In this document: piece by piece, positions 1 to 64,000 of the stretch | How the letters are laid out: the number at the start of each line of letters is the position of its first letter | Numbering within the stretch: the stretch's first letter is position 1 | Sequence record: MW057919.1 | Strand: one strand, 5' to 3' | DNA length: 64,000 nucleotides | The notes under the pieces: generated by a model | What the model was told of the DNA's origin: nothing | Seen by the model: only the letters and a program-made list of their open reading frames with translations | The model's database searches: none | Program-made: the position numbers and the translations under genes

Positions 1-344
1 TGGTTTGATAATTTAAAACCGGTATCACTGCGTAAAGGTTTAAAGAAACGGTTCTGGCGGCGAAACTCTTGAATCATTGTTGCTGGGATATTTGAAGTCC
101 TACGTGGATTACCTTCAAATGTAAGCATATCAGTAACATGCTCAATATATACTTTACCTTGATGTTTGGAGAATAATGGGTCTGTTTGACTAGGACCCAT
201 TACTGCATTATTACCATCGAAGAACTGATAAATGGATTCGAAAGGTAGATCAAGTTTATTTAGAGCATGCAACTTAGGTGACTGAAGTTTAGCATATTCG
301 CGTACACTATAATTTTTCAGAAACTGTGTAATATTTAAGCGCAT
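1..344 (-). CDS. 5' part of a large gene running off the window edge; probably virion RNA polymerase beta-like subunit (phiKZ gp178 family)
   Basis: Manual translation from ATG at 344: MRLNITQFLKNYSVREYAKLQSPKLH..., open to position 1. Starts 2 nt after the beta' gene stop. The N-terminal QFxxxxxVRxxxxLxxP pattern is as I recall for gp178 homologs. Confidence 0.55.
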   Translation of the reverse strand, partial: MRLNITQFLKNYSVREYAKLQSPKLHALNKLDLPFESIYQFFDGNNAVMGPSQTDPLFSKHQGKVYIEHVTDMLTFEGNPRRTSNIPATMIQEFRRQNRFFKPLRSDTGFKLSN

Positions 345-346
345 GA

Positions 347-2002
347 TTAATCCCTTTGTTTGGGTTCCCCAGTCATGTACCGAAGAGTTAAATTGAGTGT
401 ATGGACACCAACACTAAATGCCAGTCGACCATCGGCATGTATATATGCAATACGTTTCTTAAAGAAAGCATCTGTTTCAGCGATAGCTTCCTCTGAATAA
501 ACTGCGTTAAATGATACAGTGTCCCCGTCGAAATCCGCCCCCAATGGCGCGAGAATAGAAGGAGAGATGGATACTGAGTCATGCCACTGGGCTGGTTTAT
601 TTAATTCAAACACAGGGAATTCTAAGGCTGGTTCCAACGTATCATCACGTTCCCATTGATCATTTAACGGATAACGTAATTCACCCACTACGGTTGTTTT
701 AACATACATCTTACAGGGGATAGAGCTATTGTAGTTTTCTACAGGATATCGTGTAACAAACGCTGAGTTTGTTCGCCACATACTTAATCCACTAAGGTAA
801 ACTAATTCGGCATAAGTAATAGGTCTAACAAATTTCTTATTTAGATTAGTAGGTAACTCATCGATGTTGCGGAATATTTTAAAATTCTGTTTATCATCAA
901 CGTAAATAAGGGCTAGATAATGATCAGCAATTTCAATTGCACGTGAACGTTTTTCAATGACATCTAACTCATTGATGATTTGTTCTTGCCCTTCAGGAGT
1001 TCCCCATAGATCCATATCTTCGTTAGAGATATCAACCCATTCTAAGCGTAGTGTTTTCTTATTGATGAGCTGTACAGTGTTAGTAACTGTATCAAACACT
1101 TCACCAACTACACCTTGCCTTAGTGCAAAGATTGTACGTGGTGCAACAGAACGAGCTGCTTGATGTAAGCCAACTACAGCATCTTTGAATGTTGGTCGAT
1201 TAGGTGAATCAAGATCAGCCGCATTAGTATCTAGCGAACTAATGACGTTACGGGTACCATTGGCAATACGACGGGATGCCCATTTAGATTGGATATAACC
1301 TCGTTTACTACCTGCTAATAACCTTTCATAATGTTCATAAATAGCTAATACTGTATTTTGCATCGCTACTCGTTTGCGATCATAGATACTCAAGTCATCG
1401 TTTGGTCCAAAACTGTCAGGTACACCAAACGACTGATTTAATAGATATCTATAATGTTCATTGACCTCATCCATCTCAACACGATTATTCTCATCAATCT
1501 CTGCATCACGATAAGCAGCAGGTGTTACAATCATGTCTTTAAAAATACAGTTATCTTTATATTTTTCGATTAATTGTAACCTTGATAGCCGAATCCCTGA
1601 CTTAGTGGTCCCAAAGTCAATTCGTTTCCAGTTATCAAAAAAGAATGTATAACCAGTTTTACCAGTTAGTTCATCAGCGCGGATAAAATCTTTAATAGAT
1701 TCATCAAATACTGCAAATGCCTTACCAAGAATAATTTCTTCATAGAAAGCTTTTAATTTAATTAAGTTTCGATATACAACTGGATGGATAAGTTCTAAAC
1801 CTAAATGGATATATCCAAATAAACTCTCACGATCAGTTGATCCAACTCTTCCAAAAATGGAAACAGAGAACAAACCATCTTCATGAAAGTTACCACCTAA
1901 ACCTTCAAATATCTCATGACTCTTTACTTGACCTAAGAACTTTAATTGTTCTTTAGTAGGAATAAGTAAAGAAATATTAAAAGGAACTAATGCCTTCTTC
2001 AT
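347..2002 (-). CDS. Virion RNA polymerase beta' subunit, catalytic-centre-containing piece (phiKZ gp180-like), 551 aa
   Basis: RpoC-like GLFSVSIFG...GYIHL...HP, KRRIANGTRNVIS-type segment, and catalytic DxDGD loop (LGADFDGDT). Confidence 0.92.
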   Translation of the reverse strand: MKKALVPFNISLLIPTKEQLKFLGQVKSHEIFEGLGGNFHEDGLFSVSIFGRVGSTDRESLFGYIHLGLELIHPVVYRNLIKLKAFYEEIILGKAFAVFDESIKDFIRADELTGKTGYTFFFDNWKRIDFGTTKSGIRLSRLQLIEKYKDNCIFKDMIVTPAAYRDAEIDENNRVEMDEVNEHYRYLLNQSFGVPDSFGPNDDLSIYDRKRVAMQNTVLAIYEHYERLLAGSKRGYIQSKWASRRIANGTRNVISSLDTNAADLDSPNRPTFKDAVVGLHQAARSVAPRTIFALRQGVVGEVFDTVTNTVQLINKKTLRLEWVDISNEDMDLWGTPEGQEQIINELDVIEKRSRAIEIADHYLALIYVDDKQNFKIFRNIDELPTNLNKKFVRPITYAELVYLSGLSMWRTNSAFVTRYPVENYNSSIPCKMYVKTTVVGELRYPLNDQWERDDTLEPALEFPVFELNKPAQWHDSVSISPSILAPLGADFDGDTVSFNAVYSEEAIAETDAFFKKRIAYIHADGRLAFSVGVHTLNLTLRYMTGEPKQRD

Positions 2003-2077
2003 TTTCTATTTTCCTATTTTGGTAATACTAAGTTAAACAACGATATGATACTTTACTAATCGTCAATGGAGTTTAAT

Positions 2078-10841
<8,764 letters not shown>

Positions 10842-10899
10842 ATACTTGGAATAGTTATTTATTGTAACCATTCTTAAACCAATGTAATAGGTAATTAAC

Positions 10900-11205
10900 A
10901 TGTCTCTACTTAAAAAGATCGGTCTAGCTCTAATTGGATCAGAAGGACGTAAGGAAGTTTTTGAACAAGAGTTAACTAAACTATCAAATACTAATGCAGT
11001 TATTGATCAAATGGTGATTAATGTACTGGGTAGTAAGAAGAAGTTAAATGACTTCCTAATTGAAGCTGAAGAAATTGATAATAAGAAACTAGGCTTCATT
11101 AAAAATCGAGCCGAACTTATTAAACTAGTCAAATCTAAATATTCACAAGACCCTCGGGTTGCCGATGTTGTAGTGTCACTTTACATTGGTGGTTTCATTT
11201 ATTGA
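10900..11205 (+). CDS. Hypothetical protein, 101 aa
   Basis: ORF with AGG RBS. Confidence 0.7.
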   Translation: MSLLKKIGLALIGSEGRKEVFEQELTKLSNTNAVIDQMVINVLGSKKKLNDFLIEAEEIDNKKLGFIKNRAELIKLVKSKYSQDPRVADVVVSLYIGGFIY

Positions 11206-11212
11206 GGTAAGT

Positions 11213-11905
11213 ATGTCTAAACCTAATCTTGAGTGGTTAGCTTCCTTAGAAAGTAAAGAAGCTAAAAGTACAGTAGATGCTTCTGATATGGATAATGACC
11301 AAAAGGAAGGTAGTGATAAATCACAACATGACGAAGCTTCTGAAACTGAGAAGAATATAACTGCAACTGATATACAAATTGCAATTGAAGAATATGCGCG
11401 TATCCGTGCATTAACCACTACTAAAGATCTTCCAGCTGACCCTGAACCAGGCGATACTTATCATGTAAATGGGGTAGATTGGATTTATCAAGAAGATGGT
11501 GGATGGGTAACTATGCAAGGTATTTATGGCCATGAACATTTTGATGAAAATGGTCTAAATATTGAAGCAAGTGGCATTGACCAGAAATCAGGTGCAACTA
11601 AACGTTATGTGGTAACTGGTTATAATGCTCAGACTAACCCAGCTGCTATGCCTGGTGATAACCTGACTGAATGCGTTATCCTAATGCAGAATGGACTTGT
11701 TCCAGAAGTTGGTGTAAATGGCCTAACTGCTGACTGTCTAATTAAAATCGTTAAAGATTTATTTGAAGGTTACCAAGCAGGCCCATTTGCATGTGAAGAG
11801 AATCAGGTAGTGATTAATTCAATGGACCGTGCTCTTAGTGCAATTCATCAACGCTTCGTACGACGTAAAGAACAGGGTACTGAAGGTACTTATAGTGGTA
11901 ATTAA
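11213..11905 (+). CDS. tad1: Tad1-family anti-defence nucleotide-signal sponge with N-terminal acidic extension, 230 aa
   Basis: C-terminal QNG..EVGVNG..LIKIVKD..GYQAGPFACEEN..ALSAIHQR..RRKEQGTEGT matches the Tad1 pattern FQxG..G...L.IV.DRL..FQAGPF..EN...EAL...R..R..V.GT. GAGG RBS favours ATG 11213 over TTG 11186. Confidence 0.75.
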   Translation: MSKPNLEWLASLESKEAKSTVDASDMDNDQKEGSDKSQHDEASETEKNITATDIQIAIEEYARIRALTTTKDLPADPEPGDTYHVNGVDWIYQEDGGWVTMQGIYGHEHFDENGLNIEASGIDQKSGATKRYVVTGYNAQTNPAAMPGDNLTECVILMQNGLVPEVGVNGLTADCLIKIVKDLFEGYQAGPFACEENQVVINSMDRALSAIHQRFVRRKEQGTEGTYSGN

Positions 11906-11911
11906 CATATT

Positions 11912-11967
11912 GCCTCCCTTCGGGGAGGCTTTATATCGTAATGAAAAAAATTTGAGATTTATATTAC
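11912..11967 (+). promoter_or_regulatory. Terminator + early promoter cassette
   Basis: GCCTCCC-ttcg-GGGAGGC (11912-11929), then AAAAAAATTTGAGATT-TATATTAC (core 11960-11967). Confidence 0.8.
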
Positions 11968-12012
11968 TAATACGCAATTAGGAAAATAACTATCTAGTAA
12001 AGAGGAATCATA

Positions 12013-12507
12013 ATGAACGTTGTAATCTTCACTGCCCGACCTATTGGTTATAAAGTTCCTGGTCCTAACTCCGCTGTAAATAAGTTTGAACTACATACAG
12101 CTAATGCACCTAGTGTATATAGTTCTTCACCAGGATTACCAATTACCACTCAAGAAAGTAGTTGTATCTATACACTCACTTCGAATCATGAGCTAGTCGC
12201 TGGCATCACCGATAATGATAACTCCCTCATGGTTTTTAGACTAGTACTTGCGTATAATAATGATACAGCTAACTATCTAATTAGTACCCAGGTTATTGAT
12301 AGTAGCGCTGAACTAAAAGGAGTGGAAATCATTAGTGAACTCAGTTTCAGTGTAATTGATACTGGTGCTCATGCGATTCGTCGAGTGAATTCGATCGGTG
12401 TATGTGAGGCTGTTGCCGCTCGATGGTCGCCAGTTGCAATTGTAGCTGATACTAGTGGTGAAGACTTTGGCGATGTATGTACCTCATATATCAAATCGAG
12501 TAACTAG
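12013..12507 (+). CDS. Hypothetical early protein, 164 aa
   Basis: GAGG RBS; first gene after early promoter. Confidence 0.75.
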   Translation: MNVVIFTARPIGYKVPGPNSAVNKFELHTANAPSVYSSSPGLPITTQESSCIYTLTSNHELVAGITDNDNSLMVFRLVLAYNNDTANYLISTQVIDSSAELKGVEIISELSFSVIDTGAHAIRRVNSIGVCEAVAARWSPVAIVADTSGEDFGDVCTSYIKSSN

Positions 12508-12508
12508 C

Positions 12509-12751
12509 ATGGTAGATAAAGACAAAACAATGGTAGATTTGGTTAAGTCAGCACATGAGCTGATTTCACATCTTGACACACTAAATAAAGTAGCAGCTAC
12601 CATTAATCTAATTGGTATGCCAGATGCTTTAAAAGAAGTAGTTAAACTCCCCGATGTAAAATGTGTTGTATATAAACGACCATTAACTGACAATCTAATT
12701 AAGATTGTCTTTAATGATGGTAGTTGCTTTGTAATGAAAGATGTAAATTAA
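12509..12751 (+). CDS. Hypothetical protein, about 80 aa
   Basis: ATG directly after upstream stop (track ORF starts at GTG 12455). Confidence 0.6.
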   Translation: MVDKDKTMVDLVKSAHELISHLDTLNKVAATINLIGMPDALKEVVKLPDVKCVVYKRPLTDNLIKIVFNDGSCFVMKDVN

Positions 12752-12781
12752 ACCACCACCCTAAATAGAGAGAGTACTAAA

Positions 12782-13186
12782 ATGTCCATCGAAACCACCA
12801 AGAAGTTTATCGAAACTCACAACCTAAATGAAAAAGTAAGCATGTCCGATGCCGGGGTATTCGAAATCCCGGATGGCCTATTTGAAGAAGTTGTTCTACA
12901 ACCGGCAGGCGTGACCGCCGAGCAGTATGCTCAGGTACATGAAGGTGCAGGGCAACTGGCAGCAGCTGTAAGTTATGTATTTGCTGAAAAAGCTGCACCG
13001 TACATGAAAGAAAATGAAAACATTGCTGAACTGGGTTATTCCTATAATGCAGGTGGTGCAACTGTTTCTGGTATTATCGATCGTAAAGGCGAGCTTGTTA
13101 CGGTGGTAGATACCAAATATAAGAGCAGCGCTATGAATGATGTTGTTGAAAGTGTAGCCAGCTTCTTTGAAGATGTCAATAGCTAA
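12782..13186 (+). CDS. Hypothetical acidic protein, 134 aa
   Basis: GAGAG RBS; GC-richer codon usage than neighbours. Confidence 0.8.
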   Translation: MSIETTKKFIETHNLNEKVSMSDAGVFEIPDGLFEEVVLQPAGVTAEQYAQVHEGAGQLAAAVSYVFAEKAAPYMKENENIAELGYSYNAGGATVSGIIDRKGELVTVVDTKYKSSAMNDVVESVASFFEDVNS

Positions 13187-13213
13187 TATATACTAGCTAT
13201 GTCAATATAATAA

Positions 13214-13240
13214 GATCAGTGGGTAATGTACCCACTGGTC
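13214..13240 (+). terminator. Probable terminator
   Basis: GATCAGTGGGT-aatgt-ACCCACTGGTC followed by ATTTTAT. Confidence 0.65.
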
Positions 13241-13303
13241 ATTTTATATTAAAAAGTTTAATGGTTAAATAATACATTTTAATAATTTAAGGAATTAGGT
13301 ATC

Positions 13304-13636
13304 ATGGCGGATCAGAATTTATTTAAAGAAGTTTATGGTGATAATAAAAAATCACATTCTAACGATATCAAATCTAATCTAGTTATTGTAATTGTACAAA
13401 CTGTTCGACAAAAAGCCATTTCTCAAAAAGTATTGATTGACGATGTTTTCACTAAACTAGGTATCTCTGATGAACTTAGTGAAAATATTAAAATGTGTAA
13501 TTTACCAGCTCTAAGCATTGATGCATTAGTTGACGTTCTATATAGCTTAGGTTATAGGGCTTCATTAAAATTATCGCAACAAGATTTAAAAGATAACGTT
13601 GAAGCAGTAATTGAATTTAAGATGAAGGATCAGTAA
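13304..13636 (+). CDS. Possible degenerate XRE-type helix-turn-helix protein, 110 aa
   Basis: ISQ..LGIS..SIDALVDVLYSLGYRASLKL resembles the XRE/HTH_37 C-terminal pattern. Confidence 0.4.
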   Translation: MADQNLFKEVYGDNKKSHSNDIKSNLVIVIVQTVRQKAISQKVLIDDVFTKLGISDELSENIKMCNLPALSIDALVDVLYSLGYRASLKLSQQDLKDNVEAVIEFKMKDQ

Positions 13637-14697
13637 TGAATGGTTTATTTGTAAGTATTGAAGGGAATGAAGGTGTCGGTAAAACGACCGTTACAAAAAT
13701 GGTTGTTGCGGAGCTTCTTAAACGTGGATATGATGTCGTAACACTACGTGAACCTGGCGGTACAAATACATCAGAAGAAATCCGACAAATGCTGATTTGG
13801 CCTAAACACAATGATGTTCGACCGCCGGAATTTGATGTACTGATGCATAGTGCATATAGAGTGATGAATGTAGAGAATATCATCTTACCTGCTCTTAAAG
13901 AAGATAAGATTGTTATTACCGAGCGATTCATTGCATCGACATATGCTCTAAATGTGTATCCTTTCGAAGAAACTAATCCATATCTATCAAAATTGTTTAT
14001 GGATATCCTTCAAGGAACCTTACACTCTATCCCAGAGCCAGCTACCTTCTTCCTGACTGCACCTAAAGAAGTACGTGAAGAACGAATTAAGAAAAGTAAT
14101 AGGCGCCTTGATTATTATGAATCTAAAGGATCCGATTACTTCGATAAGGTTGATAAAGGTTTTGAACGACTTATCAATCAACCTAGTTCTATTACGGTCG
14201 ATGCTAATCGTGGTCTAGATGTCATTGTTAATGAAATTGTTGAATCGATTATCTTCTTGCGTGAAAAACAAAAGAATAAACAGTCATCTTTTGATGAGCA
14301 GCTATCTAACACATCCTCAAGTAATAGCGAATTTGATAGTGAAAGTGAAAGTTCGGACATTCCATGGAATGATACGCAGCAGGAAAATCCTGTAGAAGTA
14401 TCTGACAGCGATTTACATTTTGATCTGGATGCTGAGATTAATAAATATCTAGATGAAAATATCGTTCCTCAACTATTTACAGGGGATGAACGTTTTCTTG
14501 CATCAGGTAAGGTAGTAGCTAAAAAGTATTGCCAACTTGTCTATGATAAATTACCGGATGAAGAAAAGCATAAGATGTTCCTAGGGTCAAATAAAGAACG
14601 TCTAAATCAACAAATTCATAGTCTACTTTACTATGGACATCAATTAGATAGTTTCATCACAGAAAATGATCTAATTGGTAAAACACTCTGGAAATAA
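13636..14697 (+). CDS. tmk: Thymidylate kinase with ~140-aa C-terminal extension, 353 aa
   Basis: P-loop FVSIEGNEGVGKTT, REPGGT, VITERF-type motif. Confidence 0.9.
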   Translation: MNGLFVSIEGNEGVGKTTVTKMVVAELLKRGYDVVTLREPGGTNTSEEIRQMLIWPKHNDVRPPEFDVLMHSAYRVMNVENIILPALKEDKIVITERFIASTYALNVYPFEETNPYLSKLFMDILQGTLHSIPEPATFFLTAPKEVREERIKKSNRRLDYYESKGSDYFDKVDKGFERLINQPSSITVDANRGLDVIVNEIVESIIFLREKQKNKQSSFDEQLSNTSSSNSEFDSESESSDIPWNDTQQENPVEVSDSDLHFDLDAEINKYLDENIVPQLFTGDERFLASGKVVAKKYCQLVYDKLPDEEKHKMFLGSNKERLNQQIHSLLYYGHQLDSFITENDLIGKTLWK

Positions 14698-14733
14698 ATC
14701 AATTTATTACTTCGTAACTGGTGACGAAATTAA

Positions 14734-14985
14734 ATGAGCACTACCCTGACTCTGAAAGAATCTAAATATATTCCTGCAACTGAGCTTGATAATCTAGAAG
14801 CTTATATTGGTCGAACTTTTCTAGTTGAGCGCAATGGTGTATCAACTGCACATAAGCTAATTAAACTATCTCGACGTGATGTTTATCTCGGTTATCCAGA
14901 TGGTAGGGAAGATTCATTTACATTGTCTATTAATAAGTTCCGGAAGTTCTATAAGCTAGCTCCATCTAGTCGCGATAAAAAATAA
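14734..14985 (+). CDS. Hypothetical protein, 83 aa
   Basis: ORF followed by terminator. Confidence 0.7.
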   Translation: MSTTLTLKESKYIPATELDNLEAYIGRTFLVERNGVSTAHKLIKLSRRDVYLGYPDGREDSFTLSINKFRKFYKLAPSSRDKK

Positions 14986-14998
14986 AGCACGATATAAT

Positions 14999-15021
14999 AG
15001 AGTCCCCATTATGGGGACTCT
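14999..15021 (+). terminator. Rho-independent terminator
   Basis: AGAGTCCCCA-tta-TGGGGACTCT + TCTTT. Confidence 0.75.
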
Positions 15022-15054
15022 TCTTTATAATTTTTTTGTTAAAAGGTATATCAA

Positions 15055-15495
15055 ATGTTTAATAGGATTGTTAGAGCTTTCCATATTGTTGATAAAGACC
15101 AATCTAAACATGGTGAACTAGATTTACCACAATGGCCAGCCTATATATCGGTTACTCCTAAAGTTATCGACATTAGGGATAAAGAATTTAATTATCATGG
15201 TTTTATTTCACATATTAGTGCCCCTTTAAAAGTTATAAAACCAGATGAATATATTAAAGCCAGATATACATTATCTTCACACTTTATTTATCAGCATGAA
15301 GGTGATAATGACCCAGTCGATGCACCTGGCTTTAGTATTGACATTGAATACAGACTAGTTACTCAAAATACTAAAACGTGGTATTTAGATATCAACATCA
15401 TCACTGATAAATCAATTAGTTACAATATTGAAAGTATTCTAAATGCGGAATTCATGTGTCAATGTCCATTTAATCTTTATATAAACGGTAAATAA
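15055..15495 (+). CDS. Hypothetical protein, 146 aa
   Basis: AAGG RBS. Confidence 0.7.
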   Translation: MFNRIVRAFHIVDKDQSKHGELDLPQWPAYISVTPKVIDIRDKEFNYHGFISHISAPLKVIKPDEYIKARYTLSSHFIYQHEGDNDPVDAPGFSIDIEYRLVTQNTKTWYLDINIITDKSISYNIESILNAEFMCQCPFNLYINGK

Positions 15496-15522
15496 CTAAT
15501 CATTTATAATAGAGGAAAGAGT

Positions 15523-16314
15523 ATGTTTAAATCCTTGAACTTTAACTATACTACTCAACCTTCTACAGAAGGTATCTGTTTGTACATCGGCCATGGTGAT
15601 GTTGGACTACTTGAGGGTAACAAATCTTCAACTGGTATTGCTGATAAATTAGAACAATGCCCTTATTACTTACATGTTACTGTTGGTAAATCAAACACAG
15701 CTAACCAATTGACCATCACTGGTTATACTAATAATCAACCTAACCTCCGTAGTTGGCATGGTCAAGAAGCTATGGACATTCTTCTGAATAATATCAACAT
15801 TGATAACAATGTGGTACAACGAGAACTCAACTTTAAAGTACTCATTGAATCAGTTGAGCGTAAAGATCCGCGTGTTATTATACTAATGGCACTAGGTGCA
15901 CTTCCATCTCAAGATTACCCTGGTCATTTTAATGATTTAACATCCGATAAGCAACTATTCAAACGGGAAGGCACTTTCATTGATTATAATGAAAAAGAAT
16001 ATAGTGATACATGCAATACCATTACACGCAAATTATTAAACCTGTGTGGTTGTGGTCATCCAGAAGCAGAATTGCAGTATATTGATGATGTATTGGATAT
16101 ATATCGCCAAGGGTGGAATATTTCTAAACGTAATGAATGTGATAAGAAATATGGATTTGGTCCGACTACATTCATGCTACATTATTTAGATAGTCTTGGA
16201 TTTGCCGAGCATGGCACGGGTGCAGCTGGTTGGCTACTCGATGAAGGCGCATGGGTAAGTGTATTAGTAAAATTAGCAATTAAGGAAACCGAGGGTGGAT
16301 ACACTGATGTTTAA
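15523..16314 (+). CDS. Hypothetical protein with C-terminal CGCGxPE...EHG...WL domain, 263 aa
   Basis: GAGG RBS; LCGCGHPE and AEHGTGAAGWLLDEG motifs. Confidence 0.75.
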   Translation: MFKSLNFNYTTQPSTEGICLYIGHGDVGLLEGNKSSTGIADKLEQCPYYLHVTVGKSNTANQLTITGYTNNQPNLRSWHGQEAMDILLNNINIDNNVVQRELNFKVLIESVERKDPRVIILMALGALPSQDYPGHFNDLTSDKQLFKREGTFIDYNEKEYSDTCNTITRKLLNLCGCGHPEAELQYIDDVLDIYRQGWNISKRNECDKKYGFGPTTFMLHYLDSLGFAEHGTGAAGWLLDEGAWVSVLVKLAIKETEGGYTDV

Positions 16315-17032
16315 ATTATCGATGCGTATATTCTGTGCAGTATTTCTGATTAGTATTGGCATGTATACTAAAGCTAGTGTTAATTACGAACCACTTGCTT
16401 TTTATGGAGTACCATTATTCTACTCTAATCATACTCCGCGAATTGCTCCATGTAATTTCAATAAGCAATCCAAACTGGGTAGTTGCGGTTGGACCAGTTA
16501 TCCAGAAAATTCAATAATATTGGTGGTTCACCCTAGTGATCCAACTAAACAACTACCTGTTGAATACTCGATGTACCAGGAGGTTATCTGTGAGGATGAT
16601 CAGTGCTATACATCCGATTATCATGAACCATATGGACATCTATTGGGATTTAAAGGAACTACTTATTGGTCAGTACCAACTGGATACTATTTACTAAATG
16701 GACCTAATGGGGTACATGGTGTCAAATTTGGCAATGGTCCCTTAAAAGACACTTATCCTATTCGTGATGTATACATGGTAAATAATGATAGAGTGATTGA
16801 TGGTGAGTATCTTACACTACAAAATACTAGGGGCTTTTATAATGTAGTGTGTAGTCAACTTACACAAATGTGTAAATACTTTGGTAAAGAATATACTTTA
16901 CTAGAACTCATTCAAATTATCCCATTTGTAAAGACCACCACTTGCGATGAATTCCTTTGTTACATCAATAATGATAAAGGTAAGGTTGCAGGCATCAATC
17001 CAAAACGAAAGGATATTTACGAGGGGCTGTAA
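16307..17032 (+). CDS. Predicted exported Cys-rich protein, about 241 aa
   Basis: Signal-peptide-like N-terminus (MFKLSMRIFCAVFLISIGMYTKA); paired Cys motifs. Confidence 0.7.
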   Translation: MFKLSMRIFCAVFLISIGMYTKASVNYEPLAFYGVPLFYSNHTPRIAPCNFNKQSKLGSCGWTSYPENSIILVVHPSDPTKQLPVEYSMYQEVICEDDQCYTSDYHEPYGHLLGFKGTTYWSVPTGYYLLNGPNGVHGVKFGNGPLKDTYPIRDVYMVNNDRVIDGEYLTLQNTRGFYNVVCSQLTQMCKYFGKEYTLLELIQIIPFVKTTTCDEFLCYINNDKGKVAGINPKRKDIYEGL

Positions 17033-17394
17033 TGAACATCACCAATATAAAGCTCATCCAAACTATGGATGCTGTATTAGAGGAACTCACGAAATATCAC
17101 GATAACCTCAAGCCTTGTGTAGGTATTAAAATAGAGGTTTCACCATGTGACGCTAAGTGTATACTCTTATCTGAGGATATGGTTCGTAAGGTAGTTATTG
17201 AGATCAATGTAGTTAAACCACTGAATATGCGTGTAACCTATCTCTTTGATGAGAAGATGGTTACTAAGATCAACAAATATAATTCACATTACTACACTGA
17301 ATTAGCCAAACAAATAAATACGTTCTTTTCGGATACAAGTATCCCAACACGCACATTCGATTACCATGGATTCTTTGATTATCTTGGATTCTAA
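17032..17394 (+). CDS. Hypothetical protein, 120 aa
   Basis: TAATG coupling, GAGG RBS. Confidence 0.75.
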   Translation: MNITNIKLIQTMDAVLEELTKYHDNLKPCVGIKIEVSPCDAKCILLSEDMVRKVVIEINVVKPLNMRVTYLFDEKMVTKINKYNSHYYTELAKQINTFFSDTSIPTRTFDYHGFFDYLGF

Positions 17395-17406
17395 AAGGAG
17401 ATTATA

Positions 17407-17763
17407 ATGGGTTCTCTAACTCTTGAAACAGGGCGACAGATTGAGCATCATTTGCTGAATGCAATTAGCATTCATATTAATGCATCCCGGATTGACGCTA
17501 CATTGCGTGAAACAGTTAATGTCATCGATAACCCTGTAACAAAACGATCTATTGCATATGTGGTTGAGAGAGGCAAGGATATCCGCATTGCAGTTTATGA
17601 TACCAGCAATGATCATCTTGGCATGATATCTCATATTGAGTCTGGTGATAGTGAATTTAAAGTTCTTAATATGGCACAGGCTGTTCGGATAACCAAATTC
17701 TCATTGAATCAATTTGATGAGGCAGCAATATGTGCAGTAAGCTGGCTTGCCGGAAATCCATAA
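17407..17763 (+). CDS. Hypothetical protein, 118 aa
   Basis: AGGAG RBS. Confidence 0.8.
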   Translation: MGSLTLETGRQIEHHLLNAISIHINASRIDATLRETVNVIDNPVTKRSIAYVVERGKDIRIAVYDTSNDHLGMISHIESGDSEFKVLNMAQAVRITKFSLNQFDEAAICAVSWLAGNP

Positions 17764-17918
17764 TACATCATTGATTAAAGTACCACTACAGCTTAATATT
17801 CAATCTCAGTCTAAACACTGATCCAATTAGGCTGAGATTGAAGACTACTGGGTCAGCTCATTATTGCCTACTTCTAATTTGATATAGGTAAATTATAAAT
17901 ACAAAGTCAGGTAATGTC

Positions 17919-18293
17919 ATGGATTCATTAAAAATACAAAATATTCTCTTATGCAATAAAGCATTCAAGGCGATTGTTGAGCATCCACTTCAGATTAAAT
18001 CTAATAGATCTACTAGTATTCAAGTATTAAATAATGAGTTGAATTATGGGTTGACTTATATCTTTCATGATACCGACTCTACTCGTACAGTTAAATTAAC
18101 AGTACGTTACGGTAATGTAGTAATCTCATTAGTGGATAGTAATAATAGATTAGAAAAAGAATTTACCTTTGATAATGAAGCTAACTATCAATTAATGGGT
18201 AAAATAGTTTATTGTTATTTACGTAAAAATAAAGATGATTATTATCGTGGATTAAGTGATAGTGGTTATCTACAATGGTTGGGAATCACTTAA
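17919..18293 (+). CDS. Hypothetical protein, 124 aa
   Basis: AGGT RBS. Confidence 0.7.
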   Translation: MDSLKIQNILLCNKAFKAIVEHPLQIKSNRSTSIQVLNNELNYGLTYIFHDTDSTRTVKLTVRYGNVVISLVDSNNRLEKEFTFDNEANYQLMGKIVYCYLRKNKDDYYRGLSDSGYLQWLGIT

Positions 18294-18294
18294 T

Positions 18295-18657
18295 ATGATA
18301 TTTAATAAAATCATTCGATATATAAAAAGAAGGCGATGTAATAAGTCTGAATTAATTGAAATTAATGAACTTATCTTAAAAGCAGCTCGCCGTCAAAACT
18401 ATGATTTATGTCATCTGATTAGTTATCTTGGTGATGGCAATGATCCAGTAGTTATCGATCTTTTAAAGAAAGAATATTCTGAAATATATACCTACTATAA
18501 ATCTGTATTTGACCCTGCTGATTTTGGTAAGAATTATAAAAATAAATTACATTCTGATCTATTAGAGGCTATAACCAAAATAGATAAATTTAAAGAATTA
18601 TGTGAAAAACATAATATCGACTATTCACACATTGTTGAAGATGAGATACCTTTCTAG
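18295..18657 (+). CDS. Hypothetical protein, about 120 aa
   Basis: ATG right after upstream stop (track ORF starts at GTG 18256). Confidence 0.65.
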   Translation: MIFNKIIRYIKRRRCNKSELIEINELILKAARRQNYDLCHLISYLGDGNDPVVIDLLKKEYSEIYTYYKSVFDPADFGKNYKNKLHSDLLEAITKIDKFKELCEKHNIDYSHIVEDEIPF

Positions 18658-18668
18658 GCGGAAATAAA

Positions 18669-19031
18669 ATGGAATTAATCAGTGTCAGCTCAATGGCATT
18701 ATTCTTTGGTTTAATTGTGGCACACTTCATCTTTGATTTTTCATTGCAAAATGATTTCATTGCAAAGGCTAAAAATCATACTACTGAACTAGGTTCGCTA
18801 TACTGGAAATGGGTATTACCCGCGCATAGTTTTATGCATGGCGGTGCAGTTTATTTCATCACTGGTTCATTAGTTTTAGGACTTATTGAAGCAATTGCTC
18901 ATTGCATTATTGATTATTTAAAATGTGATAATAAAATTACATTTAATCAAGATCAGTGGTTACACATTGGTTTTAAACTGATGTATACTTATCTAATTGT
19001 TTACGAAGTACCTTTCGTAATGTATGGATAA
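18669..19031 (+). CDS. DUF3307-family membrane protein (His/Asp-rich), 120 aa
   Basis: AHFIFDFSLQ..AKAK..HSFMHG..HCIIDYLK..DQWLH pattern with hydrophobic helices. Confidence 0.75.
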   Translation: MELISVSSMALFFGLIVAHFIFDFSLQNDFIAKAKNHTTELGSLYWKWVLPAHSFMHGGAVYFITGSLVLGLIEAIAHCIIDYLKCDNKITFNQDQWLHIGFKLMYTYLIVYEVPFVMYG

Positions 19032-19042
19032 AGTTATATATT

Positions 19043-19064
19043 ACCCTCTCCTTCGGGAGAGGGT
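19043..19064 (+). terminator. Rho-independent terminator
   Basis: ACCCTCTCC-ttcg-GGAGAGGGT + TTT. Confidence 0.8.
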
Positions 19065-19173
19065 TTTATGTTTAATATTTTTTTTTATTAAGTTTTATTA
19101 CCCAATCTGATAGGGCTATAATGGAGTTTAGTCTTGTGGAAGTTTATAAAACCCTATTGGGAAGAGAACTACA

Positions 19174-19662
19174 ATGGTTATTACACATCAAACTGTAGAC
19201 CAAATAGATACACAAGTAAGTTTAGGTTTACCTATTGGCTACTATGGTGCTAATGATGATTTATCTACACTAATTAGGACGATTGGTGATTGGAATATCA
19301 GACCTATTGAAGAGCGTAGGACACCAGGTACAGGCTACATTGTAGCTGTCCCATCGAATACTCGTACACGAGTGATTTACACTGCTGGTCGCAAAAGATG
19401 GCTAGAAGCATTAGATTTTAGCCCCGAATTAGCCGAGAAGTATATTCGTGCTTGTAGTGCAATAAAACGATGCTGGGACCACGATGTCGCAACCTTTGTC
19501 CTGACACATAATAAAATTAGCGACGAATTACTTAAAGAATTGATGAGTGTTGAGAATCCTAAAGCTGTACTCAACCACTACAAAATTCCTGTAAAGATTT
19601 CTAGAAATAGAATAATTGCAGCTTGTCAAATAATCTTCAATATTCGTGGACTAAAAGTCTAA
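19174..19662 (+). CDS. Hypothetical protein, 162 aa
   Basis: ORF between terminators; GGAAGAG RBS. Confidence 0.75.
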   Translation: MVITHQTVDQIDTQVSLGLPIGYYGANDDLSTLIRTIGDWNIRPIEERRTPGTGYIVAVPSNTRTRVIYTAGRKRWLEALDFSPELAEKYIRACSAIKRCWDHDVATFVLTHNKISDELLKELMSVENPKAVLNHYKIPVKISRNRIIAACQIIFNIRGLKV

Positions 19663-19673
19663 TACTTTTATAG

Positions 19674-19696
19674 GAGAGAACCGCCATGGTTCTCTC
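19674..19696 (+). terminator. Probable terminator
   Basis: GAGAGAACC-gccat-GGTTCTCTC + TTTTT. Confidence 0.7.
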
Positions 19697-19752
19697 TTTT
19701 TGACGTAAGTGCATTATTGTTATGATAAGACTTTCGTACAAGGAAAACTACT

Positions 19753-20184
19753 ATGTTACTTTTTGTTGATACAGAATTTGATACGCCTACTGGTACTCTT
19801 ATTTCACTTGGTATTGTTAGTGAAGATCGACGTTGTGAATTCTACGAAGTTCTACCATATGACAATATTGAAGATGAATGGGTTAAAGAAAACGTTATTC
19901 CTATTCTTCAAAAAGAACCAATCTCTTTAGAAGAATTCCATGATAGACTAGCCAAGTTTCTTGGTCAGTTTGCTCGATTACATTTTATAGCTAATCATGT
20001 TAACGATATGGTTTACACTGGTAAAGCTATGGATATGGGTAAAGGTAAACAAGTTGTTGAGTTACCAACTATATTTGAATTAAATCATGAGCTAAGTGGA
20101 AAAGGTTCTAAAATGCTTCACAACGCACTATTTGATGCTCGTGCAACTCTAGATGACTGGGAGCGTTTAAATGGTGTGAACTAA
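19753..20184 (+). CDS. DEDDh 3'-5' exonuclease/exoribonuclease (Rv2179c-like), 143 aa
   Basis: FVDTEF..LISLGIVSED..FY and HNALFDARA motifs. Confidence 0.75.
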   Translation: MLLFVDTEFDTPTGTLISLGIVSEDRRCEFYEVLPYDNIEDEWVKENVIPILQKEPISLEEFHDRLAKFLGQFARLHFIANHVNDMVYTGKAMDMGKGKQVVELPTIFELNHELSGKGSKMLHNALFDARATLDDWERLNGVN

Positions 20185-20203
20185 CCTTTTTGGGATAGCC
20201 ATC

Positions 20204-20863
20204 ATGACTAACACCTTTGAGAAGATGTCAGGCGACAAATATAGAAAAAGTCGTCCAGAAATCGTACTGCGTTTGCTGATCGCAACCAGTTTTCCTCAAT
20301 CCGTTTTAGCCGATTTGACTTTTGATATTACTAAGCAAGTTGGTATTACTGATAACGATGAATTAGAGAAGATTGCTAATGACATGCGTGATGTTGAACG
20401 TAAGTTTGACATGACTGATTTCGTTAGATGTATTGATCTACGTCGTAATGGTAATGACGTAAATATAACTGTTAATTGTTGGGATTTTGATCCACGTGCT
20501 AAAACTATCGAGGATCGTGCGGAGAACCATGAATTCCTGGCAAACAGTAATATTACCTTACATTCACCAGAAGCAGATTTTAATGATCCACGTGAACTGG
20601 CTAGTAAATTAGTTGGACTATTTTTTCGTAGCAAGATAGGTCAAAAGCCATCAGCTAGTAATTTTACTAAGGGATGGAAAATTCTTAGTAAACCAATTAG
20701 TAAATCTAAAAATACAGGTGATATAGAATCAATCGATCTAGTTGATGCTATTGAACTAGTAGCTCAGAGTTTAGCTAAACGTAGGTTTAACATTAAAATT
20801 ACCACAAGCGCTATTTTATTACTTGATCAGAAAAGACGGTTATTTAATATAACGCGTGGTTAA
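20204..20863 (+). CDS. Hypothetical protein, 219 aa
   Basis: ORF with GGGA RBS. Confidence 0.75.
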   Translation: MTNTFEKMSGDKYRKSRPEIVLRLLIATSFPQSVLADLTFDITKQVGITDNDELEKIANDMRDVERKFDMTDFVRCIDLRRNGNDVNITVNCWDFDPRAKTIEDRAENHEFLANSNITLHSPEADFNDPRELASKLVGLFFRSKIGQKPSASNFTKGWKILSKPISKSKNTGDIESIDLVDAIELVAQSLAKRRFNIKITTSAILLLDQKRRLFNITRG

Positions 20864-20874
20864 AACAACATAAT

Positions 20875-20895
20875 GCCCTCCCATTGCGGGAGGGC
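20875..20895. terminator. Bidirectional terminator between convergent genes
   Basis: GCCCTCCC-attgc-GGGAGGGC; 20870-20899 is identical to 59060-59089. Confidence 0.75.
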
Positions 20896-20903
20896 TTATG
20901 CCG

Positions 20904-22853
20904 TTAAACTTTTACAAGTTTATCATTTTCTATTTTCCAATTAGCATGGAAAGAAATTGGTTGACCAGTGGTCTCATCAAGAATGTCACCAGTCTTTAAC
21001 CTATTTTTAATAGCTCGGTTATTTCCAAAGAATGGAACTAGTTTAGCTACTGTTACATCAGCTAATCCTGGATCTTTCATTACATACCAGCCAGGTGTTG
21101 AAGCCAGTTCATCATACTGGACAACTTTAGAAGTATCTGCAAAGATAACAATATCACCATGTCGTCCGTTCTGGACACGTTGTGATAGTTTACCCCATGT
21201 GGAGTTATTATCATAAACATATACATTAGCTGTATTTAATGTCTCACCAAGGAATGTACGGCGTAATGCAGTCAATACTATTGGTTTTATATTAATGTTA
21301 TTCTTATATGCATTCTCTACACGATACATATACTTGGTCATGCTAAGATTAATATATTCATAAATTTTAGCTTTACTTATCCCTTTATAATCATCCCATG
21401 CCATTGTACCTATAAGGGATGCTTCATTATAAAGAGAAGCAGGTTTTGAACTAAGTACCACCTGATGCTGCATTGTGTAAGTATAAGGTACACGTACGTT
21501 AATACGTATCTGATCATTATCATGGATTAAAAGAGTTGATCCATGAGTTATCAGATCCCACTGAGTAATGCCCTGACTAAATAAGAATGATCCAACTAAA
21601 TAGCCATTTATTTGAATATCGCCTAGATAATCCTGATGGTCAGTACCATTTGAGTAACCTAGATTAAGATCAAAATAACGCTTAGCTGTTAGTATCTGAG
21701 TAGTATCAATAGCTTGGCCATTATCACGTGCAACAAAGATACCATCATCTACACCAACTTGGAATCTAAATGAAATAGCATACGGTTTATTAGGATTTTC
21801 AGATGTCGTACAAAGAAAATTGTAAATGTACTCGCCAGTATGATCGAAGGTAAATTCAGGAATATCTTCTTTGTTATACGCTGGGAAAGTAACAAGCTTA
21901 ATCTCACTTTCACTTGAATCACCTTTGATAACAAAGTCAGTTACTTGACCATTACCAATAGATTTATTCATACCTGTAAACAAACCAGATGATGCAGCTT
22001 TTGGTGACCAGCTTAGCATCTGATTTACAGTATATTGAACATCTGACCTATCAACAACACCAGAGAAATAAGAACCAAAATTAAAGGCTAGTCTATTAGC
22101 GGTAAATGCAAAACTACCATTATTTTCTTTAGCATCTTCAATATTAGTGTAATCTCTTGAAGCAGAATCAGTTATAACAAAGATACCATTACCCGATTTA
22201 CGCCAAGTAGCTAGATTATCAATAGTCGCCTGACTCACTCTTTCAGGAGTTAATGCACCAGTATTATGATCTTTAGTAGAGAATAGAATACATGCATAAT
22301 ACTTATTAAGATCTGTTAAAGTAAGGTCTACTGTGCCACCCATCATTTCTGGGTAATAAACATCATAGGTAGAATCTTGTACACGAGCAGCCGTATCTAG
22401 TATCTTTTTAAAACCATTACCTGACGTATTGAGGACTGAATAAGGTTCACTAGGATTACTATCTGTGATTACTAAGAATTTCTTTCCAGTTGATTCGTAC
22501 TTACTACCATTCCTAATAAACCCAATAGCATTATAAAAATATCTTACCCATCCCCATAGATCTTGAGGGTTTGTTGTATTAGCCGGAATTTGGTAAGTAT
22601 CATAGTTTAAATTATAGAATTTTGGAAAACTACAATCATAAAGAACATTACCAGTGCCATCTTGCACAACAGCAATAAATGGACTACCACCTGTTGCAGG
22701 GTCACCATCATAAGCAATGTATTCAGAGAGCACCGGAGGTAACTCCGGGCTCACTGTATAATACACCTTCTGAATATCTGAACTAAAGTTAAATTTAACT
22801 TTAGAGTTTAGTGCCACAGGACCCGGCACTTGCGACGGGACAATAGAAGGCAT
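20904..22853 (-). CDS. Probable virion structural protein (phiKZ gp201-like), 649 aa
   Basis: GGAG RBS; beta-rich composition; minus-strand late block; function from synteny. Confidence 0.6.
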   Translation of the reverse strand: MPSIVPSQVPGPVALNSKVKFNFSSDIQKVYYTVSPELPPVLSEYIAYDGDPATGGSPFIAVVQDGTGNVLYDCSFPKFYNLNYDTYQIPANTTNPQDLWGWVRYFYNAIGFIRNGSKYESTGKKFLVITDSNPSEPYSVLNTSGNGFKKILDTAARVQDSTYDVYYPEMMGGTVDLTLTDLNKYYACILFSTKDHNTGALTPERVSQATIDNLATWRKSGNGIFVITDSASRDYTNIEDAKENNGSFAFTANRLAFNFGSYFSGVVDRSDVQYTVNQMLSWSPKAASSGLFTGMNKSIGNGQVTDFVIKGDSSESEIKLVTFPAYNKEDIPEFTFDHTGEYIYNFLCTTSENPNKPYAISFRFQVGVDDGIFVARDNGQAIDTTQILTAKRYFDLNLGYSNGTDHQDYLGDIQINGYLVGSFLFSQGITQWDLITHGSTLLIHDNDQIRINVRVPYTYTMQHQVVLSSKPASLYNEASLIGTMAWDDYKGISKAKIYEYINLSMTKYMYRVENAYKNNINIKPIVLTALRRTFLGETLNTANVYVYDNNSTWGKLSQRVQNGRHGDIVIFADTSKVVQYDELASTPGWYVMKDPGLADVTVAKLVPFFGNNRAIKNRLKTGDILDETTGQPISFHANWKIENDKLVKV

Positions 22854-22863
22854 TTCTCACTCC

Positions 22864-23334
22864 TTACGGGGTATACACGGGAATATCAGCCGTCTTAATA
22901 GGTGAGTCAACTCGAATATAATAAGTGATTGGTACAGACAGGCTATACCCACGGATATTTAAAATCCCTGTAGATGAATCGAGATCCCAACCAATACTAG
23001 CAGAAGCGCTAATAAGCTTACCACTAGTAGGACTAGTAGTTTCAGGGTCGATAATCTTGAGATCAACGATGGCTGTAGCCAGAGTATAATCACCCATAGA
23101 AGTAATAACTTTGGAAAGATCATAAGTAACTACATCTCCTGGGTTTAATGTACCAGTTTGAAATAGAATTGGTTTTAAACCAGTACTAGGACCTGGACCA
23201 GGGCCACCACCAGATTCTAGGATGGTTGTTACTTTGTCAACCCACCTTAAAATCGCATTATACATTTCTTCACTGGTGGCTTCAGGCCCAAGAATAAGAT
23301 CTTCACCAGTATTAGATGAATGTGGATCAGACAT
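22864..23334 (-). CDS. Probable virion structural protein with Gly-Pro linker, 156 aa
   Basis: GGAG RBS; GGGPGPGP linker then beta-rich domain. Confidence 0.6.
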   Translation of the reverse strand: MSDPHSSNTGEDLILGPEATSEEMYNAILRWVDKVTTILESGGGPGPGPSTGLKPILFQTGTLNPGDVVTYDLSKVITSMGDYTLATAIVDLKIIDPETTSPTSGKLISASASIGWDLDSSTGILNIRGYSLSVPITYYIRVDSPIKTADIPVYTP

Positions 23335-23345
23335 TTCTGTCTCCT

Positions 23346-25457
23346 TTAAAACCGCATATATGCGGGCTGATATGGTTTATACATACGTGTATCAAAGTCA
23401 TTAAAATCAATTGCGATATCATACTTCTCAAATGATTCTTTTAGCATCTGATAAATGATTTTATTTTCATCAAAATTATTATTTTTATCAACATAACTTT
23501 CTAATGACTCTGTGATCTCAAATGGAGATTTAATACCCATAATAGCTTCAACCATTGCCTGACTCCATTTTAGAATGTCATCTGACCTTGTTGAGATATT
23601 CGGTTCATCTTCTGTATCGAGAGTACATTGATATACGACTGTTTGTGAATCCTGACCTTTACGGTAAATTCGAGCAATAGCTTGTTCTAGAATGTAATGC
23701 CTAAACGGTGAATTAATTGTCACCATAGTATCAGCCATCGTCATACGGACCGCTGTTGAAAGGGAAGCATATGTAGCTACCAATGGATTTAATTTAGGGT
23801 CTTTCTCAAATCTACTGATTATTTGAGGTAAATTGTCATTGGTTTTACCATACACCACCGCCGGATGCATACCTAATTTATTGGTGTACTTATCAACAGT
23901 ATCAACAACCTCAACAAACGATGTAAATGCAATCGTTTTCTTCATAGTTGATTCAGTGATACCAACCCAGTCAATATACGGTACCATGTCCACATGGCAC
24001 TGAATGCGTTTAGCACCTAAAACCCTTCCCAAACATTCACCTTGTATCTTTAGCATAACGTATTTTATAACTGATTTAATATCTCTAAAAGCAGCTATTT
24101 CATTACGAGGTAAAGTTGGCTCTATAAACATTTTTTCATATTGGTTAGATTCTTTAATTTCTTCACCAATGTATCGCGGGTCTTGATTCTTCTGAATTAT
24201 TTTAATCAAATTCTTATAGCGAGCGAAACCATCTTTCTGCGCCTGGGTCTTAAGAGAGTTCTCGTGTATCGCCATTAGTTTAGCCCAATACTTCTCATCT
24301 TCTGGTCGGCGCGCAGCATAGAACTTTACACGTTCTCTAATAAAAGCTTCACAATCACGTTTAATGGCATTAAGAGTATACTGTGATCCATTTGGTATCT
24401 TGATACGATACGCTTTTATCCTCGGTGGTAAAACCTCAGTATCTTTCTTTTCAATGACGTACGCAATTAACCCAAAGCGATGTTGGACAATATCTAATCC
24501 TTTCTGTGTCTCTTTTCCAAATGCTTTCTTAAAACGTTCTTCAACCTCATTGGTGAAGAGATCGTCTAATACTCTTAATGCACTTACTAATTCAGAACCA
24601 AGTGCTTTAACAGGGGTACCTGACGCTAATAATCTGTTATTAGAGTTAGACATAAAACATATTTGCTGGAACTTAAGAGATTGTGCAGAATTAGGATCGT
24701 TCATATTGTGTGATTCATCCAGAATCACCGTAATGTTCTTACCTTTGAATATACCGCTTCTTAATAGATCAATTATTTTATCTTGCGCCTGGTAATGGGA
24801 TATAAGTATTCTTTGACCGTTGTAGGCTTTATCATCAATGGTCGACCATACTTTTTGTCTTTCCTTATACATCTCAATAATAGATGGCTTCCATATTAGA
24901 TCAATAGACTTCTTTTCACAAACAACTATAATGATATCCGACTCAACCATTTCAGCAATAGCCATCGTCATGAATGTCTTACCAGTACCAGGTTTACCTG
25001 CAACAATATCACCACGTAAACCATACTGGTCAATTCGATAATTATAATTTTCAAAATAAGCTTTTTGAGACTCATCTGGTGTAAATGTCAATTTGTCTAA
25101 CATCTTGAAATTGAGTCTACCTGGTACAGAGTTGGTATCTACAGGACGAGTATTTTTTAACCAGGTATATTGAAGCATTGCTTCACGGATGGCATTAACA
25201 GTTTTAATAGAGATGTATCTACTTCTATAATTCTTTACTGCTTCTAGCATGTAATATATTTCAGGAGCAAAGAATTTATAAAATGAAATACTACGACGAC
25301 TAACCGTGTTAAATAACTGCGTAGCTAATTTAGTGGTTCGCCAATACTTGTTAATATCTCTAATGAATGCAGCACCATCAAAACCACTGATGATAATTTC
25401 TTGATCAGTTTCAGTAATTGATAGCGAGCCCATTAGCTTCCTAAATGAGTCTATCAT
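23346..25457 (-). CDS. SF2 (SNF2/DEAD-like) helicase, phiKZ gp203-like, 703 aa
   Basis: Walker A GKPGTGKT, Walker B ILDESH, motif III SGTP, motif VI QAIARIYRKGQ. Confidence 0.9.
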   Translation of the reverse strand: MIDSFRKLMGSLSITETDQEIIISGFDGAAFIRDINKYWRTTKLATQLFNTVSRRSISFYKFFAPEIYYMLEAVKNYRSRYISIKTVNAIREAMLQYTWLKNTRPVDTNSVPGRLNFKMLDKLTFTPDESQKAYFENYNYRIDQYGLRGDIVAGKPGTGKTFMTMAIAEMVESDIIIVVCEKKSIDLIWKPSIIEMYKERQKVWSTIDDKAYNGQRILISHYQAQDKIIDLLRSGIFKGKNITVILDESHNMNDPNSAQSLKFQQICFMSNSNNRLLASGTPVKALGSELVSALRVLDDLFTNEVEERFKKAFGKETQKGLDIVQHRFGLIAYVIEKKDTEVLPPRIKAYRIKIPNGSQYTLNAIKRDCEAFIRERVKFYAARRPEDEKYWAKLMAIHENSLKTQAQKDGFARYKNLIKIIQKNQDPRYIGEEIKESNQYEKMFIEPTLPRNEIAAFRDIKSVIKYVMLKIQGECLGRVLGAKRIQCHVDMVPYIDWVGITESTMKKTIAFTSFVEVVDTVDKYTNKLGMHPAVVYGKTNDNLPQIISRFEKDPKLNPLVATYASLSTAVRMTMADTMVTINSPFRHYILEQAIARIYRKGQDSQTVVYQCTLDTEDEPNISTRSDDILKWSQAMVEAIMGIKSPFEITESLESYVDKNNNFDENKIIYQMLKESFEKYDIAIDFNDFDTRMYKPYQPAYMRF

Positions 25458-25479
25458 TGCATTTTTCCTTAAGGGGTAT

Positions 25480-25725
25480 GTAAATATAACTCTAAGTCAT
25501 AAGATTAGCTAACGAATAAAAATACGCACAGTGCAATGATATAGAGCAAGGCAGTTTGCGTAAAACGCACTGCACTTTAAGGGGGTGATCCAGTCGTAAA
25601 TAAACCGGGGTACTAAAGTATCGTCAGGAACGACACGAACCCCAACTACGGTGCCTTGCTACTCACCGACCTCTAGATAGGGGTCGGACCTATTACATTA
25701 AAGGAGCCCACCAGGGGCTCCTTTA
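25480..25725 (+). ncRNA. Candidate structured non-coding RNA
   Basis: ORF-free, GC-richer intergenic segment with nested stems (25545-53/25652-60; 25595-98/25647-50; 25607-11/25639-43; 25666-74/25679-87) ending in a terminator; strand inferred. Confidence 0.55.
25699..25725 (+). terminator. Terminator hairpin
   Basis: TAAAGGAGCCC-accag-GGGCTCCTTTA. Confidence 0.7.
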
Positions 25726-25742
25726 TGCCATTCATTATAAAT

Positions 25743-25761
25743 TAATTTAAATCTATATTAC
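25743..25761 (+). promoter_or_regulatory. phiKZ-type early promoter
   Basis: AATTTAAATC-TATATTAC (core 25754-25761). Confidence 0.75.
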
Positions 25762-25807
25762 AGGATTACCATAAAGATATTTATCCTTTTATAATGAGGA
25801 AAAGATT

Positions 25808-26203
25808 ATGTCCGATATTAATAGCACCAATGTAACAGATGAATTAGTACCTTATTTTCCATCGGCGGATGCCATTACTAGTTCTACTATTAGGGATGAA
25901 GTAATTCCTAATATTTTGTTATTCTACAAGAATGCTTTTAGTGACTTCCAACACGTTAGTAATATCACAGGTACTAACCAGATTGCATCAGGTTATTTAC
26001 CAGGTGTAGGTTATTATTTCGAGTATAGTGTTACCGGTAATGCTAATCTTATTCCACCTGAAGCAATTAAAGTATTACGTAATGTAATCACTAAAAATGG
26101 ATATAAAGATGACATTACCATCACACCAAAAGGTTTTGGCCTAATCAATTGGTTCATTGTGAGAGTATACGTAGATGAGCAAATTAAGAAGACTACTCAA
26201 TAA
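25808..26203 (+). CDS. Hypothetical early protein, 131 aa
   Basis: GAGG RBS. Confidence 0.75.
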   Translation: MSDINSTNVTDELVPYFPSADAITSSTIRDEVIPNILLFYKNAFSDFQHVSNITGTNQIASGYLPGVGYYFEYSVTGNANLIPPEAIKVLRNVITKNGYKDDITITPKGFGLINWFIVRVYVDEQIKKTTQ

Positions 26204-26351
26204 AGAATTAGAAAAAGAGTTAGTTAAAAAACTAGATTTTCTAGAACGTGATTTTAGAGCTATAAAAGAAGTTATCAAAACTGGAAAATATCCTGATCCT
26301 GTTAATCCGAATCGCAGACAAAGTGATTATGATTTATCTTTTAATAATTAA
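26175..26351 (+). CDS. Small hypothetical protein, 58 aa (not in track)
   Basis: MSKLRRLLNKELEKELVKKLDFLERDFRAIKEV...; GAGAG RBS; fills the gap between genes. Confidence 0.55.
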   Translation: MSKLRRLLNKELEKELVKKLDFLERDFRAIKEVIKTGKYPDPVNPNRRQSDYDLSFNN

Positions 26352-26367
26352 CCTATAAGAGGATGCT

Positions 26368-26769
26368 ATGGAAATCACATTTCCATCTGTAAAAGAAGTA
26401 ATGACAACTGATCCAGCATTTATTGATTTGGTTCTGAAAAGTAAATTACTTACTATCCGTAAAGCAATGATTGATGTTATTCGAAATATTGAGAATACAT
26501 CACTAGCATCTAGTAGGCTTGTTAAACAGAAAAGCTATCCATATCAAACTACTTTCGAACTTGTATTTAACCCAAAGGTTTTTAAATGGTTTGATAAAAC
26601 AGATGCTATCAATATTAAAAATATTCTTCATGCTGAAGTAGTTAACCAGGATTGGGAGAGTATTGATATTTCTTATAATGGTAGGGATATACATGGTTTT
26701 GAAAAAGTGACTATTGTATTAACTCCTATGAAAGATGAAGCTATTAAATATGATCTTTCAAAAGCATGA
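26368..26769 (+). CDS. Hypothetical protein, 133 aa
   Basis: GAGG RBS. Confidence 0.75.
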   Translation: MEITFPSVKEVMTTDPAFIDLVLKSKLLTIRKAMIDVIRNIENTSLASSRLVKQKSYPYQTTFELVFNPKVFKWFDKTDAINIKNILHAEVVNQDWESIDISYNGRDIHGFEKVTIVLTPMKDEAIKYDLSKA

Positions 26770-26785
26770 ATTAAGATAACATATA

Positions 26786-26807
26786 CCCTCCCCTTTATTG
26801 GGGAGGG
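26786..26807 (+). terminator. Terminator
   Basis: CCCTCCCC-tttatt-GGGGAGGG. Confidence 0.7.
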
Positions 26808-27011
26808 ATTATTTACTTATATGTTTAATAGAATAAGGACTCTACCTTGGAATAATGCTAATGCTCTTCACCAGAGAAAAGAGATATATAGATAGACGTA
26901 TTACACATTATCAGGTTGAGTAGTAAATTAAAACAACCAATAATACGTTATTCAATATTGAAATAGTTGTTATAAAACATTTATATTAATCTAATACAGG
27001 AAATAAAGAAA

Positions 27012-27722
27012 ATGGGTGATTATGTATATTTAGAAACTCAAGCTAAAGTAAATAATGAATGGATTGGTATCGAAGATATTGAACTAACACAGAATTATGA
27101 TCTTTATGCATATCTACTTGATATTCGCAATTATTGGGATGTAAAACCATTTGCTTACCATAATGGTGTTCCTGATGATCTGAAAAAGAAACCAGAATGG
27201 TGGAGTAGTTATGATGATGATCCACGCTGTGATGCATGGATTAGTGGTGAAGCTATTCTAAAAGGTATGAGTGAGCTTAAACCAGTTACTAAAACAGTAT
27301 ATATGAGTCTATATACTTATATGTCCTGGGATCGTATGTCAGAACCAGATTGCTATTCACGGTATAGCCCACGTCTTGTAACAGATGAACCAAAAATTAA
27401 TAAAATCTCTCAAAAACAATTACAGTATTATAAGAATTTAACTGAAAGTTTTTATTCTCTAAACCTTAAAGCTAATTATGATTGGAAGGTTATCGACGGT
27501 CGGTTACAACGAGTCGGGCCTAAATGTGGTAAGAATCACCTACGTAATCTACGTCGAGTATCGCGTTATCTATCTTTCTGCAATGTTCCTAATGAACCTA
27601 TCAAAGTAACTTATACACTCACGGCTGATCAACAGCGAAAAGAATTTAAACCTTTTATTTATCAAGTCCGAAATGCCGTTCTTAAGTACGGTGATATCCG
27701 TCTTCTAATGAGGGTTAGATAA
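27012..27722 (+). CDS. Hypothetical protein, 236 aa
   Basis: NYDLYAYL.DIRN...PF...GVPDD pattern resembles a common phage family. Confidence 0.75.
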   Translation: MGDYVYLETQAKVNNEWIGIEDIELTQNYDLYAYLLDIRNYWDVKPFAYHNGVPDDLKKKPEWWSSYDDDPRCDAWISGEAILKGMSELKPVTKTVYMSLYTYMSWDRMSEPDCYSRYSPRLVTDEPKINKISQKQLQYYKNLTESFYSLNLKANYDWKVIDGRLQRVGPKCGKNHLRNLRRVSRYLSFCNVPNEPIKVTYTLTADQQRKEFKPFIYQVRNAVLKYGDIRLLMRVR

Positions 27723-28375
27723 TGGCAATGACAGCTATTGTCGGTAGTCGCTATGCCCCTACATGGGCCCTAGAATTGATGATACGCGCAGGAAGAACAT
27801 TTGTTGATCTAGGTATAGGTATTTCATCAGGCGATGCATATGGATCAGATAGAGCTGGTTGGTATGGTGCAATTCAGTCTGATAAATGGGATACAGTAGA
27901 AAGTCGTATTTACATTATTCGAAATGGATTTCTTGGAAGACGAATTGAGAATCTAGCGTGGTTTCATGATGCCTCCGTATATACTGATACCATTCCCACA
28001 GCTATGGCAATGGCCTGTGCAGCTCGGGGAAGTTTCAATGGTTTAGGTAGAACAGGTATTGAACTACATACTCGTAATGTATTTCAAATTCATGGCCATA
28101 CTTTACGTGAACCTGTTTCAACTATTATTGCATACGGTGAACAAAAGACACCAACCTCTGTAATTAGTGGTGGTACTAATACAGCGTGGCAGTTGGCATT
28201 AGATGCAAATGTGCCAACTATGTATAACCTATACTGGTCCGATGATGTAAAGAGACTAGAAGAATGGTTAAATAAAAATGAATCTGATGAGCCATATATG
28301 CCAATTGATTGGTCTGAAATCTTAGATCCTAGAGATAGCCGTCTACCTGAATTGATGGATGAATATAATAATTAA
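27722..28375 (+). CDS. SLOG-superfamily (DprA/Smf-like Rossmann) protein, 217 aa
   Basis: AIVGSR, SGDAYGSD, HTRNVFQIHG and SGGTNTA motifs. Confidence 0.7.
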   Translation: MAMTAIVGSRYAPTWALELMIRAGRTFVDLGIGISSGDAYGSDRAGWYGAIQSDKWDTVESRIYIIRNGFLGRRIENLAWFHDASVYTDTIPTAMAMACAARGSFNGLGRTGIELHTRNVFQIHGHTLREPVSTIIAYGEQKTPTSVISGGTNTAWQLALDANVPTMYNLYWSDDVKRLEEWLNKNESDEPYMPIDWSEILDPRDSRLPELMDEYNN

Positions 28376-28407
28376 TTTTCTCAAATGAATTAGTTATAAT
28401 AGCCAAA

Positions 28408-28437
28408 ATAAACCCTCCTCTTAGTAGGAGGGTTTAT
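28408..28437 (+). terminator. Terminator
   Basis: ATAAACCCTCCT-cttagt-AGGAGGGTTTAT. Confidence 0.75.
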
Positions 28438-28478
28438 ATCGTCTCAAATTAGATTATCAATTAGAAAAGGAACATCAA

Positions 28479-29579
28479 ATGAATTATCGTAATAGCAAAC
28501 TTACGTTAGTCCAGCAGAAGTGGATTGATCGTTTTATCTCCATTGCTATGGAGGTTGATAATGGCCGTGCAATTTCCAATGCATATCGCTATACTCTTAA
28601 TGAACAGGGAATTAGTTCAGATAGTGAAGATCTACGTATTCACTATCCTTTTGGAGTTGATAGAAAAGAATTCATCAAAGAACAAATTTACAAACTATGT
28701 GATGAAGTTATAAGCCCTTTAAATCTGAAAGCATTCAGAATTAGTGGTGGTTTTGCATTACTAGATGATGAAGGAATCATTGGTTTCCTAATGAATGGAA
28801 TGGAAGGTACCACTAGTCAGAACTTTAGATTATACTCCAATGAAGAACTGATCAAAGTATTTAAATTACGTTTTGAAGAAGTATTTGATCAGACTCGTCC
28901 ACCTAGTATTAAAAGAATTCGGGTTAACTATCAAAATAATGAACTATATAGCTTTAGTGAAGTTATTTCTGTTCGTAACTACAATCCAAATATGATGGAA
29001 ATGTATCCATTCCTAGATCGATCTCCAGCTGAAATCTGGACTGAATTCGCTGCATCTGAATCTAATGTTCTACTATTGATTGGTCCTCCTGGTACTGGTA
29101 AGTCTAATTATATCAATGAGATTATTCGGGCTCGTGGTTATAATGATCGTAATGTGTATCTAGCTGATCAAGATGATGTACTTGGCCACGCCGGTTTGAC
29201 TAATTTTATTCGTGGTGTTGAGGATAATTCACTCATTATTACAGAAGACTCTGATAAAATGGTGGCTAAACGTGTAGATGGTAATAGTAATATGTCAGGG
29301 CTATTAAATGCTACAGCTGGTCTAGTATCTACTAAGACCAAGATTATCATTTCTACTAATCTTCCGACTCTTCGTGATGTTGATGAAGCTTTAGTTCGAC
29401 CTGGCCGTGCTTTCGATATTCTTACCTTCAAAACACTTACTGCTGAACAAGCGAATGCAGCTCGTTTAGCTAATGGTCTAGATCCAGTTGAGTTTGTCGG
29501 TAATAATCTTACTTTAGCTGAAGCATTGAATACTAGTTCTTGCAGTAGCCCACGCAAAGCAAGTCGTGTAGGTTTCTAA
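28479..29579 (+). CDS. AAA+ ATPase, 366 aa
   Basis: Walker A GPPGTGKS, Walker B IITED, sensor STN, arginine finger ALVRPGR. Confidence 0.9.
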   Translation: MNYRNSKLTLVQQKWIDRFISIAMEVDNGRAISNAYRYTLNEQGISSDSEDLRIHYPFGVDRKEFIKEQIYKLCDEVISPLNLKAFRISGGFALLDDEGIIGFLMNGMEGTTSQNFRLYSNEELIKVFKLRFEEVFDQTRPPSIKRIRVNYQNNELYSFSEVISVRNYNPNMMEMYPFLDRSPAEIWTEFAASESNVLLLIGPPGTGKSNYINEIIRARGYNDRNVYLADQDDVLGHAGLTNFIRGVEDNSLIITEDSDKMVAKRVDGNSNMSGLLNATAGLVSTKTKIIISTNLPTLRDVDEALVRPGRAFDILTFKTLTAEQANAARLANGLDPVEFVGNNLTLAEALNTSSCSSPRKASRVGF

Positions 29580-29686
29580 GGAAAAGTAAGCTGCTTTTAA
29601 ACTAGCGAAGAAACATGAATTCCAACGTGTTATTTATAATCCTGATGACCTTAAAGTAAAGCATTATTTCACATACGGAGATCAGC

Positions 29687-30289
29687 ATGCAGCGCAATAA
29701 TGACCCGCAGCAAGTAATCATGTCGATTGAGATGTACAATAGCCTACTGGCTATGGCTAATGATTCACCTCATTACACGACAAAACTTATCCAACGTCAC
29801 GTGCGAAAGATGAATCCTTTTTTACAACCTGCACATCTAAAGAATGTCAGAACTAAGGAAGCTATTCGGTCCCAACGTATTCGTGAAGCTCGGGCTTTCT
29901 TCGAAGCCAATCATAGAAAAATTCTGTACGCAAAGGTTGATATGGGTAACTGTAAAAAAGGAGATGATCCGGTTTACTTCCCATGCATATCTGAACGTAT
30001 TGCCAAGAATAGACAACTAATCCAAGTTCGTCATGCCAATGAAGTTGGTTATGGACGGTGCATCCGGTTGGTAGAGGCTAAATATCTCACAACCATTATT
30101 CCTGATGGATATATCCAAGGAACTGGGCCGTATAAAAAATATCTTGTTAAAGAGAATGGTCCTTACGATATCCGTGAACAAGAAGAAAAACGTAAACAAG
30201 CTTTTTCGAGTGAGATAGCTAAGAAGTTTGAGTTCAAACATGATTCTTACGATATGGATAATCTCAAAAAGAATTATTATACACAATGA
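29687..30289 (+). CDS. Hypothetical basic protein, 200 aa (N-half paralogous to 54698..55081)
   Basis: GGAG RBS; manual alignment. Confidence 0.75.
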   Translation: MQRNNDPQQVIMSIEMYNSLLAMANDSPHYTTKLIQRHVRKMNPFLQPAHLKNVRTKEAIRSQRIREARAFFEANHRKILYAKVDMGNCKKGDDPVYFPCISERIAKNRQLIQVRHANEVGYGRCIRLVEAKYLTTIIPDGYIQGTGPYKKYLVKENGPYDIREQEEKRKQAFSSEIAKKFEFKHDSYDMDNLKKNYYTQ

Positions 30290-30416
30290 GATTAGTATAA
30301 ATGGACATTAGTTTATCTCCAGTATGAGTATTCCAACTTCTTAAATATTACTAAAGAGCAGACTATGAATATATCAGTGTTTGCTCTTTGGAGGTAATTA
30401 CTCTGGAGCATCTAAT

Positions 30417-30749
30417 ATGTGTGCAATTCCTGTAATACCTGTATCAAATGACATCACTGTTATTAAGCCAGGTGATACAGTTTGGTCAACAGGTGTTCTC
30501 GGTATGAAAGCATCCTGTGAGCATCCACCAGCGCTATTCTGTATACGGGGTGATGAACTTGAAGTTCTAGAAATTAGCCCTCCCACGGAATATGAGAAAA
30601 AAGCAATGTATAAGTGCCGCTTAAAAAGAGGCACTGGTCATTTCTGGATCTATCGTAGTGGGTTTACTAAAATAAAGCCATTTAATCACAATATGACTGG
30701 TTATGAGTTTTGGGATGGTGAGAAAATTAGAGAATATGGTGGGCATTAG
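30417..30749 (+). CDS. Hypothetical protein, about 110 aa
   Basis: GGAG RBS favours ATG 30417 over TTG 30381. Confidence 0.7.
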   Translation: MCAIPVIPVSNDITVIKPGDTVWSTGVLGMKASCEHPPALFCIRGDELEVLEISPPTEYEKKAMYKCRLKRGTGHFWIYRSGFTKIKPFNHNMTGYEFWDGEKIREYGGH

Positions 30750-30760
30750 AGTAAAAGAAA

Positions 30761-30886
30761 ATGGCTAGCGAAAATAATAAATCAGACATGCAACATGAAC
30801 AAGAAGAACCACCCATATTCAAAATGCTTTTTCTAAGTGCAGTTATAGGTGGATCATTATGGGAAATAATTAGACAGTGGTTTTAG
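30761..30886 (+). CDS. Small single-pass membrane peptide, 41 aa (not in track)
   Basis: MASENNKSDMQHEQEEPPIFKMLFLSAVIGGSLWEIIRQWF; ends inside hairpin AGACAGTGG/CCACTGTCT. Confidence 0.45.
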   Translation: MASENNKSDMQHEQEEPPIFKMLFLSAVIGGSLWEIIRQWF

Positions 30887-30920
30887 CCACTGTCTTTATA
30901 ATGTATTTTGAGTTATAAAA

Positions 30921-31269
30921 ATGTCCATAGAAAAAGCCTATTCCAATTTAATAGCTTCAATTAAAACAGTTAGAAAACATTTTCCTAAATTAATTCAAGA
31001 GAAGAATTTAGATGAGGAATTACGACGGGAGTTTACGACTCCTATTCAATTCGACCCGACTAAGAAATCGGGAAACTCCTTTTGATAACGAACAGTCAGA
31101 AATGGATAAGTTAAAACCAATCGATGACTTTTGGAAAACTAAAACAATTAAACCATCAGATGCTTATTTAGAAAGAAAGAATGAGCAACTAAAGATGATT
31201 AATCCGCATAAAGTTTATAATCCATTCAATGAAAAAGATACGGTATTAAAACCTATTTCTAAATTATAA
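30921..31269 (+). CDS. Gene split by a +1 frameshift at TCC-TTT-TGA (54-aa ORF plus +1-frame continuation, about 115 aa fused)
   Basis: ORF 30921-31085 ends in TTTTGA; the +1 frame is open to 31269; GAG RBS at 30921, no clear RBS at 31012. Confidence 0.5.
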
Positions 31270-31281
31270 AAAGGATTTACT

Positions 31282-31701
31282 ATGAAACAAGATCATCAAT
31301 TCTGGCATGATAAACCATTTTCAGAAAATGAAGTTAGGAAGAAACTTGGCGGATCGTCATTATCCAAACTAAGTACAGAACAGATTTTAGAAGAGTGGCG
31401 AACAGAACATATTGAACGTAATACTCCTTTAAGTAAAAGGCTATATGACATTCGTAATAAAGCCATCAATGATTACTCACTTACTGATAATCAACAAGTT
31501 AATAATTTGTTGCAATGTGCAGTGGATCAAGTCTTAGCAGATGTGATCATTATGTTAGATGGTTCAGTGCCACATAAGCAATTTCAAATTTCTGAATATG
31601 AAATTGAAATGGACAGTAAGGAATTATCGATTAAAGAACATACTCGTCCAATAACTGAAGATCTACTAAAAAATTATTTTGAATTGGTGAATGGCAAATG
31701 A
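31282..31701 (+). CDS. Hypothetical protein, 139 aa
   Basis: AAGGA RBS. Confidence 0.75.
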   Translation: MKQDHQFWHDKPFSENEVRKKLGGSSLSKLSTEQILEEWRTEHIERNTPLSKRLYDIRNKAINDYSLTDNQQVNNLLQCAVDQVLADVIIMLDGSVPHKQFQISEYEIEMDSKELSIKEHTRPITEDLLKNYFELVNGK

Positions 31702-32042
31702 CTGAACGTATTCATTACTCAGATCGTAAGTTACCGCTGTGTTTTAAAGGTGTTTATGACATTCCAGTTGTAACCATCGAAAACTATTGTAAGTGGTATG
31801 GTCTTAATATTGTCTATCCAGATGGGCGTGTTGAATGGGTTGACACTGATTTACTTGCTGAAATAGAACGGGAAAGCAAGTTCGCAGTAATGGGTGATCA
31901 CAACTATCATCCAATTCTGCTGGACAAAGTAGCTGAGAAGATTGGCGGGGCGGCATGTGATGTTGCACGTGAGTTGATGACTGGCCGTTGGGTACTAGAG
32001 GTTATGGACGGTGAAATCCCTGGTCAAGAAAAATTCTGTTAA
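31698..32042 (+). CDS. Hypothetical protein, 114 aa
   Basis: ATGA overlap with upstream stop. Confidence 0.75.
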   Translation: MTERIHYSDRKLPLCFKGVYDIPVVTIENYCKWYGLNIVYPDGRVEWVDTDLLAEIERESKFAVMGDHNYHPILLDKVAEKIGGAACDVARELMTGRWVLEVMDGEIPGQEKFC

Positions 32043-32055
32043 ATGGATGATTAAA

Positions 32056-32595
32056 ATGGGTATTGATGTTTTCCCTGTAGTTACCAAACGTTCCACACGT
32101 TCTTCAGATGGTGCACGTGTACTTAAATTCATTGACATGCATACATGCGAGGCTCTTAACTTTAGCCGTTGCTATTATCTTTGGGATTGGTTAACCGATA
32201 ATAATGAGTATACCAACCGATTCTGTCGACCGACTCTTAAAGGCTGTGGATTTGGTACACTCGTCAGTGATGACTCGCATCCAGTATGGAACAACTTTGA
32301 AGGTCGCCTTTCACAAATTGTCAATTCCAAACAGGACAATCTAACACCGTACGCCTATTATAGTGAAGATGGTTGGTACCCACTTACAATGATCTTCAAT
32401 ATGGAAGACCTCTGGAACTTCGATTATGATCAGAAGCCAACGATGTTCGATCAAGATGTTAATGGTGAAGTCATTTCGGAAAAAACCTATCGCCAGCTAT
32501 TTTTGAGCAATGGTGTGGATGATGGTTATTTCAAGTTCCTGGAAGAAACTAAAAAGATGGAGTGTGTTCACTTCATCGCCCGATTCTGGGGATGA
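32056..32595 (+). CDS. Hypothetical protein, about 179 aa
   Basis: ATG 32056 (MGIDVF) with GGA upstream; track ORF starts at GTG 32011. Confidence 0.7.
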   Translation: MGIDVFPVVTKRSTRSSDGARVLKFIDMHTCEALNFSRCYYLWDWLTDNNEYTNRFCRPTLKGCGFGTLVSDDSHPVWNNFEGRLSQIVNSKQDNLTPYAYYSEDGWYPLTMIFNMEDLWNFDYDQKPTMFDQDVNGEVISEKTYRQLFLSNGVDDGYFKFLEETKKMECVHFIARFWG

Positions 32596-32618
32596 TTACT
32601 TAACAGGAAAAGTTAAAA

Positions 32619-33188
32619 ATGGCTATTCTATCTGATAAAACAATCACTGACTTATCTAAAGGTCGTGAACCAATGATTACGGATTTCATTGGTCACCAGG
32701 TCCGTGAAAAAGATGGTAAAAAGATTATTAGTTATGGGCTTAGTTCATATGGGTACGATGTAAGGCTAGCCCGTAATTTTAAGATCTTTTCTAATGTAAC
32801 AAGTGCAGTTATTGACCCATTAGACCCTAGTGATGGATTCTTAGTAGATTGGACTGGTGATTATTGTATTATTCCACCTAACAGTTATATTCTTGGTCAT
32901 ACTGTAGAATCGTTTAATATTCCAGATGATGTCCTAGCTATTTGCACAGGTAAATCAACCTATGCACGACTAGGTGCAATTGTTAATGTCACTCCTATTG
33001 AACCAGGTTTCAAAGGACAAGTCGTTATTGAGATTGCAAACTGCACTACACTACCTCTAAAAATTTATGCTGATATGGGTATTGCTCAGTTTATGTTCTT
33101 TAGAGGTGATGCCCCATGTGAAGTTAGTTATGCAAAACGTAATGGTAAATATCAAAATCAAATTGGTATCACAACAGCGAGACTTTAA
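32619..33188 (+). CDS. dcd: dCTP deaminase, 189 aa
   Basis: SYGLSSYGYDVRL, GKSTYARLG, TPIEPGFKG, IAQFMF, KYQNQ motifs. Confidence 0.93.
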   Translation: MAILSDKTITDLSKGREPMITDFIGHQVREKDGKKIISYGLSSYGYDVRLARNFKIFSNVTSAVIDPLDPSDGFLVDWTGDYCIIPPNSYILGHTVESFNIPDDVLAICTGKSTYARLGAIVNVTPIEPGFKGQVVIEIANCTTLPLKIYADMGIAQFMFFRGDAPCEVSYAKRNGKYQNQIGITTARL

Positions 33189-33190
33189 TA

Positions 33191-33427
33191 ATGCTTAGTC
33201 CTAACCAAGAAAAGTTTGTCAGTCGGCTAACTGAAATTACAAAGGCATCTGATTCAGAACTTTGTGCAGTTAATGATACAATCTCATTTGATATTTCAAC
33301 TGATAACATGCATGCTGAATTCTTTAATTTGGTTGCTGAACTGCATTTTAAGATTGTTCATATGTTTCCAATTAACCAATATAACACTCGTTATCGGGTT
33401 GTTATTCATGAACCATTCTATCTATGA
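33191..33427 (+). CDS. Hypothetical protein, 78 aa
   Basis: Coupled to dcd stop. Confidence 0.65.
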   Translation: MLSPNQEKFVSRLTEITKASDSELCAVNDTISFDISTDNMHAEFFNLVAELHFKIVHMFPINQYNTRYRVVIHEPFYL

Positions 33428-33450
33428 TTGACCAACATAGTGGTTTATAC

Positions 33451-33486
33451 ATTCAAAGCATTTTAAACAGTATATCACAAATGTGA
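33451..33486 (+). promoter_or_regulatory. Early promoter variant (TATATCAC)
   Basis: ATTCAAAGCATTTTAAACAG-TATATCAC-AAATGTGA, near-identical to 59105-59140. Confidence 0.7.
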
Positions 33487-33517
33487 TATAATCAACATAT
33501 ATAGGAGATTCTAATAC

Positions 33518-33994
33518 ATGTCACGCAATACTATTTCTTCCTGGAGTGAACTTGGTTCAATGCTGGGTGTACAGCCGAAGCCGGTTCAGAAGAAACAGAA
33601 AAATCGAGCTAAAAAGAATCATGAAGCTGCGGTTCGTAAAAATTCTAGGGAAACCTTTATGGACATTGCTGCAAAACAAACTAAATCAAGTCCTAACTTC
33701 CGTAAGAACAAACAAAAAGATGTTCGTCATTGCAGTGTATGTGATAATATTAAACTAAAAGAAAATGGTATCGAAGAAGGGCGGGCCAAACCAATTGGTA
33801 TGACCGAATTAGCTAAGTTCAAAGTTGAGCTAGCAAAAAATGGTCTTGAGCTATTCGGTTGTGAAGTACGTAAGCAAGAATCTTTTGCAGATGCATTTTA
33901 TGGTAATAATACCATTTGTGAAGAAACTGCAAAGCTGATTAAAGCATACCAGGAAGAGTTTGATTCAGTCTTCCGCCGCGCTATTACTGCCTAA
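33518..33994 (+). CDS. Basic early protein, 158 aa
   Basis: AGGAG RBS; Lys/Arg-rich N-half; CxxC. Confidence 0.8.
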   Translation: MSRNTISSWSELGSMLGVQPKPVQKKQKNRAKKNHEAAVRKNSRETFMDIAAKQTKSSPNFRKNKQKDVRHCSVCDNIKLKENGIEEGRAKPIGMTELAKFKVELAKNGLELFGCEVRKQESFADAFYGNNTICEETAKLIKAYQEEFDSVFRRAITA

Positions 33995-34000
33995 CGATAT

Positions 34001-34020
34001 AGGGGACCTTCTGGTCCCCT
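34001..34020 (+). terminator. Terminator
   Basis: AGGGGACC-ttct-GGTCCCCT. Confidence 0.7.
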
Positions 34021-34051
34021 TAGTCATTATTATTTTTTTTGGATTTTAGCT

Positions 34052-34243
34052 ATGGATGATATTGAAAAGAAAATAGCCAAAATGGAAGCTCTATTTAGGT
34101 ACCATGGTATTACCGTTGATATTAACCATAAGTTGAAACCTAATGCTAAGACAAAATTAACTCGTGCGGAAATTAACCGATTACAAATACAATATGATAA
34201 GCTTTTAGCTGAACGCGAAGAAGCTTTAAAAGCAATTCCTTAA
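34052..34243 (+). CDS. Hypothetical protein, 63 aa
   Basis: GGA RBS. Confidence 0.65.
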   Translation: MDDIEKKIAKMEALFRYHGITVDINHKLKPNAKTKLTRAEINRLQIQYDKLLAEREEALKAIP

Positions 34244-34262
34244 ATTATTGAGGATTTATAAA

Positions 34263-34478
34263 ATGTTCAAGCGCGTTATGAGATATATTCGTGTTTTGAA
34301 ATTAATTGTTATTTTCTATGTTAGGCGACAACTGGGTTTACACGATTATTGTACACGAAAAAATACAATTGCATTAGATCGTGAAAATAATAAACGTGTT
34401 CAAATAAATGCTATTTCTCGTAAAGTCGAAGAAGCATTATTTAAAGTTGAACTAGCTGCGATAATGAGTAAGCGGTAA
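34263..34478 (+). CDS. Hypothetical basic protein, about 71 aa
   Basis: GAGG RBS before ATG 34263. Confidence 0.65.
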   Translation: MFKRVMRYIRVLKLIVIFYVRRQLGLHDYCTRKNTIALDRENNKRVQINAISRKVEEALFKVELAAIMSKR

Positions 34479-34490
34479 TGTTGTCATAAA

Positions 34491-34535
34491 GCCCTCCCTT
34501 CGGGGAGGGCTATTGCACTAAATTTTATTTGAGAT
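34491..34535 (+). repeat. 45-bp terminator + promoter-upstream repeat, copy 1 (promoter core degenerate TACATTAT at 34537)
   Basis: Identical to 49656-49700. Confidence 0.9.
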
Positions 34536-34588
34536 CTACATTATAGATTAGCATATACTAATGGAAACATCTACATGAGGTAATTATC

Positions 34589-34888
34589 GTGAACGAAGCT
34601 ATTATTTCACTGGACCGCAGAGGAGCCCATCATTTAGGATCTCGCGGTTATCCAATTAGATCAATTGGAGATGTTACAGTATTTGATTTGAATCATAATC
34701 AACTATATCCCAAAATCCATTCTCTTAAAGATCAAAATCATGATGGATGGCACTCCATTAGTGTTGATGATGAAAATGGAGTAACAGCATATACGTTTGT
34801 TTTGAATATGGATCTTAATCTAGGATGGCTAAGACCTAAGCAGCCTAATGTTGGTGGTGGATATATCAAAATCAAATTTGAACAATAA
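34589..34888 (+). CDS. Hypothetical protein, 99 aa
   Basis: GAGGT RBS, GTG start. Confidence 0.7.
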   Translation: MNEAIISLDRRGAHHLGSRGYPIRSIGDVTVFDLNHNQLYPKIHSLKDQNHDGWHSISVDDENGVTAYTFVLNMDLNLGWLRPKQPNVGGGYIKIKFEQ

Positions 34889-34937
34889 GCGGTGTGTACA
34901 CCGCTTTTATTCCGTGTTTATACTCAAAAGGTAATTT

Positions 34938-36071
34938 ATGATTATGTTTAAGTACTTAAAAAATGTTATTGATATTTTTAACAAACCAAAAAAGGTAGAT
35001 ACATTAGAACAAAAGATAGCTAATCTAAATGATAAATACATCAGAGAAAATGTAGATGTTGATCAAATTGATATTCTGTCAGGTTATTTCACAGGAATGC
35101 TATCTGGGAAATTACATGATCGAAGTTTAGTATGGGGTTATTATACCAAAGAAACTAAGACATGGATGATTTATTTTGTTGAACAAAATTTTGATTCATT
35201 CATGTATAAAGTAACTAATAATTCATTAGATATTATTAATCTAACTGATATAGAAGATCTTAAATTATTCTATTTCTCTAATGAACAATACATACCTGTA
35301 AATACACCAATCAATAGTGATCTAAATGTGGCTGTAATTTTCACATCAAAACCACTCACTAAGGATTTCATTGATCCATCCTTAATAGATCAAGTTAAAT
35401 CAGTTAATAGTAATTACAAGATTGTGATGGGTGGGTTATCTAATAATTCCAAATTTGATAGTAACCCAATAACTCTAATTGTAGAGTCTTATGAAGCAGA
35501 TGGTGATATCGTCGTAGTTGAACTAACTAATGGTACAACTGTGGCCATCAATAGAAAACTACTTAATATGTTTATGTATCAGTCAAGAATAGTTGATACA
35601 TGTAATAACTCAAAAGTGCTTATAGATTTCAATGGACGGCTAAAGTTCACACCTATGGAGAATCATTTAGGTGGTATAAATAGTGCAATGCATTATTGGT
35701 CAAGTAATGGAATTATCAAAATTAGGTGTGACTATAGTATCATATTAGATCTAGATAAGTTTCCAGAGATTGCTAATCATATTGGAAACTGGATACATAT
35801 TGAAGCTAAGACAATTGCAAAAGTAATTGACTCGGTTGTAGTACCATACTTAACAAATGGGGAGCTTAGTACGCTCATTGTTGATTTAGATAATATCGAT
35901 ATTCAGTATCGTGGTTTAACATTATCTGGTAATATCAGCTTGCGTGATCGTTTAGATAAATGCAAAATCAAACTGATAAATCCATCAACTGATCCATATG
36001 AGATACCTAGTCTAAATGGTAAACGTGATGTCCATGGTTTTTATAGAGTAGATGGAAGTTTATTAAAATGA
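34938..36071 (+). CDS. Hypothetical protein, 377 aa
   Basis: Long ORF, AAGGT RBS. Confidence 0.8.
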   Translation: MIMFKYLKNVIDIFNKPKKVDTLEQKIANLNDKYIRENVDVDQIDILSGYFTGMLSGKLHDRSLVWGYYTKETKTWMIYFVEQNFDSFMYKVTNNSLDIINLTDIEDLKLFYFSNEQYIPVNTPINSDLNVAVIFTSKPLTKDFIDPSLIDQVKSVNSNYKIVMGGLSNNSKFDSNPITLIVESYEADGDIVVVELTNGTTVAINRKLLNMFMYQSRIVDTCNNSKVLIDFNGRLKFTPMENHLGGINSAMHYWSSNGIIKIRCDYSIILDLDKFPEIANHIGNWIHIEAKTIAKVIDSVVVPYLTNGELSTLIVDLDNIDIQYRGLTLSGNISLRDRLDKCKIKLINPSTDPYEIPSLNGKRDVHGFYRVDGSLLK

Positions 36072-36538
36072 TTAAATTAGTGATTAGTCTTTTTTATAAA
36101 ATAGTTAATGAAAAGATGTCTCCCACATATAAGAAATTAGTTACATTAGATAGAAATGGATACATTTTCAATAATAAACAAGATCTGTATTCGATTAATC
36201 TTTCACTCTATCTTGAACTCATTCATTCAGTGACGAATGACTATATTGTTCAAGAAATTATAATGTGTCTAAGTTCTAAGCCACAAGCAGTGAAAGAACT
36301 ATTCCTTGAAGACCTAAGTACTAATAATCAACTACATTATTCATTGTTAGCTTGTAAAATAATGAATGAGAGGAAAATCATTAATAAGAATATTAATAAA
36401 GCGTGTGCTAAAAATATGGCTACTTTTTTAAAGGGTTATTTCCCAAGAGACTACTTCACTTGGTATAGTTGTCTCTATTTAGCCCTATCGGCTAAAAATA
36501 AAGCTGAGAATAACAAAGTATCTGTTATTAATGAGTAA
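36068..36538 (+). CDS. Hypothetical protein, 156 aa
   Basis: ATGA overlap. Confidence 0.7.
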   Translation: MIKLVISLFYKIVNEKMSPTYKKLVTLDRNGYIFNNKQDLYSINLSLYLELIHSVTNDYIVQEIIMCLSSKPQAVKELFLEDLSTNNQLHYSLLACKIMNERKIINKNINKACAKNMATFLKGYFPRDYFTWYSCLYLALSAKNKAENNKVSVINE

Positions 36539-36640
36539 ATACAATACTATGTAGTAGTATTTCTATTACGTACCTTTCGAGGCATATACTCCATGACTTA
36601 TGTTGTGGGGTATATGTGTTATAATGTTTAAGAGGTTAAA

Positions 36641-36988
36641 ATGCAAAAGCAACTAAATTCTGATGATCTAGATGTTCTTGACTCCTTTAATGCAGCATGG
36701 GAAATTGTTAAGGAAGAACATACTGATCTATTCTCACGTATAGCAATGATGGCTATTAATAAGTTAACTGATGATGATATCTCAGTCAATGATACTAAAG
36801 TAAGTATTCAACAAGTAGTTAATTTCCATGAGCGAATTCGAGATATCATTCCTAGCTCTGAGATTGTTAATCTTACGATTGTTAAAACTATCTTAGGTGA
36901 AATGAATGGTTGGTTAGAATTTGATGAACTTAATGAAGAACTATTTACAGCTTTAGGCAAAGCTTATAGCACTGTTAACTTTAATTGA
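36641..36988 (+). CDS. Hypothetical acidic helical protein, 115 aa
   Basis: GAGG RBS. Confidence 0.75.
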   Translation: MQKQLNSDDLDVLDSFNAAWEIVKEEHTDLFSRIAMMAINKLTDDDISVNDTKVSIQQVVNFHERIRDIIPSSEIVNLTIVKTILGEMNGWLEFDELNEELFTALGKAYSTVNFN

Positions 36989-37056
36989 TCATTAATATGA
37001 AAATTAAAACAATATAAGTGAGGCATGTGCCTCACTACATAGTAGAGGACTAACAC

Positions 37057-37389
37057 ATGCAGATTCAATTAGATCCATTAATGGTTTACCATGGTAGCAC
37101 TAGATCTTTATTTAATGAAGATTCTAGTTTAAATGTTGTTGATGTAAGGGGCATTCAATTAAATGCTGAAGGGATAGCTGATAACAAAAATTACTATTTT
37201 GATTATGGACGTAAGAAAGATGATGATGGTGAAATACTCACTATTTACGTACATGATCGAAATGTAGCTAAAGATTTTATTGTACTGTACGTTGAATTCC
37301 ATTTAGGCACACATAAATTTCATACGTATGTACATCCACAATATCGGCATAAATTTCCAGTATTAGTACTGGAGTTATTATTCGTTTAA
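37057..37389 (+). CDS. Hypothetical protein, 110 aa
   Basis: GAGG RBS. Confidence 0.75.
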   Translation: MQIQLDPLMVYHGSTRSLFNEDSSLNVVDVRGIQLNAEGIADNKNYYFDYGRKKDDDGEILTIYVHDRNVAKDFIVLYVEFHLGTHKFHTYVHPQYRHKFPVLVLELLFV

Positions 37390-37394
37390 TATTA

Positions 37395-37417
37395 AGGGAC
37401 TCTTAATGAGAGTCCCT
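37395..37417 (+). terminator. Terminator
   Basis: AGGGACTCT-taatg-AGAGTCCCT + ATTTATTTT. Confidence 0.7.
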
Positions 37418-37577
37418 ATTTATTTTGCGTAAGTGTATATATGAAAAAGAAAGCATTTATTGAAACTAGTCTAAAATATTCAAACACCAAATATAACAAA
37501 GCGATCATCTGTAATGAAATAAAATTCAAACGGTACTAAACATACTAACCCTATGAATTAAAACGCACGGTGGTTGT

Positions 37578-37976
37578 ATGAAAATCTATGGTTCTTCTTT
37601 TCATGAGGTCACACTAGAATATGGAAAACCCTTTATACGCAATGGGGTTTTAAAACATTTACCTGATCTAGGTACACCAGACTTAGGATGGACTGATTTT
37701 AATATCCTTGAAATTATTCCAGGACCAGGTTATATCGATAAGAATACTCTAAACTTTTATAAAGAAAGAGATTGCTTATTTCCAGCAATCGTCAGGTTTA
37801 CTGTATTTGAAGAAGAGCGTAATCGTATTATATCAACAATTAATGTTGATCTGGCGAAAAAGGAATTAGAGTGGAATAAGACTGATCGTTTTTGGGAAAT
37901 CGAAAACTTTGCAATTAGATTCCAATTAACTCAAAATCCTTATTCAGTTTTATGGGCATCCAATGGATCACTATAG
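37578..37976 (+). CDS. Hypothetical protein, 132 aa
   Basis: GGTGG RBS. Confidence 0.7.
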   Translation: MKIYGSSFHEVTLEYGKPFIRNGVLKHLPDLGTPDLGWTDFNILEIIPGPGYIDKNTLNFYKERDCLFPAIVRFTVFEEERNRIISTINVDLAKKELEWNKTDRFWEIENFAIRFQLTQNPYSVLWASNGSL

Positions 37977-38397
37977 GTGTCATATGCTTACAATGGTTCC
38001 GTTATACCCTGGTGTGAGAGGATATCTTGAAGACTCGGTATTTTCAAAGAATGGGATTAATGATATTGGTTATCATAAATGGCTATCCCCTAAACGAGTG
38101 GTAGGTCCAGATGGGCTAATCATTAGTGAGGTAAAGATAACTCCACGTATAGCCAGAATGGAAGGCGAAGTAATTCTTAAAGTATGGGATAAATGGCGAA
38201 GAGCCCAGCCTAAGCTAGTTGCTACTGTGTATATTGATCCTAAAGATAATTCATACAGGGTAGAAGTAGAGCCTTTTTATGCATGTCGTCGGATATTACT
38301 TGAAGTGGATTTATGGGCTCAAGTAATACCTGGTGACCGTGCACCATTTGTAAATGACTCTGTAGATGGTACATGGGCATCAAGAGATATTATTTAA
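37963..38397 (+). CDS. Hypothetical protein, 144 aa
   Basis: Overlapping operon gene. Confidence 0.7.
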   Translation: MDHYRCHMLTMVPLYPGVRGYLEDSVFSKNGINDIGYHKWLSPKRVVGPDGLIISEVKITPRIARMEGEVILKVWDKWRRAQPKLVATVYIDPKDNSYRVEVEPFYACRRILLEVDLWAQVIPGDRAPFVNDSVDGTWASRDII

Positions 38398-38711
38398 TGC
38401 TTATACCAATTAAACTTCGTAAGACATTTAAAAGACTGGGCAAAAGACATTCTAAAAGAGTGTTGGCTGCCCAGTCATCTTTTCTGCCGTTTGGTGAATT
38501 AACGTTGAGGAAGCAAAGAATGCCTAAGAAAAATAAAGAATATATTCTTGATGTTATTGATACTAATACTAAAGAACTACAGGCACAGATTAATACGTTA
38601 AGTGAACTTGTATGTGAACAACAGAAACAAATTAGTTTATTAAACAGAACACTAGTTGAGTTACAAGATAATTTGAAAAAAAAGATAGGGATTAAAAATG
38701 AATGTAGTTGA
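38373..38711 (+). CDS. Basic coiled-coil protein, about 104-112 aa
   Basis: Heptad-like LQAQINTLSELVCEQQKQI; start may be 38397. Confidence 0.65.
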   Translation: MGIKRYYLMLIPIKLRKTFKRLGKRHSKRVLAAQSSFLPFGELTLRKQRMPKKNKEYILDVIDTNTKELQAQINTLSELVCEQQKQISLLNRTLVELQDNLKKKIGIKNECS

Positions 38712-39027
38712 TGAGTACCTACTTTTGACCTTATTCTGGATAGTTGTTTTATTTTCATTTATCCATGTATCGCAACGTTATAAACGAATTAAAGAAAAAC
38801 GAAGAGTTGATTTTCTAGTTAAAAGAGAATTAGTATATAATTATTTCAAAGTAACAGATCCTTCTGAATTAACTAATGATTCTATAGAAAGTATTATACT
38901 TAAATTAATTGGTGATAATTATAGAAAATTAACAGATATGCAGAAATTAGTAATTAGGGCAGCAGCAGGTCGTGGTTATATGTATAACCCTAACAGACCA
39001 ATTGGCAAACATTTGAAATATATGTGA
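38698..39027 (+). CDS. Membrane-anchored hypothetical protein, 109 aa
   Basis: N-terminal hydrophobic helix. Confidence 0.7.
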   Translation: MNVVDEYLLLTLFWIVVLFSFIHVSQRYKRIKEKRRVDFLVKRELVYNYFKVTDPSELTNDSIESIILKLIGDNYRKLTDMQKLVIRAAAGRGYMYNPNRPIGKHLKYM

Positions 39028-39036
39028 GTTATAAAA

Positions 39037-39552
39037 ATGTCAGAAAACCGCCCGTTATATATAGCTGCTATTAAAAAAGATCTTTTAAAAACAACAGGTT
39101 TGTATAAACCTTATAATGATTCACCAATAGCTGTGGTTAGTAATGAAACCAGTAAGTGGCATGTAATGCTAAATATATTACGACATGGTTGGGAATGGAT
39201 TGAAATACCTGAAGGTGAGATTAAACAACCGGAAAGTTACCATGACTATGTTATTCTAGCATTAACCACTGTATTAACTGATACTTTAGATTATAAAAAT
39301 GATCCAAACTCTGATAAATATATCAAGCAAATAATCTGTACTGATATAGCACTAAAAGTTGAATATGATAAATTAATCAATGTGCTAGAGACAAGTAACG
39401 AGTTAGATTTAGCTGATGAATACACCTTTACTAAACAAGGTAATCTCAGAGGATATTTCCATTATGATGAGTATTATGGTTTAGATGTACTGGCATGTGC
39501 ATCTTATGTGATCTGTTCACATATCGAACTAACACCTAGAAATGTTAAATAA
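39037..39552 (+). CDS. Hypothetical protein, 171 aa
   Basis: Operon ORF. Confidence 0.7.
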   Translation: MSENRPLYIAAIKKDLLKTTGLYKPYNDSPIAVVSNETSKWHVMLNILRHGWEWIEIPEGEIKQPESYHDYVILALTTVLTDTLDYKNDPNSDKYIKQIICTDIALKVEYDKLINVLETSNELDLADEYTFTKQGNLRGYFHYDEYYGLDVLACASYVICSHIELTPRNVK

Positions 39553-39564
39553 TAGGAACTACTG

Positions 39565-40164
39565 ATGAAAAAACGTACCGCTTATATCGATCGTGCTAAA
39601 TTCCGAGATTTTCTAGCCGAGAAAAAAATTAGCGTAAGTAGCCGACAGTGGATTGAAAAGAGCCACCCAGATCATAAAGAATATTACAAGGCAATCCTAG
39701 ATTACGTCGTATCTAATGTAAAATTCAAAGAAGAACGTTATATTGAAAAGGCAAATGAGGTTATTATTAATGGGTGTATTCGATATCATCTACCCATTCA
39801 CGCTCAACGTGCACTAACTGTAGTTGAAGAAGAATTCATTAATAATGCTAGTCTTCAATTTACTTATCTGAATGATAATGATACTAATATTGCCAATATT
39901 AACTTTGAAGAAGTTCTTGATGCACAAGTAACTGAGAATGAAACTGAACTAAGACAAAGTTGGGAATATGTCAATTGTGATATCAACCCATCAGAATACT
40001 TTATTGATGTTGTTGATGTACCAGAAGAACTAATTCTTCGTCTATCTGTATTCCGTTTTGTACACAGTATCAAGAAACTGGAAGTAAAAGATAAGTTAGA
40101 TCTTGCCGATGTTGTAGGTAAAGATCTAGTTATTGAAGATGGTAACGTTAAGGTTGTAGAATGA
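39565..40164 (+). CDS. Hypothetical protein, 199 aa
   Basis: AGGA RBS. Confidence 0.75.
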   Translation: MKKRTAYIDRAKFRDFLAEKKISVSSRQWIEKSHPDHKEYYKAILDYVVSNVKFKEERYIEKANEVIINGCIRYHLPIHAQRALTVVEEEFINNASLQFTYLNDNDTNIANINFEEVLDAQVTENETELRQSWEYVNCDINPSEYFIDVVDVPEELILRLSVFRFVHSIKKLEVKDKLDLADVVGKDLVIEDGNVKVVE

Positions 40165-40217
40165 TTTAAGGCTATTTTAGTAGCTTTATATTCTGATCTT
40201 AGCAACCTAGGTACAAC

Positions 40218-40586
40218 GTGATGCAATGTTTAACACACGTAATGAAGTTAGTGGCCGTATTAAGTACGTTGTTATACGTATCAAACCCACTAGCTGCATC
40301 GTTGGTAGTTGACGAGAATTACTGTAATGGTGTTGCACTTATAGCACATGCCACAGCAGAAGCACGTCAGCGTAAAACACCCATTTTACAATGGGAAGAA
40401 AACCTACGATCCCTAAAAGGGTACGGCGTGAAGAACAAAGATAACGTTCTTTACAATGTTCTCCCAGCAGCAATTAAAGAGGTGCACGTTGTGTATTCAC
40501 GTAGACAAAGCCCACGTGATGCATACGTTACATCATTTAAAACCTGTATGGATAACAACTACGGTAAAGCTGTGGTTGTAAAATAA
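40218..40586 (+). CDS. Exported two-Cys helical protein (orphan family member), 122 aa
   Basis: Signal peptide; C36 and C110; C..VA..A...AEARQ pattern. Confidence 0.7.
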   Translation: MMQCLTHVMKLVAVLSTLLYVSNPLAASLVVDENYCNGVALIAHATAEARQRKTPILQWEENLRSLKGYGVKNKDNVLYNVLPAAIKEVHVVYSRRQSPRDAYVTSFKTCMDNNYGKAVVVK

Positions 40587-40588
40587 AT

Positions 40589-40608
40589 ACCAGCCCTTCG
40601 GGGCTGGT
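40589..40608 (+). terminator. Terminator
   Basis: ACCAGCCC-ttcg-GGGCTGGT + TTATTT. Confidence 0.8.
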
Positions 40609-40621
40609 TTATTTCATCTAG

Positions 40622-40939
40622 ATGAGAATCTGTGGGTTGCAAATGTATAAAGTATTTGTTATATCAATGATAACACTAACGGCTATATCAACATGTGTAA
40701 CTTTCATTATTAATATAAAAAATCATTATATTCACTGGATGGGTGTTTATAAGGTTAGATATGTATTAGATAAAATGCCCAATGGCATAAGTTATTTTTT
40801 CTATCAAAATGCTGTCCAAGACATTATAGATAAAGAATCATCTAAAATAACAAATCAACATATTTTTACATCTTTTATTTACGATATCAACTCATTGATT
40901 ATATTAAAATGTAATAATAGGGAAACAGCAAATGAATGA
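40622..40939 (+). CDS. Membrane-anchored hypothetical protein, about 98-105 aa
   Basis: N-terminal TM helix; start may be 40643. Confidence 0.65.
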   Translation: MRICGLQMYKVFVISMITLTAISTCVTFIINIKNHYIHWMGVYKVRYVLDKMPNGISYFFYQNAVQDIIDKESSKITNQHIFTSFIYDINSLIILKCNNRETANE

Positions 40940-41222
40940 TATCATGACAGTAATTATAGGTATTTTGTTTCTGATTATAATGATGGCTTTAATTAACTGG
41001 GGTTATTATGCCATCAAACACACGATAAAGTGTAACAGGCTTTATAAAGAAGCACTATCAATTATTGACAATATGAGTGATGGTTTATCTGAATACCAGT
41101 ATACAGTAGCTATTGGACGTTTACGTAAAAAGGCATACTCTATCGACCATTTAACTGCTGTTAAAATGTTTGAAGCATTAGACTTAGTTATTAAAGATAA
41201 GTCAAGAAAGAAAAATAAATAA
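40932..41222 (+). CDS. Membrane-anchored hypothetical protein, 96 aa
   Basis: N-terminal TM helix. Confidence 0.7.
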   Translation: MNDIMTVIIGILFLIIMMALINWGYYAIKHTIKCNRLYKEALSIIDNMSDGLSEYQYTVAIGRLRKKAYSIDHLTAVKMFEALDLVIKDKSRKKNK

Positions 41223-41230
41223 GCATAAAT

Positions 41231-41287
41231 AGGAGAGCTATTTAGCTCTCCTTTATTGCATTAAATTTTTTTTGAAATCTATATTAC
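41231..41287 (+). promoter_or_regulatory. Terminator + early promoter cassette
   Basis: AGGAGAGCT-attt-AGCTCTCCT; CATTAAATTTTTTTTGAAATC-TATATTAC (core 41280-41287); 30 bp identical to 56419-56448. Confidence 0.85.
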
Positions 41288-41323
41288 ATATTTGGTCAAG
41301 TCATATCAAAATAGGTAGTTATA

Positions 41324-41497
41324 ATGCTAGCATTACATTCACTACTATTATTAGTTATAGTGATTTGTTATATAATTCATAAGTGGTTGTGGTATACTTT
41401 CAATATGTTTAAACTAAAAGACATTATTAAAAATAAAGACAATTTAACTAATGATGAACTATTAAAATTACTCATTGATAAAATAAAGGCAACCTAA
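41324..41497 (+). CDS. Small membrane protein, 57 aa (not in track)
   Basis: MLALHSLLLLVIVICYIIHKWLWY...; AGGT RBS; TAATG coupling to next gene. Confidence 0.6.
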   Translation: MLALHSLLLLVIVICYIIHKWLWYTFNMFKLKDIIKNKDNLTNDELLKLLIDKIKAT

Positions 41498-41964
41498 TGT
41501 ATCCATTCTTTACAGGTAATGAGAAAGTTACTGTAGATGTTCTTGATGATAAACATAATCTACATAGAAGTTGGACTGATTATAAACATCCCATCACGAC
41601 GCGTGTGGACGGTAAACTAACCAATGTGTGGTATAAAGTTGAACCACCGATGAGTGCTAAGGATATTGAAAATAACTTTACAATTGACAAAGATAAAGTT
41701 AAATTATCTAATCGTTTGCACCAAGCTTTAGATGCAACGTTGATTAAAAATGAATTAGAAGAGTTTAACAAATTAATTGATCTATGCGTAAAACATGTTA
41801 ATTCAGTTAGTATTCATCTAGGTCTTACTATTTGGAAATTAGCAGATACTGTAAAATATGAAAAAGCAGATTTAAAGAAACTATTTAATGCACATTATAC
41901 CAAATCTACTGAACTTGTAAAAGAAAAGAATATAGTGCCCTCAGTAGAAGATATCTTCCTATAA
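41497..41964 (+). CDS. Hypothetical protein, 155 aa
   Basis: TAATG coupling. Confidence 0.75.
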   Translation: MYPFFTGNEKVTVDVLDDKHNLHRSWTDYKHPITTRVDGKLTNVWYKVEPPMSAKDIENNFTIDKDKVKLSNRLHQALDATLIKNELEEFNKLIDLCVKHVNSVSIHLGLTIWKLADTVKYEKADLKKLFNAHYTKSTELVKEKNIVPSVEDIFL

Positions 41965-41986
41965 TTTATTTAAAGGTAATACAAAT

Positions 41987-42895
41987 ATGCTAAAGGTAAA
42001 ATCATTACTCACTGGCCATATTCTTCGAGCTACCTATGATTGGTTTCTTGAGAATAACTTCAGAGATATTCTAATTGTAGCACATACTCAATTAGTACCT
42101 GATTTATCTGAGGTAGCTCTAAAGCATGCGAAAGAAGATCACACTATCACTTTCAATATCCATCCACGCTGTGCAAAGAATTTTTATATCAGTGACGAAT
42201 ATATCTCTTTCAATGTAACAGTAAATGGAGTTGGGGTCAGTATTAAACTTCCTCTTTATGCAGTATTGGGTGTAGTTACACCTATTGATGATAATTCTAA
42301 CGCATTCTTTGAAATGCCACTAGTAGATAGATATCTCAATGCAGATACTATTCGTGCAACATTAGAAGGAACTGTTAATAATGTAGTTGACAAAAACCCA
42401 GTATTAACTACCGTAGGTAATGTCACTGAGGTTAATTTTAAAAATAAAGCCGATACCACTAATGGTAAGTTAGTTGTAAGGAATACATCTGAGAATGAGC
42501 ATGATCAGATGATTGAAAGCGCCATTAACAGAGTAACTGAATTTAGTAATCCAGAATTAGATGCACATATTAGAGTAGCGGTAACTGTAATTAAACAGAA
42601 TGCACCAGAATTAATTATGGATTGGTGTGAGCGGGTTATTAATTGTACACGTAATGAAAACTATCAGGATAACATCAATGTACTTATGATGGAACTCCTC
42701 AGTTACCCTATTTCAAATGTGGTTAGTGAATCAACTGTGGACTCGGGTGATAATACATCTAATTCATTTGACAATGATGTAAATAAGATGGTTGAGGATT
42801 TCAATAATTCTTCCAATTCGCAGGTTATTATTAATAAACCTTCTCGTCCTACCGGTACACCAAAACTCACTGTTATTAAAGGTGGTAAGAAATGA
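41987..42895 (+). CDS. sspB: SspB-like ClpXP adaptor with long central insert and XB-like tail, 302 aa
   Basis: LRATYDWFLEN..ITFNI..YISFNVTVNGV...LPLYAVLGV..FFE aligns with the SspB core; C-terminal PKLTVIK resembles the SspB ClpX-binding PALRVVK. Confidence 0.75.
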   Translation: MLKVKSLLTGHILRATYDWFLENNFRDILIVAHTQLVPDLSEVALKHAKEDHTITFNIHPRCAKNFYISDEYISFNVTVNGVGVSIKLPLYAVLGVVTPIDDNSNAFFEMPLVDRYLNADTIRATLEGTVNNVVDKNPVLTTVGNVTEVNFKNKADTTNGKLVVRNTSENEHDQMIESAINRVTEFSNPELDAHIRVAVTVIKQNAPELIMDWCERVINCTRNENYQDNINVLMMELLSYPISNVVSESTVDSGDNTSNSFDNDVNKMVEDFNNSSNSQVIINKPSRPTGTPKLTVIKGGKK

Positions 42896-43149
42896 ATGCA
42901 ACTTTAGCAATTCTTTTTAGTAGTATCAGTATCGCTGGTTATCAAGCCAATGGTGCATCGCAGTCAACCGCTGAGTTCTCTGACATGGCTACTTGTTTTA
43001 GCGCGATTGAGCGCATTCAAAAACTAGCTAAAGCAAGTGCTATTCGTAATAATGTAGAGACTGTAAAAATCAGTGATGGTGTTCTATTACGTTATTTTTC
43101 TTCTAGTACTAGTAAAGTAGAACATACTCTAATCTGTGTAAATAAATAG
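42892..43149 (+). CDS. Small exported protein with two Cys, 85 aa
   Basis: Signal-like N-terminus; FSDMATC..A and terminal ICV motifs. Confidence 0.65.
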   Translation: MNATLAILFSSISIAGYQANGASQSTAEFSDMATCFSAIERIQKLAKASAIRNNVETVKISDGVLLRYFSSSTSKVEHTLICVNK

Positions 43150-43157
43150 GTACGGAT

Positions 43158-43865
43158 ATGTCTGAGAAAATGTATTTATCTTTTTCTGGAATTGGACACA
43201 ATGACGTAATCAAACAAGATCTTAATGGATTCGTTCCAATGGATGTATCAACTATTGATAATGAAGTGGCTGATCGATTATTTTATACTCCATTCAATAG
43301 TTCTGAACCAGGTACCTCATTACCTAATGTTGCTAATGTGGTATTCAAGGTATTACCTATCCATATCGAGGATAACACTATCTGTGTTTTAGATAGTTGT
43401 TCTAGTACCGAATACTCATTGAATGACTTAGTTGATACCAGTGTCTCATCATTAGAAACATATGGCCCATTAATAGATTTACGTAGTAGTGATCCAATTG
43501 AGACATATGCTAATCAGGCAGTGTATACTTGGTTAAATAAGAATATCTGTGATATCGAATTTGAAGTACATGGCGGGCTGCAAGTGCAACTAACTGCTGA
43601 CCAAGTGCGTTCCAATGTTAATGCATTTGTAGCAGGTATTGATCTTGACATCGACGATAAATTGATGGTATATGTGGTGATTAAAATCAATGATCGTTTA
43701 TACGATGCTTGGTCTAGTCAACATGTGGTGGAACCATTAACAATGTATCATGTGCAAGGTGGTCATGAGCCTATTGTCTATAGTGAGACCCATATTGAAA
43801 ATAGCCTATTGCGATATGCTAAAGAGAAAGGTTGGGCTGAAATTTTGACTCGTATTGGTCTGTAA
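43158..43865 (+). CDS. Hypothetical acidic protein, 235 aa
   Basis: AGG/GGA RBS. Confidence 0.75.
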   Translation: MSEKMYLSFSGIGHNDVIKQDLNGFVPMDVSTIDNEVADRLFYTPFNSSEPGTSLPNVANVVFKVLPIHIEDNTICVLDSCSSTEYSLNDLVDTSVSSLETYGPLIDLRSSDPIETYANQAVYTWLNKNICDIEFEVHGGLQVQLTADQVRSNVNAFVAGIDLDIDDKLMVYVVIKINDRLYDAWSSQHVVEPLTMYHVQGGHEPIVYSETHIENSLLRYAKEKGWAEILTRIGL

Positions 43866-43970
43866 TAAAAATACTTCTTATAGACTAATAATATAGGTAA
43901 GATACTAGCCGATTGGTTAGTTGCGCTTAGGGAGTCCTTCGGGACTCCCGTATATCGTCTAGGAGGTTTT

Positions 43971-44264
43971 ATGTATACAGTTACACTTGAACAAGTAGGA
44001 CACCGTATACCGTCTAGTTTAAGTGCTTTTGTAATTAGACCGTTTGAAAATACCATTACGCATAATGATACGTCTTATTACTTGATCATGGGTAAAGATG
44101 ATTTCGATAACATGCACATGGAATGGCGAGATGTAGCTGTAGTTGATAGTCAAGCCGTTATAGTTGCTACATACACTCCATCGAAAAACTCATTTAATCT
44201 TGTAAAAAATGAATTAGGTATTCCAGTTAATATCAAATACAAACGGATAGAGGTTGATCTATGA
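43971..44264 (+). CDS. Hypothetical protein, 97 aa
   Basis: AGGAGG RBS. Confidence 0.8.
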   Translation: MYTVTLEQVGHRIPSSLSAFVIRPFENTITHNDTSYYLIMGKDDFDNMHMEWRDVAVVDSQAVIVATYTPSKNSFNLVKNELGIPVNIKYKRIEVDL

Positions 44265-44291
44265 TTACCAGTAAGGTTAGAGGAATGAAGT

Positions 44292-44492
44292 ATGGATCGT
44301 CTTGATGAAAGAATCGCATTCAGTGTAAAGTCGTACAAAATTTTCAATGCTCTCTCCCATGGCCGAGTTCGGGCATTGATTATTAACTTTAAAGATGGTA
44401 AGGGTACGATCGTATCTATTAGTGATGAGCGCCGCCATGATAAACATCTCTGGTTCAACTGTGGACTAGTAGACAATCCGAGGATCAAGTAA
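44292..44492 (+). CDS. Hypothetical protein, 66 aa
   Basis: GAGG RBS; TAATG coupling to thyA. Confidence 0.7.
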   Translation: MDRLDERIAFSVKSYKIFNALSHGRVRALIINFKDGKGTIVSISDERRHDKHLWFNCGLVDNPRIK

Positions 44493-45958
44493 TGGAACAA
44501 TATCTTAATTCAATCCGTTTAGTTAAAGAACACGGTGTACATAAAGGTGACCGTACTGGTACTGGTACTCAGAGCATGTTTGGTCAACAAGAACGTTATA
44601 GTCTGCGTAATAATCAGCTACCAGTTGTAACCACCAAGAAGATTCATCTAGCTTCTGTAATTCATGAATTGTTCTGGATGCTGTCAGGTGATACTAAGGT
44701 GGATTACCTGATCGCTAATGGTGTACGCATCTGGAACGAGTGGGTTAAACCTGAAACCGCAGTATATGAGCCGATGACCGATGAGGCCGTTCTTAAAGCA
44801 GTAACTGCCCTCATTGGTGCCCCATTCGTAATGTACTTACATTGTATGAACGATGACTCTACTCCATTCATTGAGACTGTAGCGGAATTCGAGTCGGGTA
44901 TGACTCCAGAGACTATTCAGGCCTTCTGGGATGAATATCCAGTTAACCGTGAGGAAATCCAATACATCATTGGAGTTAGCGTAACGTCGTGGAATAGGTT
45001 CGCTACTGAAGGGTTCGATGAAGCCAAAAATCCTGAAGGTATTCGTGCTGAATATAACAAGCGACTGTATCGTGCTTTGATGCATAAAGAACCAGAGCGT
45101 CTGGTCGGCGGCGATCTAGGTGCTGTTTACGGTAAGACATGGCGTAATCTTGAAGACACTCGTGTAATCCCTAAATATGAGTGGTTTGATTATGAGAAGC
45201 GTGGTTTTGACTTCGTGGCGGATATCCCAGGTACAACCATGGAAACCGATAGATGCGTGGTTACTCGACGTATCGACCAAATCCAAGACATCATCGATCA
45301 ACTTCGCACCAACCCGGATTCTCGTCGGATCATTGTTTGTGCATGGGCGCCACATCTTATTGATGAGCAGGCACTCCCACCTTGCCACGCATTTATTCAG
45401 TTCTGGACCCGTGAACTGACCGTAGATGAACGAGTGCAAGCTCTAGACCAAACCCAGTTCGAAGCTGATGCTTATCATGATAAGATTAGTGGTGAGATTA
45501 CTCGTGGTCAACCTCCATTCGATAGTGCTGAGCAGGTTAAAGCACTTCTGCGTGTCTGTCGTGGTTATGAAAAGGCTACAGATGAAGCAGTAGTAGAATG
45601 GCTGGATCAACATGGTGCTCCGAAACGAGCCATCAGTTGTCAACTCTATCAAAGATCTTGTGATACTTTCTTAGGAAAACCCTTTAACATCACATTCTAT
45701 AGTCTGCTGACTCACATGTTAGCTAACCAAATGAATATGATTGCTGAAGAGTTTATCTGGACTGGTGGTGATGTACATATTTACTCTAATCACCAAGAAC
45801 AGACTGATCTTCAATTAACTCGTGAACCGAAGGTTCTACCAACTATTCGTTTCAAACAAGAAGCTATTGGTAAAGATATTCGGGAAATTGGTGTAGATGA
45901 TTTTGTTATCGAAAACTACGAATATCATTCACACATTGCTGGTAAAGTTGCTGTCTAA
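44492..45958 (+). CDS. thyA: Thymidylate synthase with large insertions, 488 aa
   Basis: DRTGTGT, TTKK, ELFW, DLGAVYG..WR, SRRIIV, ALPPCH (catalytic Cys), YQRSCD..LG.PFN, GDVHIYSNH. Confidence 0.95.
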   Translation: MEQYLNSIRLVKEHGVHKGDRTGTGTQSMFGQQERYSLRNNQLPVVTTKKIHLASVIHELFWMLSGDTKVDYLIANGVRIWNEWVKPETAVYEPMTDEAVLKAVTALIGAPFVMYLHCMNDDSTPFIETVAEFESGMTPETIQAFWDEYPVNREEIQYIIGVSVTSWNRFATEGFDEAKNPEGIRAEYNKRLYRALMHKEPERLVGGDLGAVYGKTWRNLEDTRVIPKYEWFDYEKRGFDFVADIPGTTMETDRCVVTRRIDQIQDIIDQLRTNPDSRRIIVCAWAPHLIDEQALPPCHAFIQFWTRELTVDERVQALDQTQFEADAYHDKISGEITRGQPPFDSAEQVKALLRVCRGYEKATDEAVVEWLDQHGAPKRAISCQLYQRSCDTFLGKPFNITFYSLLTHMLANQMNMIAEEFIWTGGDVHIYSNHQEQTDLQLTREPKVLPTIRFKQEAIGKDIREIGVDDFVIENYEYHSHIAGKVAV

Positions 45959-45965
45959 CATAAAT

Positions 45966-45983
45966 GCCTCCCTTTGGGGAGGC
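45966..45983 (+). terminator. Terminator
   Basis: GCCTCCC-tttg-GGGAGGC + TTTATTT. Confidence 0.8.
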
Positions 45984-46091
45984 TTTATTTCCCTATGGTT
46001 CATTTGGGATATTCAGCGAATACTACTATGCACAGACTCCTGCCTAGTGGACCGATGTAGTACGTAAATACAATACAAAGGAATTTGTCCT

Positions 46092-46499
46092 ATGAACAAC
46101 ACTGAACTGAAGCGTCAACTTGAAATGGTTATTGAACTGATGGGGGTCTTTCCTGATCCTCTCACGATCGGTATCGCCGGTAATAGAGTAACCAAAGAAA
46201 CTCGCTGTAGCCTTTTTAACGGAAAAGATCCAGGTGAAGAGTTTAGTATTGGTCTTGGTATCAGTAGTCGCAAACAATGGTTGAAGCTTGCAGATCATGC
46301 ACTGATTCTTACTAAGCCCGAGAAAGAGCCTATTGTCATCCCGTACGAGGCTATATGCGAACTATCGGCACCACTGAAATTCGAAGAGGAACTTGTGAGC
46401 AAAGGTTGGTTTGTATACAACTTGCTGGGTACATCGATGTTCATGTATCTGGACACAGGTAAAGAAGAAAAACTCAAATTTGAAAAGGTTGGTGGATAA
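46092..46499 (+). CDS. Hypothetical protein, 135 aa
   Basis: AAGGA RBS; coupled to next gene. Confidence 0.75.
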   Translation: MNNTELKRQLEMVIELMGVFPDPLTIGIAGNRVTKETRCSLFNGKDPGEEFSIGLGISSRKQWLKLADHALILTKPEKEPIVIPYEAICELSAPLKFEEELVSKGWFVYNLLGTSMFMYLDTGKEEKLKFEKVGG

Positions 46500-47332
46500 T
46501 GGATCCACGGCATCCAGTTAGCGACGAAATGCGCGCAATCATCGATACTGAACTTAATCGCATCGAGAAGAAGTATGGTGTAAAAGTCATCTATGCCTGT
46601 GAGTCCGGTAGTCGCGGATGGGGCTTTGCTTCTATCAATAGTGACTATGATGTTCGTTTCATTTATGTTAACCATCCGAGTCATTATGTTCGTGTGGATA
46701 ATGAAGCACGTGATACTATTGAAGAGATGGTGTCTAAAGAACTAGACCTAGCTGGTTGGAGTATCACTAAGACTCTTCAGCTTGCTTACAAGTCTAACCC
46801 CACTCTCTTGGAATGGCTAAACTCCCCAATCGTTTACCGTAAGGTTGATCGGGACTACAAGTTAATCCGTGATGCTGCGCTAAAGCACTTCATCCCTGAA
46901 TCGAGTTACATGCATTATATCTCGATGGCCAAACAAACCAAAATGCGTTGGTTGTCAGATGAGAAAGTCCGGATGAAGAAATACTTCTATTCTCTTCGTC
47001 CTCTGTTGGCTGCAATTTGGGTCCGTGAAAGTCTGGAACATCCACCGATGGTATTCCATGATCTACTGCCTCTTCTAACAGATCCTATCCTTTATAAACG
47101 TATCCAAGAACTGGTTAATGATAAGGTTGGGGCTACTGAACAGGATCTGATAGATCGTTGCCCTATATTAGATCAGTTCATCGATTTTCAATTGAGTCGT
47201 GAGAAACCAGACTTCGGTAAATACGAACGTCCGGACATCTATGCACTTACCGATCTAGCCTGGCATTTTGTTGACCAGTACAAGATCGACACATTCGCGA
47301 AACTACAGGGCATCGAACGAAGAAAATATTAG
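46499..47332 (+). CDS. Pol-beta superfamily nucleotidyltransferase (RlaP/YcgL-like), 277 aa
   Basis: ACESGSRGWGFASINSDYDVRFIY (GS..DxD), KSNPTLLEWLNSPIVY, KKYFYSLRPLLA. Confidence 0.85.
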   Translation: MDPRHPVSDEMRAIIDTELNRIEKKYGVKVIYACESGSRGWGFASINSDYDVRFIYVNHPSHYVRVDNEARDTIEEMVSKELDLAGWSITKTLQLAYKSNPTLLEWLNSPIVYRKVDRDYKLIRDAALKHFIPESSYMHYISMAKQTKMRWLSDEKVRMKKYFYSLRPLLAAIWVRESLEHPPMVFHDLLPLLTDPILYKRIQELVNDKVGATEQDLIDRCPILDQFIDFQLSREKPDFGKYERPDIYALTDLAWHFVDQYKIDTFAKLQGIERRKY

Positions 47333-47381
47333 TCAATAAAGAAAAAAGTTTAATACCATCTTATTAAAAGGAAAATATTTT

Positions 47382-47882
47382 ATGCTATTTAAAGATGAAC
47401 TATGCATCGAAAATATCTTAGTAAAAGAAAAACTATATCTAGTTAGAAATATTGGTAGGAATCGTGAGGTATATCCTAATCCAAAAGTAACATATAAAGA
47501 TATTAAGGAATTCGCTAAAATGTATGGTGTGATTCCAATGCAATTCTTAGGGCCGCTACTTCATGAAATCGTTGAACGAGAAGATTTCGCCTTAAAAGGA
47601 AAAGAAGCACAGAAATTCATTGATGATAATCCTTATACTTTAATTGAATATGGTAGCAGTTTTCATATTTACTACATTATTCGTAATTATATTATCCCAA
47701 CTACTACTGATCCAGATTGTAATAAATTCACTATTAATCTTTATAAGTATAAAGAATTTCTAGAAGAGGTTACTAATAGGTTAAACATGCCACCTTTTTT
47801 GGACACCAGTGAACCTTATCGTAATTTCTTACTGACAATGCAAGAAAGTCTACGTACCATCCAGGATATTGTGGAAAATTAA
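47382..47882 (+). CDS. Hypothetical protein, 166 aa
   Basis: AAGGA RBS. Confidence 0.7.
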   Translation: MLFKDELCIENILVKEKLYLVRNIGRNREVYPNPKVTYKDIKEFAKMYGVIPMQFLGPLLHEIVEREDFALKGKEAQKFIDDNPYTLIEYGSSFHIYYIIRNYIIPTTTDPDCNKFTINLYKYKEFLEEVTNRLNMPPFLDTSEPYRNFLLTMQESLRTIQDIVEN

Positions 47883-47981
47883 TGAAGTTTAGAATGTTAA
47901 AAGTTAATGTATTAAATTTACTCTACTACATACTTTACCCTACTCCATATTGGGGTAGGGGTATTAAGGTGGAGTATAAAT

Positions 47982-48275
47982 ATGTCAAGCAACAAACTAT
48001 CTGCACAACTTAATCGTCATCACAATACTCGTATAGTTAATTATTATGTTTCACTAGCCGAGAGTCGTTATAATGACACTAATCCTTCAGCAAAGGCTAA
48101 AGGTAAATGGCGTAAACATAATCCGTTTAACTGCGGTAGGTCTCGTTGTATGCTATGTGGTAATCCGCGTAAACATTGGAATAGGATTACTCTTAATGAA
48201 TTAAAAATAAATATTTCATTAAAAGAGCAACTCAATGATCTTTATGTAGATTATGCTACGCTGACTGAGGATTAA
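47982..48275 (+). CDS. Basic protein with putative Zn-binding CxxxxCxxC, 97 aa
   Basis: KHNPFNCGRSRCMLCGNPRK; GGAG RBS. Confidence 0.75.
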   Translation: MSSNKLSAQLNRHHNTRIVNYYVSLAESRYNDTNPSAKAKGKWRKHNPFNCGRSRCMLCGNPRKHWNRITLNELKINISLKEQLNDLYVDYATLTED

Positions 48276-48346
48276 ATTATGCATGAAGAATATGAAGCAA
48301 TTTAATAGTTTAAATTAACCATTCGAAATAAATTTGGAATTAGCAA

Positions 48347-48469
48347 ATGAAAGTTAAAAATAAGCAACAGCCTAAGTTTGTCAATCTAGCTACTATGCAA
48401 GCTGCTTGGCGGCTTAATAATGCAGAACTCAAAGCTAAACGTGAAGCTAAAGAAAAGCAAAAAGAATAA
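48347..48469 (+). CDS. Small basic protein, 40 aa (not in track)
   Basis: MKVKNKQQPKFVNLATMQAAWRLNNAELKAKREAKEKQKE; GGA RBS; followed by terminator. Confidence 0.5.
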   Translation: MKVKNKQQPKFVNLATMQAAWRLNNAELKAKREAKEKQKE

Positions 48470-48486
48470 AACTATTTAGTTGCATA

Positions 48487-48513
48487 AAGAGAGAGGATAA
48501 ATTCCTCTCTCTT
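48487..48513 (+). terminator. Terminator
   Basis: AAGAGAGAGGA-taaat-TCCTCTCTCTT + TTT. Confidence 0.75.
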
Positions 48514-48516
48514 TTT

Positions 48517-48699
48517 ATGTTGTTTTATAATTTGTGTACTACAGGTATATTTCAATATGGAATCTTATTTACACGTGCCAATGTTAAATATGGAACTATT
48601 CAATTAAGTATTAAAGATAATTATGAACTAGATAGAAATATCCTAACCGATATGTTTATTCTTTATTCTCGAATCACTGAACCTAAAGAGGATTTTTAA
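48517..48699 (+). CDS. Possible hypothetical protein, 60 aa
   Basis: Abuts next gene, but start lies in the terminator U-tract without RBS. Confidence 0.35.
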   Translation: MLFYNLCTTGIFQYGILFTRANVKYGTIQLSIKDNYELDRNILTDMFILYSRITEPKEDF

Positions 48700-48700
48700 G

Positions 48701-49183
48701 ATGATTGAGTTTCTAAACAAAGATAACTTCTTTTCATGGGGTGCTGTGGTAGGTGGTGCACTATTACAGTATTTTGAAAATGGTAAACTTGAAGGTGGTT
48801 ATGATATATTTAAATTCGGTGGTGATGCTGATGGCCTGATTATTACAGGTGGTATAACGCATCGGAAAAATATCGGGATCCTGTGTGGTCAAGGTGATGA
48901 TGAAGATCTATTTTTAGTATTTGTCATAAGTAATACCAATAGTCCATATGTCGTATGGTATTATGATATTTATAAAGATAATGAAGGTATTAGTTTTACA
49001 AATGCTTCACCTACCAGTGGTCGTATTTTTAAATCAGATACCGATGAAAATAATGACCTGTCAATAAGTCAATTACTTAAAGTAGTTAAACACTTAGTAG
49101 ATGAACGAGTTCGTTTAAATAAAAATATAGTTAATTCACCAGGTTATGAAATCATTGAAGAAGATAAAGACTTTCAACTATAA
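48701..49183 (+). CDS. Hypothetical protein, 160 aa
   Basis: GAGG RBS. Confidence 0.75.
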   Translation: MIEFLNKDNFFSWGAVVGGALLQYFENGKLEGGYDIFKFGGDADGLIITGGITHRKNIGILCGQGDDEDLFLVFVISNTNSPYVVWYYDIYKDNEGISFTNASPTSGRIFKSDTDENNDLSISQLLKVVKHLVDERVRLNKNIVNSPGYEIIEEDKDFQL

Positions 49184-49210
49184 TAAGTCTTTTACAAAGT
49201 TACCATAAAT

Positions 49211-49277
49211 ACCTCCCTTCGGGGAGGTTTTATATTGTGTTTTTTTTGTATTCAAACATATTTAAACAGTATATTAC
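49211..49277 (+). promoter_or_regulatory. Terminator + early promoter cassette
   Basis: ACCTCCC-ttcg-GGGAGGT; TTTGTATTCAAACATATTTAAACAG-TATATTAC (core 49270-49277). Confidence 0.85.
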
Positions 49278-49313
49278 ACATATGAATTCAATCTTGAAAA
49301 AAGGAGATATGTC

Positions 49314-49643
49314 ATGAATATGTCATCTATTTCCACTGGTGTTCTGGTGCTTGGTGGTATTGCATTTGGTTACCATCTCTTTGATGGGGTGCGCTCCATT
49401 TACAAAGAATGGTCTATGGAATACATTTACAAAAAGCAAATGGCTAAGGTAAAGGAGCAGCTTACCGAATATGAAAATAAGTATGTTGAGATTCCATCAA
49501 TAGCTGAAATAAATATCTATATCGAACCAGTTCTAACTGAAGCTTTAAATAAACTTGATCGGTATAGCTACAGCTGCTTCTTACATGATGTCGAACAGTA
49601 CATCGAGTTTATTATTGATAATTATCGTGTAGTTAATCGATAA
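49314..49643 (+). CDS. Early membrane-anchored protein, 109 aa (position fits phiKZ gp241 by gene count; unverified)
   Basis: AGGAG RBS; N-terminal TM segment STGVLVLGGIAFGYHLF; sole gene between two cassettes. Confidence 0.75.
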   Translation: MNMSSISTGVLVLGGIAFGYHLFDGVRSIYKEWSMEYIYKKQMAKVKEQLTEYENKYVEIPSIAEINIYIEPVLTEALNKLDRYSYSCFLHDVEQYIEFIIDNYRVVNR

Positions 49644-49655
49644 TAAGAGCATATG

Positions 49656-49709
49656 GCCCTCCCTTCGGGGAGGGCTATTGCACTAAATTTTATTTGAGAT
49701 ATATATTAC
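49656..49709 (+). repeat. 45-bp terminator + promoter repeat, copy 2, with intact TATATTAC (49702-49709)
   Basis: 49656-49700 identical to 34491-34535. Confidence 0.9.
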
Positions 49710-49754
49710 ATGTGTGTATTACAAAATCAAATTAATGTGTCGAGGTTTTAATAG

Positions 49755-50192
49755 ATGGACGTAGTTACTAACATTTGGGAGGACGTTCTTACGAACGTGC
49801 ATCACAAACTAAAGGTAATGGCCACTACTGCTGGCGATGTCATTCATACAGTGGAACCCAAATTAAATGAAATGATTAAATCGAATATTAATCAACTACA
49901 GACAGAAAGGTATAGTCTTAGTTTAAACAAAACTAAAGACAATAAATACTACGCAAAATACCATGATAATCATCATGGCTGGGATGTTTATTTATTTGTT
50001 GAACAAACTAGGTATGGGGCTATTGTTGGTAGTGGGTTACGCCATCGTGCTAAAGAAGCTTGGGGGCTTAATAAATTCAGAGAATATAATCTTATCAAAG
50101 TAAGGTGTACTCGACAAAATAGTGTTGTTGATAGTATTGTCTTCTTCGATGATCCATCTGAATATTTTCTTAGAGCTGTAAATAAATTTTAA
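49755..50192 (+). CDS. Hypothetical early protein, 145 aa
   Basis: GAGG RBS. Confidence 0.75.
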   Translation: MDVVTNIWEDVLTNVHHKLKVMATTAGDVIHTVEPKLNEMIKSNINQLQTERYSLSLNKTKDNKYYAKYHDNHHGWDVYLFVEQTRYGAIVGSGLRHRAKEAWGLNKFREYNLIKVRCTRQNSVVDSIVFFDDPSEYFLRAVNKF

Positions 50193-50212
50193 ATTAACTA
50201 AAAGGTAAAAAA

Positions 50213-51112
50213 ATGAATAATCTACAAGTTAATACCACTATTAAAGAATTACATAAACTTTTAATCTGTAATATTATTGATGGTAAACTAATTGAATATA
50301 ATGATATTGTGAAAGAACTGAAAATTACTAATGATGAATTAGATAATCTACTAATAGCTATTTCAAAGCTATCTGATACACCAATTAATAATATCTTTAA
50401 ATCACTTTCACTAGCAATTGATCTACGTACAATTACATCCGTCATTGAAAAACTTAGTAATTCTACGAAACTATCTAAAAAAGAAATCCAGCTAGATCTG
50501 TTAACTAGGTTAGGAATAAAAGATAATTATTTTTCGAATAGTTTTACCAACGTGTATCATGAACTAAGTGATATTATCAAAAAGCTTGAACATAGTGATA
50601 AACTATATCAAACAGATTATCAAAACTTTATTATTGATAAAGTAACTAGTCATTTTAAAGATGTATTGTATTCGGCTGGTTATGCAATCAGTGATATTTA
50701 TAAGTACACTGATTCTAAAGTAGTTAATGTAGATAAAAATGGACTATTGATAGGTATGAGCATTACCAATTATGACTTCCATAATAAGGATGAACCAATT
50801 AGGACTATTGGTTTTTCATTAATTGATAAAACCGAGCGTTGTGTTGGAAAATCTGAAACTATTAAAAAGTTTGATGTTGAAGATTTTCTTAATACAATGG
50901 ATACTATCAATATTAATCATAATGATATTATGTTTTTCTCAAAGCAGTATCGAGAAAAAGACTTAGCCATTCATAATGCGATCATGAATGAATTTAAGGT
51001 GAACAAGATTTCAAATGATACACGTGATAATATAATATCTTATCATATTGCCATGATGGGACATAACTGTATTATCTCATTTAATCACAGTGGGCTCCTA
51101 TTAAAAATTTAA
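50213..51112 (+). CDS. Hypothetical protein, 299 aa
   Basis: AAGG RBS; very AT-rich. Confidence 0.75.
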
Positions 51113-51169
51113 TAGAATATCAATTAAAAATTATCTTATGTAGTTTATCTAATTAAGGAAACAAAAAGA

Positions 51170-51526
51170 ATGCCAACTTATATTGAATTAATCAATATTG
51201 TCAATGATGATACTCCTGTAGATGATGCAGTTATTAGTGATCTGATGAGTCAAATGAATGATAAACAAACTGTTCTTGACAGTTGTCGTATCAATCATAA
51301 AGGCTATGCTTATTTTAAGTTCCATGTTAAGGGATCAATTAGTAAGGATAAACTTAAGGCTCTAAATGAAACTTTAAAAGATTCTAATCTTGTTGTGACT
51401 GATGCTAGTACACAACGTGGTTTCATGCCACCTAATAAGTTTGATGATATCACTTATACTGAAGAGAGTGTTGGTTATAGGGCAATGGTCTGGACAAGCT
51501 TCACTATTGAAAAGCTACTTGTATAA
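51170..51526 (+). CDS. Hypothetical protein, 118 aa (possibly late/virion; TATG upstream)
   Basis: AAGGA RBS; TATG at 51137; own terminator. Confidence 0.75.
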   Translation: MPTYIELINIVNDDTPVDDAVISDLMSQMNDKQTVLDSCRINHKGYAYFKFHVKGSISKDKLKALNETLKDSNLVVTDASTQRGFMPPNKFDDITYTEESVGYRAMVWTSFTIEKLLV

Positions 51527-51527
51527 T

Positions 51528-51547
51528 AAGAGCCCTTCGGGGCTCTT
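51528..51547 (+). terminator. Terminator
   Basis: AAGAGCCC-ttcg-GGGCTCTT + TCTATTT. Confidence 0.8.
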
Positions 51548-51576
51548 TCTATTTCGCAATTAGGTATCTGTATTAA

Positions 51577-52011
51577 ATGGATAAGTATCCTATTCTACAA
51601 GCTATGTCTAAAGAAGAGGCATTTAGACTTTTAGACATACAAGGTGAGTTTAGAAAAACTCAAATGAAAGAAAGGTATTGGAATGAGGAAACTGGTCTAT
51701 GGTGGTGGGAACAACATCCCGATGTGAAATTAAGGATAGTTGCCGCCTGCAATAGATGGAAGGATGTTTATTTCATTGCAGCGAGGCATTCATCAATCAT
51801 AATGACTCAACAACAGCTAATGTATGGTGGTCTTAAGGTATTGCATGAATATGCAGGAGATGATCATGAACAAGGTTTTATTGATCAGTATGAAAACTTC
51901 CACTCTAGGGAAGAAGCAGTAATTATCGCTAAGAATAATAATCAGTTATATCGAGCTGAATTAGAAAATAGATTAGTAACTAAATATTTATTTAGTGAAG
52001 ACCTATATTAG
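51577..52011 (+). CDS. Conserved phage hypothetical protein, 144 aa
   Basis: QGFIDQ...F.SREEA..IA...Q...LFSEDLY pattern recalled from many phages. Confidence 0.75.
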   Translation: MDKYPILQAMSKEEAFRLLDIQGEFRKTQMKERYWNEETGLWWWEQHPDVKLRIVAACNRWKDVYFIAARHSSIIMTQQQLMYGGLKVLHEYAGDDHEQGFIDQYENFHSREEAVIIAKNNNQLYRAELENRLVTKYLFSEDLY

Positions 52012-52041
52012 GTTTCCAATAATTTAAATAGGAATATAGCT

Positions 52042-52698
52042 ATGCTAATGAATGAAATTATCGATATTCTAGAAGGAGGGAAAGAGAATATTCTCTTAAC
52101 TAACCATCTAGGTAATGGCAAATATTCCAATGCGGGTAATGCAATGGCTGCATCATATGCCATTGCGGCACATACTGCTGTTGGTCAATTGCGAGATGGT
52201 TCAGGAAAACCTTACTGGCATCATTTATTACAAGTAGCTGAGATGGCGCAATTATTCGACCTATCTCACGCTGCTTATAAAGCAGCATGGTTACATGATG
52301 TAATTGAGGATACTGCTGTAACTGCTTCTGATCTAACTAAACTATTCTCAATCCCTGTTGTTAATTTAGTAACTGAACTAACAAATGTAACTTACGAAGG
52401 TAATCGTAAAACTAGGATTAGTTTACAACATGAAAGACTTTCTCGCATTTCATGGAGTGGTCAATCTCTTAAGTTACTAGATTCCATTTCAAACATGTGG
52501 TCGATTGTTAATGATAAGCCTGATTTTGCTGAACTGTATCTGACTGAGAAAGCTCAACTAATCAGTAAGTTAAATAATTGTCACCCCGCTATTAAAGATC
52601 TGGCTATATCTGTTCTCTATGGCAGGTGTACTATGGTTGGTGGGGATGCACTAAAAGAATATAATAAACTATTTTCTGATAATGAAATTGTATGTTAA
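52042..52698 (+). CDS. HD-domain hydrolase, RelA/SpoT hydrolase (small alarmone hydrolase/Mesh1-like), 218 aa
   Basis: AHTAVGQLRDGSGKPYWHH..VA, AAWLHDVIEDT, LKLLDSISN. Confidence 0.85.
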   Translation: MLMNEIIDILEGGKENILLTNHLGNGKYSNAGNAMAASYAIAAHTAVGQLRDGSGKPYWHHLLQVAEMAQLFDLSHAAYKAAWLHDVIEDTAVTASDLTKLFSIPVVNLVTELTNVTYEGNRKTRISLQHERLSRISWSGQSLKLLDSISNMWSIVNDKPDFAELYLTEKAQLISKLNNCHPAIKDLAISVLYGRCTMVGGDALKEYNKLFSDNEIVC

Positions 52699-52716
52699 AA
52701 TAATTACTTAATATAC

Positions 52717-52783
52717 ACCCTCCCTTCGGGGAGGGTTTTATTTATCTTTTTTTGTATTTAAACTATTTAAAAAGCTATATTAC
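52717..52783 (+). promoter_or_regulatory. Terminator + early promoter cassette
   Basis: ACCCTCCC-ttcg-GGGAGGGT; TTTGTATTTAAACTATTTAAAAAGC-TATATTAC (core 52776-52783). Confidence 0.85.
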
Positions 52784-52816
52784 AAATATGAATTTAATAA
52801 CCAAGAGGGCAATACA

Positions 52817-53080
52817 ATGACTGAACGTTTGAAATCCGTATGGTGCGCTTGCAGCTTACTGCGTGAACGCTGGAGACACATCCAAGACATTGCTGTCGGG
52901 GATGAACATCATGTCATAGTAAAAAACGATATGCTGATGGTGTTTCGTGGTCAAGTACCGGTAGGTAGCATGTACCGGGGTGACAGTGACCCACTCATCT
53001 ACGAGGGTGGTGCACTGGAAGAATTTACTAAAGTTGTATTGGATTTAGAATTCAATACTCGTGGTGAAACCAATAGTTAA
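52817..53080 (+). CDS. Hypothetical early protein, 87 aa
   Basis: GAGG RBS. Confidence 0.75.
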   Translation: MTERLKSVWCACSLLRERWRHIQDIAVGDEHHVIVKNDMLMVFRGQVPVGSMYRGDSDPLIYEGGALEEFTKVVLDLEFNTRGETNS

Positions 53081-53106
53081 TAAAATTAATTTTGAGGTAA
53101 TTCATT

Positions 53107-53514
53107 ATGAAATATGTAATTGTATTTATGTTGTCTATTGTAACTATCACTGCTAACTCGGCTGTCATGTACACTAATCGTGATTCATGCATCGAGTTTG
53201 TAAAACAGGCAGATGAATTGTTTGTAAAAGGTGCATCTGTAACTGAAGTGCAAATGAAGACTTATGAAAGGATTCATTATATCCTTAATAACACTAAAGA
53301 TCTAAAGACCAACCAGTCTAAAGTTGAAGAACTCACTGGTCTATTTTACCTATGGTCTAAGGTAGATAAAATGGCAATTGAGGCAAGTTTGCCACGTGCA
53401 ACAAATGCTGCTAAAGTCTATAAGACCACTCCTGAGAAATTCATCATTGATGGTTATTTCCAGCGTTGTGTAGCGGCAGGTGCGTTTGAAGCAAAACCAC
53501 TTACTCTAAAATAA
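53107..53514 (+). CDS. Exported two-Cys helical protein, 135 aa
   Basis: Signal peptide (..TANS/A); C28 and C121. Confidence 0.75.
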   Translation: MKYVIVFMLSIVTITANSAVMYTNRDSCIEFVKQADELFVKGASVTEVQMKTYERIHYILNNTKDLKTNQSKVEELTGLFYLWSKVDKMAIEASLPRATNAAKVYKTTPEKFIIDGYFQRCVAAGAFEAKPLTLK

Positions 53515-53526
53515 TGGAGGTACAAC

Positions 53527-53886
53527 ATGCTTAAGAATTGGCTATTATTCCTTTTCCTGCCAATCCTGTCCATTGCATGTCAGCCTGCCCACGCTGTAGA
53601 AGTGGGTATTACTAAGAAATCATGTAATGTGGCAGTAAATCTTTCACAAAAAGCAACTGAGCTTTATGATAAGAACCTATCCCAATTTGAGATAATGATG
53701 CAGTTAGACATGATCTCTCGTAAGGATATGGATGACTTAGAGTTCTATGCAGGTACCGTATATGCTAAATTAAACTTAGTTGATATTCGCGTAAATAAAC
53801 GAAAAGGATTTACCAATGGAGCTATTCTAGATAGGCTAGCTGAAAACTGTGTTGAAGCAATTGGTACTAAATTTAACTTGGAGTAG
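53527..53886 (+). CDS. Exported two-Cys helical protein, 119 aa
   Basis: Signal peptide ending AHA; mature C33 and C108. Confidence 0.75.
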   Translation: MLKNWLLFLFLPILSIACQPAHAVEVGITKKSCNVAVNLSQKATELYDKNLSQFEIMMQLDMISRKDMDDLEFYAGTVYAKLNLVDIRVNKRKGFTNGAILDRLAENCVEAIGTKFNLE

Positions 53887-53889
53887 AAT

Positions 53890-54684
53890 ATGGTTAGTAT
53901 TTATATTGTCATTATACTCATGGCTATGCTAGCTGCATTGACATGTGGTAATTTGGTAGATAGCTGGGTAAGGCCAGCTATTCTAAAGTGGTTAAATGAT
54001 GATGTCGCTATTCATTTCACCAATGCTACCTGGATGGTTGGGGGGATCCCTAATAGTGTTCCAATGCAACTAGGTAAAGCTGTTTGGTTACCCAAATACG
54101 TGGGTGACGGAATACGTCTTTATATCACGGCTGATGAAATAAAATTTGGATGGAATGGTAAAGAAAAAGATGCTTTAGCACGAGCCATTGTTGAAGTTAT
54201 CTTTATTGGTAAAAATCCAAATAGTAAACTTCTTGAAGTAAGTATTAAACCTATTTGGTTACACCCTTCTATCCAAAAAGAAAGTTTCTATTTAATGTTT
54301 GATTGGGAAAAGCTTTATACAAAAAATGAAGAGATGCGTATTTGTTGGAAGACAATACGTCACACTTTTTTCTATGGATTCCTAGGTTTGCTATTTGGCG
54401 GTAGTGCCAATGCAGATAACCTTGTATTAACTGAACGTGGATGTGACCAATATGAAGCAATGGTGAGAACTATTGCATCTAAAGCTTATATTGGATTAGA
54501 TCCAGTTATGGGTAGGGAATTCATTATTAATGATCCTGATATGTTAAATGCCCGTGAGAAAGCACAACGTAATACCCGTATCATTATCGATATGGTGGAA
54601 ACTGGACAAGAACCCAAAGACATTGCATTATGGATGAATACTCAATGTAAACAAGAAGCAGTGTCAAATTTAATCAAACAGTGA
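53890..54684 (+). CDS. Membrane protein fused in frame to an exported two-Cys helical domain (internal ATG 54334), 264 aa
   Basis: N-terminal TM helix; internal signal-like segment ending ANA, then two Cys. Confidence 0.7.
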   Translation: MVSIYIVIILMAMLAALTCGNLVDSWVRPAILKWLNDDVAIHFTNATWMVGGIPNSVPMQLGKAVWLPKYVGDGIRLYITADEIKFGWNGKEKDALARAIVEVIFIGKNPNSKLLEVSIKPIWLHPSIQKESFYLMFDWEKLYTKNEEMRICWKTIRHTFFYGFLGLLFGGSANADNLVLTERGCDQYEAMVRTIASKAYIGLDPVMGREFIINDPDMLNAREKAQRNTRIIIDMVETGQEPKDIALWMNTQCKQEAVSNLIKQ

Positions 54685-54697
54685 AAAAGGCATAGAT

Positions 54698-55081
54698 ATG
54701 AAAAGAAATTTTGAAGATGATCACGTGGTAATGGCAGTGGAAGTATATGAGAAACTGAAAGAAGCTGCTGCTTATTCATTACACTCTTCTGAAATTAGTA
54801 AGATCGAACGACATATGCGTAAGTTTAATCGTGTTCAACGCGATAAACATATTGAAAATATGCATATGGAAATGCTTGAGAAACGCGAGGCTATTAGAAA
54901 AGCAAAATCTTTCTTTTCTCAAAATGCCGGTAAAATTGGTTGCGTAGTAGATAGGCTTGTCAAAGTATGTGAAGTGTATAAAATGGATAAGTCTATGGTG
55001 GTTGTTGAGTTTCTCCAACATAAATCTAAAATTAAAGTTCCAGTAAATCCTGAAAAAATTACTATTCTTACCATTAAATAA
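54698..55081 (+). CDS. Hypothetical basic protein, 127 aa (paralog of 29687..30289)
   Basis: Manual alignment of N-termini. Confidence 0.75.
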   Translation: MKRNFEDDHVVMAVEVYEKLKEAAAYSLHSSEISKIERHMRKFNRVQRDKHIENMHMEMLEKREAIRKAKSFFSQNAGKIGCVVDRLVKVCEVYKMDKSMVVVEFLQHKSKIKVPVNPEKITILTIK

Positions 55082-55098
55082 ATGAAGAAGGATTTAAA

Positions 55099-55554
55099 AT
55101 GAAAAATGTAATTGCAGCAGCTTTCGCTGGTCTCATTGCCATTACCGGTATCATGTTCAATACCGCAATGGCTGAAATCAAGATTGGTAAAAAAGATGCT
55201 CAACTCACTGTGCAGTCGTGTGCAATGGTTGAAACCATTACTAAACAAGCTGTATTTCGAATGAGTGAAGGTCATAGCGCAGATGAAGTTGGTGTGCTTA
55301 TGCTCAACAACTCTGCTAAACTCAAAGATGAGTTGGATACCAATAATTGGATTGCGTTAACATTCGTATTCAATAGTCTTAATAAAATCAATAATGACCT
55401 TAACAGTAAAGAGATCCATGATTATATCCGTAGTCAAGGTTACAATGTGACTACTCCTAATCTGGCAGCTTTTATCAGCGGGTATTATGGCAATTACTGC
55501 ATGAAGCATATTGGTGAGAAATTCACTCACATGGTAATTGTTGAACTCATTTAA
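55099..55554 (+). CDS. Exported two-Cys helical protein, 151 aa
   Basis: Signal peptide ending AMA; C41 and C134. Confidence 0.75.
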   Translation: MKNVIAAAFAGLIAITGIMFNTAMAEIKIGKKDAQLTVQSCAMVETITKQAVFRMSEGHSADEVGVLMLNNSAKLKDELDTNNWIALTFVFNSLNKINNDLNSKEIHDYIRSQGYNVTTPNLAAFISGYYGNYCMKHIGEKFTHMVIVELI

Positions 55555-55586
55555 TTCATATCGAATACTTTCAAAAGGAAAATAGG

Positions 55587-55964
55587 ATGAAATACGTCTT
55601 CTCGCTCATTATCACTATGGTAGCAATGTCGGTTAATGCACAACCCGTAACCGTGTCATCTTGCTACGTGCTGCACAGCTTGGCAAAGAATATGGTTCAA
55701 TTCTACACTAATGGCGGTGAGCCATTGGAGATGTATGCAATACTGCAAGATGAACTATCCATTGCCATAGATAAAAACCAGAGTGATAAGGCACTCGCTA
55801 TTAATATCGCATTGGATAATGTCGATGTAATATACCAAAATCTCACTGATCCCGCACTTAAGCTTTTGGCAAAGAGCGAGGGAAGTGATCTTGGTGAGAT
55901 GCTGACTGAAAAACTCAGTAATGGGTGTTTCAATATAGTCGGCGAGGAGTTGTATGATAACTAG
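55587..55964 (+). CDS. Exported two-Cys helical protein, 125 aa
   Basis: Signal peptide ending VNA; C26 and C114. Confidence 0.75.
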   Translation: MKYVFSLIITMVAMSVNAQPVTVSSCYVLHSLAKNMVQFYTNGGEPLEMYAILQDELSIAIDKNQSDKALAINIALDNVDVIYQNLTDPALKLLAKSEGSDLGEMLTEKLSNGCFNIVGEELYDN

Positions 55965-56193
55965 AATCATCCTAATTGTTGCATGGGTATGGGTAATCTC
56001 TCTTATGGGAATGATTACGTATGTTCTTTATGATACGTATCAATTTCGTAAGAAATTAGAAATGCCTGTTGTAGAATGGGAAGATAAGGCGAAGGACACT
56101 CCTGTTAAGAAGTGTCCAGATGAAGTATTATTCGCTGAAGACCCAAAGGATGGCAAACTCAAAATGGGATGCCCTGAGAGTTATAAGAAATAA
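55954..56193 (+). CDS. Single-pass membrane protein with two C-terminal Cys, 79 aa
   Basis: GAGGAG RBS; TM helix. Confidence 0.75.
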   Translation: MITRIILIVAWVWVISLMGMITYVLYDTYQFRKKLEMPVVEWEDKAKDTPVKKCPDEVLFAEDPKDGKLKMGCPESYKK

Positions 56194-56195
56194 TT

Positions 56196-56215
56196 AGAGG
56201 ACCTTCGGGTCCTCT
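56196..56215 (+). terminator. Terminator
   Basis: AGAGGACC-ttcg-GGTCCTCT + TTTT. Confidence 0.85.
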
Positions 56216-56275
56216 TTTTAACCGACTGGACGGTTAAAACTAGGTGGGATAAATTAAACTATTTGAGGAAATCTA

Positions 56276-56383
56276 ATGCAACTTAGTAATGAACTTTTCT
56301 ATGTGGGTATGGTAGCTGTATCAATGTCAATCGGTATGCTATTTAGCTATATTTACCACACTCATAAGAAAAAATATAAATAA
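56276..56383 (+). CDS. Small membrane peptide, 35 aa (not in track)
   Basis: GAGGA RBS; [35 protein letters not shown]; bounded by terminators. Confidence 0.6.
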
Positions 56384-56391
56384 AGTCATAA

Positions 56392-56447
56392 ACCCTCTCC
56401 TTTGGGAGAGGGCTTTTACATTAAATTTTTTTTGAAATCTATATTAC
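56392..56447 (+). promoter_or_regulatory. Terminator + early promoter cassette
   Basis: CCCTCTCC-tttg-GGAGAGGG; CATTAAATTTTTTTTGAAATC-TATATTAC (core 56440-56447). Confidence 0.85.
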
Positions 56448-56486
56448 ACTAATACAACATTAAACTATTAAATAGGTAATTAAAAA

Positions 56487-56861
56487 ATGAATGAAAATAT
56501 TAAACGCTCATTTATTGGTATGCCACTGTCTATCAATATTGGTAAAGATATTGATTTATCAATGTATGAACGAATTGTATTTGTATCACAAGTAGATAAA
56601 AATGATATAAAATACTTTGTTTATAAATTAAATAAATCCAAATTTAAACATGAACCAAATGTAGTTAATTACGCCGAAACAGATAAGGATATTATTATTT
56701 ATCCCCCGCTTGATTTCATTCAGACAATTAATGAATATTATCGAGTATCATTGGAAAATGAATTTATGTGTCATCCTGTTATTCTAAAAGCAGATGATAG
56801 TAATAATCAAGAAGTATTTTTGAAAACTATTAAAATGGTACATGAGTATGTCGATGAATAA
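56487..56861 (+). CDS. Hypothetical early protein, 124 aa
   Basis: AGGT RBS. Confidence 0.7.
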   Translation: MNENIKRSFIGMPLSINIGKDIDLSMYERIVFVSQVDKNDIKYFVYKLNKSKFKHEPNVVNYAETDKDIIIYPPLDFIQTINEYYRVSLENEFMCHPVILKADDSNNQEVFLKTIKMVHEYVDE

Positions 56862-57309
56862 CTGCGCATTTATTAATTTAAGGCAACGTTTAGTTAATGA
56901 TAAACTAACCTATGTGATTCATCCCATAGTGAAGGTTTATGATTTCACTAGAAAGGCTATTAGACAATTAACTGATTTTGCTATTTTAGATAGTTATAAC
57001 TTCCCAGAGGAAACTTCCAATATTAGTGTTCAGCCAACTATCACAGATGATACTAATAATAAAAATTCTTTGATACATCTTGGGGTTATAGAAGAGCCTG
57101 ATTTTGGACCAACTAGATTATACGCCATCTTAGATAGAGAAATCAAAGATGATTCTAATCTAATTGAAACAACTGATGATGGCTGGTATACATTGGATGA
57201 GTTAATTCTAGTTGAAGACGATATGGATGAATTCGCGCGACTTATTGTTCAGTACTTGCGAACTATTCCGAGGAAGCCACAATGGTTAACTTCGACAAAA
57301 GATGTTTAG
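56842..57309 (+). CDS. Hypothetical protein, possibly degenerate Nudix-like fold, about 155 aa
   Basis: HLGVI..., GWYTLDEL....DDMDEFARLI resembles the C-terminus of phage Nudix-like proteins; no intact Nudix box. Confidence 0.5.
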   Translation: MSMSMNNCAFINLRQRLVNDKLTYVIHPIVKVYDFTRKAIRQLTDFAILDSYNFPEETSNISVQPTITDDTNNKNSLIHLGVIEEPDFGPTRLYAILDREIKDDSNLIETTDDGWYTLDELILVEDDMDEFARLIVQYLRTIPRKPQWLTSTKDV

Positions 57310-57512
57310 AAATAGAGCCTAATCAGTTAGGTTATGTATTTACAAAGATCGGTTGGGAAATATGTGTTACTATTGGCATACGACATATATGTGCTAAAAC
57401 CTATTATACAGTGTATTCACTTAATGATAAATGCATTTATTACATTGAGCATTCAGCGCAATTTACTAAACGCATAAAACCAAACTATATACAAAGGTTT
57501 CATGTTCTATGA
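57282..57512 (+). CDS. Hypothetical protein, 76 aa
   Basis: GAGG RBS; ATGA overlap downstream. Confidence 0.55.
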   Translation: MVNFDKRCLEIEPNQLGYVFTKIGWEICVTIGIRHICAKTYYTVYSLNDKCIYYIEHSAQFTKRIKPNYIQRFHVL

Positions 57513-58195
57513 TCAATACAACCGATAAAACTATAGTTGGTATAGGATTTGAAACAAAGGTTTCAGATTCACCGATTGAACAACCTGTAAAGAAAACTAA
57601 GACTCCTAAGATAAATAAACAAAAAGAATGGGAGAAAGTAGATGATCCGAGAGAATATACAAAAGAGGAACAAACTTCTCTCTTTGTAAATTGGCTTCAA
57701 AGCACACGTAATTACTGGCATAAACAGTATACCGATACTCAAAATACAGATAAGGCACTATCTATCAGAGATATGCTTGATGGATTTATATATAGCATCG
57801 CAGCTGGCCTAGATGGCAATGATCCAAATATACCCGGATTCAAACTTATACCTAATGTTACTCAAGAGGATATTGACTACCTAATAAGTATTGGTGAGAA
57901 TTATTGGCCAGTAAACCCAGTTGAAAATTTAAAAGATAATATCCGTGCAAAGTGTGATGCAGTTGATATTTCTGGTAATCTACGTTATCAAGTTTCTAAG
58001 ACATTTACGGAACCTTTCAAAGGACCACATGCACTATTGAACCATTTCCTTAGTTTAGCAGGTGAGAAACCTGTTAAGTATTACTCGGGTAATTTTACGC
58101 AAGAGCAACTTGCTATGTTAGTAGAAAAAGCTAAAGAAAAAGCGGAAAAGATACAATCACAAATAGCTGATGATATCAGTCGAATAATGCGTTAA
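57509..58195 (+). CDS. Hypothetical protein, 228 aa (core paralogous to 58240..58614)
   Basis: LDGNDPNIPGFKLIP vs LDGNNDDCPAFHLIP. Confidence 0.8.
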   Translation: MINTTDKTIVGIGFETKVSDSPIEQPVKKTKTPKINKQKEWEKVDDPREYTKEEQTSLFVNWLQSTRNYWHKQYTDTQNTDKALSIRDMLDGFIYSIAAGLDGNDPNIPGFKLIPNVTQEDIDYLISIGENYWPVNPVENLKDNIRAKCDAVDISGNLRYQVSKTFTEPFKGPHALLNHFLSLAGEKPVKYYSGNFTQEQLAMLVEKAKEKAEKIQSQIADDISRIMR

Positions 58196-58239
58196 TGAAC
58201 TAATAAATTTATAAGCTACTGATAACAAGGTATGTAATT

Positions 58240-58614
58240 ATGATCTATTTTGAAGGCGATGGTAATGTTAAACCTGTAACACAGGAACAAGTTAAAGAAC
58301 TATTTATTAGTAGTGTTGTCAATATGCGTGATAATGCTATCAATAACTCTAAACTTGATCAATTTACAGAGCCAGCTGATCGGGACAGGGCTGTAGCAGA
58401 TAGTGTCATTACAGGCATGCTAGATATACTAGATGGCAATAATGACGATTGCCCAGCGTTTCATTTAATTCCAGCAGTTGGTGAGGAAGAATATTTAGCG
58501 GCTGTAGAAGCAGGTGCTGATTATATCCCTTATGATGATGGTAGTGATAATTATCAACCATTAGATTTAGCTGGTGAACTACGAGATTATTTTATCTTTG
58601 TTAATAGGGGTTAA
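58240..58614 (+). CDS. Acidic hypothetical protein, 124 aa
   Basis: AAGG RBS; tandem paralog of the upstream gene. Confidence 0.8.
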   Translation: MIYFEGDGNVKPVTQEQVKELFISSVVNMRDNAINNSKLDQFTEPADRDRAVADSVITGMLDILDGNNDDCPAFHLIPAVGEEEYLAAVEAGADYIPYDDGSDNYQPLDLAGELRDYFIFVNRG

Positions 58615-58616
58615 TA

Positions 58617-59051
58617 ATGGCTGATATAGTAATTGCACTAATCCTGTCAGCAATTATTGTTTATCTAATTAATATTTTTAAACACCCAAAAATAATTTAT
58701 GCCAATAGTGTAAATGATAATGTCTTCATTGTTACTGGTTGCTCTTATATATCTGAAAATAATGAAGATGGTACATTAACAACTTTTTCACCTAAATTAA
58801 ATAATAGGTTAATAATTGATTTAACTAAAGGTCAACCCAATAAAGACTTTTATATTTCAGTATTAGATAACACACTTAAATTCCATCACACTGTTGATGA
58901 AATTATCACAGCTAATAAATGGGAAGCTTTATTTAAAAATAGCATAACTAAAGAGGATGTGTGTATCTCAGGAATACCTCTTAAAAATAAAAATATAAAA
59001 TGTAATTTACACTGGGTTATAGCACCAAGTAAAATGGTGAATAAATTGTAA
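58617..59051 (+). CDS. Membrane-anchored hypothetical protein, 144 aa
   Basis: N-terminal TM helix. Confidence 0.7.
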   Translation: MADIVIALILSAIIVYLINIFKHPKIIYANSVNDNVFIVTGCSYISENNEDGTLTTFSPKLNNRLIIDLTKGQPNKDFYISVLDNTLKFHHTVDEIITANKWEALFKNSITKEDVCISGIPLKNKNIKCNLHWVIAPSKMVNKL

Positions 59052-59064
59052 TAGTTATTATAAT

Positions 59065-59132
59065 GCCCTCCCATTGCGGGAGGGCTTATATTTTATTTTT
59101 TTGTATTTAAAGCATTTTAAACAGTATATTAC
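59065..59132 (+). promoter_or_regulatory. Terminator + early promoter cassette
   Basis: GCCCTCCC-attgc-GGGAGGGC; TTGTATTTAAAGCATTTTAAACAG-TATATTAC (core 59125-59132). Confidence 0.85.
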
Positions 59133-59175
59133 AAATGTGATAAAACTATCTAAATTGCAAATAGGTAAATCAATT

Positions 59176-59535
59176 ATGTTGGACTATGCTTTGGAAAAGT
59201 GTCGTGAAATCCCTTATGTAAAACATCGTCAACGTGTTTATTCAGTCATTACTGATAAACGTGGTAGGATCATTAGTGAAAGCCAAAATATGTATGGTAA
59301 AACACATCCTGTTCAGAAACGTTATTCTCTAAAAGCAGGATTGTCCGATCTACGTTGTGAGATGCATAGTGAGTTGCGCTCTATCATCCTCTCCAAGGGA
59401 AAAGGATATAGGATCTATGTTGCACGTGTCGGCGCTGATGGTAGGCCACTGGATGCATACCCATGCCCCACTTGTCAAATGGCAATTAATGACCATGGCA
59501 AATTAAAAGAGGTAATTGTATCTATTGGTAAATAA
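59176..59535 (+). CDS. Zinc-dependent (cytidine deaminase superfamily) deaminase, 119 aa
   Basis: HSE and PCPTC motifs, IYVAR strand; AGGT RBS at 59163; track start 59074 lies inside the terminator. Confidence 0.8.
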   Translation: MLDYALEKCREIPYVKHRQRVYSVITDKRGRIISESQNMYGKTHPVQKRYSLKAGLSDLRCEMHSELRSIILSKGKGYRIYVARVGADGRPLDAYPCPTCQMAINDHGKLKEVIVSIGK

Positions 59536-59580
59536 TAACACTATAGTTAATTTAATTATTTATTTAAAAAGGAAAATACA

Positions 59581-60122
59581 ATGCCTAATGATTATTTAAA
59601 TAATAAACCATCCAAATATCTTAGGAGGATTCACCTTACAGCAAATGGTACACTGACTACAACTGTAGAAGCATGCCTAGAATATCAACCAGTTAGTGAT
59701 GTCCATAAGTTTTATCCTTACTTCAATTTTACACCAGCAGAACTTTGGAATATATTTTCTGAATCTAGTTCTAATGTATTAACTATTTTTGGTAAACCTG
59801 ATACCAGTAAGTCAAACCTCACTAGAGAAATGCTGAATCATCGAGGCTGGGACGATAAAATTTATTTAGTTGATCGGTCTGATGTTTTAGAACATCCTGA
59901 ATTTGCTAATCTCATTAGAGATTTTCCAAATGGGTCTGTTATTATTGCCGAGGATGTTGATAACGTAGTGCGTACACGCACAGGTGGTAATGGTGTTATG
60001 GCAGCTATCCTTAATGCCAGTGAAGGAATTGCCAAACGTAATATCAAATTAGTCATCACCACTAGCCTACCAGTACTTAAGGATACTGATGTAGGTGTTT
60101 TGATGTTCTAGAATTTAATTAG
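59581..60122 (+). pseudogene. Decayed AAA+ ATPase paralog of 28479..29579
   Basis: Walker A degenerated to GKPDTSKS; ALVRPG arginine finger deleted with frameshift (RCFDVLEFN* in another frame at 60093-60122); N-domain missing. Confidence 0.7.
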
Positions 60123-60131
60123 GATCAAACT

Positions 60132-60551
60132 ATGAAAAATAAACGTCTAGTTGAAGTAGCAAAATATGCTTATTGTCTGGTTGGTGGACTTCCTAAACCA
60201 GAAGAAATGGATGAGGCTGAAAAAGAGTATTGGGCATCTATACCAAGTGTGGATATTAAATTAGCTTCATATTGGAAAATGGTCCCACCACCACTATATG
60301 ACCTAGTGATGAAATATAGTGAAACTGATTACGAAAGGTTTTATCCTCATCCTGGTGGCCCTTCTCTTAACACTGATGAACTTGAAACATTCAGGATTCC
60401 AGGTGAAGATGAGGGCGCACTTATTTGGCGCGATGTCTGCATTACTTGGTATAAACGACCAGGGCGTTGCATGTGTGTTTCACGCGACATCACAGATTAT
60501 GAACTCGCGCAACTTGAATTGGAACTTATCAAGGCTATCGCAAAACCATGA
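60132..60551 (+). CDS. Conserved phage hypothetical protein, 139 aa
   Basis: AGGA RBS; ITWYKRPGR motif. Confidence 0.75.
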   Translation: MKNKRLVEVAKYAYCLVGGLPKPEEMDEAEKEYWASIPSVDIKLASYWKMVPPPLYDLVMKYSETDYERFYPHPGGPSLNTDELETFRIPGEDEGALIWRDVCITWYKRPGRCMCVSRDITDYELAQLELELIKAIAKP

Positions 60552-60686
60552 CTGTATATTTCGAAGGCGCTGGTGAACCGCGTGCAGCCACATTCAGTGA
60601 AGTACGTGATCTGTTTGTAGACGCGGTGAAAAGCAATCGATATTTCCGATGGATTAGTCGATTATTTCAAACTGGTGAATAGTTGA
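60548..60686 (+). pseudogene. Internally deleted remnant of the 58240..58614 family
   Basis: Frame 1 MTVYFEGAGEPRAATFSEVRDLFVDAV matches the paralog N-terminus; +1 frame DISDGLVDYFKLVNS* matches its C-terminus. Confidence 0.7.
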
Positions 60687-60752
60687 TGAACTACAGCATC
60701 ATCTAAACTCCCATTCTTGTGAGGATATCTCTACGTTCGATAAGGTTAACAC

Positions 60753-60965
60753 ATGAATGACCAAGCTGATCTATTGATCGAGTATTATAAATCACGTGGT
60801 CTTGGTGGCGTAATGGCTACTCATAACCTTCATACTCAGATCAATGAACATCACACTATCTATGGTGGTGGTTGGACTGAGGAAACAGAGAAGGCTGCCA
60901 AATCTATCCGCCGTCGGATGAACCGTAATTCCATCGTAGAAATAAACGTGTGGAAGAAGAAGTAA
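60753..60965 (+). CDS. Hypothetical protein, 70 aa
   Basis: AAGG RBS. Confidence 0.7.
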   Translation: MNDQADLLIEYYKSRGLGGVMATHNLHTQINEHHTIYGGGWTEETEKAAKSIRRRMNRNSIVEINVWKKK

Positions 60966-61005
60966 TTTATTCATATTTTTTAATCCAACTAAAAGGAAAT
61001 TGTAA

Positions 61006-61239
61006 ATGCAACATGTAACTGTAAAAACTATGAACTCTGGACTGAAAGTTATTGATCTGGATGGTATCCGACTCAAAGACAAAAATATTATCCAGCTACG
61101 TTCTATTATGAATCACGATGCTGCAAAGCAATCATCAGCTTTCATGCATCACGATAGCCAATTCAATAATGTACGTATTGAATTTTGGCGCGAACCATCA
61201 GCGCGAATTATCTCGCTGATTAAAGATGCGGTCGCATGA
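61006..61239 (+). CDS. Hypothetical protein, 77 aa
   Basis: AAGGA RBS. Confidence 0.75.
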   Translation: MQHVTVKTMNSGLKVIDLDGIRLKDKNIIQLRSIMNHDAAKQSSAFMHHDSQFNNVRIEFWREPSARIISLIKDAVA

Positions 61240-61266
61240 CCGCTTTCTTTCAAGAAGGTAACTAAT

Positions 61267-61545
61267 ATGTCTATCTCTGATGTAGTATTTGAAGCTGCTG
61301 TCAAAAGTGGCGTTAGTCTTGAACACCTTGATAAAGAAGAACCTATTCTAAAAATTCGCTCTGTTAAAGAAAGTGATGGATGGGATATCATCCTCTATTA
61401 TCCTGGTAAGATTACCAAGACTGTGAAACTACTATCAAGCGATGTAGCTGGGTCAGATGCATCAAAGTTTATTGAACATGTATTTGGAGATGTTCAATTT
61501 GCTAAAGAAGCAGTACGCAATGCTGAAGGCATTGTAATAAAATAA
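61267..61545 (+). CDS. Hypothetical protein, 92 aa
   Basis: AAGG RBS. Confidence 0.75.
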   Translation: MSISDVVFEAAVKSGVSLEHLDKEEPILKIRSVKESDGWDIILYYPGKITKTVKLLSSDVAGSDASKFIEHVFGDVQFAKEAVRNAEGIVIK

Positions 61546-61571
61546 TCAATCTGGAAAAAAAGGAAATATAA

Positions 61572-61991
61572 ATGTATATTGATGAAAAGTACTGGGCTCA
61601 TTCTGTAAAAGCTATGGATAACAAACATCCAGTTTTGATGAATGTGCATGGTCTTCATTGGTGTTCACCATCTTTGGTTAATTGGAGCCTAACTGCTGTC
61701 AAACGGGATGGGTCACTTTCATCAAAAGAAGTGTTTGATATCACTAGCAAATATGTCAGCCATCTCATTGATCATGAAGTTAAAATCGTTAATGATCAAT
61801 TGGTCTACCTGATCAAAAATAATCTGATTAGTGGCATTACTGAGCTTGATGATGGTTTCTTTGTATTTGCAAATATTGATGGCGAGTCATGGTCCATGCA
61901 TGTTGTAATTGAATGCTTGATGGAACATGAAGAAGATTGGGAAAAACTCGCTGCCGTTAAGTACAATGAGTTGACCATTTCTGCATTCTAA
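61572..61991 (+). CDS. Hypothetical protein, 139 aa
   Basis: AAGGA RBS. Confidence 0.75.
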   Translation: MYIDEKYWAHSVKAMDNKHPVLMNVHGLHWCSPSLVNWSLTAVKRDGSLSSKEVFDITSKYVSHLIDHEVKIVNDQLVYLIKNNLISGITELDDGFFVFANIDGESWSMHVVIECLMEHEEDWEKLAAVKYNELTISAF

Positions 61992-62005
61992 TTAATTATG
62001 AAAAT

Positions 62006-62023
62006 GGGGGTCTAAAGACCCCC
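62006..62023 (+). terminator. Probable terminator
   Basis: GGGGGTC-taaa-GACCCCC. Confidence 0.6.
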
Positions 62024-62069
62024 TATCTATTTAATAGAATGAAACTAATCTTAATAATGGTGAATACTA

Positions 62070-62366
62070 ATGAATAAATATTACCATTTGAAGAAACAGA
62101 AGGATGCTACATGGACAATTGAATTTCTAGGAAAGATGCGTAATTTTAAATTCAACCATGTAACTAAAAATAAAAATAGTTGGGTTAGCATGGGTATTGA
62201 AGGTTATCCAGCACTTAAATTTAACTGTGATGGATTTGGTAGATTAGAAAGTATTCAACCCATTGATGATGATTTAACCATCGATGAAATATTTATTCCA
62301 CGTAAACATTCTGTTTCACAGTGTATCGATATAACAACACTTTATATGGGTGGTCAATGTGACTGA
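62070..62366 (+). CDS. Hypothetical protein, 98 aa
   Basis: GGTG RBS. Confidence 0.7.
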   Translation: MNKYYHLKKQKDATWTIEFLGKMRNFKFNHVTKNKNSWVSMGIEGYPALKFNCDGFGRLESIQPIDDDLTIDEIFIPRKHSVSQCIDITTLYMGGQCD

Positions 62367-62796
62367 GATAATATTAGTTATTTTATCATTGTTTGTTCTT
62401 TCAGTCATAACCGGCTATTGTATAACCCGGTTAGAGAAAACCGAAGATATAGCCTATTATGTTAAATCAATTACGTATTACTTAGGTGAACCCGGTGATA
62501 CATTTTTTAATAGTGAACCCAAAGTAATACAGCTGGATAACCCTGTAAAACTAGTTTTCACTAATGAACCAGTTCAAATAAAAACACTTTATTTAGACCT
62601 AAATAAGAAAGAATTATACCTTAATCATCCCGAACATGCTTGTATTGTGATGCGTGTTATTTTCTTTTTAAATTATCATAACCAGAAAAAACTCATAGGT
62701 TATTCAGATGAATACTATCATGACAATGAGTATGTTGATAGTGAGTTTGATATGACCATAAAGAAAATTAGCGTAGAATGCTATAAAGGTTTATAA
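62350..62796 (+). CDS. Membrane-anchored hypothetical protein, about 145-148 aa
   Basis: N-terminal TM helix; GTG start. Confidence 0.65.
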   Translation: MVNVTEIILVILSLFVLSVITGYCITRLEKTEDIAYYVKSITYYLGEPGDTFFNSEPKVIQLDNPVKLVFTNEPVQIKTLYLDLNKKELYLNHPEHACIVMRVIFFLNYHNQKKLIGYSDEYYHDNEYVDSEFDMTIKKISVECYKGL

Positions 62797-62832
62797 TGGT
62801 CAATTTTATAGACCATCAATCAGGAGTTAATA

Positions 62833-63264
62833 ATGAGTGTTCTACAACCGCTAGGAAGTTTCCCAGTATATAAGAAAACTATTGGTGAAACTCGATTTCT
62901 ATTAGACCATGATGTTGCTATCAGTATGGTTACAACTGAGCAAGGTAGTTTTATGACAGCCCCACTGAAAACAGATGGGGTAGAGTTTAATCTATCTGAA
63001 GTCTTTGGTGATTACAAAAAATTTGATAATGTGATTGTAGATAAACTCTACTATCGTGATTTATCTGGTAAAATGCAGTCAAAGGTAGTGCCAACTATCC
63101 CTCAGCTTTATAAAGACATGGCTGTATTCAAAAGTGGTTATACCACTAAAATAAATAATCTCCGTTGGGGTTATTGTTTAACTATTAAAAATGATGGTAC
63201 TGCAAAAATTTGGACAGATGACAATAGTCCTATTTGTGGTGTGTCAATTCGTTTCACAATGTAA
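62833..63264 (+). CDS. Hypothetical protein, 143 aa
   Basis: AGGAG RBS. Confidence 0.8.
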   Translation: MSVLQPLGSFPVYKKTIGETRFLLDHDVAISMVTTEQGSFMTAPLKTDGVEFNLSEVFGDYKKFDNVIVDKLYYRDLSGKMQSKVVPTIPQLYKDMAVFKSGYTTKINNLRWGYCLTIKNDGTAKIWTDDNSPICGVSIRFTM

Positions 63265-63274
63265 CGTCATAATG

Positions 63275-63292
63275 GCCTCCCTTCGGGGAGGC
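63275..63292 (+). terminator. Terminator
   Basis: GCCTCCC-ttcg-GGGAGGC + TTTT. Confidence 0.85.
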
Positions 63293-63326
63293 TTTTATAT
63301 CCTTTTATATAAACAGGTATATTCAA

Positions 63327-63629
63327 ATGAAAATGAATGATAAGGTAATCAAATCGACTCAGTATATGTTGGATAATACTGATAAATTCATAAGTGCTGT
63401 TTTCTCTGGTGAGGATCGATACATTGATGCATGCGCTGGTCTGGTTGCTGCACATGGGGATAAAACTGAACAGTATCGTTATATCTGGGAAGAAGCTGGA
63501 TTGGACTTTAACAAAGCCCAAGTAATATATTTTCTAACGTACACCAAATTACTAGGTGATACTCCTAAACATATGTCATGCCAATGGGTTATCGATAACT
63601 ATAATAAATATAATAAACTATTACCTTAA
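63327..63629 (+). CDS. Hypothetical protein, 100 aa
   Basis: AGGT RBS. Confidence 0.75.
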   Translation: MKMNDKVIKSTQYMLDNTDKFISAVFSGEDRYIDACAGLVAAHGDKTEQYRYIWEEAGLDFNKAQVIYFLTYTKLLGDTPKHMSCQWVIDNYNKYNKLLP

Positions 63630-63714
63630 TACGGGGTAATAGTTTATTATAATAAAATTTAAAGTTATATAACAACCATGCCAAATAAAATAAATATTAT
63701 CTGAGGTATCACAA

Positions 63715-63867
63715 ATGGAAGGAATGAAATATGTAGCATTGTTTTTAGTTATAGCGGTTTTAGGTAGTACGCTAATTGGTATTAATAAAATTATCAATAT
63801 AGGTGATATCGATGGATACCGATCAGAAAAAGAAAGAATCACCGAAATTCAATCCTATCATAAATAG
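63715..63867 (+). CDS. Small membrane/exported peptide, 50 aa (not in track)
   Basis: GAGG RBS; MEGMKYVALFLVIAVLGSTLIGINK... Confidence 0.55.
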   Translation: MEGMKYVALFLVIAVLGSTLIGINKIINIGDIDGYRSEKERITEIQSYHK

Positions 63868-63923
63868 CATCTTTAACAAGTCATGGCTGACTGAAGAGAA
63901 GAGTTGTAAAGAGGTAAAAAGAA

Positions 63924-64000
63924 ATGAGTTCAACAGTGAGCTGTCTAGCAAACGCGCTAGCTAATGGTATTAGTCTTATCGCTAAGAATAAAGTTCAAGT
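63924..64000 (+). CDS. 5' end of a gene truncated by the window edge
   Basis: GAGG RBS; MSSTVSCLANALANGISLIAKNKVQ... Confidence 0.55.
   Translation, partial: MSSTVSCLANALANGISLIAKNKVQ

Follow-up and report, generated by a model that had tools for sequence, protein, structure and literature searches.

A Tad1 signal sponge behind a predicted propeptide and capsid anchor in a phiKZ-like Pseudomonas jumbo phage

The product of the gene at the end of a run of tail genes in a phiKZ-like jumbo phage is very probably a precursor in three parts, by which a Tad1 sponge is carried into the phage head and from there, along with the DNA, into the next host. The gene lies in a 64,000-nucleotide stretch of sequence record MW057919.1 (the window), which represents DNA of a phiKZ-like Pseudomonas aeruginosa jumbo phage. 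The predicted parts of its product are an acidic disordered propeptide, a small beta-strand module that would serve as a capsid anchor, and a C-terminal Tad1 domain (Table 1). The family, the capsid location, the processing, the injection and the role of the N-terminal extension are all already known from published work on the phiKZ orthologue gp184; with these in print, the gene adds no new biology. The analysis does point to modest refinements concerning the junction between anchor and sponge and the ligands that the sponge may bind.

The ATG start of the open reading frame is preceded by a GAGG Shine-Dalgarno sequence. At 100% identity, vB_PaeM_kmuB and one further phage share the surrounding 2.1 kb, for which 47 records of Phikzvirus give matches of 90% or more; the 230-aa protein itself is also 100% identical in vB_PaeM_kmuB. 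The sister-phage gene phiKZ gp184 (PHIKZ184) likewise codes for 230 aa, has the same neighbours and shares 96.1% identity at the protein level, and chain I of PDB entry 8y6v, named gp184, is 96% identical. Nine substitutions separate the two proteins, seven within the N-terminal extension (positions 23, 39, 43, 45, 48, 54 and 75) and the remaining two within the Tad1 domain (177 and 215), none of them at a pocket residue. The properties published for gp184, namely inner-capsid anchoring, processing, injection, Tad1 function and dispensability, should transfer to it. Scans of the whole 230-aa protein with Pfam, NCBIfam and PADLOC returned nothing useful, its PHROGs matches are to families of unknown function only, and a word-based search with the C-terminal domain alone yielded six candidates and no gain.

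Table 1. Positions in the window of the gene, the predicted parts of its product and the neighbouring features.
Feature	Position	Strand	Basis
Terminator preceding the gp182 homologue	8799-8826		Hairpin and RNA end at 8831
gp182 homologue (664 aa, baseplate spacer) and gp183 homologue (101 aa)	8847..11205	+	Open reading frames, annotation of identical phage
Gene, 230 aa plus stop	11213..11905	+	Open reading frame list and translation; phiKZ gp184 orthologue
Acidic, predicted disordered propeptide, residues 1-63	11213..11401	+	pLDDT <50, composition
Predicted small beta-strand module (capsid anchor), residues 64-108	11402..11536	+	Model, 8y6v_I superposition, PMC11297242
Gly106-His107-Glu108, predicted head-protease site at the anchor/Tad1 junction	11528..11536	+	Motif in 20/20 homologues
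Tad1 sponge domain (predicted fold), residues 109-230, beta-sheet then two-helix hairpin	11537..11902	+	Model, Foldseek, VIA, alignment
Intrinsic terminator, 7-bp GC-rich stem-loop (11912-11929) then T run	11912..11936	+	Hairpin and RNA end
AT-rich TATATTAC motif, candidate phiKZ early promoter	11960..11967	+	Pattern match, ahead of next gene 12013-12507

Judged by sequence, profile and predicted fold, residues 109–230 are a genuine Tad1 domain, and the match to Tad1 that an earlier note on this DNA had proposed for the C-terminal ~120 aa is borne out by all three. First, a phmmer search of PDB sequences recovers only gp184 and Tad1 chains, the latter at E values of 1.5e-6 to 1.3e-5 over query residues 117–226. 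Second, a family profile of 20 homologues matches the Tad1 PDB chains at E values of 9e-13 to 1e-10 and spans positions 6–123 of the 125-aa CbTad1 chain. Third, an AlphaFold model of residues 109–230, built on a 37-sequence alignment, reaches a pLDDT of 94.4 and a pTM of 0.82 and consists of four strands and two long helices; this domain model from the deeper alignment supersedes a full-length model of low confidence (pLDDT 57.6), for which the Foldseek list was already headed by Tad1 structures. The Foldseek comparison with Tad1 that the same note had suggested as a check returns Tad1 structures for all of the top 20 matches of the domain model (E 2.6e-8, TM 0.75–0.77, ~122 columns), with the next, unrelated match at E 0.05. 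Alignment with VIA-align gives Z scores of 10.3–11.3 to Tad1 (rmsd 2.4–3.7 Å over 106–116 residues) and of 6.6 to the best non-Tad1 chain; in the same comparison, T4 Vs.4/Acb2 aligns structurally to the helical hairpin of the domain model with Z 6.5. Precomputed annotation assigns PF24729 (Acb2_Tad1_hairpin) to the 230-aa protein and to 15 of 19 homologues, although the PF24729 match is absent from the local Pfam scan of the protein, and a PF24729 search of the nearest related virus record finds no match anywhere, with the same outcome in control genomes, and so carries no information. Matches from tblastn extend to 88 Bacillus phages, one of them with an annotated anti-Thoeris protein.

The ligand sites of the domain were read from ungapped phmmer alignments against the mutational and structural data of the Tad1 preprint PMC10680739. 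According to that preprint, the pocket for gcADPR and cyclic dinucleotides in CbTad1 is formed by F82, N92, R109 and R113, and the cyclic-trinucleotide site by R90 and T97 in CbTad1 and by R88 and T95 in CmTad1. The four pocket residues align without gaps to Y187, N197, R214 and R218; all 20 homologues keep N197, R214 and R218, and have F or Y at position 187. From these residues it appears that the gcADPR and dinucleotide function has been kept. At the trinucleotide site, CbTad1 R90 corresponds to E195 and T97 to N202 in the alignment. Of the 20 homologues, 19 have E or D at position 195, as do most of a wider set of 37 Gram-negative phage Tad1 proteins. The hexamer-interface residues M102, W103 and K106 of CmTad1 are likewise not conserved, their counterparts being S209, A210 and Q213. 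Given E195 and N202, canonical binding of cA3-type signals is unlikely in this branch; canonical trinucleotide binding seems to have been lost, and perhaps the hexamer too. The trinucleotide site is in any case an added function of some Tad1 proteins and not a feature that defines the family.

Two substitutions listed in the earlier note as possible changes of ligand specificity are confirmed by the alignments: the Phe of FQxG is replaced by M158, and DRL reads DLF. Judged from aligned residues, Glu195 and Asn202 look most likely to change specificity, rather than M158 or DLF. The prediction that this branch has lost its canonical trinucleotide site is a small new point and a testable refinement of the published picture. 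In that picture, gcADPR binding and relief of Thoeris immunity are credited to phiKZ gp184 by bioRxiv 10.1101/2025.11.23.690004 and by PMC13282480, both citing Li et al. 2024 (Nature 635:719); the 2023 preprint of Li et al. makes no mention of phiKZ.

The N-terminal extension measures 108 aa, close to the 110 aa first estimated, and its acidic character is plain from residues 1–63, which hold 16 D+E vs 7 K+R and are predicted to be disordered in the full-length model (pLDDT <50). A conserved Leu-x-Trp...Leu-Glu element occupies residues 6–13 of this segment. The strands of the following module (64–67, 82–85, 88–92 and 98–100) all fall inside residues 64–102 of the full-length AlphaFold model, and the proline/aromatic motif previously likened to motifs of virion proteins is found at residues 72–98, its single occurrence in the window. 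Only 34 residues of gp184 are modelled in 8y6v_I, and these superpose on the AlphaFold model with TM 0.77 and rmsd 1.6 Å. The segment shares 97% identity with the model, equivalent to one mismatch, and position 75 is the sole difference from phiKZ gp184 between residues 55 and 176. Thus, the part resolved in 8y6v_I must lie within residues 55–108, outside the Tad1 domain. The propeptide and the protease motifs are read from the sequence, and the anchor from its match to the capsid structure; cleavage and ejection come from the literature on the 96%-identical gp184.

Thomas et al. 2012 are said to have described the head-protease motif as S/A/G-x-E, with Gly allowed at the first position. Protease-type motifs of this form end at E13, E16, E44, E59 and E108 of the protein. 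Apart from the folded Tad1 domain, the motif is regularly found at two positions of the alignment, one near the N-terminus (E13, in 17 of the 20 homologues) and one at the junction between anchor and Tad1 (in all 20). The phiKZ head protease is reported to cut after Glu in S/A-x-E (PMC9026906). Glu108 would be the most likely place for a cut on the evidence of the alignment, with Gly at the first position as in the S/A/G-x-E form of the motif. Cleavage after E108 would free a protein of 122 aa, the size of a canonical Tad1. The stand-alone anchors of Psa21-type phages stop at the residue aligned to H107; that this end coincides with a domain junction and a protease motif is a new point, if a modest one.

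The gene belongs to a gp182-gp183-gp184 transcription unit with a terminator on either side, and each of the two terminators falls at an RNA 3' end. RNA runs were read as assembled contigs from a tailed library and were used to locate RNA 3' ends. Nanopore RNA data from a close relative place such ends at 8831 and 11934, where the contigs run on into poly(A) loose ends. A homologue of phiKZ gp181 (tail fibre/lytic transglycosylase) lies further upstream. The placement of the gene given by the earlier note, last in the run after the tail genes and before a terminator and early promoter, agrees with the gp181–gp183 homologues upstream, the stem-loop at 11912–11929 and the candidate promoter motif at 11960. 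This AT-rich motif, TATATTAC, is one that we take to be the phiKZ early-promoter consensus. In published work, phiKZ early promoters are ~10-nt AT-rich motifs (PMC7598289), and the gp182 protein is a baseplate spacer (PMC13250141). RNA contigs of the close relative break at 11934–11976. Late expression of the gene is suggested by its context and by packaging into the prohead; a TATG late-promoter motif was considered and set aside, four bases being too short for a promoter assignment.

Several further observations concern this neighbourhood. The gp183 homologue (10900–11205), situated between the baseplate spacer and Tad1 genes, has as its only match a PHROG family to which no function is assigned, and the genes at the same position are longer in PhiPA3, 201phi2-1 and Psa21. 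A 23-nt stretch around the early-promoter-like motif has no repeat within the window. In three Illumina RNA runs of the close relative, contigs containing a 33-nt stretch (window positions 11938–11970), which includes the motif, enter differing flanks on both sides, and the stretch may accordingly recur elsewhere in the genome of the relative. At window positions 12442–12456, 13 bases are replaced by 73 different letters in the RNA contigs of the relative; this strain indel sits at the end of gene 12013–12507, where that gene overlaps the start of 12455–12751.

The slot that follows the gp181, gp182 and gp183 homologues is conserved and is occupied by proteins of three architectures. The phiKZ type consists of propeptide, beta anchor and Tad1. 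In the second, Psa21 gp249 (L002:2857-3132) and its RVTF4 counterpart (L005:2857-3135) are proteins of 91–92 aa in the syntenic slot with propeptide and anchor only; Psa21 gp249 aligns to residues 64–107 and ends where the Tad1 domain starts in phiKZ. In the third, 201phi2-1 gp280 and PhiPA3 gp217 are likewise preceded by gp181, gp182 and gp183 homologues, have a Tad1 domain that is 53–58% identical, and conserve a related N-terminal element and the protease motif at the junction, but lack the beta anchor and have an acidic spacer of ~70–90 residues instead. The record of 201phi2-1 gp280 notes its detection by mass spectrometry. Among IMG/VR sequences, extended Tad1 forms occur only on contigs of ~310–325 kb, and stand-alone Tad1 proteins of 105–146 aa occur on contigs of all sizes.

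The stand-alone anchor thus ends where the domain boundary and the conserved protease motif also lie, a pattern that fits fusion or loss at a processing site. A tentative extension of this idea, possible but somewhat short of probable, is that the slot is a modular head-loading cassette in which a targeting element and protease sites are shared among the three architectures, that Tad1 was grafted on or lost at a protease site, and that the jumbo-phage branch of Tad1, without the canonical trinucleotide site, is specific for gcADPR and dinucleotides. Modularity of anchor and cargo would be a small testable refinement, and it could help in designing a tag from the N-terminal 108 residues with which to load other proteins into jumbo-phage heads.

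A different Tad1 arrangement is also present in IMG/VR, where fusion proteins of 325–366 aa begin with a cyclophilin-type peptidyl-prolyl isomerase (PF00160, E 4.7e-45) and end in a Tad1-like domain (L018:3329-4333, L019:3329-4333, L020:3362-4339, L014:3227-4327 and L015:396-1496). The contigs L019 and L020 are jumbo-sized at ~310 kb; the others that carry the fusion are shorter pieces. A search of the available papers found none on an isomerase-Tad1 fusion.

Taken with the published record on gp184, these features suggest how the precursor may work. It would be made together with the baseplate genes gp182 and gp183, and the acidic propeptide with its conserved N-terminal element would probably target it to the assembling prohead, by analogy with the capsid-targeting sequences of T4. 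The beta module would hold the protein on the capsid's inner face, a step shown by cryo-EM in phiKZ, where gp184 is described as a mostly beta-stranded minor capsid protein of the inner capsid surface (Yang et al. 2024, PMC11297242; PDB 8Y6V) that belongs to the vertex-binding complex and lies near the vertices (PMC11297242). The prohead protease (gp175 in phiKZ) would then cut after Glu in S/A(/G)-x-E and remove the propeptide; by the same account gp175 cleaves gp184, most of which is not resolved in the capsid structure (PMC11297242). A further cut, most likely at Gly-His-Glu108, would free the 122-aa Tad1 inside the head, the release being published and the exact position predicted here. 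In the description of Chan et al. 2025 (bioRxiv 10.1101/2025.11.23.690004), which names gp184 Tad1 and reports that its gene is dispensable, the N-terminus is wedged in the capsid and the head protease frees the C-terminus, which is then injected when the next cell is infected. The Tad1 domain would accordingly be ejected into the cell upon infection, as reported for phiKZ by western blot; gp184 was validated in this way as an injected protein and was also scored as an inner-body interactor (Fossati et al. 2023, PMC10449902). Finally, the injected Tad1 would sequester Thoeris gcADPR and CBASS cyclic dinucleotides in the Y187/N197/R214/R218 pocket before effectors are activated. Ligand binding at this step is published for the Tad1 family and cited for phiKZ, the pocket residues being assigned from the present alignment, and specificity is likely narrower than in some relatives, with cA3-type signals probably not bound canonically (E195, N202).

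A 2026 review (PMC13282480) also states that phiKZ injects Tad1 and thereby blocks CBASS and Thoeris. The idea of a virion-loaded sponge, which had been reached from the letters of the DNA, is therefore correct by the published capsid location, processing and injection of gp184, and is already known. The earlier note also mentioned a reported phiKZ Tad1 homolog, and gp184 is named Tad1 in bioRxiv 10.1101/2025.11.23.690004 and PMC13282480. The accompanying remark that the role of the extension might not be known is out of date, the anchoring of gp184 to the capsid and its processing having been published.

The dose that a virion could deliver bears on whether packaging does the main work. One gp184 anchor is present per vertex-binding complex, with five complexes per vertex (PMC11297242), which implies roughly 55–60 copies per virion, or ~0.1 micromolar in the cell. 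At this copy number the injected protein may only delay signalling, unless further copies ride with the inner body. An unlikely alternative is that new synthesis of the precursor or the domain in the cytoplasm does the main work, the packaging being incidental and the injected copies too few. The small dose suggested by ~55–60 anchors per capsid would agree with this, as would the Bacillus phages, whose Tad1 genes stand alone among replication genes, encode ~125 aa and carry no packaging signal. However, injection is shown experimentally (PMC10449902), the gene sits among structural genes and not behind an early promoter, and the protease motifs of the propeptide (17/20) and the junction (20/20) are conserved among homologues, which speaks for selection on processing and packaging. 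Both modes of action could operate side by side.

That the protein is instead a capsid cement protein, with a Tad1-like domain that is structural or binds the inner body and has no sponge activity, is highly improbable: retention of the anchor alone at the slot in Psa21-type phages, the scoring of gp184 as an inner-body interactor (PMC10449902) and the departures from CbTad1 and CmTad1 at the trinucleotide-site and hexamer-interface residues would fit it, but the four gcADPR/dinucleotide pocket residues are invariant or conservatively kept in 20 homologues, the gene is dispensable for growth (bioRxiv 10.1101/2025.11.23.690004), and anti-Thoeris/CBASS activity is cited for phiKZ Tad1 (bioRxiv 10.1101/2025.11.23.690004, PMC13282480).

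The preferred reading, a sponge loaded into the head as part of a precursor, sets this protein apart from canonical Tad1 proteins in architecture and gene position. CbTad1 from a Clostridium botulinum prophage (PDB 7UAV/7UAW), CmTad1 (8KBB) and the Tad1 of Bacillus phage SBSphiJ7 match the predicted fold of the present protein throughout its 122-aa domain. Unlike the present protein, with its 108-aa N-terminal propeptide and capsid anchor, they have no extension, and canonical Tad1 genes are found among replication or early genes, whereas the present gene is found among structural genes. By arriving with the genome, a sponge can dampen Thoeris and CBASS signalling ahead of any phage gene expression. 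To our knowledge, few cases of pre-packaged anti-defence proteins have been described, T4 IPI* being the classic one. As in the route proposed here, the anti-defence cargo of T4 is reported to enter the prohead by means of an N-terminal propeptide, to be cut by a protease after Glu and to be ejected with the DNA before phage expression (PMC9026906). Like phiKZ gp184, IPI* is dispensable on ordinary hosts (PMC9026906). Its fold and target are unrelated, in that IPI* binds and inhibits a type IV restriction enzyme directly. The T4 targeting sequence, in addition, comprises 10–19 residues and leaves nothing in the shell, whereas the beta module of the gp184 type stays bound to the capsid.

What the first reader, a model, noticed from the sequence alone, without database searches (positions are those of the whole stretch)
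25480..25725. Candidate ~245-nt structured, possibly double-pseudoknotted phage ncRNA
Seen: a 350-nt gap between divergent genes with no real ORF, GC-richer than its flanks, between a TATG late motif (25477-80) and a strong terminator (25699-725). Pairings read by eye: AGCAAGGCA(25545-53)/TGCCTTGCT(25652-60), 9 bp long-range; CAGTGC(25529-34)/GCACTG(25567-72), crossing it; GTT/AAC closing a 7-nt loop (25554-66), or alternatively GCAGT..GCG-taaaa-CGC-ACTGC; CGTA/TACG (25595/25647) enclosing GGGGT/ACCCC with a three-way junction of TAC-taaa-GTA and TCGT..ACGA; GGTGA(25584-88)/TCACC(25663-67), a possible second pseudoknot; and a 9-bp hairpin at 25666-87. The helix order P1-P2-P3-L3-P1-P4-P2 resembles HDV-like ribozyme topology, but the canonical L3/P1.1/J4-2 nucleotides are missing. 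The alternative pairings could indicate a switch. I cannot assign it to any Rfam family I know. Inference: an uncharacterised ribozyme-like, protein-binding or regulatory RNA; its 5' end also overlaps the promoter of the helicase operon in antisense.
Basis: partly seen in the sequence, partly recalled or inferred. Interest (0 to 1): 0.8.

Follow-up and report, generated by a model that had tools for sequence, protein, structure and literature searches.

The report
Jumbo-phage RNA complementary to ribosomal 16S tail
Between two phiKZ genes lies a real, conserved, roughly 180-base non-coding RNA gene, not described in any source searched, whose only invariant stretch is the exact complement of the 3' end of the host's 16S ribosomal RNA; this suggests that giant phages make an RNA that grabs the ribosome's mRNA-docking site.

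Summary
The window is Pseudomonas phage phiKZ, and the finding lies in the gp203 (SNF2 helicase)/gp204 intergenic region.

- **Gene:** it spans about 25544-25727 on the + strand. It has a middle-class phiKZ promoter motif, a predicted +1 at G25544 and a canonical phiKZ-type terminator.
- **Family:** I found 37 distinct homologues, almost all on 115-317 kb jumbo-phage genomes or contigs.
- **Fold:** a closing helix P1, hairpin P2, a long junction, an irregular GNRA-capped hairpin P3, then the terminator.
- **Covariation:** 89% of cells are paired against 26-41% in slid controls, and 19 of 23 pairs show double changes.
P1, P2, P3, P4 and the terminator hold. All three pseudoknot or crossing pairings are phiKZ-only.
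- **Databases:** no Rfam family matches, and no paper I could search describes it.

The key new observation is the junction block RAGGRGGUGAUCCAGYC. It complements the last 16-21 nt of 16S rRNA, which include the anti-Shine-Dalgarno sequence. Fourteen positions are pairable in 37 of 37 sequences, and the only variation is A/G opposite U. No start codon follows the block.

Best reading: a trans-acting RNA that binds the 16S 3' tail. The function is inferred, not shown.

The parts
25518..25526 (+). Middle-class promoter motif (AAAAATACG, compare AAanTTACc)
   Evidence: Yakunina 2015 (PMC4666361) gives the phiKZ middle motif as AAanTTACc, centred about -24. All nine clade-A homologues carry AA..(T/A)TAC ending 18-19 nt before the G of TATAG. 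Activity was not tested.
25540..25544 (+). TATAG, with predicted transcription start at G25544
   Evidence: Spacing from the middle motif fits. The other clades have TATG, the nvRNAP late motif with G = +1, at the same place directly before P1. The start site is an inference.
25545..25551 (+). P1, 5' strand (AGCAAGG)
   Evidence: It pairs with 25654-25660. Helix 1 is 100% paired, with 4 of 6 pairs showing double changes (CAAGG/CCUUG against GUACAG/CUGUAC).
25551..25573 (+). P2 hairpin (GCAG-UU-UGCG-uaaaa-CGCA-CUGC)
   Evidence: Helix 2 is 97% paired. GCAGU/ACUGC changes to GUACU/AGUAC in L464 and L465, and to CAAUG/CAUUG in clade D.
25578..25598 (+). 16S-3'-end-complementary block (UAAGGGGGUGAUCCAGUCGUA)
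   Evidence: It forms 21 contiguous pairs with ...UGCGGCUGGAUCACCUCCUUA-3' (18 Watson-Crick, 3 G.U). Positions opposite 16S 1528-1541 are pairable in 37 of 37 homologues. Predicted dG with the free 13-nt tail is -21.1 kcal/mol, the strongest site in the 64-kb window. It is the only exact AGGRGGTGATCC in the window.
25607..25643 (+). P3 irregular hairpin
   Evidence: It consists of P3a (GGGGU/ACCCC), P3b (GU/AC) and P3c (UCGU/ACGA) with a CAGGA loop, which is a GNRA tetraloop in relatives. Every homologue that was parsed correctly folds the same way, although the P3a sequence differs in almost every lineage. Helices 3-5 have double changes in all 12 pairs.
25644..25653 (+). J3/1 junction strand (AACUACGGUG), conserved ACGGYGC
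   Evidence: It is conserved across clades. No pairing partner was found by covariation, so its role is unknown.
25654..25660 (+). P1, 3' strand (CCUUGCU)
   Evidence: See the P1 5' strand.
25666..25687 (+). P4 hairpin (9 bp, AGAU loop)
   Evidence: It appears in the minimum-free-energy fold. It is a variable hairpin found in clade A only, and it is absent in clades B, C and D, where the terminator directly follows P1.
25700..25727 (+). phiKZ-type intrinsic terminator (10-bp stem, ACCAG loop, UUUAUG)
   Evidence: It fits the published phiKZ terminator consensus ...GGBYTTATKYYGT (PMC10914365). The stems co-vary and TTTATG is kept in nearly all homologues. This fixes the strand.

Best explanation
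**What it is.** This is a stand-alone gene for a stable non-coding RNA of about 182 nt, at window 25544-25727 on the + strand (phiKZ 212854-213037).

**How it is made.**
- The phage's own RNA polymerase transcribes it from a middle-class promoter.
- It ends at a phiKZ-type terminator.

**How it folds.**
- The RNA forms a three-way junction.
- P1 joins the 5' end to the region just before the terminator, and P2 stacks on P1.
- P3 is an irregular hairpin capped by a GNRA tetraloop.
- Between P2 and P3, the junction displays an invariant block, RAGGRGGUGAUCCAGYC.

**What it probably does.** I infer that the block base-pairs in trans with the 3' terminus of host 16S rRNA.
- Pairing would cover nucleotides about 1526-1542.
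- That stretch includes the whole single-stranded anti-Shine-Dalgarno tail and the first 3-4 nt of the 3' strand of helix 45.
- The duplex would be far more stable than any mRNA Shine-Dalgarno duplex, and the folded P1-P2-P3 body would sit on the 30S platform.
- The RNA would therefore occupy the ribosome's mRNA-docking site from mid-infection onward.
- Possible consequences are blocking or re-tuning of Shine-Dalgarno-dependent initiation, or tethering of 30S subunits.

**Shown versus inferred.**
- Shown here: the RNA family, its fold, its strand and its complementarity.
- Inferred: the start site, any expression, any binding to ribosomes, and the consequence of such binding.
For: **Identity.** The window is phiKZ, and the site is the gp203/gp204 intergenic region.

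**A conserved family.**
- 37 distinct homologues were found.
- They occur in Phikzvirus, Pawinskivirus, Miltoncavirus, Phabiovirus, 201phi2-1, pPa_SNUABM_DT01 and uncultured jumbo contigs.
- DT01 carries phiKZ-like vRNAP and nvRNAP (PMC8541153).

**RNA structure.**
- 89.4% of cells are paired, against 26-41% in slid controls.
- 19 of 23 pairs have double changes.
- The covariation score is 0.418 against 0.153 for shuffles, and 0 of 500 shuffles reach it.

**Strand.**
- A phiKZ-consensus terminator sits on the + strand.
- Helices hold 19 G.U pairs against 9 A.C.
- Promoter motifs lie upstream.

**Stand-alone gene.** In PA1C the next gene is convergent, so the element is not a 5' UTR there.

**Complementarity to 16S.**
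- The contiguous match is 14-21 nt in the 24 sequences tested, and it starts at or next to the 3'-terminal nucleotide.
- In all 37 sequences, the positions opposite 1528-1541 are 100% pairable.
- The only variable positions in that core lie opposite U1541 and U1537, and they vary only A/G.
- The position opposite G1526 is C in 32 and U in 4 of 37 (one is A).
- The 16S sequence was read in E. coli rrsH and in Pseudohongiella and metagenome 16S ends.
- The 13-nt tail is stated to be conserved in Beta- and Gammaproteobacteria (PMC6288834).

**Strength of the site.**
- Predicted dG with the 13-nt tail is -21.1 kcal/mol.
- The median for 38 gene ribosome-binding sites in the window is -5.5 kcal/mol.
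- It is the strongest site on either strand of the window.

**Not a ribosome-binding site for a gene.**
- No AUG, GUG or UUG lies at Shine-Dalgarno spacing.
- The in-block GUG opens reading frames of 4 to 17 codons with no conservation.
Against: - I could obtain no expression data for this locus. The supplementary tables of the phiKZ and 201phi2-1 transcriptome papers are not held. Their main texts do not mention this locus.
- Predicted accessibility of the block is only modestly above the RNA's average: unpaired probability 0.46 against 0.37.
- Phage mRNAs in the window also use Shine-Dalgarno sequences. Simple global sequestration therefore has no obvious selective logic, and stoichiometric titration of ribosomes would need very high RNA levels.
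- Pairing beyond G1530 needs the base of helix 45 to open.
- Ribosomes are excluded from the phage nucleus, where the RNA is made, so the RNA would have to be exported.
- The P. aeruginosa 16S nucleotides 1524-1529 were not read with a tool. They were inferred from another Pseudomonadales genome and from memory.
- An invariant block could instead be a protein-binding site.
Confidence: 0.55

Rival explanations
1. Protein-binding or scaffold RNA. The invariant block and the conserved J3/1 strand would be recognition sites for a phage or host protein, for example a nucleus-associated RNA-binding protein, S1 or Hfq. On this reading the match to 16S rRNA is coincidental, or exists because the RNA mimics an mRNA ribosome-binding site for a Shine-Dalgarno-binding protein.
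For: - Perfect conservation of a 14-nt stretch across very divergent relatives is also typical of protein-binding sites.
- The GNRA-capped P3 and the conserved junction strands suggest a compact tertiary fold.
- The block is not predicted to be strongly single-stranded.
Against: - The block matches a specific 16-17-mer that begins at the very 3' end of 16S. By my own estimate, allowing wobble, the chance is about 1.5e-8 per site.
- Its only internal variation falls opposite U and keeps pairing.
- It is not an RsmA/CsrA sponge, because GGA loop motifs are not conserved.
Confidence: 0.2
2. Antisense RNA against 16S rRNA that is unfolded, immature or to be cleaved. Pairing through 1524-1529 into helix 45 would be the point. 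The RNA would block late 30S maturation, or create a duplex of about 20 bp that a double-strand RNase cuts, removing the anti-Shine-Dalgarno tail.
For: - Complementarity extends past the free tail: 97% pairable at 1526-1527 and 76% at 1525.
- It reaches 19-21 contiguous pairs in PA1C, HPP-Temi, L198 and phiKZ.
- C/U variation opposite G1526 keeps pairing.
Against: - Complementarity decays quickly beyond 1525: 14% pairable at 1524.
- It stops at the mature 3' end rather than running into the precursor trailer (my reading of the alignments).
- There is no evidence of cleavage.
Confidence: 0.12
3. Cis-acting leader or attenuator for a neighbouring gene. It would control read-through into gp204 in phiKZ, or into the helicase in phiPA3, perhaps by sensing free 30S subunits.
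For: - In phiPA3 the element lies directly upstream of the helicase on the same strand.
- In phiKZ it lies upstream of gp204.
- Many phiKZ non-coding RNA candidates are 5'-UTR-derived, produced by premature termination (PMC10914365).
Against: - In PA1C the downstream gene is convergent.
- gp204 has its own early-type promoter after the terminator.
- Neighbours differ between clades: the helicase in clade A, an NAD ligase region in clade C, and tRNAs in L129.
- The terminator is separated from the block by P3, P1 and P4, so it cannot easily be controlled by the block.
Confidence: 0.06
4. Messenger for a micro-peptide translated from a very strong ribosome-binding site.
For: The block is a perfect extended Shine-Dalgarno sequence, and a GUG lies inside it.
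Against: - No start codon lies 4-12 nt downstream in any clade.
- The GUG frame ends after 4 codons in phiKZ, 6 in PA1C, 10 in L094 and about 17 in L467, with no conservation.
- Conservation is at the nucleotide level, with no synonymous variation.
Confidence: 0.03
5. Self-cleaving, HDV-like or otherwise double-pseudoknotted ribozyme.
For: In phiKZ alone, the helices can be drawn in an HDV-like order (finding text).
Against: - Every crossing helix is phiKZ-specific.
- The 5' arm of one of them lies upstream of the predicted start.
- No ribozyme family is hit even at E <= 10.
- A scan for extra co-varying column pairs found nothing coherent.
Confidence: 0.02

Closest known systems
Shine-Dalgarno / anti-Shine-Dalgarno pairing of mRNAs (extended SD sequences)
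   Same: It uses the same partner, the 3' tail of 16S rRNA (GAUCACCUCCUUA), and the same polarity. The core is GGRGG.
   Different: The pairing is 16-21 nt instead of 4-9 nt. It runs through the 'spacer' side into helix 45. No start codon or ORF follows. The block sits in the junction of a folded, terminator-ended small RNA. Predicted dG is -21 kcal/mol against a median of -5.5 kcal/mol for genes in the window.
Synthetic oligonucleotides or PNAs complementary to the 16S 3' end that inhibit initiation (classical in-vitro work; cited from memory, not checked here)
   Same: It has the same target and the same predicted effect, which is competition with mRNA Shine-Dalgarno sequences.
   Different: This one is natural, phage-encoded, embedded in a conserved tertiary fold, and expressed from a phage promoter.
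Machine-sequestering mimic RNAs: 6S RNA (RNA polymerase), CsrB / RsmY / RsmZ (CsrA/RsmA)
   Same: It is a stable non-coding RNA that imitates the natural nucleic-acid ligand of a central machine and may titrate it.
   Different: There is no sequence or structure match (no Rfam hit). It has a single binding block, not repeated GGA loops. The proposed partner is rRNA, not a protein.
Ribosome-associated non-coding RNAs, such as the Haloferax tRNA-Val fragment that competes with mRNA on the small subunit (from memory)
   Same: It is a small RNA proposed to act directly on the small subunit and to compete with mRNA.
   Different: It is a dedicated phage gene, it has long Watson-Crick complementarity to the anti-Shine-Dalgarno tail, and it has a conserved fold.
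Published phiKZ-group ncRNA candidates
   Same: These are the 5'UTR-p40 and PHIKZ298/297 RNAs (PMC8545117), 17 5'-UTR-derived candidates (PMC10914365) and 201phi2-1 sRNA005 upstream of the gp182 homologue (PMC11512511). They come from the same phages, use the same promoter and terminator grammar, and are of similar size.
   Different: The named ones lie at other loci. None is described as 16S-complementary. I could not check whether this locus appears in their supplementary tables.
Protein factors that act on the anti-Shine-Dalgarno region: RMF, bS21 and phage-encoded bS21 (from memory)
   Same: They involve the same functional site on the 30S platform. The phage versions modulate initiation late in infection.
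   Different: Those are proteins. This would be an RNA doing the job by base pairing.

Membership tests
HDV-like self-cleaving ribozyme | Nested double pseudoknot (P1/P1.1/P2/P3/P4 with crossing helices) | tested here: not met
   The crossing pairings 25529-34/25567-72 and 25584-88/25663-67 are absent from all relatives. No extra coherent covariation was found.
HDV-like self-cleaving ribozyme | Match to the family's covariance models / conserved catalytic core | tested here: not met
   cmscan against Rfam 15 found nothing at gathering score. In the region it found no ribozyme even at E <= 10.
HDV-like self-cleaving ribozyme | Site-specific self-cleavage | not testable with these tools
   This needs an in-vitro cleavage assay.
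Any Rfam 15 family | Score at or above the gathering threshold | tested here: not met
   There was no hit in the window. In 12 homologous loci the only hits were two tRNAs nearby.
phiKZ-type intrinsic terminator | GC-rich hairpin followed by TTAT(K)YYGT (consensus BCCYCCCCHWWDGGGRRGGBYTTATKYYGT) | tested here: met
   25700-25727 is a 10-bp stem followed by TTTATGCCAT. The consensus comes from PMC10914365. The motif is kept in homologues.
phiKZ middle-class promoter | AAanTTACc centred about -24 from the start | tested here: met
   AAAAATACG lies at 25518-25526, 18 nt before G25544. The same spacing is found in all nine clade-A members. The motif comes from PMC4666361.
phiKZ middle-class promoter | Transcription start mapped in infected cells | not testable with these tools
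   The supplementary start-site tables are not held.
Trans-acting RNA pairing with the 16S rRNA 3' end (ribosome-associated ncRNA) | Conserved, contiguous complementarity to the target | tested here: met
   The complementarity is 14-21 nt in the 24 sequences tested. In all 37, positions opposite 1528-1541 are 100% pairable and variation occurs only as A/G opposite U.
Trans-acting RNA pairing with the 16S rRNA 3' end (ribosome-associated ncRNA) | Pairing block accessible in the folded RNA | tested here: inconclusive
   The block lies in the junction of the covariation-supported fold. However, the thermodynamic unpaired probability is only 0.46 against 0.37 overall.
Trans-acting RNA pairing with the 16S rRNA 3' end (ribosome-associated ncRNA) | Physical association with 30S/70S in vivo or in vitro | not testable with these tools
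   This needs Grad-seq re-inspection, crosslinking or binding assays.
Ribosome-binding site of a protein-coding gene | Start codon 4-12 nt downstream and a conserved ORF | tested here: not met
   There is no + strand ORF of 20 aa or more. No start codon lies at that spacing in any clade, and the GUG frame has variable stops.
CsrA/RsmA-titrating sponge RNA | Several GGA motifs presented in hairpin loops | tested here: not met
   Only the phiKZ P3c loop (CAGGA) and some GGGA loops contain GGA. Relatives have GAGA, GUGA or GCGA loops.

The most novel reading that the evidence does not exclude
Nucleus-forming jumbo phages encode a dedicated 'ribosome-capture' RNA. Its folded body displays a 16-21-nt antisense to the 3' end of 16S rRNA. 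It locks onto the anti-Shine-Dalgarno tail and pries open the base of helix 45. In this way it would take a pool of host 30S subunits out of ordinary Shine-Dalgarno-dependent initiation. The effect could be host shut-off, a switch in which mRNAs are translated mid to late in infection, or tethering of ribosomes for phage use. It would be an RNA counterpart of 6S RNA, acting on the ribosome.
Probability: 0.4. Interest if true: 0.9.

Novelty: new variant of a known kind. Interest (0 to 1): 0.8.

Why it matters
phiKZ-like phages separate transcription, inside a protein nucleus, from translation on host ribosomes. How they bias the host translation apparatus is an open question, and so far only proteins have been implicated.

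A conserved phage RNA whose invariant core is antisense to the ribosome's mRNA-docking sequence gives a concrete, easily tested candidate for RNA-level control of ribosomes by a virus. To my knowledge, no natural trans-acting RNA aimed at the anti-Shine-Dalgarno tail has been described. That statement rests on memory and on the searches.

The finding also adds a well-supported new structured-RNA family of 37 members, ready for Rfam. It corrects mis-annotated small ORFs in several phage records. It gives exact coordinates to look up in existing phiKZ and 201phi2-1 transcriptome and Grad-seq data.

Tried and rejected
- **Rfam:** searches at gathering score and at E <= 10 found nothing relevant. 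ARAGORN found no tRNA or tmRNA.
- **HDV-like ribozyme, double pseudoknot, switch:** rejected, because the crossing helices are phiKZ-only.
- **Late TATG promoter at 25477-80:** rejected, because it is not conserved in PA1C or HPP-Temi.
- **Functional linkage to the SNF2 helicase:** adjacency holds only in clade A and the orientation flips in phiPA3. Clade C sits near an NAD ligase and L129 sits near tRNAs. I treat the adjacency as synteny.
- **RsmA/CsrA sponge:** rejected.
- **Coding potential:** rejected.
- **Opposite-strand 16S-tail mimic:** rejected because of the terminator, the promoter, the G.U bias and the direction of the wobble-compatible changes.
- **Loose DNA patterns:** the scans gave mostly chance matches. 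The genome-contig hits I inspected were GC-rich coding sequence, not the element. My first guess that they were 16S ends was wrong for those.
- **BLAST from divergent members:** this reached only one more isolate, pPa_SNUABM_DT01.
- **Literature:** no paper mentioning this locus or an anti-SD-complementary phage RNA was found. Ceyssens 2014 is not held.
- **'Second places' in some records:** these appear to be the common terminator motif. I did not pursue them further.
Full report
**Where we are.** The window is Pseudomonas phage phiKZ. Window position equals phiKZ position minus 187310.
- The finding lies in the 350-nt gap 25458-25807.
- On the left is PHIKZ203, on the - strand at 23346-25457. 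It has ResIII, SNF2 and Helicase_C domains.
- On the right is PHIKZ204, on the + strand from 25808.
- The gap is GC-richer than its flanks: 0.49-0.50 against about 0.31-0.36.
- It has no + strand ORF of 20 aa or more and holds no tRNA.
- It folds better than shuffled sequence: z = -4.2 on the + strand and -3.3 on the - strand.
- Rfam 15 gives nothing at gathering score for the whole window.
- At E <= 10 in the region it gives only four chance-level hits, none to a ribozyme.

**It is conserved far beyond phiKZ.** BLAST found the region at 96-100% identity in about 47 phiKZ-like isolates.
- It found the region at about 70-85% over part of its length in PA1C, PS119XW, BRkr, HPP-Temi, phiHQ, phiPA3 and Phabio.
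- Aligning the intergenic regions showed invariant blocks separated by stems whose sequences differ but stay complementary.
- A covariance model (R1) and pattern scans of IMG/VR and metagenomes then recovered 201phi2-1 and many uncultured contigs.
- A second model built on the distant clades (R2) found more.
- One distant clade contains an isolate, Pseudomonas phage pPa_SNUABM_DT01. It has phiKZ-like virion and non-virion RNA polymerases but belongs to another genus (PMC8541153).
- In total I hold 37 distinct sequences. Nearly all are on genomes or contigs of 115-317 kb.

**Gene boundaries and strand.** The 3' end is a hairpin followed by TTTATGCCAT at 25700-25727.
- This fits the published consensus of 61 phiKZ intrinsic terminators...GGBYTTATKYYGT (PMC10914365).
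- The stems co-vary and TTTATG is kept in almost every homologue.
- Upstream, Yakunina et al. (PMC4666361) define two promoter motifs. The late promoter is TATG with the G as +1. The middle motif is AAanTTACc, centred about -24.
- All nine clade-A members have AA..(T/A)TAC ending 18-19 nt before the G of a conserved TATAG. The other clades have TATG at exactly that place.
- I therefore predict the start at G25544, the first base before helix P1. The RNA would be about 182 nt (25544-25727).
- The conserved AATGATATAG is then promoter sequence, not RNA.
- G.U pairs outnumber A.C in the helices by 19 to 9, which agrees with the + strand.
- In PA1C the next gene is convergent, so the element is a gene of its own and not a leader.

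**Fold.** P1 (25545-51 with 25654-60) closes the molecule.
- P2 (25551-73) is a hairpin that stacks directly on P1.
- A long junction strand follows.
- P3 (25607-43) is an irregular hairpin made of P3a, P3b and P3c. Its cap is a GNRA tetraloop in most relatives and CAGGA in phiKZ.
- A conserved strand ACGGYGC (25644-53) leads back to P1.
- Clade A adds a variable hairpin P4 (25666-87) before the terminator. The other clades go straight to the terminator.
- I counted pairs on the model-based alignment of 23 sequences:
  - 89.4% of cells form standard pairs, against 26-41% when partners are slid by 1-3 columns.
  - 19 of 23 pairs show changes on both sides.
  - The covariation score is 0.418 against 0.153 for shuffles, and 0 of 500 shuffles reach it.
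- That alignment was fitted to the structure and so leans towards it. However, the MAFFT alignments show the same compensations by eye.
  - P1 changes from CAAGG/CCUUG to GUACAG/CUGUAC.
  - P2 changes from GCAGU/ACUGC to GUACU/AGUAC, and to CAAUG/CAUUG in clade D.
  - P3a differs in nearly every lineage.
- P1 and P2 compete for 2-3 bases (GGC) at the junction. Covariation in L464 and L465 favours P2 for those bases.

P1, P2 (his 'alternative'), GGGGT/ACCCC, TCGT/ACGA, the 9-bp hairpin and the terminator are right.
- CAGTGC/GCACTG, GGTGA/TCACC, CGTA/TACG and TAC/GTA are not conserved.
- The first of these uses sequence upstream of the predicted start.
- A scan for further co-varying column pairs found nothing coherent.
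- There is no evidence for a pseudoknot, an HDV-like core or a switch.

**The key feature.** The one stretch that never changes is RAGGRGGUGAUCCAGYC, in the junction between P2 and P3. In phiKZ it reads UAAGGGGGUGAUCCAGUCGUA (25578-25598).
- It is the reverse complement of the 3' end of 16S rRNA.
- I read that end in E. coli rrsH as ...CUGCGGUUGGAUCACCUCCUUA-3'.
- I also read it in Pseudohongiella (Pseudomonadales) and several metagenomic 16S genes as ...CUGCGGCUGGAUCACCUCCUU(A)....
- PMC6288834 states that GAUCACCUCCUUA is conserved in Beta- and Gammaproteobacteria.
- I did not read the P. aeruginosa sequence itself with a tool. That PAO1 has the GCGGCUGG form is from memory.
- Against the common form, phiKZ can form 21 contiguous pairs (18 Watson-Crick, 3 G.U), and PA1C can form 19.
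- Across the first 24 homologues the contiguous run is 14-21 pairs. It starts at or one nucleotide from the 3'-terminal A1542.
- Over 37 sequences:
  - Positions opposite 1528-1541 are pairable in 37 of 37.
  - Positions opposite 1526-1527 are pairable in 97%.
  - Beyond 1525 the match decays.
- Inside the 14-nt core only two positions vary. Both lie opposite a U (U1541, U1537) and both vary A/G.
- The position opposite G1526 is C in 32, U in 4 and A in 1 of 37.
- Variation confined to wobble-tolerant positions, and to the wobble-compatible base, is what pairing to a fixed RNA partner predicts.
- My rough estimates are about 0.004-0.013 for that pattern by chance, and about 1.5e-8 for a given 17-mer matching this target with wobble allowed.
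- Predicted duplex energy with the free 13-nt tail is -21.1 kcal/mol. The median for the ribosome-binding sites of 38 window genes is -5.5 kcal/mol, and the strongest of them is -10.9 kcal/mol.
- It is the strongest site on either strand of the 64-kb window, and the only exact AGGRGGTGATCC there.

**Not a ribosome-binding site for a gene.** No AUG, GUG or UUG lies 4-12 nt downstream in any clade.
- The GUG inside the block opens frames of 4, 6, 10 or about 17 codons with unrelated ends.
- Conservation is at the nucleotide level.

**How it most likely works.**
- Shown: a conserved, structured, terminator-ended RNA gene that presents an invariant antisense to the 16S 3' tail.
- Inferred: it is transcribed from mid-infection.
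- Inferred: it reaches the cytoplasm and pairs with the anti-Shine-Dalgarno tail of 30S or 70S particles.
- Inferred: it reaches 3-4 nt into the 3' strand of helix 45. The helix 45 boundaries come from the established 16S secondary structure, from memory.
- Such a duplex would out-compete any mRNA Shine-Dalgarno sequence.
- Because it also pairs with 1530-1534, it would hold the tail in a non-mRNA geometry.
- I cannot decide whether the purpose is host shut-off, a change in which mRNAs initiate, tethering of subunits, or interference with 30S maturation or integrity.

**Weak points.**
- I could obtain no expression data for this locus.
- Predicted accessibility is only slightly above average: 0.46 against 0.37.
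- Phage genes also use Shine-Dalgarno sequences.
- Titrating ribosomes stoichiometrically would need a great deal of RNA.

**Comparison with what is known.** No Rfam family matches.
- The phiKZ, 201phi2-1 and jumbo-phage papers I could read name other non-coding RNA loci and never mention 16S complementarity.
- Their supplementary tables, which may list this transcript as a start/stop pair or as a '5'-UTR-derived' candidate, are not held.
- In working principle the RNA resembles three things:
  - Sequestering mimic RNAs such as 6S RNA and CsrB/Rsm RNAs.
  - Ribosome-associated small RNAs.
  - The classical antisense oligonucleotides against the 16S 3' end.
- It is not a member of any of those families.

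**Verdict.**
- The family and its fold are solid (confidence about 0.95).
- The ribosome-binding function is a well-founded but untested inference (about 0.55).

Noticed in passing
window 25752-25761: TCTATATTAC lies downstream of the RNA's terminator and about 47 nt before the gp204 start. The same (A)TCTATATTAC is found after the element in Phabio and HPP-Temi. It looks like an early-class promoter, so gp204 would not depend on read-through. The promoter class is assigned from memory.
   Followed up: partly
L003 1440-1858 (HPP-Temi HSP1_CDS0187-0189); L490 4038-4160 (DT01 PA10_00263); vB_PA32_GUMS (H80): Small 'hypothetical protein' ORFs are annotated on top of the RNA gene, mostly on the opposite strand. 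They are probably annotation artefacts.
   Followed up: no
L129 63-136 and 875-948 (- strand): In this 173-kb uncultured jumbo-phage contig, two tRNA genes lie 0.6-1.5 kb downstream of the RNA (1554-1708, -) on the same strand. This could be a small cluster of translation-related RNA genes.
   Followed up: no
L002 1480-1740 (phiPA3): The element keeps its adjacency to the SNF2 helicase, but the helicase is inverted relative to phiKZ. The RNA and its terminator therefore sit directly upstream of the helicase on the same strand.
   Followed up: partly
L001 1-1495 (PA1C): The SNF2 helicase homologue is annotated as two overlapping CDS (208735-210906 and 210846-211889), whereas phiKZ has a single 703-aa gene. 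This could be a frameshift, an intron or an annotation split.
   Followed up: no
window 26789-26815: This is a phiKZ-type terminator, CCCTCCCC-TTTATT-GGGGAGGG followed by ATTAT. Its G-rich 3' arm gives the third-best anti-SD complement in the window (-14.8 kcal/mol). The published terminator consensus (GGGRRGG arm) is Shine-Dalgarno-like in general.
   Followed up: partly
window 25498-25501 (- strand): The reverse complement reads TATG, with the G at 25498, 41 nt upstream of the helicase start codon. It may be a late-type start for gp203. If so, the helicase and RNA transcription units diverge without overlapping. This was read only.
   Followed up: no
L440 6784-8823; L412 1631-3628: In the DT01-like clade, an NAD-dependent DNA ligase lies 2.5-3.5 kb from the RNA (adenylation, OB, HhH and BRCT domains). 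A DUF7941 protein lies on the other side.
   Followed up: no

Follow-up and report, generated by a model that had tools for sequence, protein, structure and literature searches.

The window analysed here, a 64,000-nt stretch of DNA, holds at 41987..42895 on the plus strand a single, intact ATG-to-stop open reading frame (ORF) of 302 aa plus stop, identical to the reference gene PHIKZ232 (NP_803798.1) of Pseudomonas phage phiKZ, that encodes an SspB-like adaptor homologue. An intact copy of the ORF is present in 47 Phikzvirus genomes, at an identity of at least 98%, and the identity of its product to any bacterial match is about 25-38%. It lies within the orf184-304 region, which its authors propose to be related to host interaction or defence. 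An 85-aa ORF follows on the same strand (42892..43149) and overlaps the stop codon of PHIKZ232 (ATGA); in related phages, the slot directly downstream of the homologue holds a small ORF of 80-85 aa. PHIKZ231, the 85-aa ORF, and genes 233 and 234 match no Pfam family and fall only into orphan PHROGs, and on this account the neighbouring genes were rejected as candidate partners of PHIKZ232. The corresponding neighbours, like-sized in BRkr and in the metagenomic L004 and differently sized in D6 and Psa21, have no detectable similarity to those of phiKZ. The gene lies upstream of thymidylate synthase in phiKZ, BRkr, the metagenomic L004 and L005, PhiPA3 and Phabio, such that several SspB-like genes of Pseudomonas phages share with PHIKZ232 a position a few genes 5′ of thymidylate synthase; this position was not seen in D6, Psa21, RVTF4 or Moabite.

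The surroundings of the gene have the features of an early transcription unit. A 26-nt AT-rich promoter-like repeat is located at 41263..41288 (plus strand), about 700 nt upstream of PHIKZ232; four copies are present in the window, all on the plus strand, where none is expected by chance, and they have no mismatch at 41263, 49685 and 56423 and two mismatches at 34520. The early promoters of phiKZ are AT-rich and comprise a T-rich element and an extended -10 element (PMC8244752), a description that the repeat fits. The repeat is thus probably an early promoter, used by the virion RNA polymerase, for a unit that would extend from gp230.2 through gp231 and gp232 to gp235. Hairpins precede several of its copies; the one between PHIKZ230.1 and 230.2 (41231..41252, plus strand; terminator-like, 9 pairs, 5 GC), just upstream of the promoter-like motif, probably marks where the preceding transcription unit ends, and a strong terminator-like hairpin after thymidylate synthase (45966..45983, plus strand) is the probable end of the unit containing PHIKZ232. 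In published proteomics, 0, 10, 10 and 10 peptides of PHIKZ232 were detected at 2.5, 5, 7.5 and 10 min post-infection, and the protein was still produced upon knock-down of the non-virion RNA polymerase (nvRNAP), with 0, 6, 9 and 10 peptides at the same times (PMC12571901). These data support the classification of PHIKZ232 as an early protein, as an earlier note on this DNA had supposed, and show its synthesis to be independent of nvRNAP. A PHIKZ232-mNeonGreen fusion is diffuse and lies outside the phage nucleus and shell; the homologue in Erwinia phage RAY (gp039) is likewise cytoplasmic. With 22 and 43 transposon insertion sites recorded in the gene (TnSeq, PMC12676376), PHIKZ232 is dispensable in laboratory TnSeq.

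By sequence and predicted fold, residues about 8-127 of PHIKZ232 are an SspB substrate-binding domain (delimited here as aa 1-127; 41987..42367, plus strand), comprised of a helix at 8-22, a beta sandwich at 29-109 and helices at 113-127. A phmmer search of the PDB matched aa 11-110 to the SspB structures 1ox9, 1yfn and 8et3_Y (E 1.4e-8 to 1.8e-8), and a profile made from 12 jumbo-phage homologues matched SspB chains over the whole domain (E 2e-16 to 7e-15). The AlphaFold2 model has a pLDDT of 93-97 across aa 11-120, and its best 13 PDB matches in Foldseek are SspB in all 13 cases (target TM 0.74-0.83, rmsd 2.6-3.6 A). The SspB core that the earlier note had placed at the N-terminus, and on whose fold it had made its proposal depend, was therefore found at the level of both sequence and model. 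The NCBIfam models of the ClpXP specificity-enhancing factor also match (best E 3.9e-13); however, PHIKZ232 stays below the cut-off in all equivalog models (the best of them gives 49.7 bits where 202 are required) and below the gathering score of Pfam SspB (PF04386; E 6e-5, 23.5 bits against 27). Judged by these scores, the protein is a divergent homologue and no equivalog of bacterial SspB. Weak matches to FUR and phrog_20304 were not significant.

The fold-defining residues are conserved throughout the phage SspB-like family, and the near-invariant SspB positions W19, N57, F75, G81 and P89 are all retained. Among the 43 columns with a conservation of at least 50% across 76 bacterial-type sequences, PHIKZ232 retains the commonest SspB residue at 19 and differs at 24; it departs from that residue at positions 10, 11, 26, 27, 44, 52, 62, 77, 100 and 105, and its departures include several columns that are conserved at 79% or more. 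According to PMC9963277, which names surfaces and not single residues, the conservation of SspB lies in its ssrA groove and its dimer interface. Since only 19 of the 43 conserved columns are retained, canonical ssrA binding by PHIKZ232 seems doubtful, and canonical cargo binding, or even dimerisation, is uncertain.

The middle region begins with a Thr/Asn/Val-rich segment (aa 128-168; 42368..42490, plus strand) of low model confidence, in which a beta hairpin is predicted at 139-150. A marginal likeness to SSL7 extends over 69 residues (aa 129-197; PDB E about 1e-3, NCBIfam E 5e-6). Kinship with the SSL7/exotoxin 1 fold was rejected: the pLDDT of the segment is about 43-52, there is no SSL among the 50 Foldseek matches listed, and the OB/beta-grasp fold typical of SSL proteins was not found in PHIKZ232. 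The following insert (aa 169-238; 42491..42700, plus strand) is modelled by AlphaFold2 as a four-helix bundle with helices at 169-184, 189-205, 207-218 and 226-238 (pLDDT 86-93), and it is also predicted in isolation (pLDDT 86, pTM 0.73). Apart from the metagenomic protein P0002, this bundle is confined to proteins of the phiKZ genus and is missing from the other jumbo-phage homologues; no sequence relative of the helical insert beyond P0002-P0004 was found among 1.84 billion representatives, and Foldseek gave no structural match to the bundle (best E 2.4). A disordered polar and acidic linker (aa 239-289; 42701..42853, plus strand) leads from the bundle to the tail. Its residues 244-285 contain 7 D+E, 2 K+R and 19 N+S+T and have low model confidence, and a short helix predicted at aa 265-272 ends in D271-F272, a pair that is kept in 8 of 12 jumbo-phage homologues. 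The helical subdomain and the acidic flexible linker described in the earlier note are both borne out by these predictions, as is the order of domains that it gave.

The linker is followed by a peptide that resembles the XB motif, by which SspB docks on the ClpX N-domain (aa 290-298; 42854..42880, plus strand). A PSSM prepared from the last nine residues of 53 bacterial-type SspB matches, which themselves score 7.5-25.7 bits, gives it 14.3 bits; this value is within the bacterial range and under the bacterial median of 20.2. The window has 132 ORFs that are 60 aa or longer, and the peptide ranks first among their 20,599 9-mers; its score was attained by 6 of 5000 shuffled PHIKZ232 sequences. 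The motif follows the bacterial pattern column for column at P292, L294, V296, I297 and position 298 (basic or polar), and a T occupies the column at which most bacterial tails have R or K. As in SspB, the tail is predicted to be disordered after a long linker (low pLDDT in both). With the tail alone, a peptide too short for such a search, phmmer did not retrieve any SspB or XB entry from the PDB. The XB-like motif is not terminal, because it is directly followed by a GGKK extension (aa 299-302; 42881..42892, plus strand). The earlier note had described an intact C-terminal ClpX-docking-like tail, and the protein does end in the residues quoted there; the likeness to the docking motif holds, and the terminal position does not, the motif being an internal variant. 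GGKK after the XB motif occurs in none of the bacterial-type matches with bacterial context, although non-terminal XB motifs are also present in some bacterial-type matches. Host P. aeruginosa SspB docks on ClpX via its last eight residues (PMC13251409). An XB motif has been reported to bind the zinc-binding domain of ClpX whatever its position in the polypeptide, with a KD of about 65 nM for an internal XB fusion (PMC12373786); thus, the GGKK extension need not block docking.

In an alignment of 12 homologues plus gp126 of FBKp24, I297, G299 and G300 are present in 13/13 sequences, K301 in 12/13, and L294 and V296 in 10/13 each. The aligned sequences come from jumbo phages of Pseudomonas, Serratia and Klebsiella and are only 15-29% identical to PHIKZ232, and the strict conservation of Gly-Gly-Lys suggests a constraint beyond what the XB model explains. 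Between PHIKZ232 and P0002 (61-64% identical overall), identity is 77% in the N-domain and 88% in the tail, and 44-53% in the middle. All six substitutions of a 98% identical variant fall within aa 158-256, and there are no N-domain substitutions among the Phikzvirus variants. Purifying selection that differs between the domains is evident from these comparisons. PHIKZ232 carries the two features that define the jumbo-phage (chimallivirus) group, namely an SspB-like N-domain and the I-x-G-G tail columns, and homologues are maintained in many jumbo-phage genera. The same type of N-domain and tail columns is found in PhiPA3 gp270, RAY gp039, Psa21 gp299, Phabio gp349, Moabite gp200 (Serratia) and FBKp24 gp126 (Klebsiella), and several of these proteins already bear an SspB-like annotation. 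Owing to a hypervariable middle region, the length of the SspB-like proteins of nucleus-forming jumbo phages varies between 144 and 318 aa. In a neighbour-joining tree of N-domains, which are short and diverged, the 13 phage sequences formed one bipartition in 0/60 bootstraps and sub-clades were recovered in 60/60; the case for common descent of the jumbo-phage proteins rests on the tail and synteny.

Bacterial SspB (E. coli and H. influenzae; 1OX9, 1OU8, 8ET3) and PHIKZ232 share the substrate-binding fold and a common layout, in which a folded N-domain is joined by a disordered linker to a hydrophobic and basic ClpX-docking, or docking-like, peptide near the C-terminus. PHIKZ232 nevertheless differs substantially from the bacterial proteins. 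It is 302 aa long, compared with 125-180 aa (135 aa in P. aeruginosa); unlike bacterial SspB, it has the four-helix bundle and, within the linker, a long insert; its chain ends in GGKK rather than in the docking motif itself; and it is an early protein of a virulent phage. For another phage-encoded SspB homologue, gp18 of the T4-like Pseudomonas putida phage pf16, interference with the SspB, anti-sigma and ClpXP circuits of the host has been proposed (PMC5587285). With 128 aa and an identity to bacterial-type sequences of up to 51%, that protein resembles those of hosts and has a canonical terminal XB tail, whereas PHIKZ232 is much more diverged, with extra domains and an extended tail. Jumbo-phage ClpS adaptors and ClpP and ClpX homologues provide a precedent for phage-borne AAA+ protease parts or adaptors (PMC7824862); ClpS, however, belongs to another adaptor family, for ClpAP, and SspB is not mentioned in that survey. 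A similar design is seen in synthetic XB-based degraders (CLIPPERs/GroTACs; PMC12373786) and split-SspB tools, which join a target-binding module through a linker to an XB anchor, the architecture predicted for PHIKZ232. A protein without a degron can be degraded when tethered to ClpX via an XB motif at any position (PMC12373786). CLIPPERs and GroTACs are engineered peptides, whereas PHIKZ232 is a natural protein whose target and ClpX binding are hypothetical.

An SspB adaptor fold combined with a variant ClpX-docking tail implies that PHIKZ232 probably engages host ClpXP. The best reading of the locus, we infer, is that the protein docks on the N-domain of host ClpX and reprograms ClpXP by cargo delivery or by blocking, two possibilities that the earlier note had also put forward. 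Between these two modes we lean towards delivery, and regard it as plausible, though still tentative, that PHIKZ232 is a divergent phage adaptor of the SspB family that is tethered to ClpX and retargets ClpXP to cargo as an accessory of host takeover or counter-defence. A feasible model may be that the early unit transcribed by the virion polymerase yields PHIKZ232 within the first 5 minutes, after which the protein would remain in the host cytoplasm. The XB-like peptide would tether it to the zinc-binding N-domain of host ClpX in the fashion of SspB, and the diverged groove, together with the helical bundle in phiKZ, may hold cargo other than, or besides, ssrA-tagged proteins. Cargo brought to ClpXP in this way would be unfolded and degraded, and with the ClpX N-domain occupied, host SspB and further substrates that depend on this domain would be displaced as well. 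Such a role would be accessory, in host takeover or counter-defence, and not in core replication. A ClpX link of PHIKZ232 is not reported in the accessible portion of a SEC-MS study of infected PAO1 (PMC10449902).

The evidence of the tail motif and its conservation is shared by the possible but rather improbable case in which PHIKZ232 is a blocker or decoy. Here, the XB-like tail, or two tails in a dimer, would saturate the ClpX N-domain early and shut off adaptor- or N-domain-dependent proteolysis, or the groove would sequester tagged peptides without handing them over. The proteins affected would be the cargo of host SspB (e.g., the MucA fragment), other substrates of the N-domain and, at low concentration, proteins with an ssrA tag, and phage proteins may be spared ClpXP. 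A free XB peptide does inhibit SspB-stimulated degradation and that of lambda O and FtsZ via the ClpX N-domain (PMC3983244), early synthesis suits a protective shut-off, and a diverged groove is consistent with loss of the need for the ancestral cargo. However, the N-domain is conserved like the tail, both in its identity to P0002 and in its fold residues, which would be needless in a mere carrier of the tail, and further specific contacts are suggested by the insert in the linker and by the conservation of the D-F helix.

It is also tempting to speculate, as an unlikely extension of the delivery model, that the nucleus-forming jumbo phages use a private docking code, in which the XB-like strand is combined with the invariant Gly-Gly-Lys and the upstream D-F helix. 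The protein would then be a natural degrader in which an SspB scaffold carries exchangeable middle modules; made early and cytoplasmic, it would recruit host ClpXP against selected host proteins (defence, stress-regulatory or antitoxin proteins), and the bundle of phiKZ would be its lineage-specific target-recognition module.

The same phage-specific residues, namely the invariant Gly-Gly, the near-invariant Lys and the D-F about 25 residues upstream, all absent from the 76 bacterial-type matches, could instead indicate that a peptide-binding module has been reused and that the tail addresses a partner other than ClpX, such as a phage BCS1-like AAA+ machine or a component of the phage-nucleus surface, its XB likeness being a partial relic. 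We consider this improbable. A gene for a BCS1-like AAA+ ATPase lies two genes downstream of the homologue in D6, Psa21 and RVTF4, but phiKZ has no adjacent AAA+ gene, and the D6 AAA+ protein has only a weak tblastn match in the window, about 13 kb upstream. In the SEC-MS study (PMC10449902), PHIKZ232 is one of six proteins that are enriched in the shell fraction and absent from virions, whereas the fluorescent fusion is diffuse rather than shell-bound. The tail pattern occurs in 105 IMG/VR stretches, five of which are confirmed relatives; therefore, the tail may also occur on other proteins. On the other hand, the core of the motif (P292, L294, V296, I297 and the basic or polar residue 298) tracks the bacterial XB pattern, and ClpX is present in the hosts of all these phages. 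It is highly improbable that PHIKZ232 is the relic of an sspB gene taken from a host, without function and in decay: dispensability in laboratory TnSeq and scores below the curated family cut-offs would fit such a remnant, but the ORF is uninterrupted in the 47 Phikzvirus genomes, the protein is expressed (about 10 peptides), purifying selection is domain-specific, homologues are retained across many jumbo-phage genera, and the sequence is not host-like in the way that pf16 gp18 is, with its 51% identity and canonical terminal tail.

The likeness to SspB is itself already annotated for RAY gp039 and for PhiPA3 gp270, the latter in a note of similarity to stringent starvation protein B, and in GenBank the records of Bobae and Churi give that name to a protein identical, or nearly so, to PHIKZ232. 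Because phiKZ can do without the gene in the laboratory, databases already record the likeness to SspB and the function is predicted only, the adaptor model constitutes a sharpened, testable hypothesis and not a discovery. The Gly-Gly-Lys extension, the hypervariable middle modules and the diverged groove are handles for structural and proteomic work. If the tail docks on ClpX, phiKZ-like phages carry a ready-made early adaptor by which ClpXP, a protease central to the host, is retargeted or blocked while the phage genome is shielded within its protein nucleus. PHIKZ232 would then be a natural counterpart to synthetic XB-based degraders, and a new class of host-takeover or counter-defence function would be present in phages that are the subject of therapy research against P. 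aeruginosa.

PHIKZ232 (NP_803798.1), the 302-aa product of an ATG-to-stop ORF at 41987..42895 (+), comprises an N-domain homologous to bacterial SspB in sequence and fold, a variable middle region, and a conserved, disordered tail that resembles the ClpX-binding (XB) motif. The DNA of the window is that of a phiKZ-type Pseudomonas phage: bases 41000-44000 share 100% identity with phages kmuB, MKR2, and PA7 and 99.9% with the phiKZ reference, from whose PHIKZ232 gene the window copy does not differ by a single base. Residues 11-110 match the SspB chains 1ox9, 1yfn, 8et3_Y, and 1ou9 (E 1.4e-8 to 5e-7), nine NCBIfam models named "ClpXP protease specificity-enhancing factor" (best E 3.9e-13), Pfam SspB (E 6e-5), and PHROG 8945, "SspB-like" (E 2e-4). 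These scores lie below every curated cut-off (Pfam, 23.5 vs 27 bits; NCBIfam, 49.7 vs 202 bits); thus, the protein is a divergent SspB homolog and not an equivalog. A profile of 12 jumbo-phage homologs matches SspB structures across the whole domain (E 2e-16). In an AlphaFold2 model based on an alignment of 87 sequences, residues 11-120 have a pLDDT of 93-97, and the 13 best PDB matches of the model in Foldseek are all SspB (probability 1.00, target TM 0.74-0.83, rmsd 2.6-3.6 A), followed by alpha-proteobacterial SspB orthologs. Sequence, profile, and structure prediction therefore agree that the N-domain has the SspB fold, as the earlier note had proposed. The near-invariant positions of the family (W19, N57, F75, G81, and P89) are all kept. 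On the other hand, of the 43 columns conserved in at least 50% of 76 bacterial-type sequences, just 19 have the predominant residue in PHIKZ232, and the columns at which it differs include several conserved at 79-88%. Strong conservation in SspB is reportedly limited to two surfaces, its dimer interface and its ssrA groove (PMC9963277). At the level of alignment columns, these differences point to a possible change in peptide specificity.

The XB motif docks on the N-domain (zinc-binding domain) of ClpX. On a matrix built from the final nine residues of 53 bacterial-type SspB matches ending in the usual hydrophobic/basic pattern, residues 290-298 of PHIKZ232 score 14.3 bits (training tails, 7.5-25.7; median, 20.2), ranking first among the 20,599 9-mers taken from both strands of the window (all 132 ORFs of 60 aa or more); of 5000 shuffled versions of the protein, only 6 score that high. 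Unlike the typical bacterial tail, the motif has T where R or K is commonest, as do 11 of the 53 bacterial tails, and it is followed by four extra residues, GGKK (aa 299-302). The docking-like tail of the earlier note thus holds as regards the score, which is within the bacterial range, but not as regards a terminal position. Host SspB (135 aa) binds ClpX via its final eight residues with a KD of 27 nM (PMC13251409). The XB motif reportedly binds the zinc-binding domain at any chain position, an internal fusion having a KD of ~65 nM (PMC12373786), and non-terminal XB motifs also occur in several matches of the SspB homolog search. Our leading, though tentative, interpretation is that the tail docks on the N-domain of host ClpX and that ClpXP is retargeted to cargo held by the groove or the helical bundle. 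The XB peptide is itself a known inhibitor, and PHIKZ232 might mainly block N-domain-dependent proteolysis, which we regard as rather unlikely.

All 13 jumbo-phage homologs compared (15-29% identity to PHIKZ232) have I297, G299, and G300; 12 have K301, and L294 and V296 are kept in 10 each. A D-F pair ~25 residues N-terminal of the tail is kept in 8 of 12. Gly-Gly-Lys after the XB motif was found in none of the bacterial-type sequences compared, and the sole other carrier is the search match P0021, whose small contig, made up of short unannotated ORFs, looks phage-like. That these phage-specific features address some partner other than host ClpX is more doubtful than a blocking role. A scan of IMG/VR (alignment A3) found the tail pattern in 105 viral stretches, with kinship to PHIKZ232 confirmed for 5; the remaining ~100 could either be SspB-like proteins that have diverged very far or be unrelated and share just the tail.

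Between the N-domain and the tail, residues 128-168 are of low model confidence, residues 169-238 form a four-helix bundle (pLDDT 86-93; modeled by itself, pLDDT 86 and pTM 0.73), and a polar/acidic linker, disordered except for one short helix (265-272), spans residues 239-289. Both the insert with a helical subdomain and the acidic flexible linker of the earlier note are present in the model. A PDB search with the bundle yielded no structural relative (best E 2.4), and its sequence relatives are limited to the phiKZ genus and one metagenomic homolog. A marginal similarity of residues 129-197 (42371-42577) to the staphylococcal superantigen-like protein SSL7/exotoxin 1 (PDB E ~1e-3; NCBIfam NF009887 E 5e-6) is probably compositional; a fold relationship was rejected for low model confidence and lack of a structural match.

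Relatives that align over the full length are limited to Phikzvirus (47 GenBank records at 98% identity or more) and the metagenomic protein P0002 (61-64% identity). Identity between PHIKZ232 and P0002 is 77% in the N-domain and 88% in the tail, as against 53% for residues 113-170 and 44% for the helical insert, and all six differences of the 98% variant P0001 fall within residues 158-256. Many nucleus-forming jumbo phages encode more distant homologs in which the N-domain and tail are kept but the length of the middle differs greatly; these phages include PhiPA3 (gp270), BRkr, Psa21 (gp299), D6, RVTF4, Phabio (gp349), Serratia Moabite (gp200), Klebsiella FBKp24 (gp126), PhiEaH1, 201phi2-1, Noxifer, and Erwinia Rebecca. 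The SspB of the T4-like phage pf16 is, by contrast, host-like and ends in a canonical tail. Going by matches in BFVD, 201phi2-1 (B3FJK8 and B3FJL0) and Aeromonas phage phiA8-29 (A0A1W6DXU6 and A0A1W6DY71) appear to encode two SspB-fold proteins each; one of these proteins is 373 aa long. In a neighbor-joining tree of the N-domain, the phage proteins formed one clade in 0 of 60 bootstraps, and sub-clades in 60 of 60.

The neighbors of PHIKZ232 are closely packed on the same strand. Its stop is overlapped by an intact 85-aa ORF (42892-43149, +) that matches PHROG 32080 across all 85 PHROG residues; RefSeq phiKZ differs here by one base and has an in-frame stop, so that two short CDSs (PHIKZ232.1 and PHIKZ232.2) are annotated. 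An overlapping ORF of 80-85 aa occupies the same position downstream of the SspB-like gene in BRkr and metagenomic contigs; that of Phabio is shorter, and none is annotated there in PhiPA3. In all of these, as in phiKZ, the SspB-like gene lies a few genes 5′ of thymidylate synthase. In D6, Psa21, and RVTF4 it lies instead two genes 5′ of a BCS1-like AAA+ ATPase gene (Pfam BCS1_N and AAA; L008:5352-6731, L009:5314-6678, and L013:4915-6291, respectively). PhiKZ has no such neighbor, the sole window match being weak and AAA-like (~29064-29408). The thymidylate synthase PHIKZ235 (44492-45958, +) is 488 aa long, and those of related jumbo phages are also long (BRkr, 447 aa; metagenomic locus L004, 376 aa), which suggests lineage-specific insertions. 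PHIKZ237 (46499-47332, +) is an RlaP-type nucleotidyltransferase (PF10127, E 1.9e-89); its BRkr homolog (L002:10990-11814) is near an RtcB RNA ligase gene at the locus end, which points to an RNA-repair module.

A 26-nt AT-rich motif on the + strand (0 expected) occurs exactly at 41263-41288, 49685-49710, and 56423-56448 and with two mismatches at 34520-34545. These copies are intergenic, several directly 3′ of terminator-like, GC-rich hairpins; looser copies sharing an 8-mer core lie at 11960, 25754, 49270, 52776, and 59125. Its sequence fits the description of phiKZ early promoters in PMC8244752, and the motif probably represents that class. With this motif upstream and the next strong terminator-like hairpin at 45966-45983 (+), PHIKZ232 probably belongs to a transcription unit from gp230.2 through gp235. 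At 2.5, 5, 7.5, and 10 min, 0, 10, 10, and 10 PHIKZ232 peptides were reported in the control and 0, 6, 9, and 10 under knock-down of the non-virion RNA polymerase (PMC12571901, supplement 4), so that it is an early protein, as had been supposed. It was detected by SEC-MS of infected cells with shell-fraction enrichment, an mNeonGreen fusion was diffuse and outside the shell (PMC10449902), and the RAY homolog is cytoplasmic (PMC10299810). Phage TnSeq recovered 22 and 43 insertion sites in the 909-bp gene (PMC12676376, supplements), which lies within orf184-304, a region considered largely non-essential and probably host-interaction related (PMC12676376). PHIKZ232 is thus expressed early in the cytoplasm and is dispensable; that it is a functionless relic is very improbable.

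An SspB likeness has already been recorded for this gene family. Absent from the literature found are the tail's statistical match to the XB motif, taken together with the invariant Gly-Gly-Lys that extends it across jumbo phages; the modular middle, which is hypervariable and in phiKZ has a four-helix bundle specific to it; the divergence of conserved SspB surfaces; and the connection to published early-expression and TnSeq data. Under the retargeting interpretation, the tail would place PHIKZ232 on the ClpX N-domain of the host, the diverged groove or the bundle would hold cargo, and the docked protein may thereby redirect ClpXP to it.

Follow-up and report, generated by a model that had tools for sequence, protein, structure and literature searches.

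The locus and its genes

The window, the whole stretch of 64,000 nucleotides from sequence record MW057919.1, is phiKZ-species genome, and the array under study spans PHIKZ247-253. The open reading frames (ORFs) from which the original prediction of an array of exported, disulfide-stapled helical proteins had started, namely PHIKZ247, 248, 249, 251 and 252, are all present. They lie in a transcription unit bounded by a promoter motif upstream and by terminators. The features of this unit, together with one detached gene, are as follows, with positions counted in the window.

52717..52736, plus strand: intrinsic terminator hairpin (8-bp GC-rich stem, then a T run) that closes the preceding gp246 (HD phosphohydrolase) unit
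52738..52783, plus strand: phiKZ early-type promoter motif, a T-rich tract and an exact TATATTAC at 52776-52783
52817..53080, plus strand: PHIKZ246.1, 87 aa, cytoplasmic-looking, first gene in the unit
53107..53514, plus strand: PHIKZ247, predicted signal peptide and helical domain, Cys28/Cys121
53527..53886, plus strand: PHIKZ248, probable lipoprotein with a saposin-like domain, Cys33/Cys108
53890..54684, plus strand: PHIKZ249, 264 aa, two hydrophobic segments (residues 1-23 and 158-175) and a W-rich middle domain
54415-54681, plus strand: C-terminal domain of PHIKZ249, Cys185/Cys253, predicted family fold
54698..55081, plus strand: PHIKZ250, basic, 127 aa, without an export signal, inside the array
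55099..55554, plus strand: PHIKZ251, predicted signal peptide (cleavage AMA-E), family domain with an insertion, Cys41/Cys134
55587..55964, plus strand: PHIKZ252, predicted signal peptide (cleavage VNA-Q), acidic family domain (pI 4.2), Cys26/Cys114
55954..56193, plus strand: PHIKZ253, 79 aa, membrane protein with one transmembrane segment, C-terminal tail with two Cys
56196..56215, plus strand: hairpin just 3' of gp253, then TTTT, a possible partial terminator
56276..56383, plus strand: PHIKZ253.1, hydrophobic micro-ORF, 35 aa
56393..56412, plus strand: strong terminator at the end of the unit
40218..40586, plus strand: PHIKZ229, detached, predicted signal peptide, two Cys (Cys36/Cys110), same four-helix layout

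The early promoter that had been placed upstream of the array is found there as the phiKZ early-type motif TATATTAC at 52776. The sequence 5' of it hardly differs from that before the motifs at 49270 and 59125, and the next such motif after the unit lies at 56440. Early promoters in phiKZ have an AT-rich consensus (PMC8244752), and the gp248 protein, as Churi gp059, has been seen 15 min post infection (PMC11849849). From the motif and the timing of gp248, the PHIKZ247-253 operon is apparently expressed early. The diverged relative L007 keeps the promoter motif directly 5' of gp247 and lacks PHIKZ246.1 altogether, which suggests that this first gene of the unit is dispensable. At the far end, PHIKZ253 overlaps gp252 by 11 nt and fits the description of a transmembrane protein with two Cys as the last gene of the operon; its tail is probably cytoplasmic because FRKK comes after the transmembrane segment.

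A family with one cysteine pair

The architecture proposed as common to five ORFs or domains is borne out: gp247, 248, 251, 252 and the C-terminal domain of gp249 (gp249-C) all have a putative export segment, a helical domain and a Cys pair, and the four peptide stretches that had been quoted for them are found verbatim, four out of four. The second Cys follows the first by 93, 75, 68, 93 and 88 residues in gp247, 248, 249-C, 251 and 252, respectively, exactly the range of 68-93 that had been given. The first Cys lies early in the mature chain, as claimed, 8-16 residues past the predicted cleavage site in the window members. The pair is invariant in the family sequences examined (38 of 38), to which the motif C-x4-G-x-[KE]-F is also common.

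Pairwise identity among the members is 17-25%, and pairwise BLASTP tells little about them, apart from a match between gp251 and gp252 (E 0.002 with nine sequences in the database). A profile made from the mature regions of relatives from other phages only, and searched against all 203 ORFs of the window, puts gp248 (2e-21), gp251 (3e-10, more exactly 3.4e-10), gp252 (0.016) and gp247 (0.027) in the top ranks, with noise beginning at 0.18. The last of these is the most divergent of the sequence-supported paralogues, and reaches E = 5e-4 (4.7e-4) after gp248, 251 and 252 have joined the profile. By these searches, gp247, gp248, gp251 and gp252 are true paralogues, and for them the proposal of a single family stands. 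It does not stand on sequence for gp249-C, since hhalign of the core family against gp249 finds no significant similarity. The sixth member that had been placed at 40218, PHIKZ229, is in the same position: it has the predicted fold, a signal peptide and two Cys, but hhalign of the core family against it likewise finds no significant similarity. Both gp249-C and PHIKZ229 are tied to the other four by predicted fold only.

Pfam, NCBIfam, PADLOC and PDB sequence-profile searches return nothing meaningful and no catalytic-family matches. Large-scale searching, by word index over 5.8 billion proteins and by a full HMMER scan over 1.84 billion representatives, brings up only about a dozen relatives, with no cellular family among them; one long match, P0025 (1081 aa, six stretches), is probably spurious. 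The window proteins belong to phrog_15284, 22400, 26535, 27482, 22383 and 16193; gp251 has a weak match to phrog_15284, the family of gp248 (E 0.002), and mature PHIKZ229 matches the larger phrog_2315 (E 2e-4). All seven are annotated 'unknown function', and as PHROGs puts the members in separate families, the family relationship is absent from that resource. A link from phiPA3 gp303 to PHIKZ229 through phrog_2315 was considered and dropped, the gp303 match being lost after signal peptide removal. Three further ORFs (at 58617, 62350 and 40622), in which a hydrophobic N-terminus is combined with two Cys spaced by about 74 residues, were rejected as not helical-looking or family-like.

By sequence, the family is confined to Pseudomonas chimalliviruses, with 5-6 copies in phiKZ versus 1-3 elsewhere. 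Orthologues of PHIKZ248 occur in phiPA3, Phabio, PS119XW, Psa21, RVTF4 and 201phi2-1. The locus is syntenic, 3' of the HD phosphohydrolase, in phiPA3, PS119XW and L007, and in Phabio, Psa21 and RVTF4 the orthologue sits within a similar run of small genes. PHIKZ229 is single copy and conserved across the Pseudomonas chimalliviruses. Between phiKZ and a relative of about 80% identity, dN/dS is 0.03-0.16 for gp247, 248, 249 and 252, which argues that each copy is maintained; for gp251 dS is saturated and the ratio not computable. These values point to purifying selection on the paralogue copies. Low identity had been read as diversification, and the divergence among members is indeed large, but purifying selection leaves no sign that diversification is ongoing.

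Predicted export and membrane topology

Signal peptides were called by a home-made hydrophobicity and A-x-A rule. By this heuristic the members have hydrophobic segments with cleavage-like sites (ANS/NSA, AHA, AMA, VNA and an internal ANA) that follow the signal-peptide pattern of small residues at -3 and -1. Across the window, 17 of 101 ORFs pass a crude test of N-terminal hydrophobicity. In gp248, a lipobox Cys18 (LSIAC) falls within the signal peptide, with AHA-V as an alternative signal peptidase I site. The lipobox Cys occurs in 6 of the 8 aligned gp248-orthologue sequences; the pattern is also present in phiPA3, Phabio, PS119XW, P0011 and P0023, and missing in the orthologues P0019, P0021, Psa21 and RVTF4. 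Because of this lipobox, gp248 and most of its orthologues are probably lipoproteins. There is no lipobox pattern in gp247 or gp251, and the match in gp252, at Cys26, coincides with the structural Cys and was discounted as spurious.

In gp249-C, the part of the 'signal' is played by a hydrophobic segment inside the 264-aa ORF. An internal start at M149 was considered for this domain and rejected: there is no spacing between the Shine-Dalgarno-like GAAGAG and the ATG, and a topology with two transmembrane segments is therefore favoured. Judged by the positive-inside rule, gp249 would span the membrane twice.

Predicted fold

The helical nature of the domain agrees with an AlphaFold (AF2) model of mature gp248, a confident four/five-helix bundle (pLDDT 94.6, pTM 0.84) with helices H7-25, H30-44, H48-59/61-69 and H74-87 and an extra N/C-terminal beta-strand clasp. 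The five best Foldseek matches of gp248 in the PDB are saposins A and C and the saposin-like Na-SLP-1. These matches are weak (E 0.3-0.8; TM 0.55-0.68, prob 0.72-0.93), so common ancestry with saposins is not established, and the saposin fold is best taken as the closest structural analogue suggested by the model. In BFVD, a 151-aa, gp251-sized entry matches the gp248 model at rank 4 (TMq 0.74), the model of the PS119XW orthologue of PHIKZ229 at rank 9 (TMq 0.76) and a 264-aa, gp249-sized entry at rank 33 (TMq 0.72, rmsd 1.7 A, 85 columns). The models of gp248 orthologues have the same fold, and predicted folds are common to the members at TM 0.72-0.90. Several fold neighbours in BFVD, from unrelated phages, are annotated 'Lipoprotein'.

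The analogies to Spackle, HdeA, Rap1a and Ivy that accompanied the original prediction find no structural counterpart here. Spackle, HdeA, Rap1a/Tai4, Ivy, PliC and Tsi are all missing from the 50 best matches listed for the PDB and for BFVD, none of Spackle, HdeA, Rap1a or Ivy appears in the PDB sequence-profile search either, and no Pfam match links the family to HdeA, Rap1a-Tai4 or Ivy. It is highly probable that these genes encode a family whose members are exported, keep a single conserved Cys pair and have a saposin-like fold.

Possible roles in the envelope

How could such a family act? PHIKZ247, 248, 251, 252, 249-C and, more distantly, PHIKZ229 would form one small non-enzymatic protein family, transcribed from what looks like a virion-RNA-polymerase (early) promoter and exported by the host Sec machinery. 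After export, gp248 and most of its orthologues would probably be lipid-anchored via the lipobox cysteine and the other members freed into the periplasm, while gp249 appears to tether its family domain to the inner membrane, beside a cytoplasmic domain. The mature domain is predicted to be a four/five-helix saposin-like bundle, closed by the pairing of short N- and C-terminal strands, in which the conserved Cys pair joins the first and last helices, presumably as a periplasmic disulfide. The likeliest mechanism is that the members act as envelope binding modules early in infection, each paralogue perhaps with its own partner, because the cores are conserved and the surfaces differ (pI 4.2-9.4).

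The likeliest purpose would be to shield the infected cell's envelope or to condition it, and shielding might mean the blocking of envelope proteins, or of incoming parts of later phages or tailocins. Among lytic phages, those early products known to be periplasmic or lipoproteins serve mostly in exclusion (T4 Spackle, Imm, T5 Llp, Cor), and it is from this analogy that an envelope-shielding or exclusion role is drawn, as possible rather than probable. Neither the structural matches listed nor the PDB profile search connects the family with an exclusion protein or hydrolase inhibitor that has been characterised, and purifying selection on the copies is a poor fit to a fast arms race. Two chimalliviruses, even identical ones, can form separate nuclei in one cell (PMC12908238), so any exclusion by the family would not be absolute. 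The explanation as a whole, with family and fold weighed together with the envelope role, is offered tentatively, at somewhat less than an even chance of holding.

Could the resemblance be one of chance, among unrelated small secreted ORFans with two Cys each? The low pairwise identity and the lack of a significant sequence link for gp249-C and PHIKZ229 would be in keeping with this, as would the many small membrane or secreted ORFs of phiKZ (those 17 of 101 in the window), but independent profiles pick exactly gp247, 248, 251 and 252 among 203 ORFs, and the invariant Cys pair, the common motif and the similarity of the predicted folds are hard to reconcile with accident; chance is largely refuted for these four and, for the array, scarcely credible. 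The function first proposed was that of periplasmic inhibitors of peptidoglycan hydrolases, such as those of competing phages, or of T6SS amidases; each paralogue would then act on its own lysozyme, transglycosylase or amidase. Proteins that are small, helical, predicted to be exported, apparently early and provided with one Cys pair are like T4 Spackle in these respects, and paralogues with different surface charge could match multiple enzymes. We regard this role as unlikely, given that Spackle, Ivy, PliC, Rap/Tai and Tsi do not occur in the listed top 50 matches from the PDB or BFVD, that the PDB profile search is empty, that fast diversification is not seen, and that P. aeruginosa is already immune to the T6SS effectors of its own.

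A doubtful reading takes the saposin likeness at face value and has the family bind, extract or shuttle periplasmic phospholipid or lipid A/LPS, so that envelope composition or mechanics would be altered over the long jumbo-phage cycle and proteins would not be targeted. Consistent PDB fold matches come from saposins A and C and Na-SLP-1 only, the predicted order of helices and the joining of the first to the last resemble what is generally described for saposins, the lipobox of several members would hold them at the membrane surface, and conserved cores with freely varying surfaces suit a ligand inside the bundle. Against this, the fold matches are weak (E > 0.1) and Pfam SapB is not matched, only one of three saposin disulfides is present, and small helical bundles converge easily; moreover, the growth inhibitor singled out in an overexpression screen was not gp248, which was not flagged as growth-inhibitory and so speaks against strong membrane perturbation (PMC11849849). 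Saposin-like, lipid-remodelling domains delivered into or onto the membrane-bound early phage infection (EPI) vesicle might also help to open or dismantle its membrane and let the genome pass to the nascent chimallin nucleus, a transfer that a 2025 review lists as an open question (PMC12908238). The vesicle lumen would be topologically periplasmic if inner-membrane-derived, and early proteins with a Sec signal could in that case reach it; early timing, Sec/lipoprotein targeting and a lipid-extraction fold all fit, and we nevertheless hold this to be very improbable. Envelope-to-cytoplasm sensing or lysis timing via gp249 and gp253, with a logic like that of the T4 RI antiholin, would make the periplasmic domains signal to the cytoplasm what happens at the envelope, for instance a second adsorption. 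In its inferred topology gp249 does connect, through the membrane, a family domain with what is probably a cytoplasmic domain, and the membrane proteins gp253 and gp253.1 are co-transcribed with the array, but the phiKZ lysis cassette (gp141-144) is elsewhere and its paper does not mention the array genes (PMC12894885), there is no similarity to RI, and the argument is purely one of topology, which makes this improbable too.

Comparison with known systems

In phiKZ and other chimalliviruses, most attention has so far gone to the phage nucleus, to the EPI vesicle and to the takeover of the cytoplasm. The array was thought to be undescribed, and no description of it was found in the literature searched; in the 2025 chimallivirus review the words periplasm, secreted, lipoprotein and signal peptide are all absent (PMC12908238). 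Here a model jumbo phage gives an apparently early operon and one detached gene to a family with export signals, expanded specifically in phiKZ, whose helical-bundle fold is confidently predicted and looks saposin-like, and whose copies appear to be under purifying selection. The array is a tractable candidate set for envelope management by a nucleus-forming phage.

As an early exported phage protein, T4 Spackle is functionally the best analogue. It is a small early helical protein with a signal peptide, a periplasmic inhibitor of the gp5 tail lysozyme that acts in superinfection exclusion, but it is the product of a single gene, whereas the phiKZ family has 5-6 members, including lipoprotein and membrane-tethered forms. 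T5 Llp and the Cor proteins of T1/phi80-like phages are small lipobox proteins with which lytic phages block receptors at the envelope. They have the lipobox in common with gp248 and its orthologues; most phiKZ paralogues are without one, and no sequence relationship of Llp or Cor to the family was found.

The saposins and their relatives (SAPLIP: saposins A-D, NK-lysin, Na-SLP-1) are alike in their length of about 80-95 residues and seem to have the same order of four/five helices as the predicted phiKZ domain. Their first and last helices are linked near the termini, a position that the phiKZ Cys pair matches. Saposins have three disulfides from six Cys, whereas the phiKZ family has one Cys pair, and Pfam SapB_1/SapB_2 are not matched from it (only noise at E up to 1). 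The phiKZ proteins differ further in their extra beta-strand clasp and in their bacterial periplasm or lipoprotein setting. The array could represent a bacterial-virus branch of a fold described chiefly in eukaryotic lipid biology and in bacteriocins.

Genomic setting and transcription unit

Over the 3.6 kb surrounding the array, the sequence matches Pseudomonas phage phiKZ and close kin at 100% identity, and the open reading frames here are PHIKZ246.1, 247, 248, 249, 250, 251, 252, 253 and 253.1, all annotated without function in NC_004629. The phage vB_PaeM_kmuB (MW057919) is collinear with the window, the offset being 186000 at 40299 and again at 52700; against the phiKZ reference NC_004629 the offsets at these two positions differ by 270 bp, so the window genome differs from it by a 270-bp indel, placed between 40.6 and 52.7 kb of the window. 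The region of MT995928.1 (phage U5) that matches window 52700-56300 carries the labels 'putative DNA methylase' (on the gp248 orthologue), 'MazF family toxin-antitoxin system protein' and 'putative methyltransferase', none of which is backed by searches of these genes.

Features of the array and its flanks
52717-52736, + strand: strong terminator closing the gp246 unit
52776, + strand: T-rich tract and TATATTAC, the phiKZ early-type promoter motif, 3' of the terminator at 52717-52736
53107-53514, + strand: gp247
53527-53886, + strand: gp248
53890-54684, + strand: gp249
55099-55554, + strand: gp251
55587-55964, + strand: gp252
56196-56215, + strand: hairpin and TTTT, just past gp253
56276-56383, + strand: PHIKZ253.1, a hydrophobic micro-ORF of 35 aa that has a good ribosome-binding site and is isolated between the hairpin at 56196-56215 and the terminator at 56393-56412
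56393-56412, + strand: second strong terminator; the next TATATTAC lies at 56440

Genes 247-253 are separated by -11 to 32 nt. On the + strand of the window, TATATTAC is found at 11960, 25754, 41280, 49270, 49702, 52776, 56440 and 59125, in two types of context, '...attaaattttttttgaaatc TATATTAC' and '...ttttttgtattyaaac.atttaaa.ag. TATATTAC', and most sites lie directly 3' of a GC-rich terminator hairpin, so that terminator-promoter junctions recur. Sites 49270 and 59125 have nearly the same context as 52776, and L007, a metagenomic contig of a diverged phiKZ-like phage, keeps the motif, which fits the early promoter originally proposed there. The early promoters of phiKZ, 28-32 in number and with an AT-rich consensus, are used by the virion RNA polymerase (PMC8244752). 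At 15 min post-infection, mass spectrometry picked up Churi gp059, a 100% match to gp248, in two infection formats (PMC11849849). No functional mention of these genes was found in the literature searched, and they go unmentioned where the phiKZ lysis cassette of spanins, holin and endolysin is placed at gp141-144 (PMC12894885). The array is real and undescribed.

Architecture and export signals

Checking the open reading frames showed the coordinates, peptides and Cys positions of the original prediction to be correct throughout. The N-termini of gp247, gp248, gp251 and gp252 have a short basic n-region, a hydrophobic core of 10-20 residues and a small-x-small site (gp247 NSA|V, gp248 AHA|V, gp251 AMA|E, gp252 VNA|Q); the first Cys follows this site by 8-16 residues and the second comes 75-93 residues later. 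gp253 is predicted to span the membrane once and has two Cys in its tail; gp250 lacks an export signal. A crude scan for N-terminal hydrophobic segments flagged 17 of 101 non-overlapping ORFs in the window; of the seven genes in succession from 247 to 253, six were flagged.

The 264-aa gp249 has, besides its N-terminal hydrophobic segment, an internal one at residues 158-175 that ends SANA|D and leads into an 89-residue domain containing Cys185 and Cys253 (gp249-C). This fused reading frame and its internal segment are kept in a relative with 71% identity. Positive charges precede the second segment and the C-terminal domain starts acidic, which favours a topology in which the N-terminus would lie outside, the middle domain in the cytoplasm and the C-terminal domain in the periplasm. 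An internal restart at M149, which has no properly spaced ribosome-binding site, is disfavoured.

In gp248 and most of its orthologues the signal peptide ends in a Cys within a lipobox context (LSIAC, FVGC, FTGC, FSGC), so gp248 is probably a lipoprotein. Two members of a 150-aa subgroup have canonical lipoboxes, LIGC and LAAC. Ser replaces the lipobox Cys in the orthologues P0019 and P0021; going by these signals, lipidation is dispensable for the family.

Directly 3' of the detached PHIKZ229 (40218-40586, + strand), window 40622-41497 holds three successive small ORFs (105, 96 and 57 aa) that all have a single hydrophobic segment at the N-terminus, a second cluster of predicted membrane-targeted early products. 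At 42892-43149, an 85-aa ORF whose N-terminus resembles a signal peptide and whose two Cys are spaced 47 residues apart may encode a further small exported protein, outside this family.

Relatedness, distribution and evolution

Pairwise BLASTP between array members gives almost no signal. An HMM built from the mature regions of relatives outside the window only, run against all 203 window ORFs that reach 50 aa, ranked gp248 (2e-21), gp251 (3.4e-10), gp252 (0.016) and gp247 (0.027) as its first four, with noise from 0.18; gp247 reached E = 4.7e-4 once gp248, gp251 and gp252 had joined the HMM. Both Cys are common to all 15 aligned family proteins, the first within an [ILV]-T-x3-C motif and the second within C-x4-G-x-[KE]-F, and the pair is kept in 38 of 38 family sequences. 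These genes form a paralogous family whose products have predicted export signals and a single conserved pair of Cys, and they lie in an apparently early operon. Neither gp249-C nor PHIKZ229 shows significant profile-profile similarity to the core family. PHIKZ229, put forward originally as a sixth member, shares the layout and the predicted fold and lacks this link to the core.

tblastn with gp248 found orthologues, 25-39% identical, in phiPA3 (gp303), Phabio, PS119XW, HPP-Temi, Psa21, D6 and RVTF4. The orthologue lies 1-2 genes 3' of a gp246-like HD phosphohydrolase in phiPA3 and PS119XW and within a comparable run of small genes in Phabio, Psa21 and RVTF4; in PS119XW, Psa21 and RVTF4 it is adjoined by 1-2 more genes encoding a signal peptide and two Cys. 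Between two exported family members, Psa21 (L005:5334-5792) and RVTF4 (L006:5364-5810) encode a conserved protein of ~150 aa that looks cytoplasmic; its placement recalls gp250 in phiKZ, to which it has no obvious sequence similarity. PHIKZ229 is present as one copy, at 42-60% identity, across Pseudomonas chimalliviruses.

Only about a dozen relatives, all phage-like and 104-154 aa long, and no cellular family emerged when 5.8 billion proteins were searched twice by word index and 1.84 billion representatives were scanned in full with HMMER; by sequence the family is specific to Pseudomonas chimalliviruses. Three partial proteins 86-90% identical to gp248 (P0006, P0008, P0009) carry the Klebsiella pneumoniae label 'hypothetical protein, partial' and come from contigs of 230-280 bp, and look like carry-over of phiKZ-like phage DNA in those assemblies.

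L007 retains the entire array in phiKZ order, minus gp246.1: where L007:1862-1993 is compared with window 52817-53080, PHIKZ246.1 is missing and the conserved promoter motif lies directly 5' of the gp247 orthologue. dN/dS against L007 is 0.03-0.16 for gp247, gp248, gp249 and gp252 (gp251 was not computable and is excluded) and 0.04-0.23 for flanking genes, rough values since dS is saturated. Such low ratios speak against the rapid diversification implied by the predicted diversified panel, and mark the paralogues as old genes, each maintained individually. The charge of the mature domain varies strongly, from pI 4.2 in gp252 to pI 9.4 in PHIKZ229.

Predicted fold

AlphaFold2, given mature gp248 and an eight-sequence alignment, returned a model with pLDDT 94.6 and pTM 0.84, and a helical fold, apparently saposin-like, is confidently predicted for the family. 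The model runs from a short N-terminal strand through helices 7-25, 30-44, 48-59/61-69 and 74-87 to a C-terminal strand, which pairs with the N-terminal one. Helix 1 holds Cys10 and the last helix Cys85 (mature numbering). A structure search of the PDB gave nothing at E <= 1e-3. The best five matches comprise two entries for human saposin A, two for saposin C and one for Na-SLP-1, a saposin-like protein (prob 0.72-0.93, TM 0.55-0.68), with designed helical proteins and other noise ranking under them.

Matches to the gp248 model in the viral structure library BFVD
Psa21 orthologue: TMq 0.90
phiPA3 gp303: TMq 0.89
201phi2-1 orthologue (B3FJM7): TMq 0.79
121-aa PS119XW protein: TMq 0.76
151-aa entry, gp251-sized: TMq 0.74
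264-aa entry, gp249-sized: TMq 0.72, rmsd 1.7 A over 85 columns

The unnamed 151-aa and 264-aa entries are equated with gp251 and gp249 purely on length and accession series. PHIKZ229 has its orthologue in the PS119XW protein (59% identity), which is also the top BFVD match of the PHIKZ229 model. That model is of moderate quality (pLDDT 70) and repeats the four-helix layout, one Cys lying in the first helix and the other in the last. Searches with both models also give small proteins of unrelated phages (BcepSauron, Seszw_1, vB_EcoM-ep3, PPpW-3, FoX5), several annotated 'Lipoprotein', and mature PHIKZ229 matches the larger phrog_2315 (E 2e-4), so a wider phage fold class may exist beyond the array family.

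Possible functions and comparison with saposins

The array proteins would reach the periplasm or a membrane leaflet, where their Cys pair would be oxidised. They would act there as binders and not enzymes, because none of the residues invariant among the aligned gp248 orthologues (T, S, C, M, G, N, C, G) is acidic, basic or His. What could they bind for? Envelope shielding or exclusion is tentatively ranked first because of what other early exported phage proteins do, although chimalliviruses can co-infect one cell (PMC12908238), which is evidence against a strong exclusion role.

Lipid handling, to which the saposin-like fold points, ranks second and is rather doubtful. Inhibition of cell-wall hydrolases, as originally proposed, comes third and seems unlikely; its suggested analogues Spackle, HdeA, Rap1a and Ivy are absent from the best 50 PDB and viral-library matches listed, and a PDB sequence-profile search gave none of them. 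No toxicity is reported for overexpressed gp248, which is evidence against a membrane-lytic role: Churi gp059 was among 15 early proteins overexpressed in PAO1, and the sole growth inhibitor singled out was gp335 (PMC11849849).

How close, then, is the predicted fold to that of saposins? Saposins have three disulfides, whereas the gp248 family has a counterpart for one only, and the array proteins do not match Pfam SapB. Membership of the saposin family is not claimed; the modelled gp248 fold is best termed saposin-like, with a helix order and a putative link between first and last helix that are those of the saposin fold.
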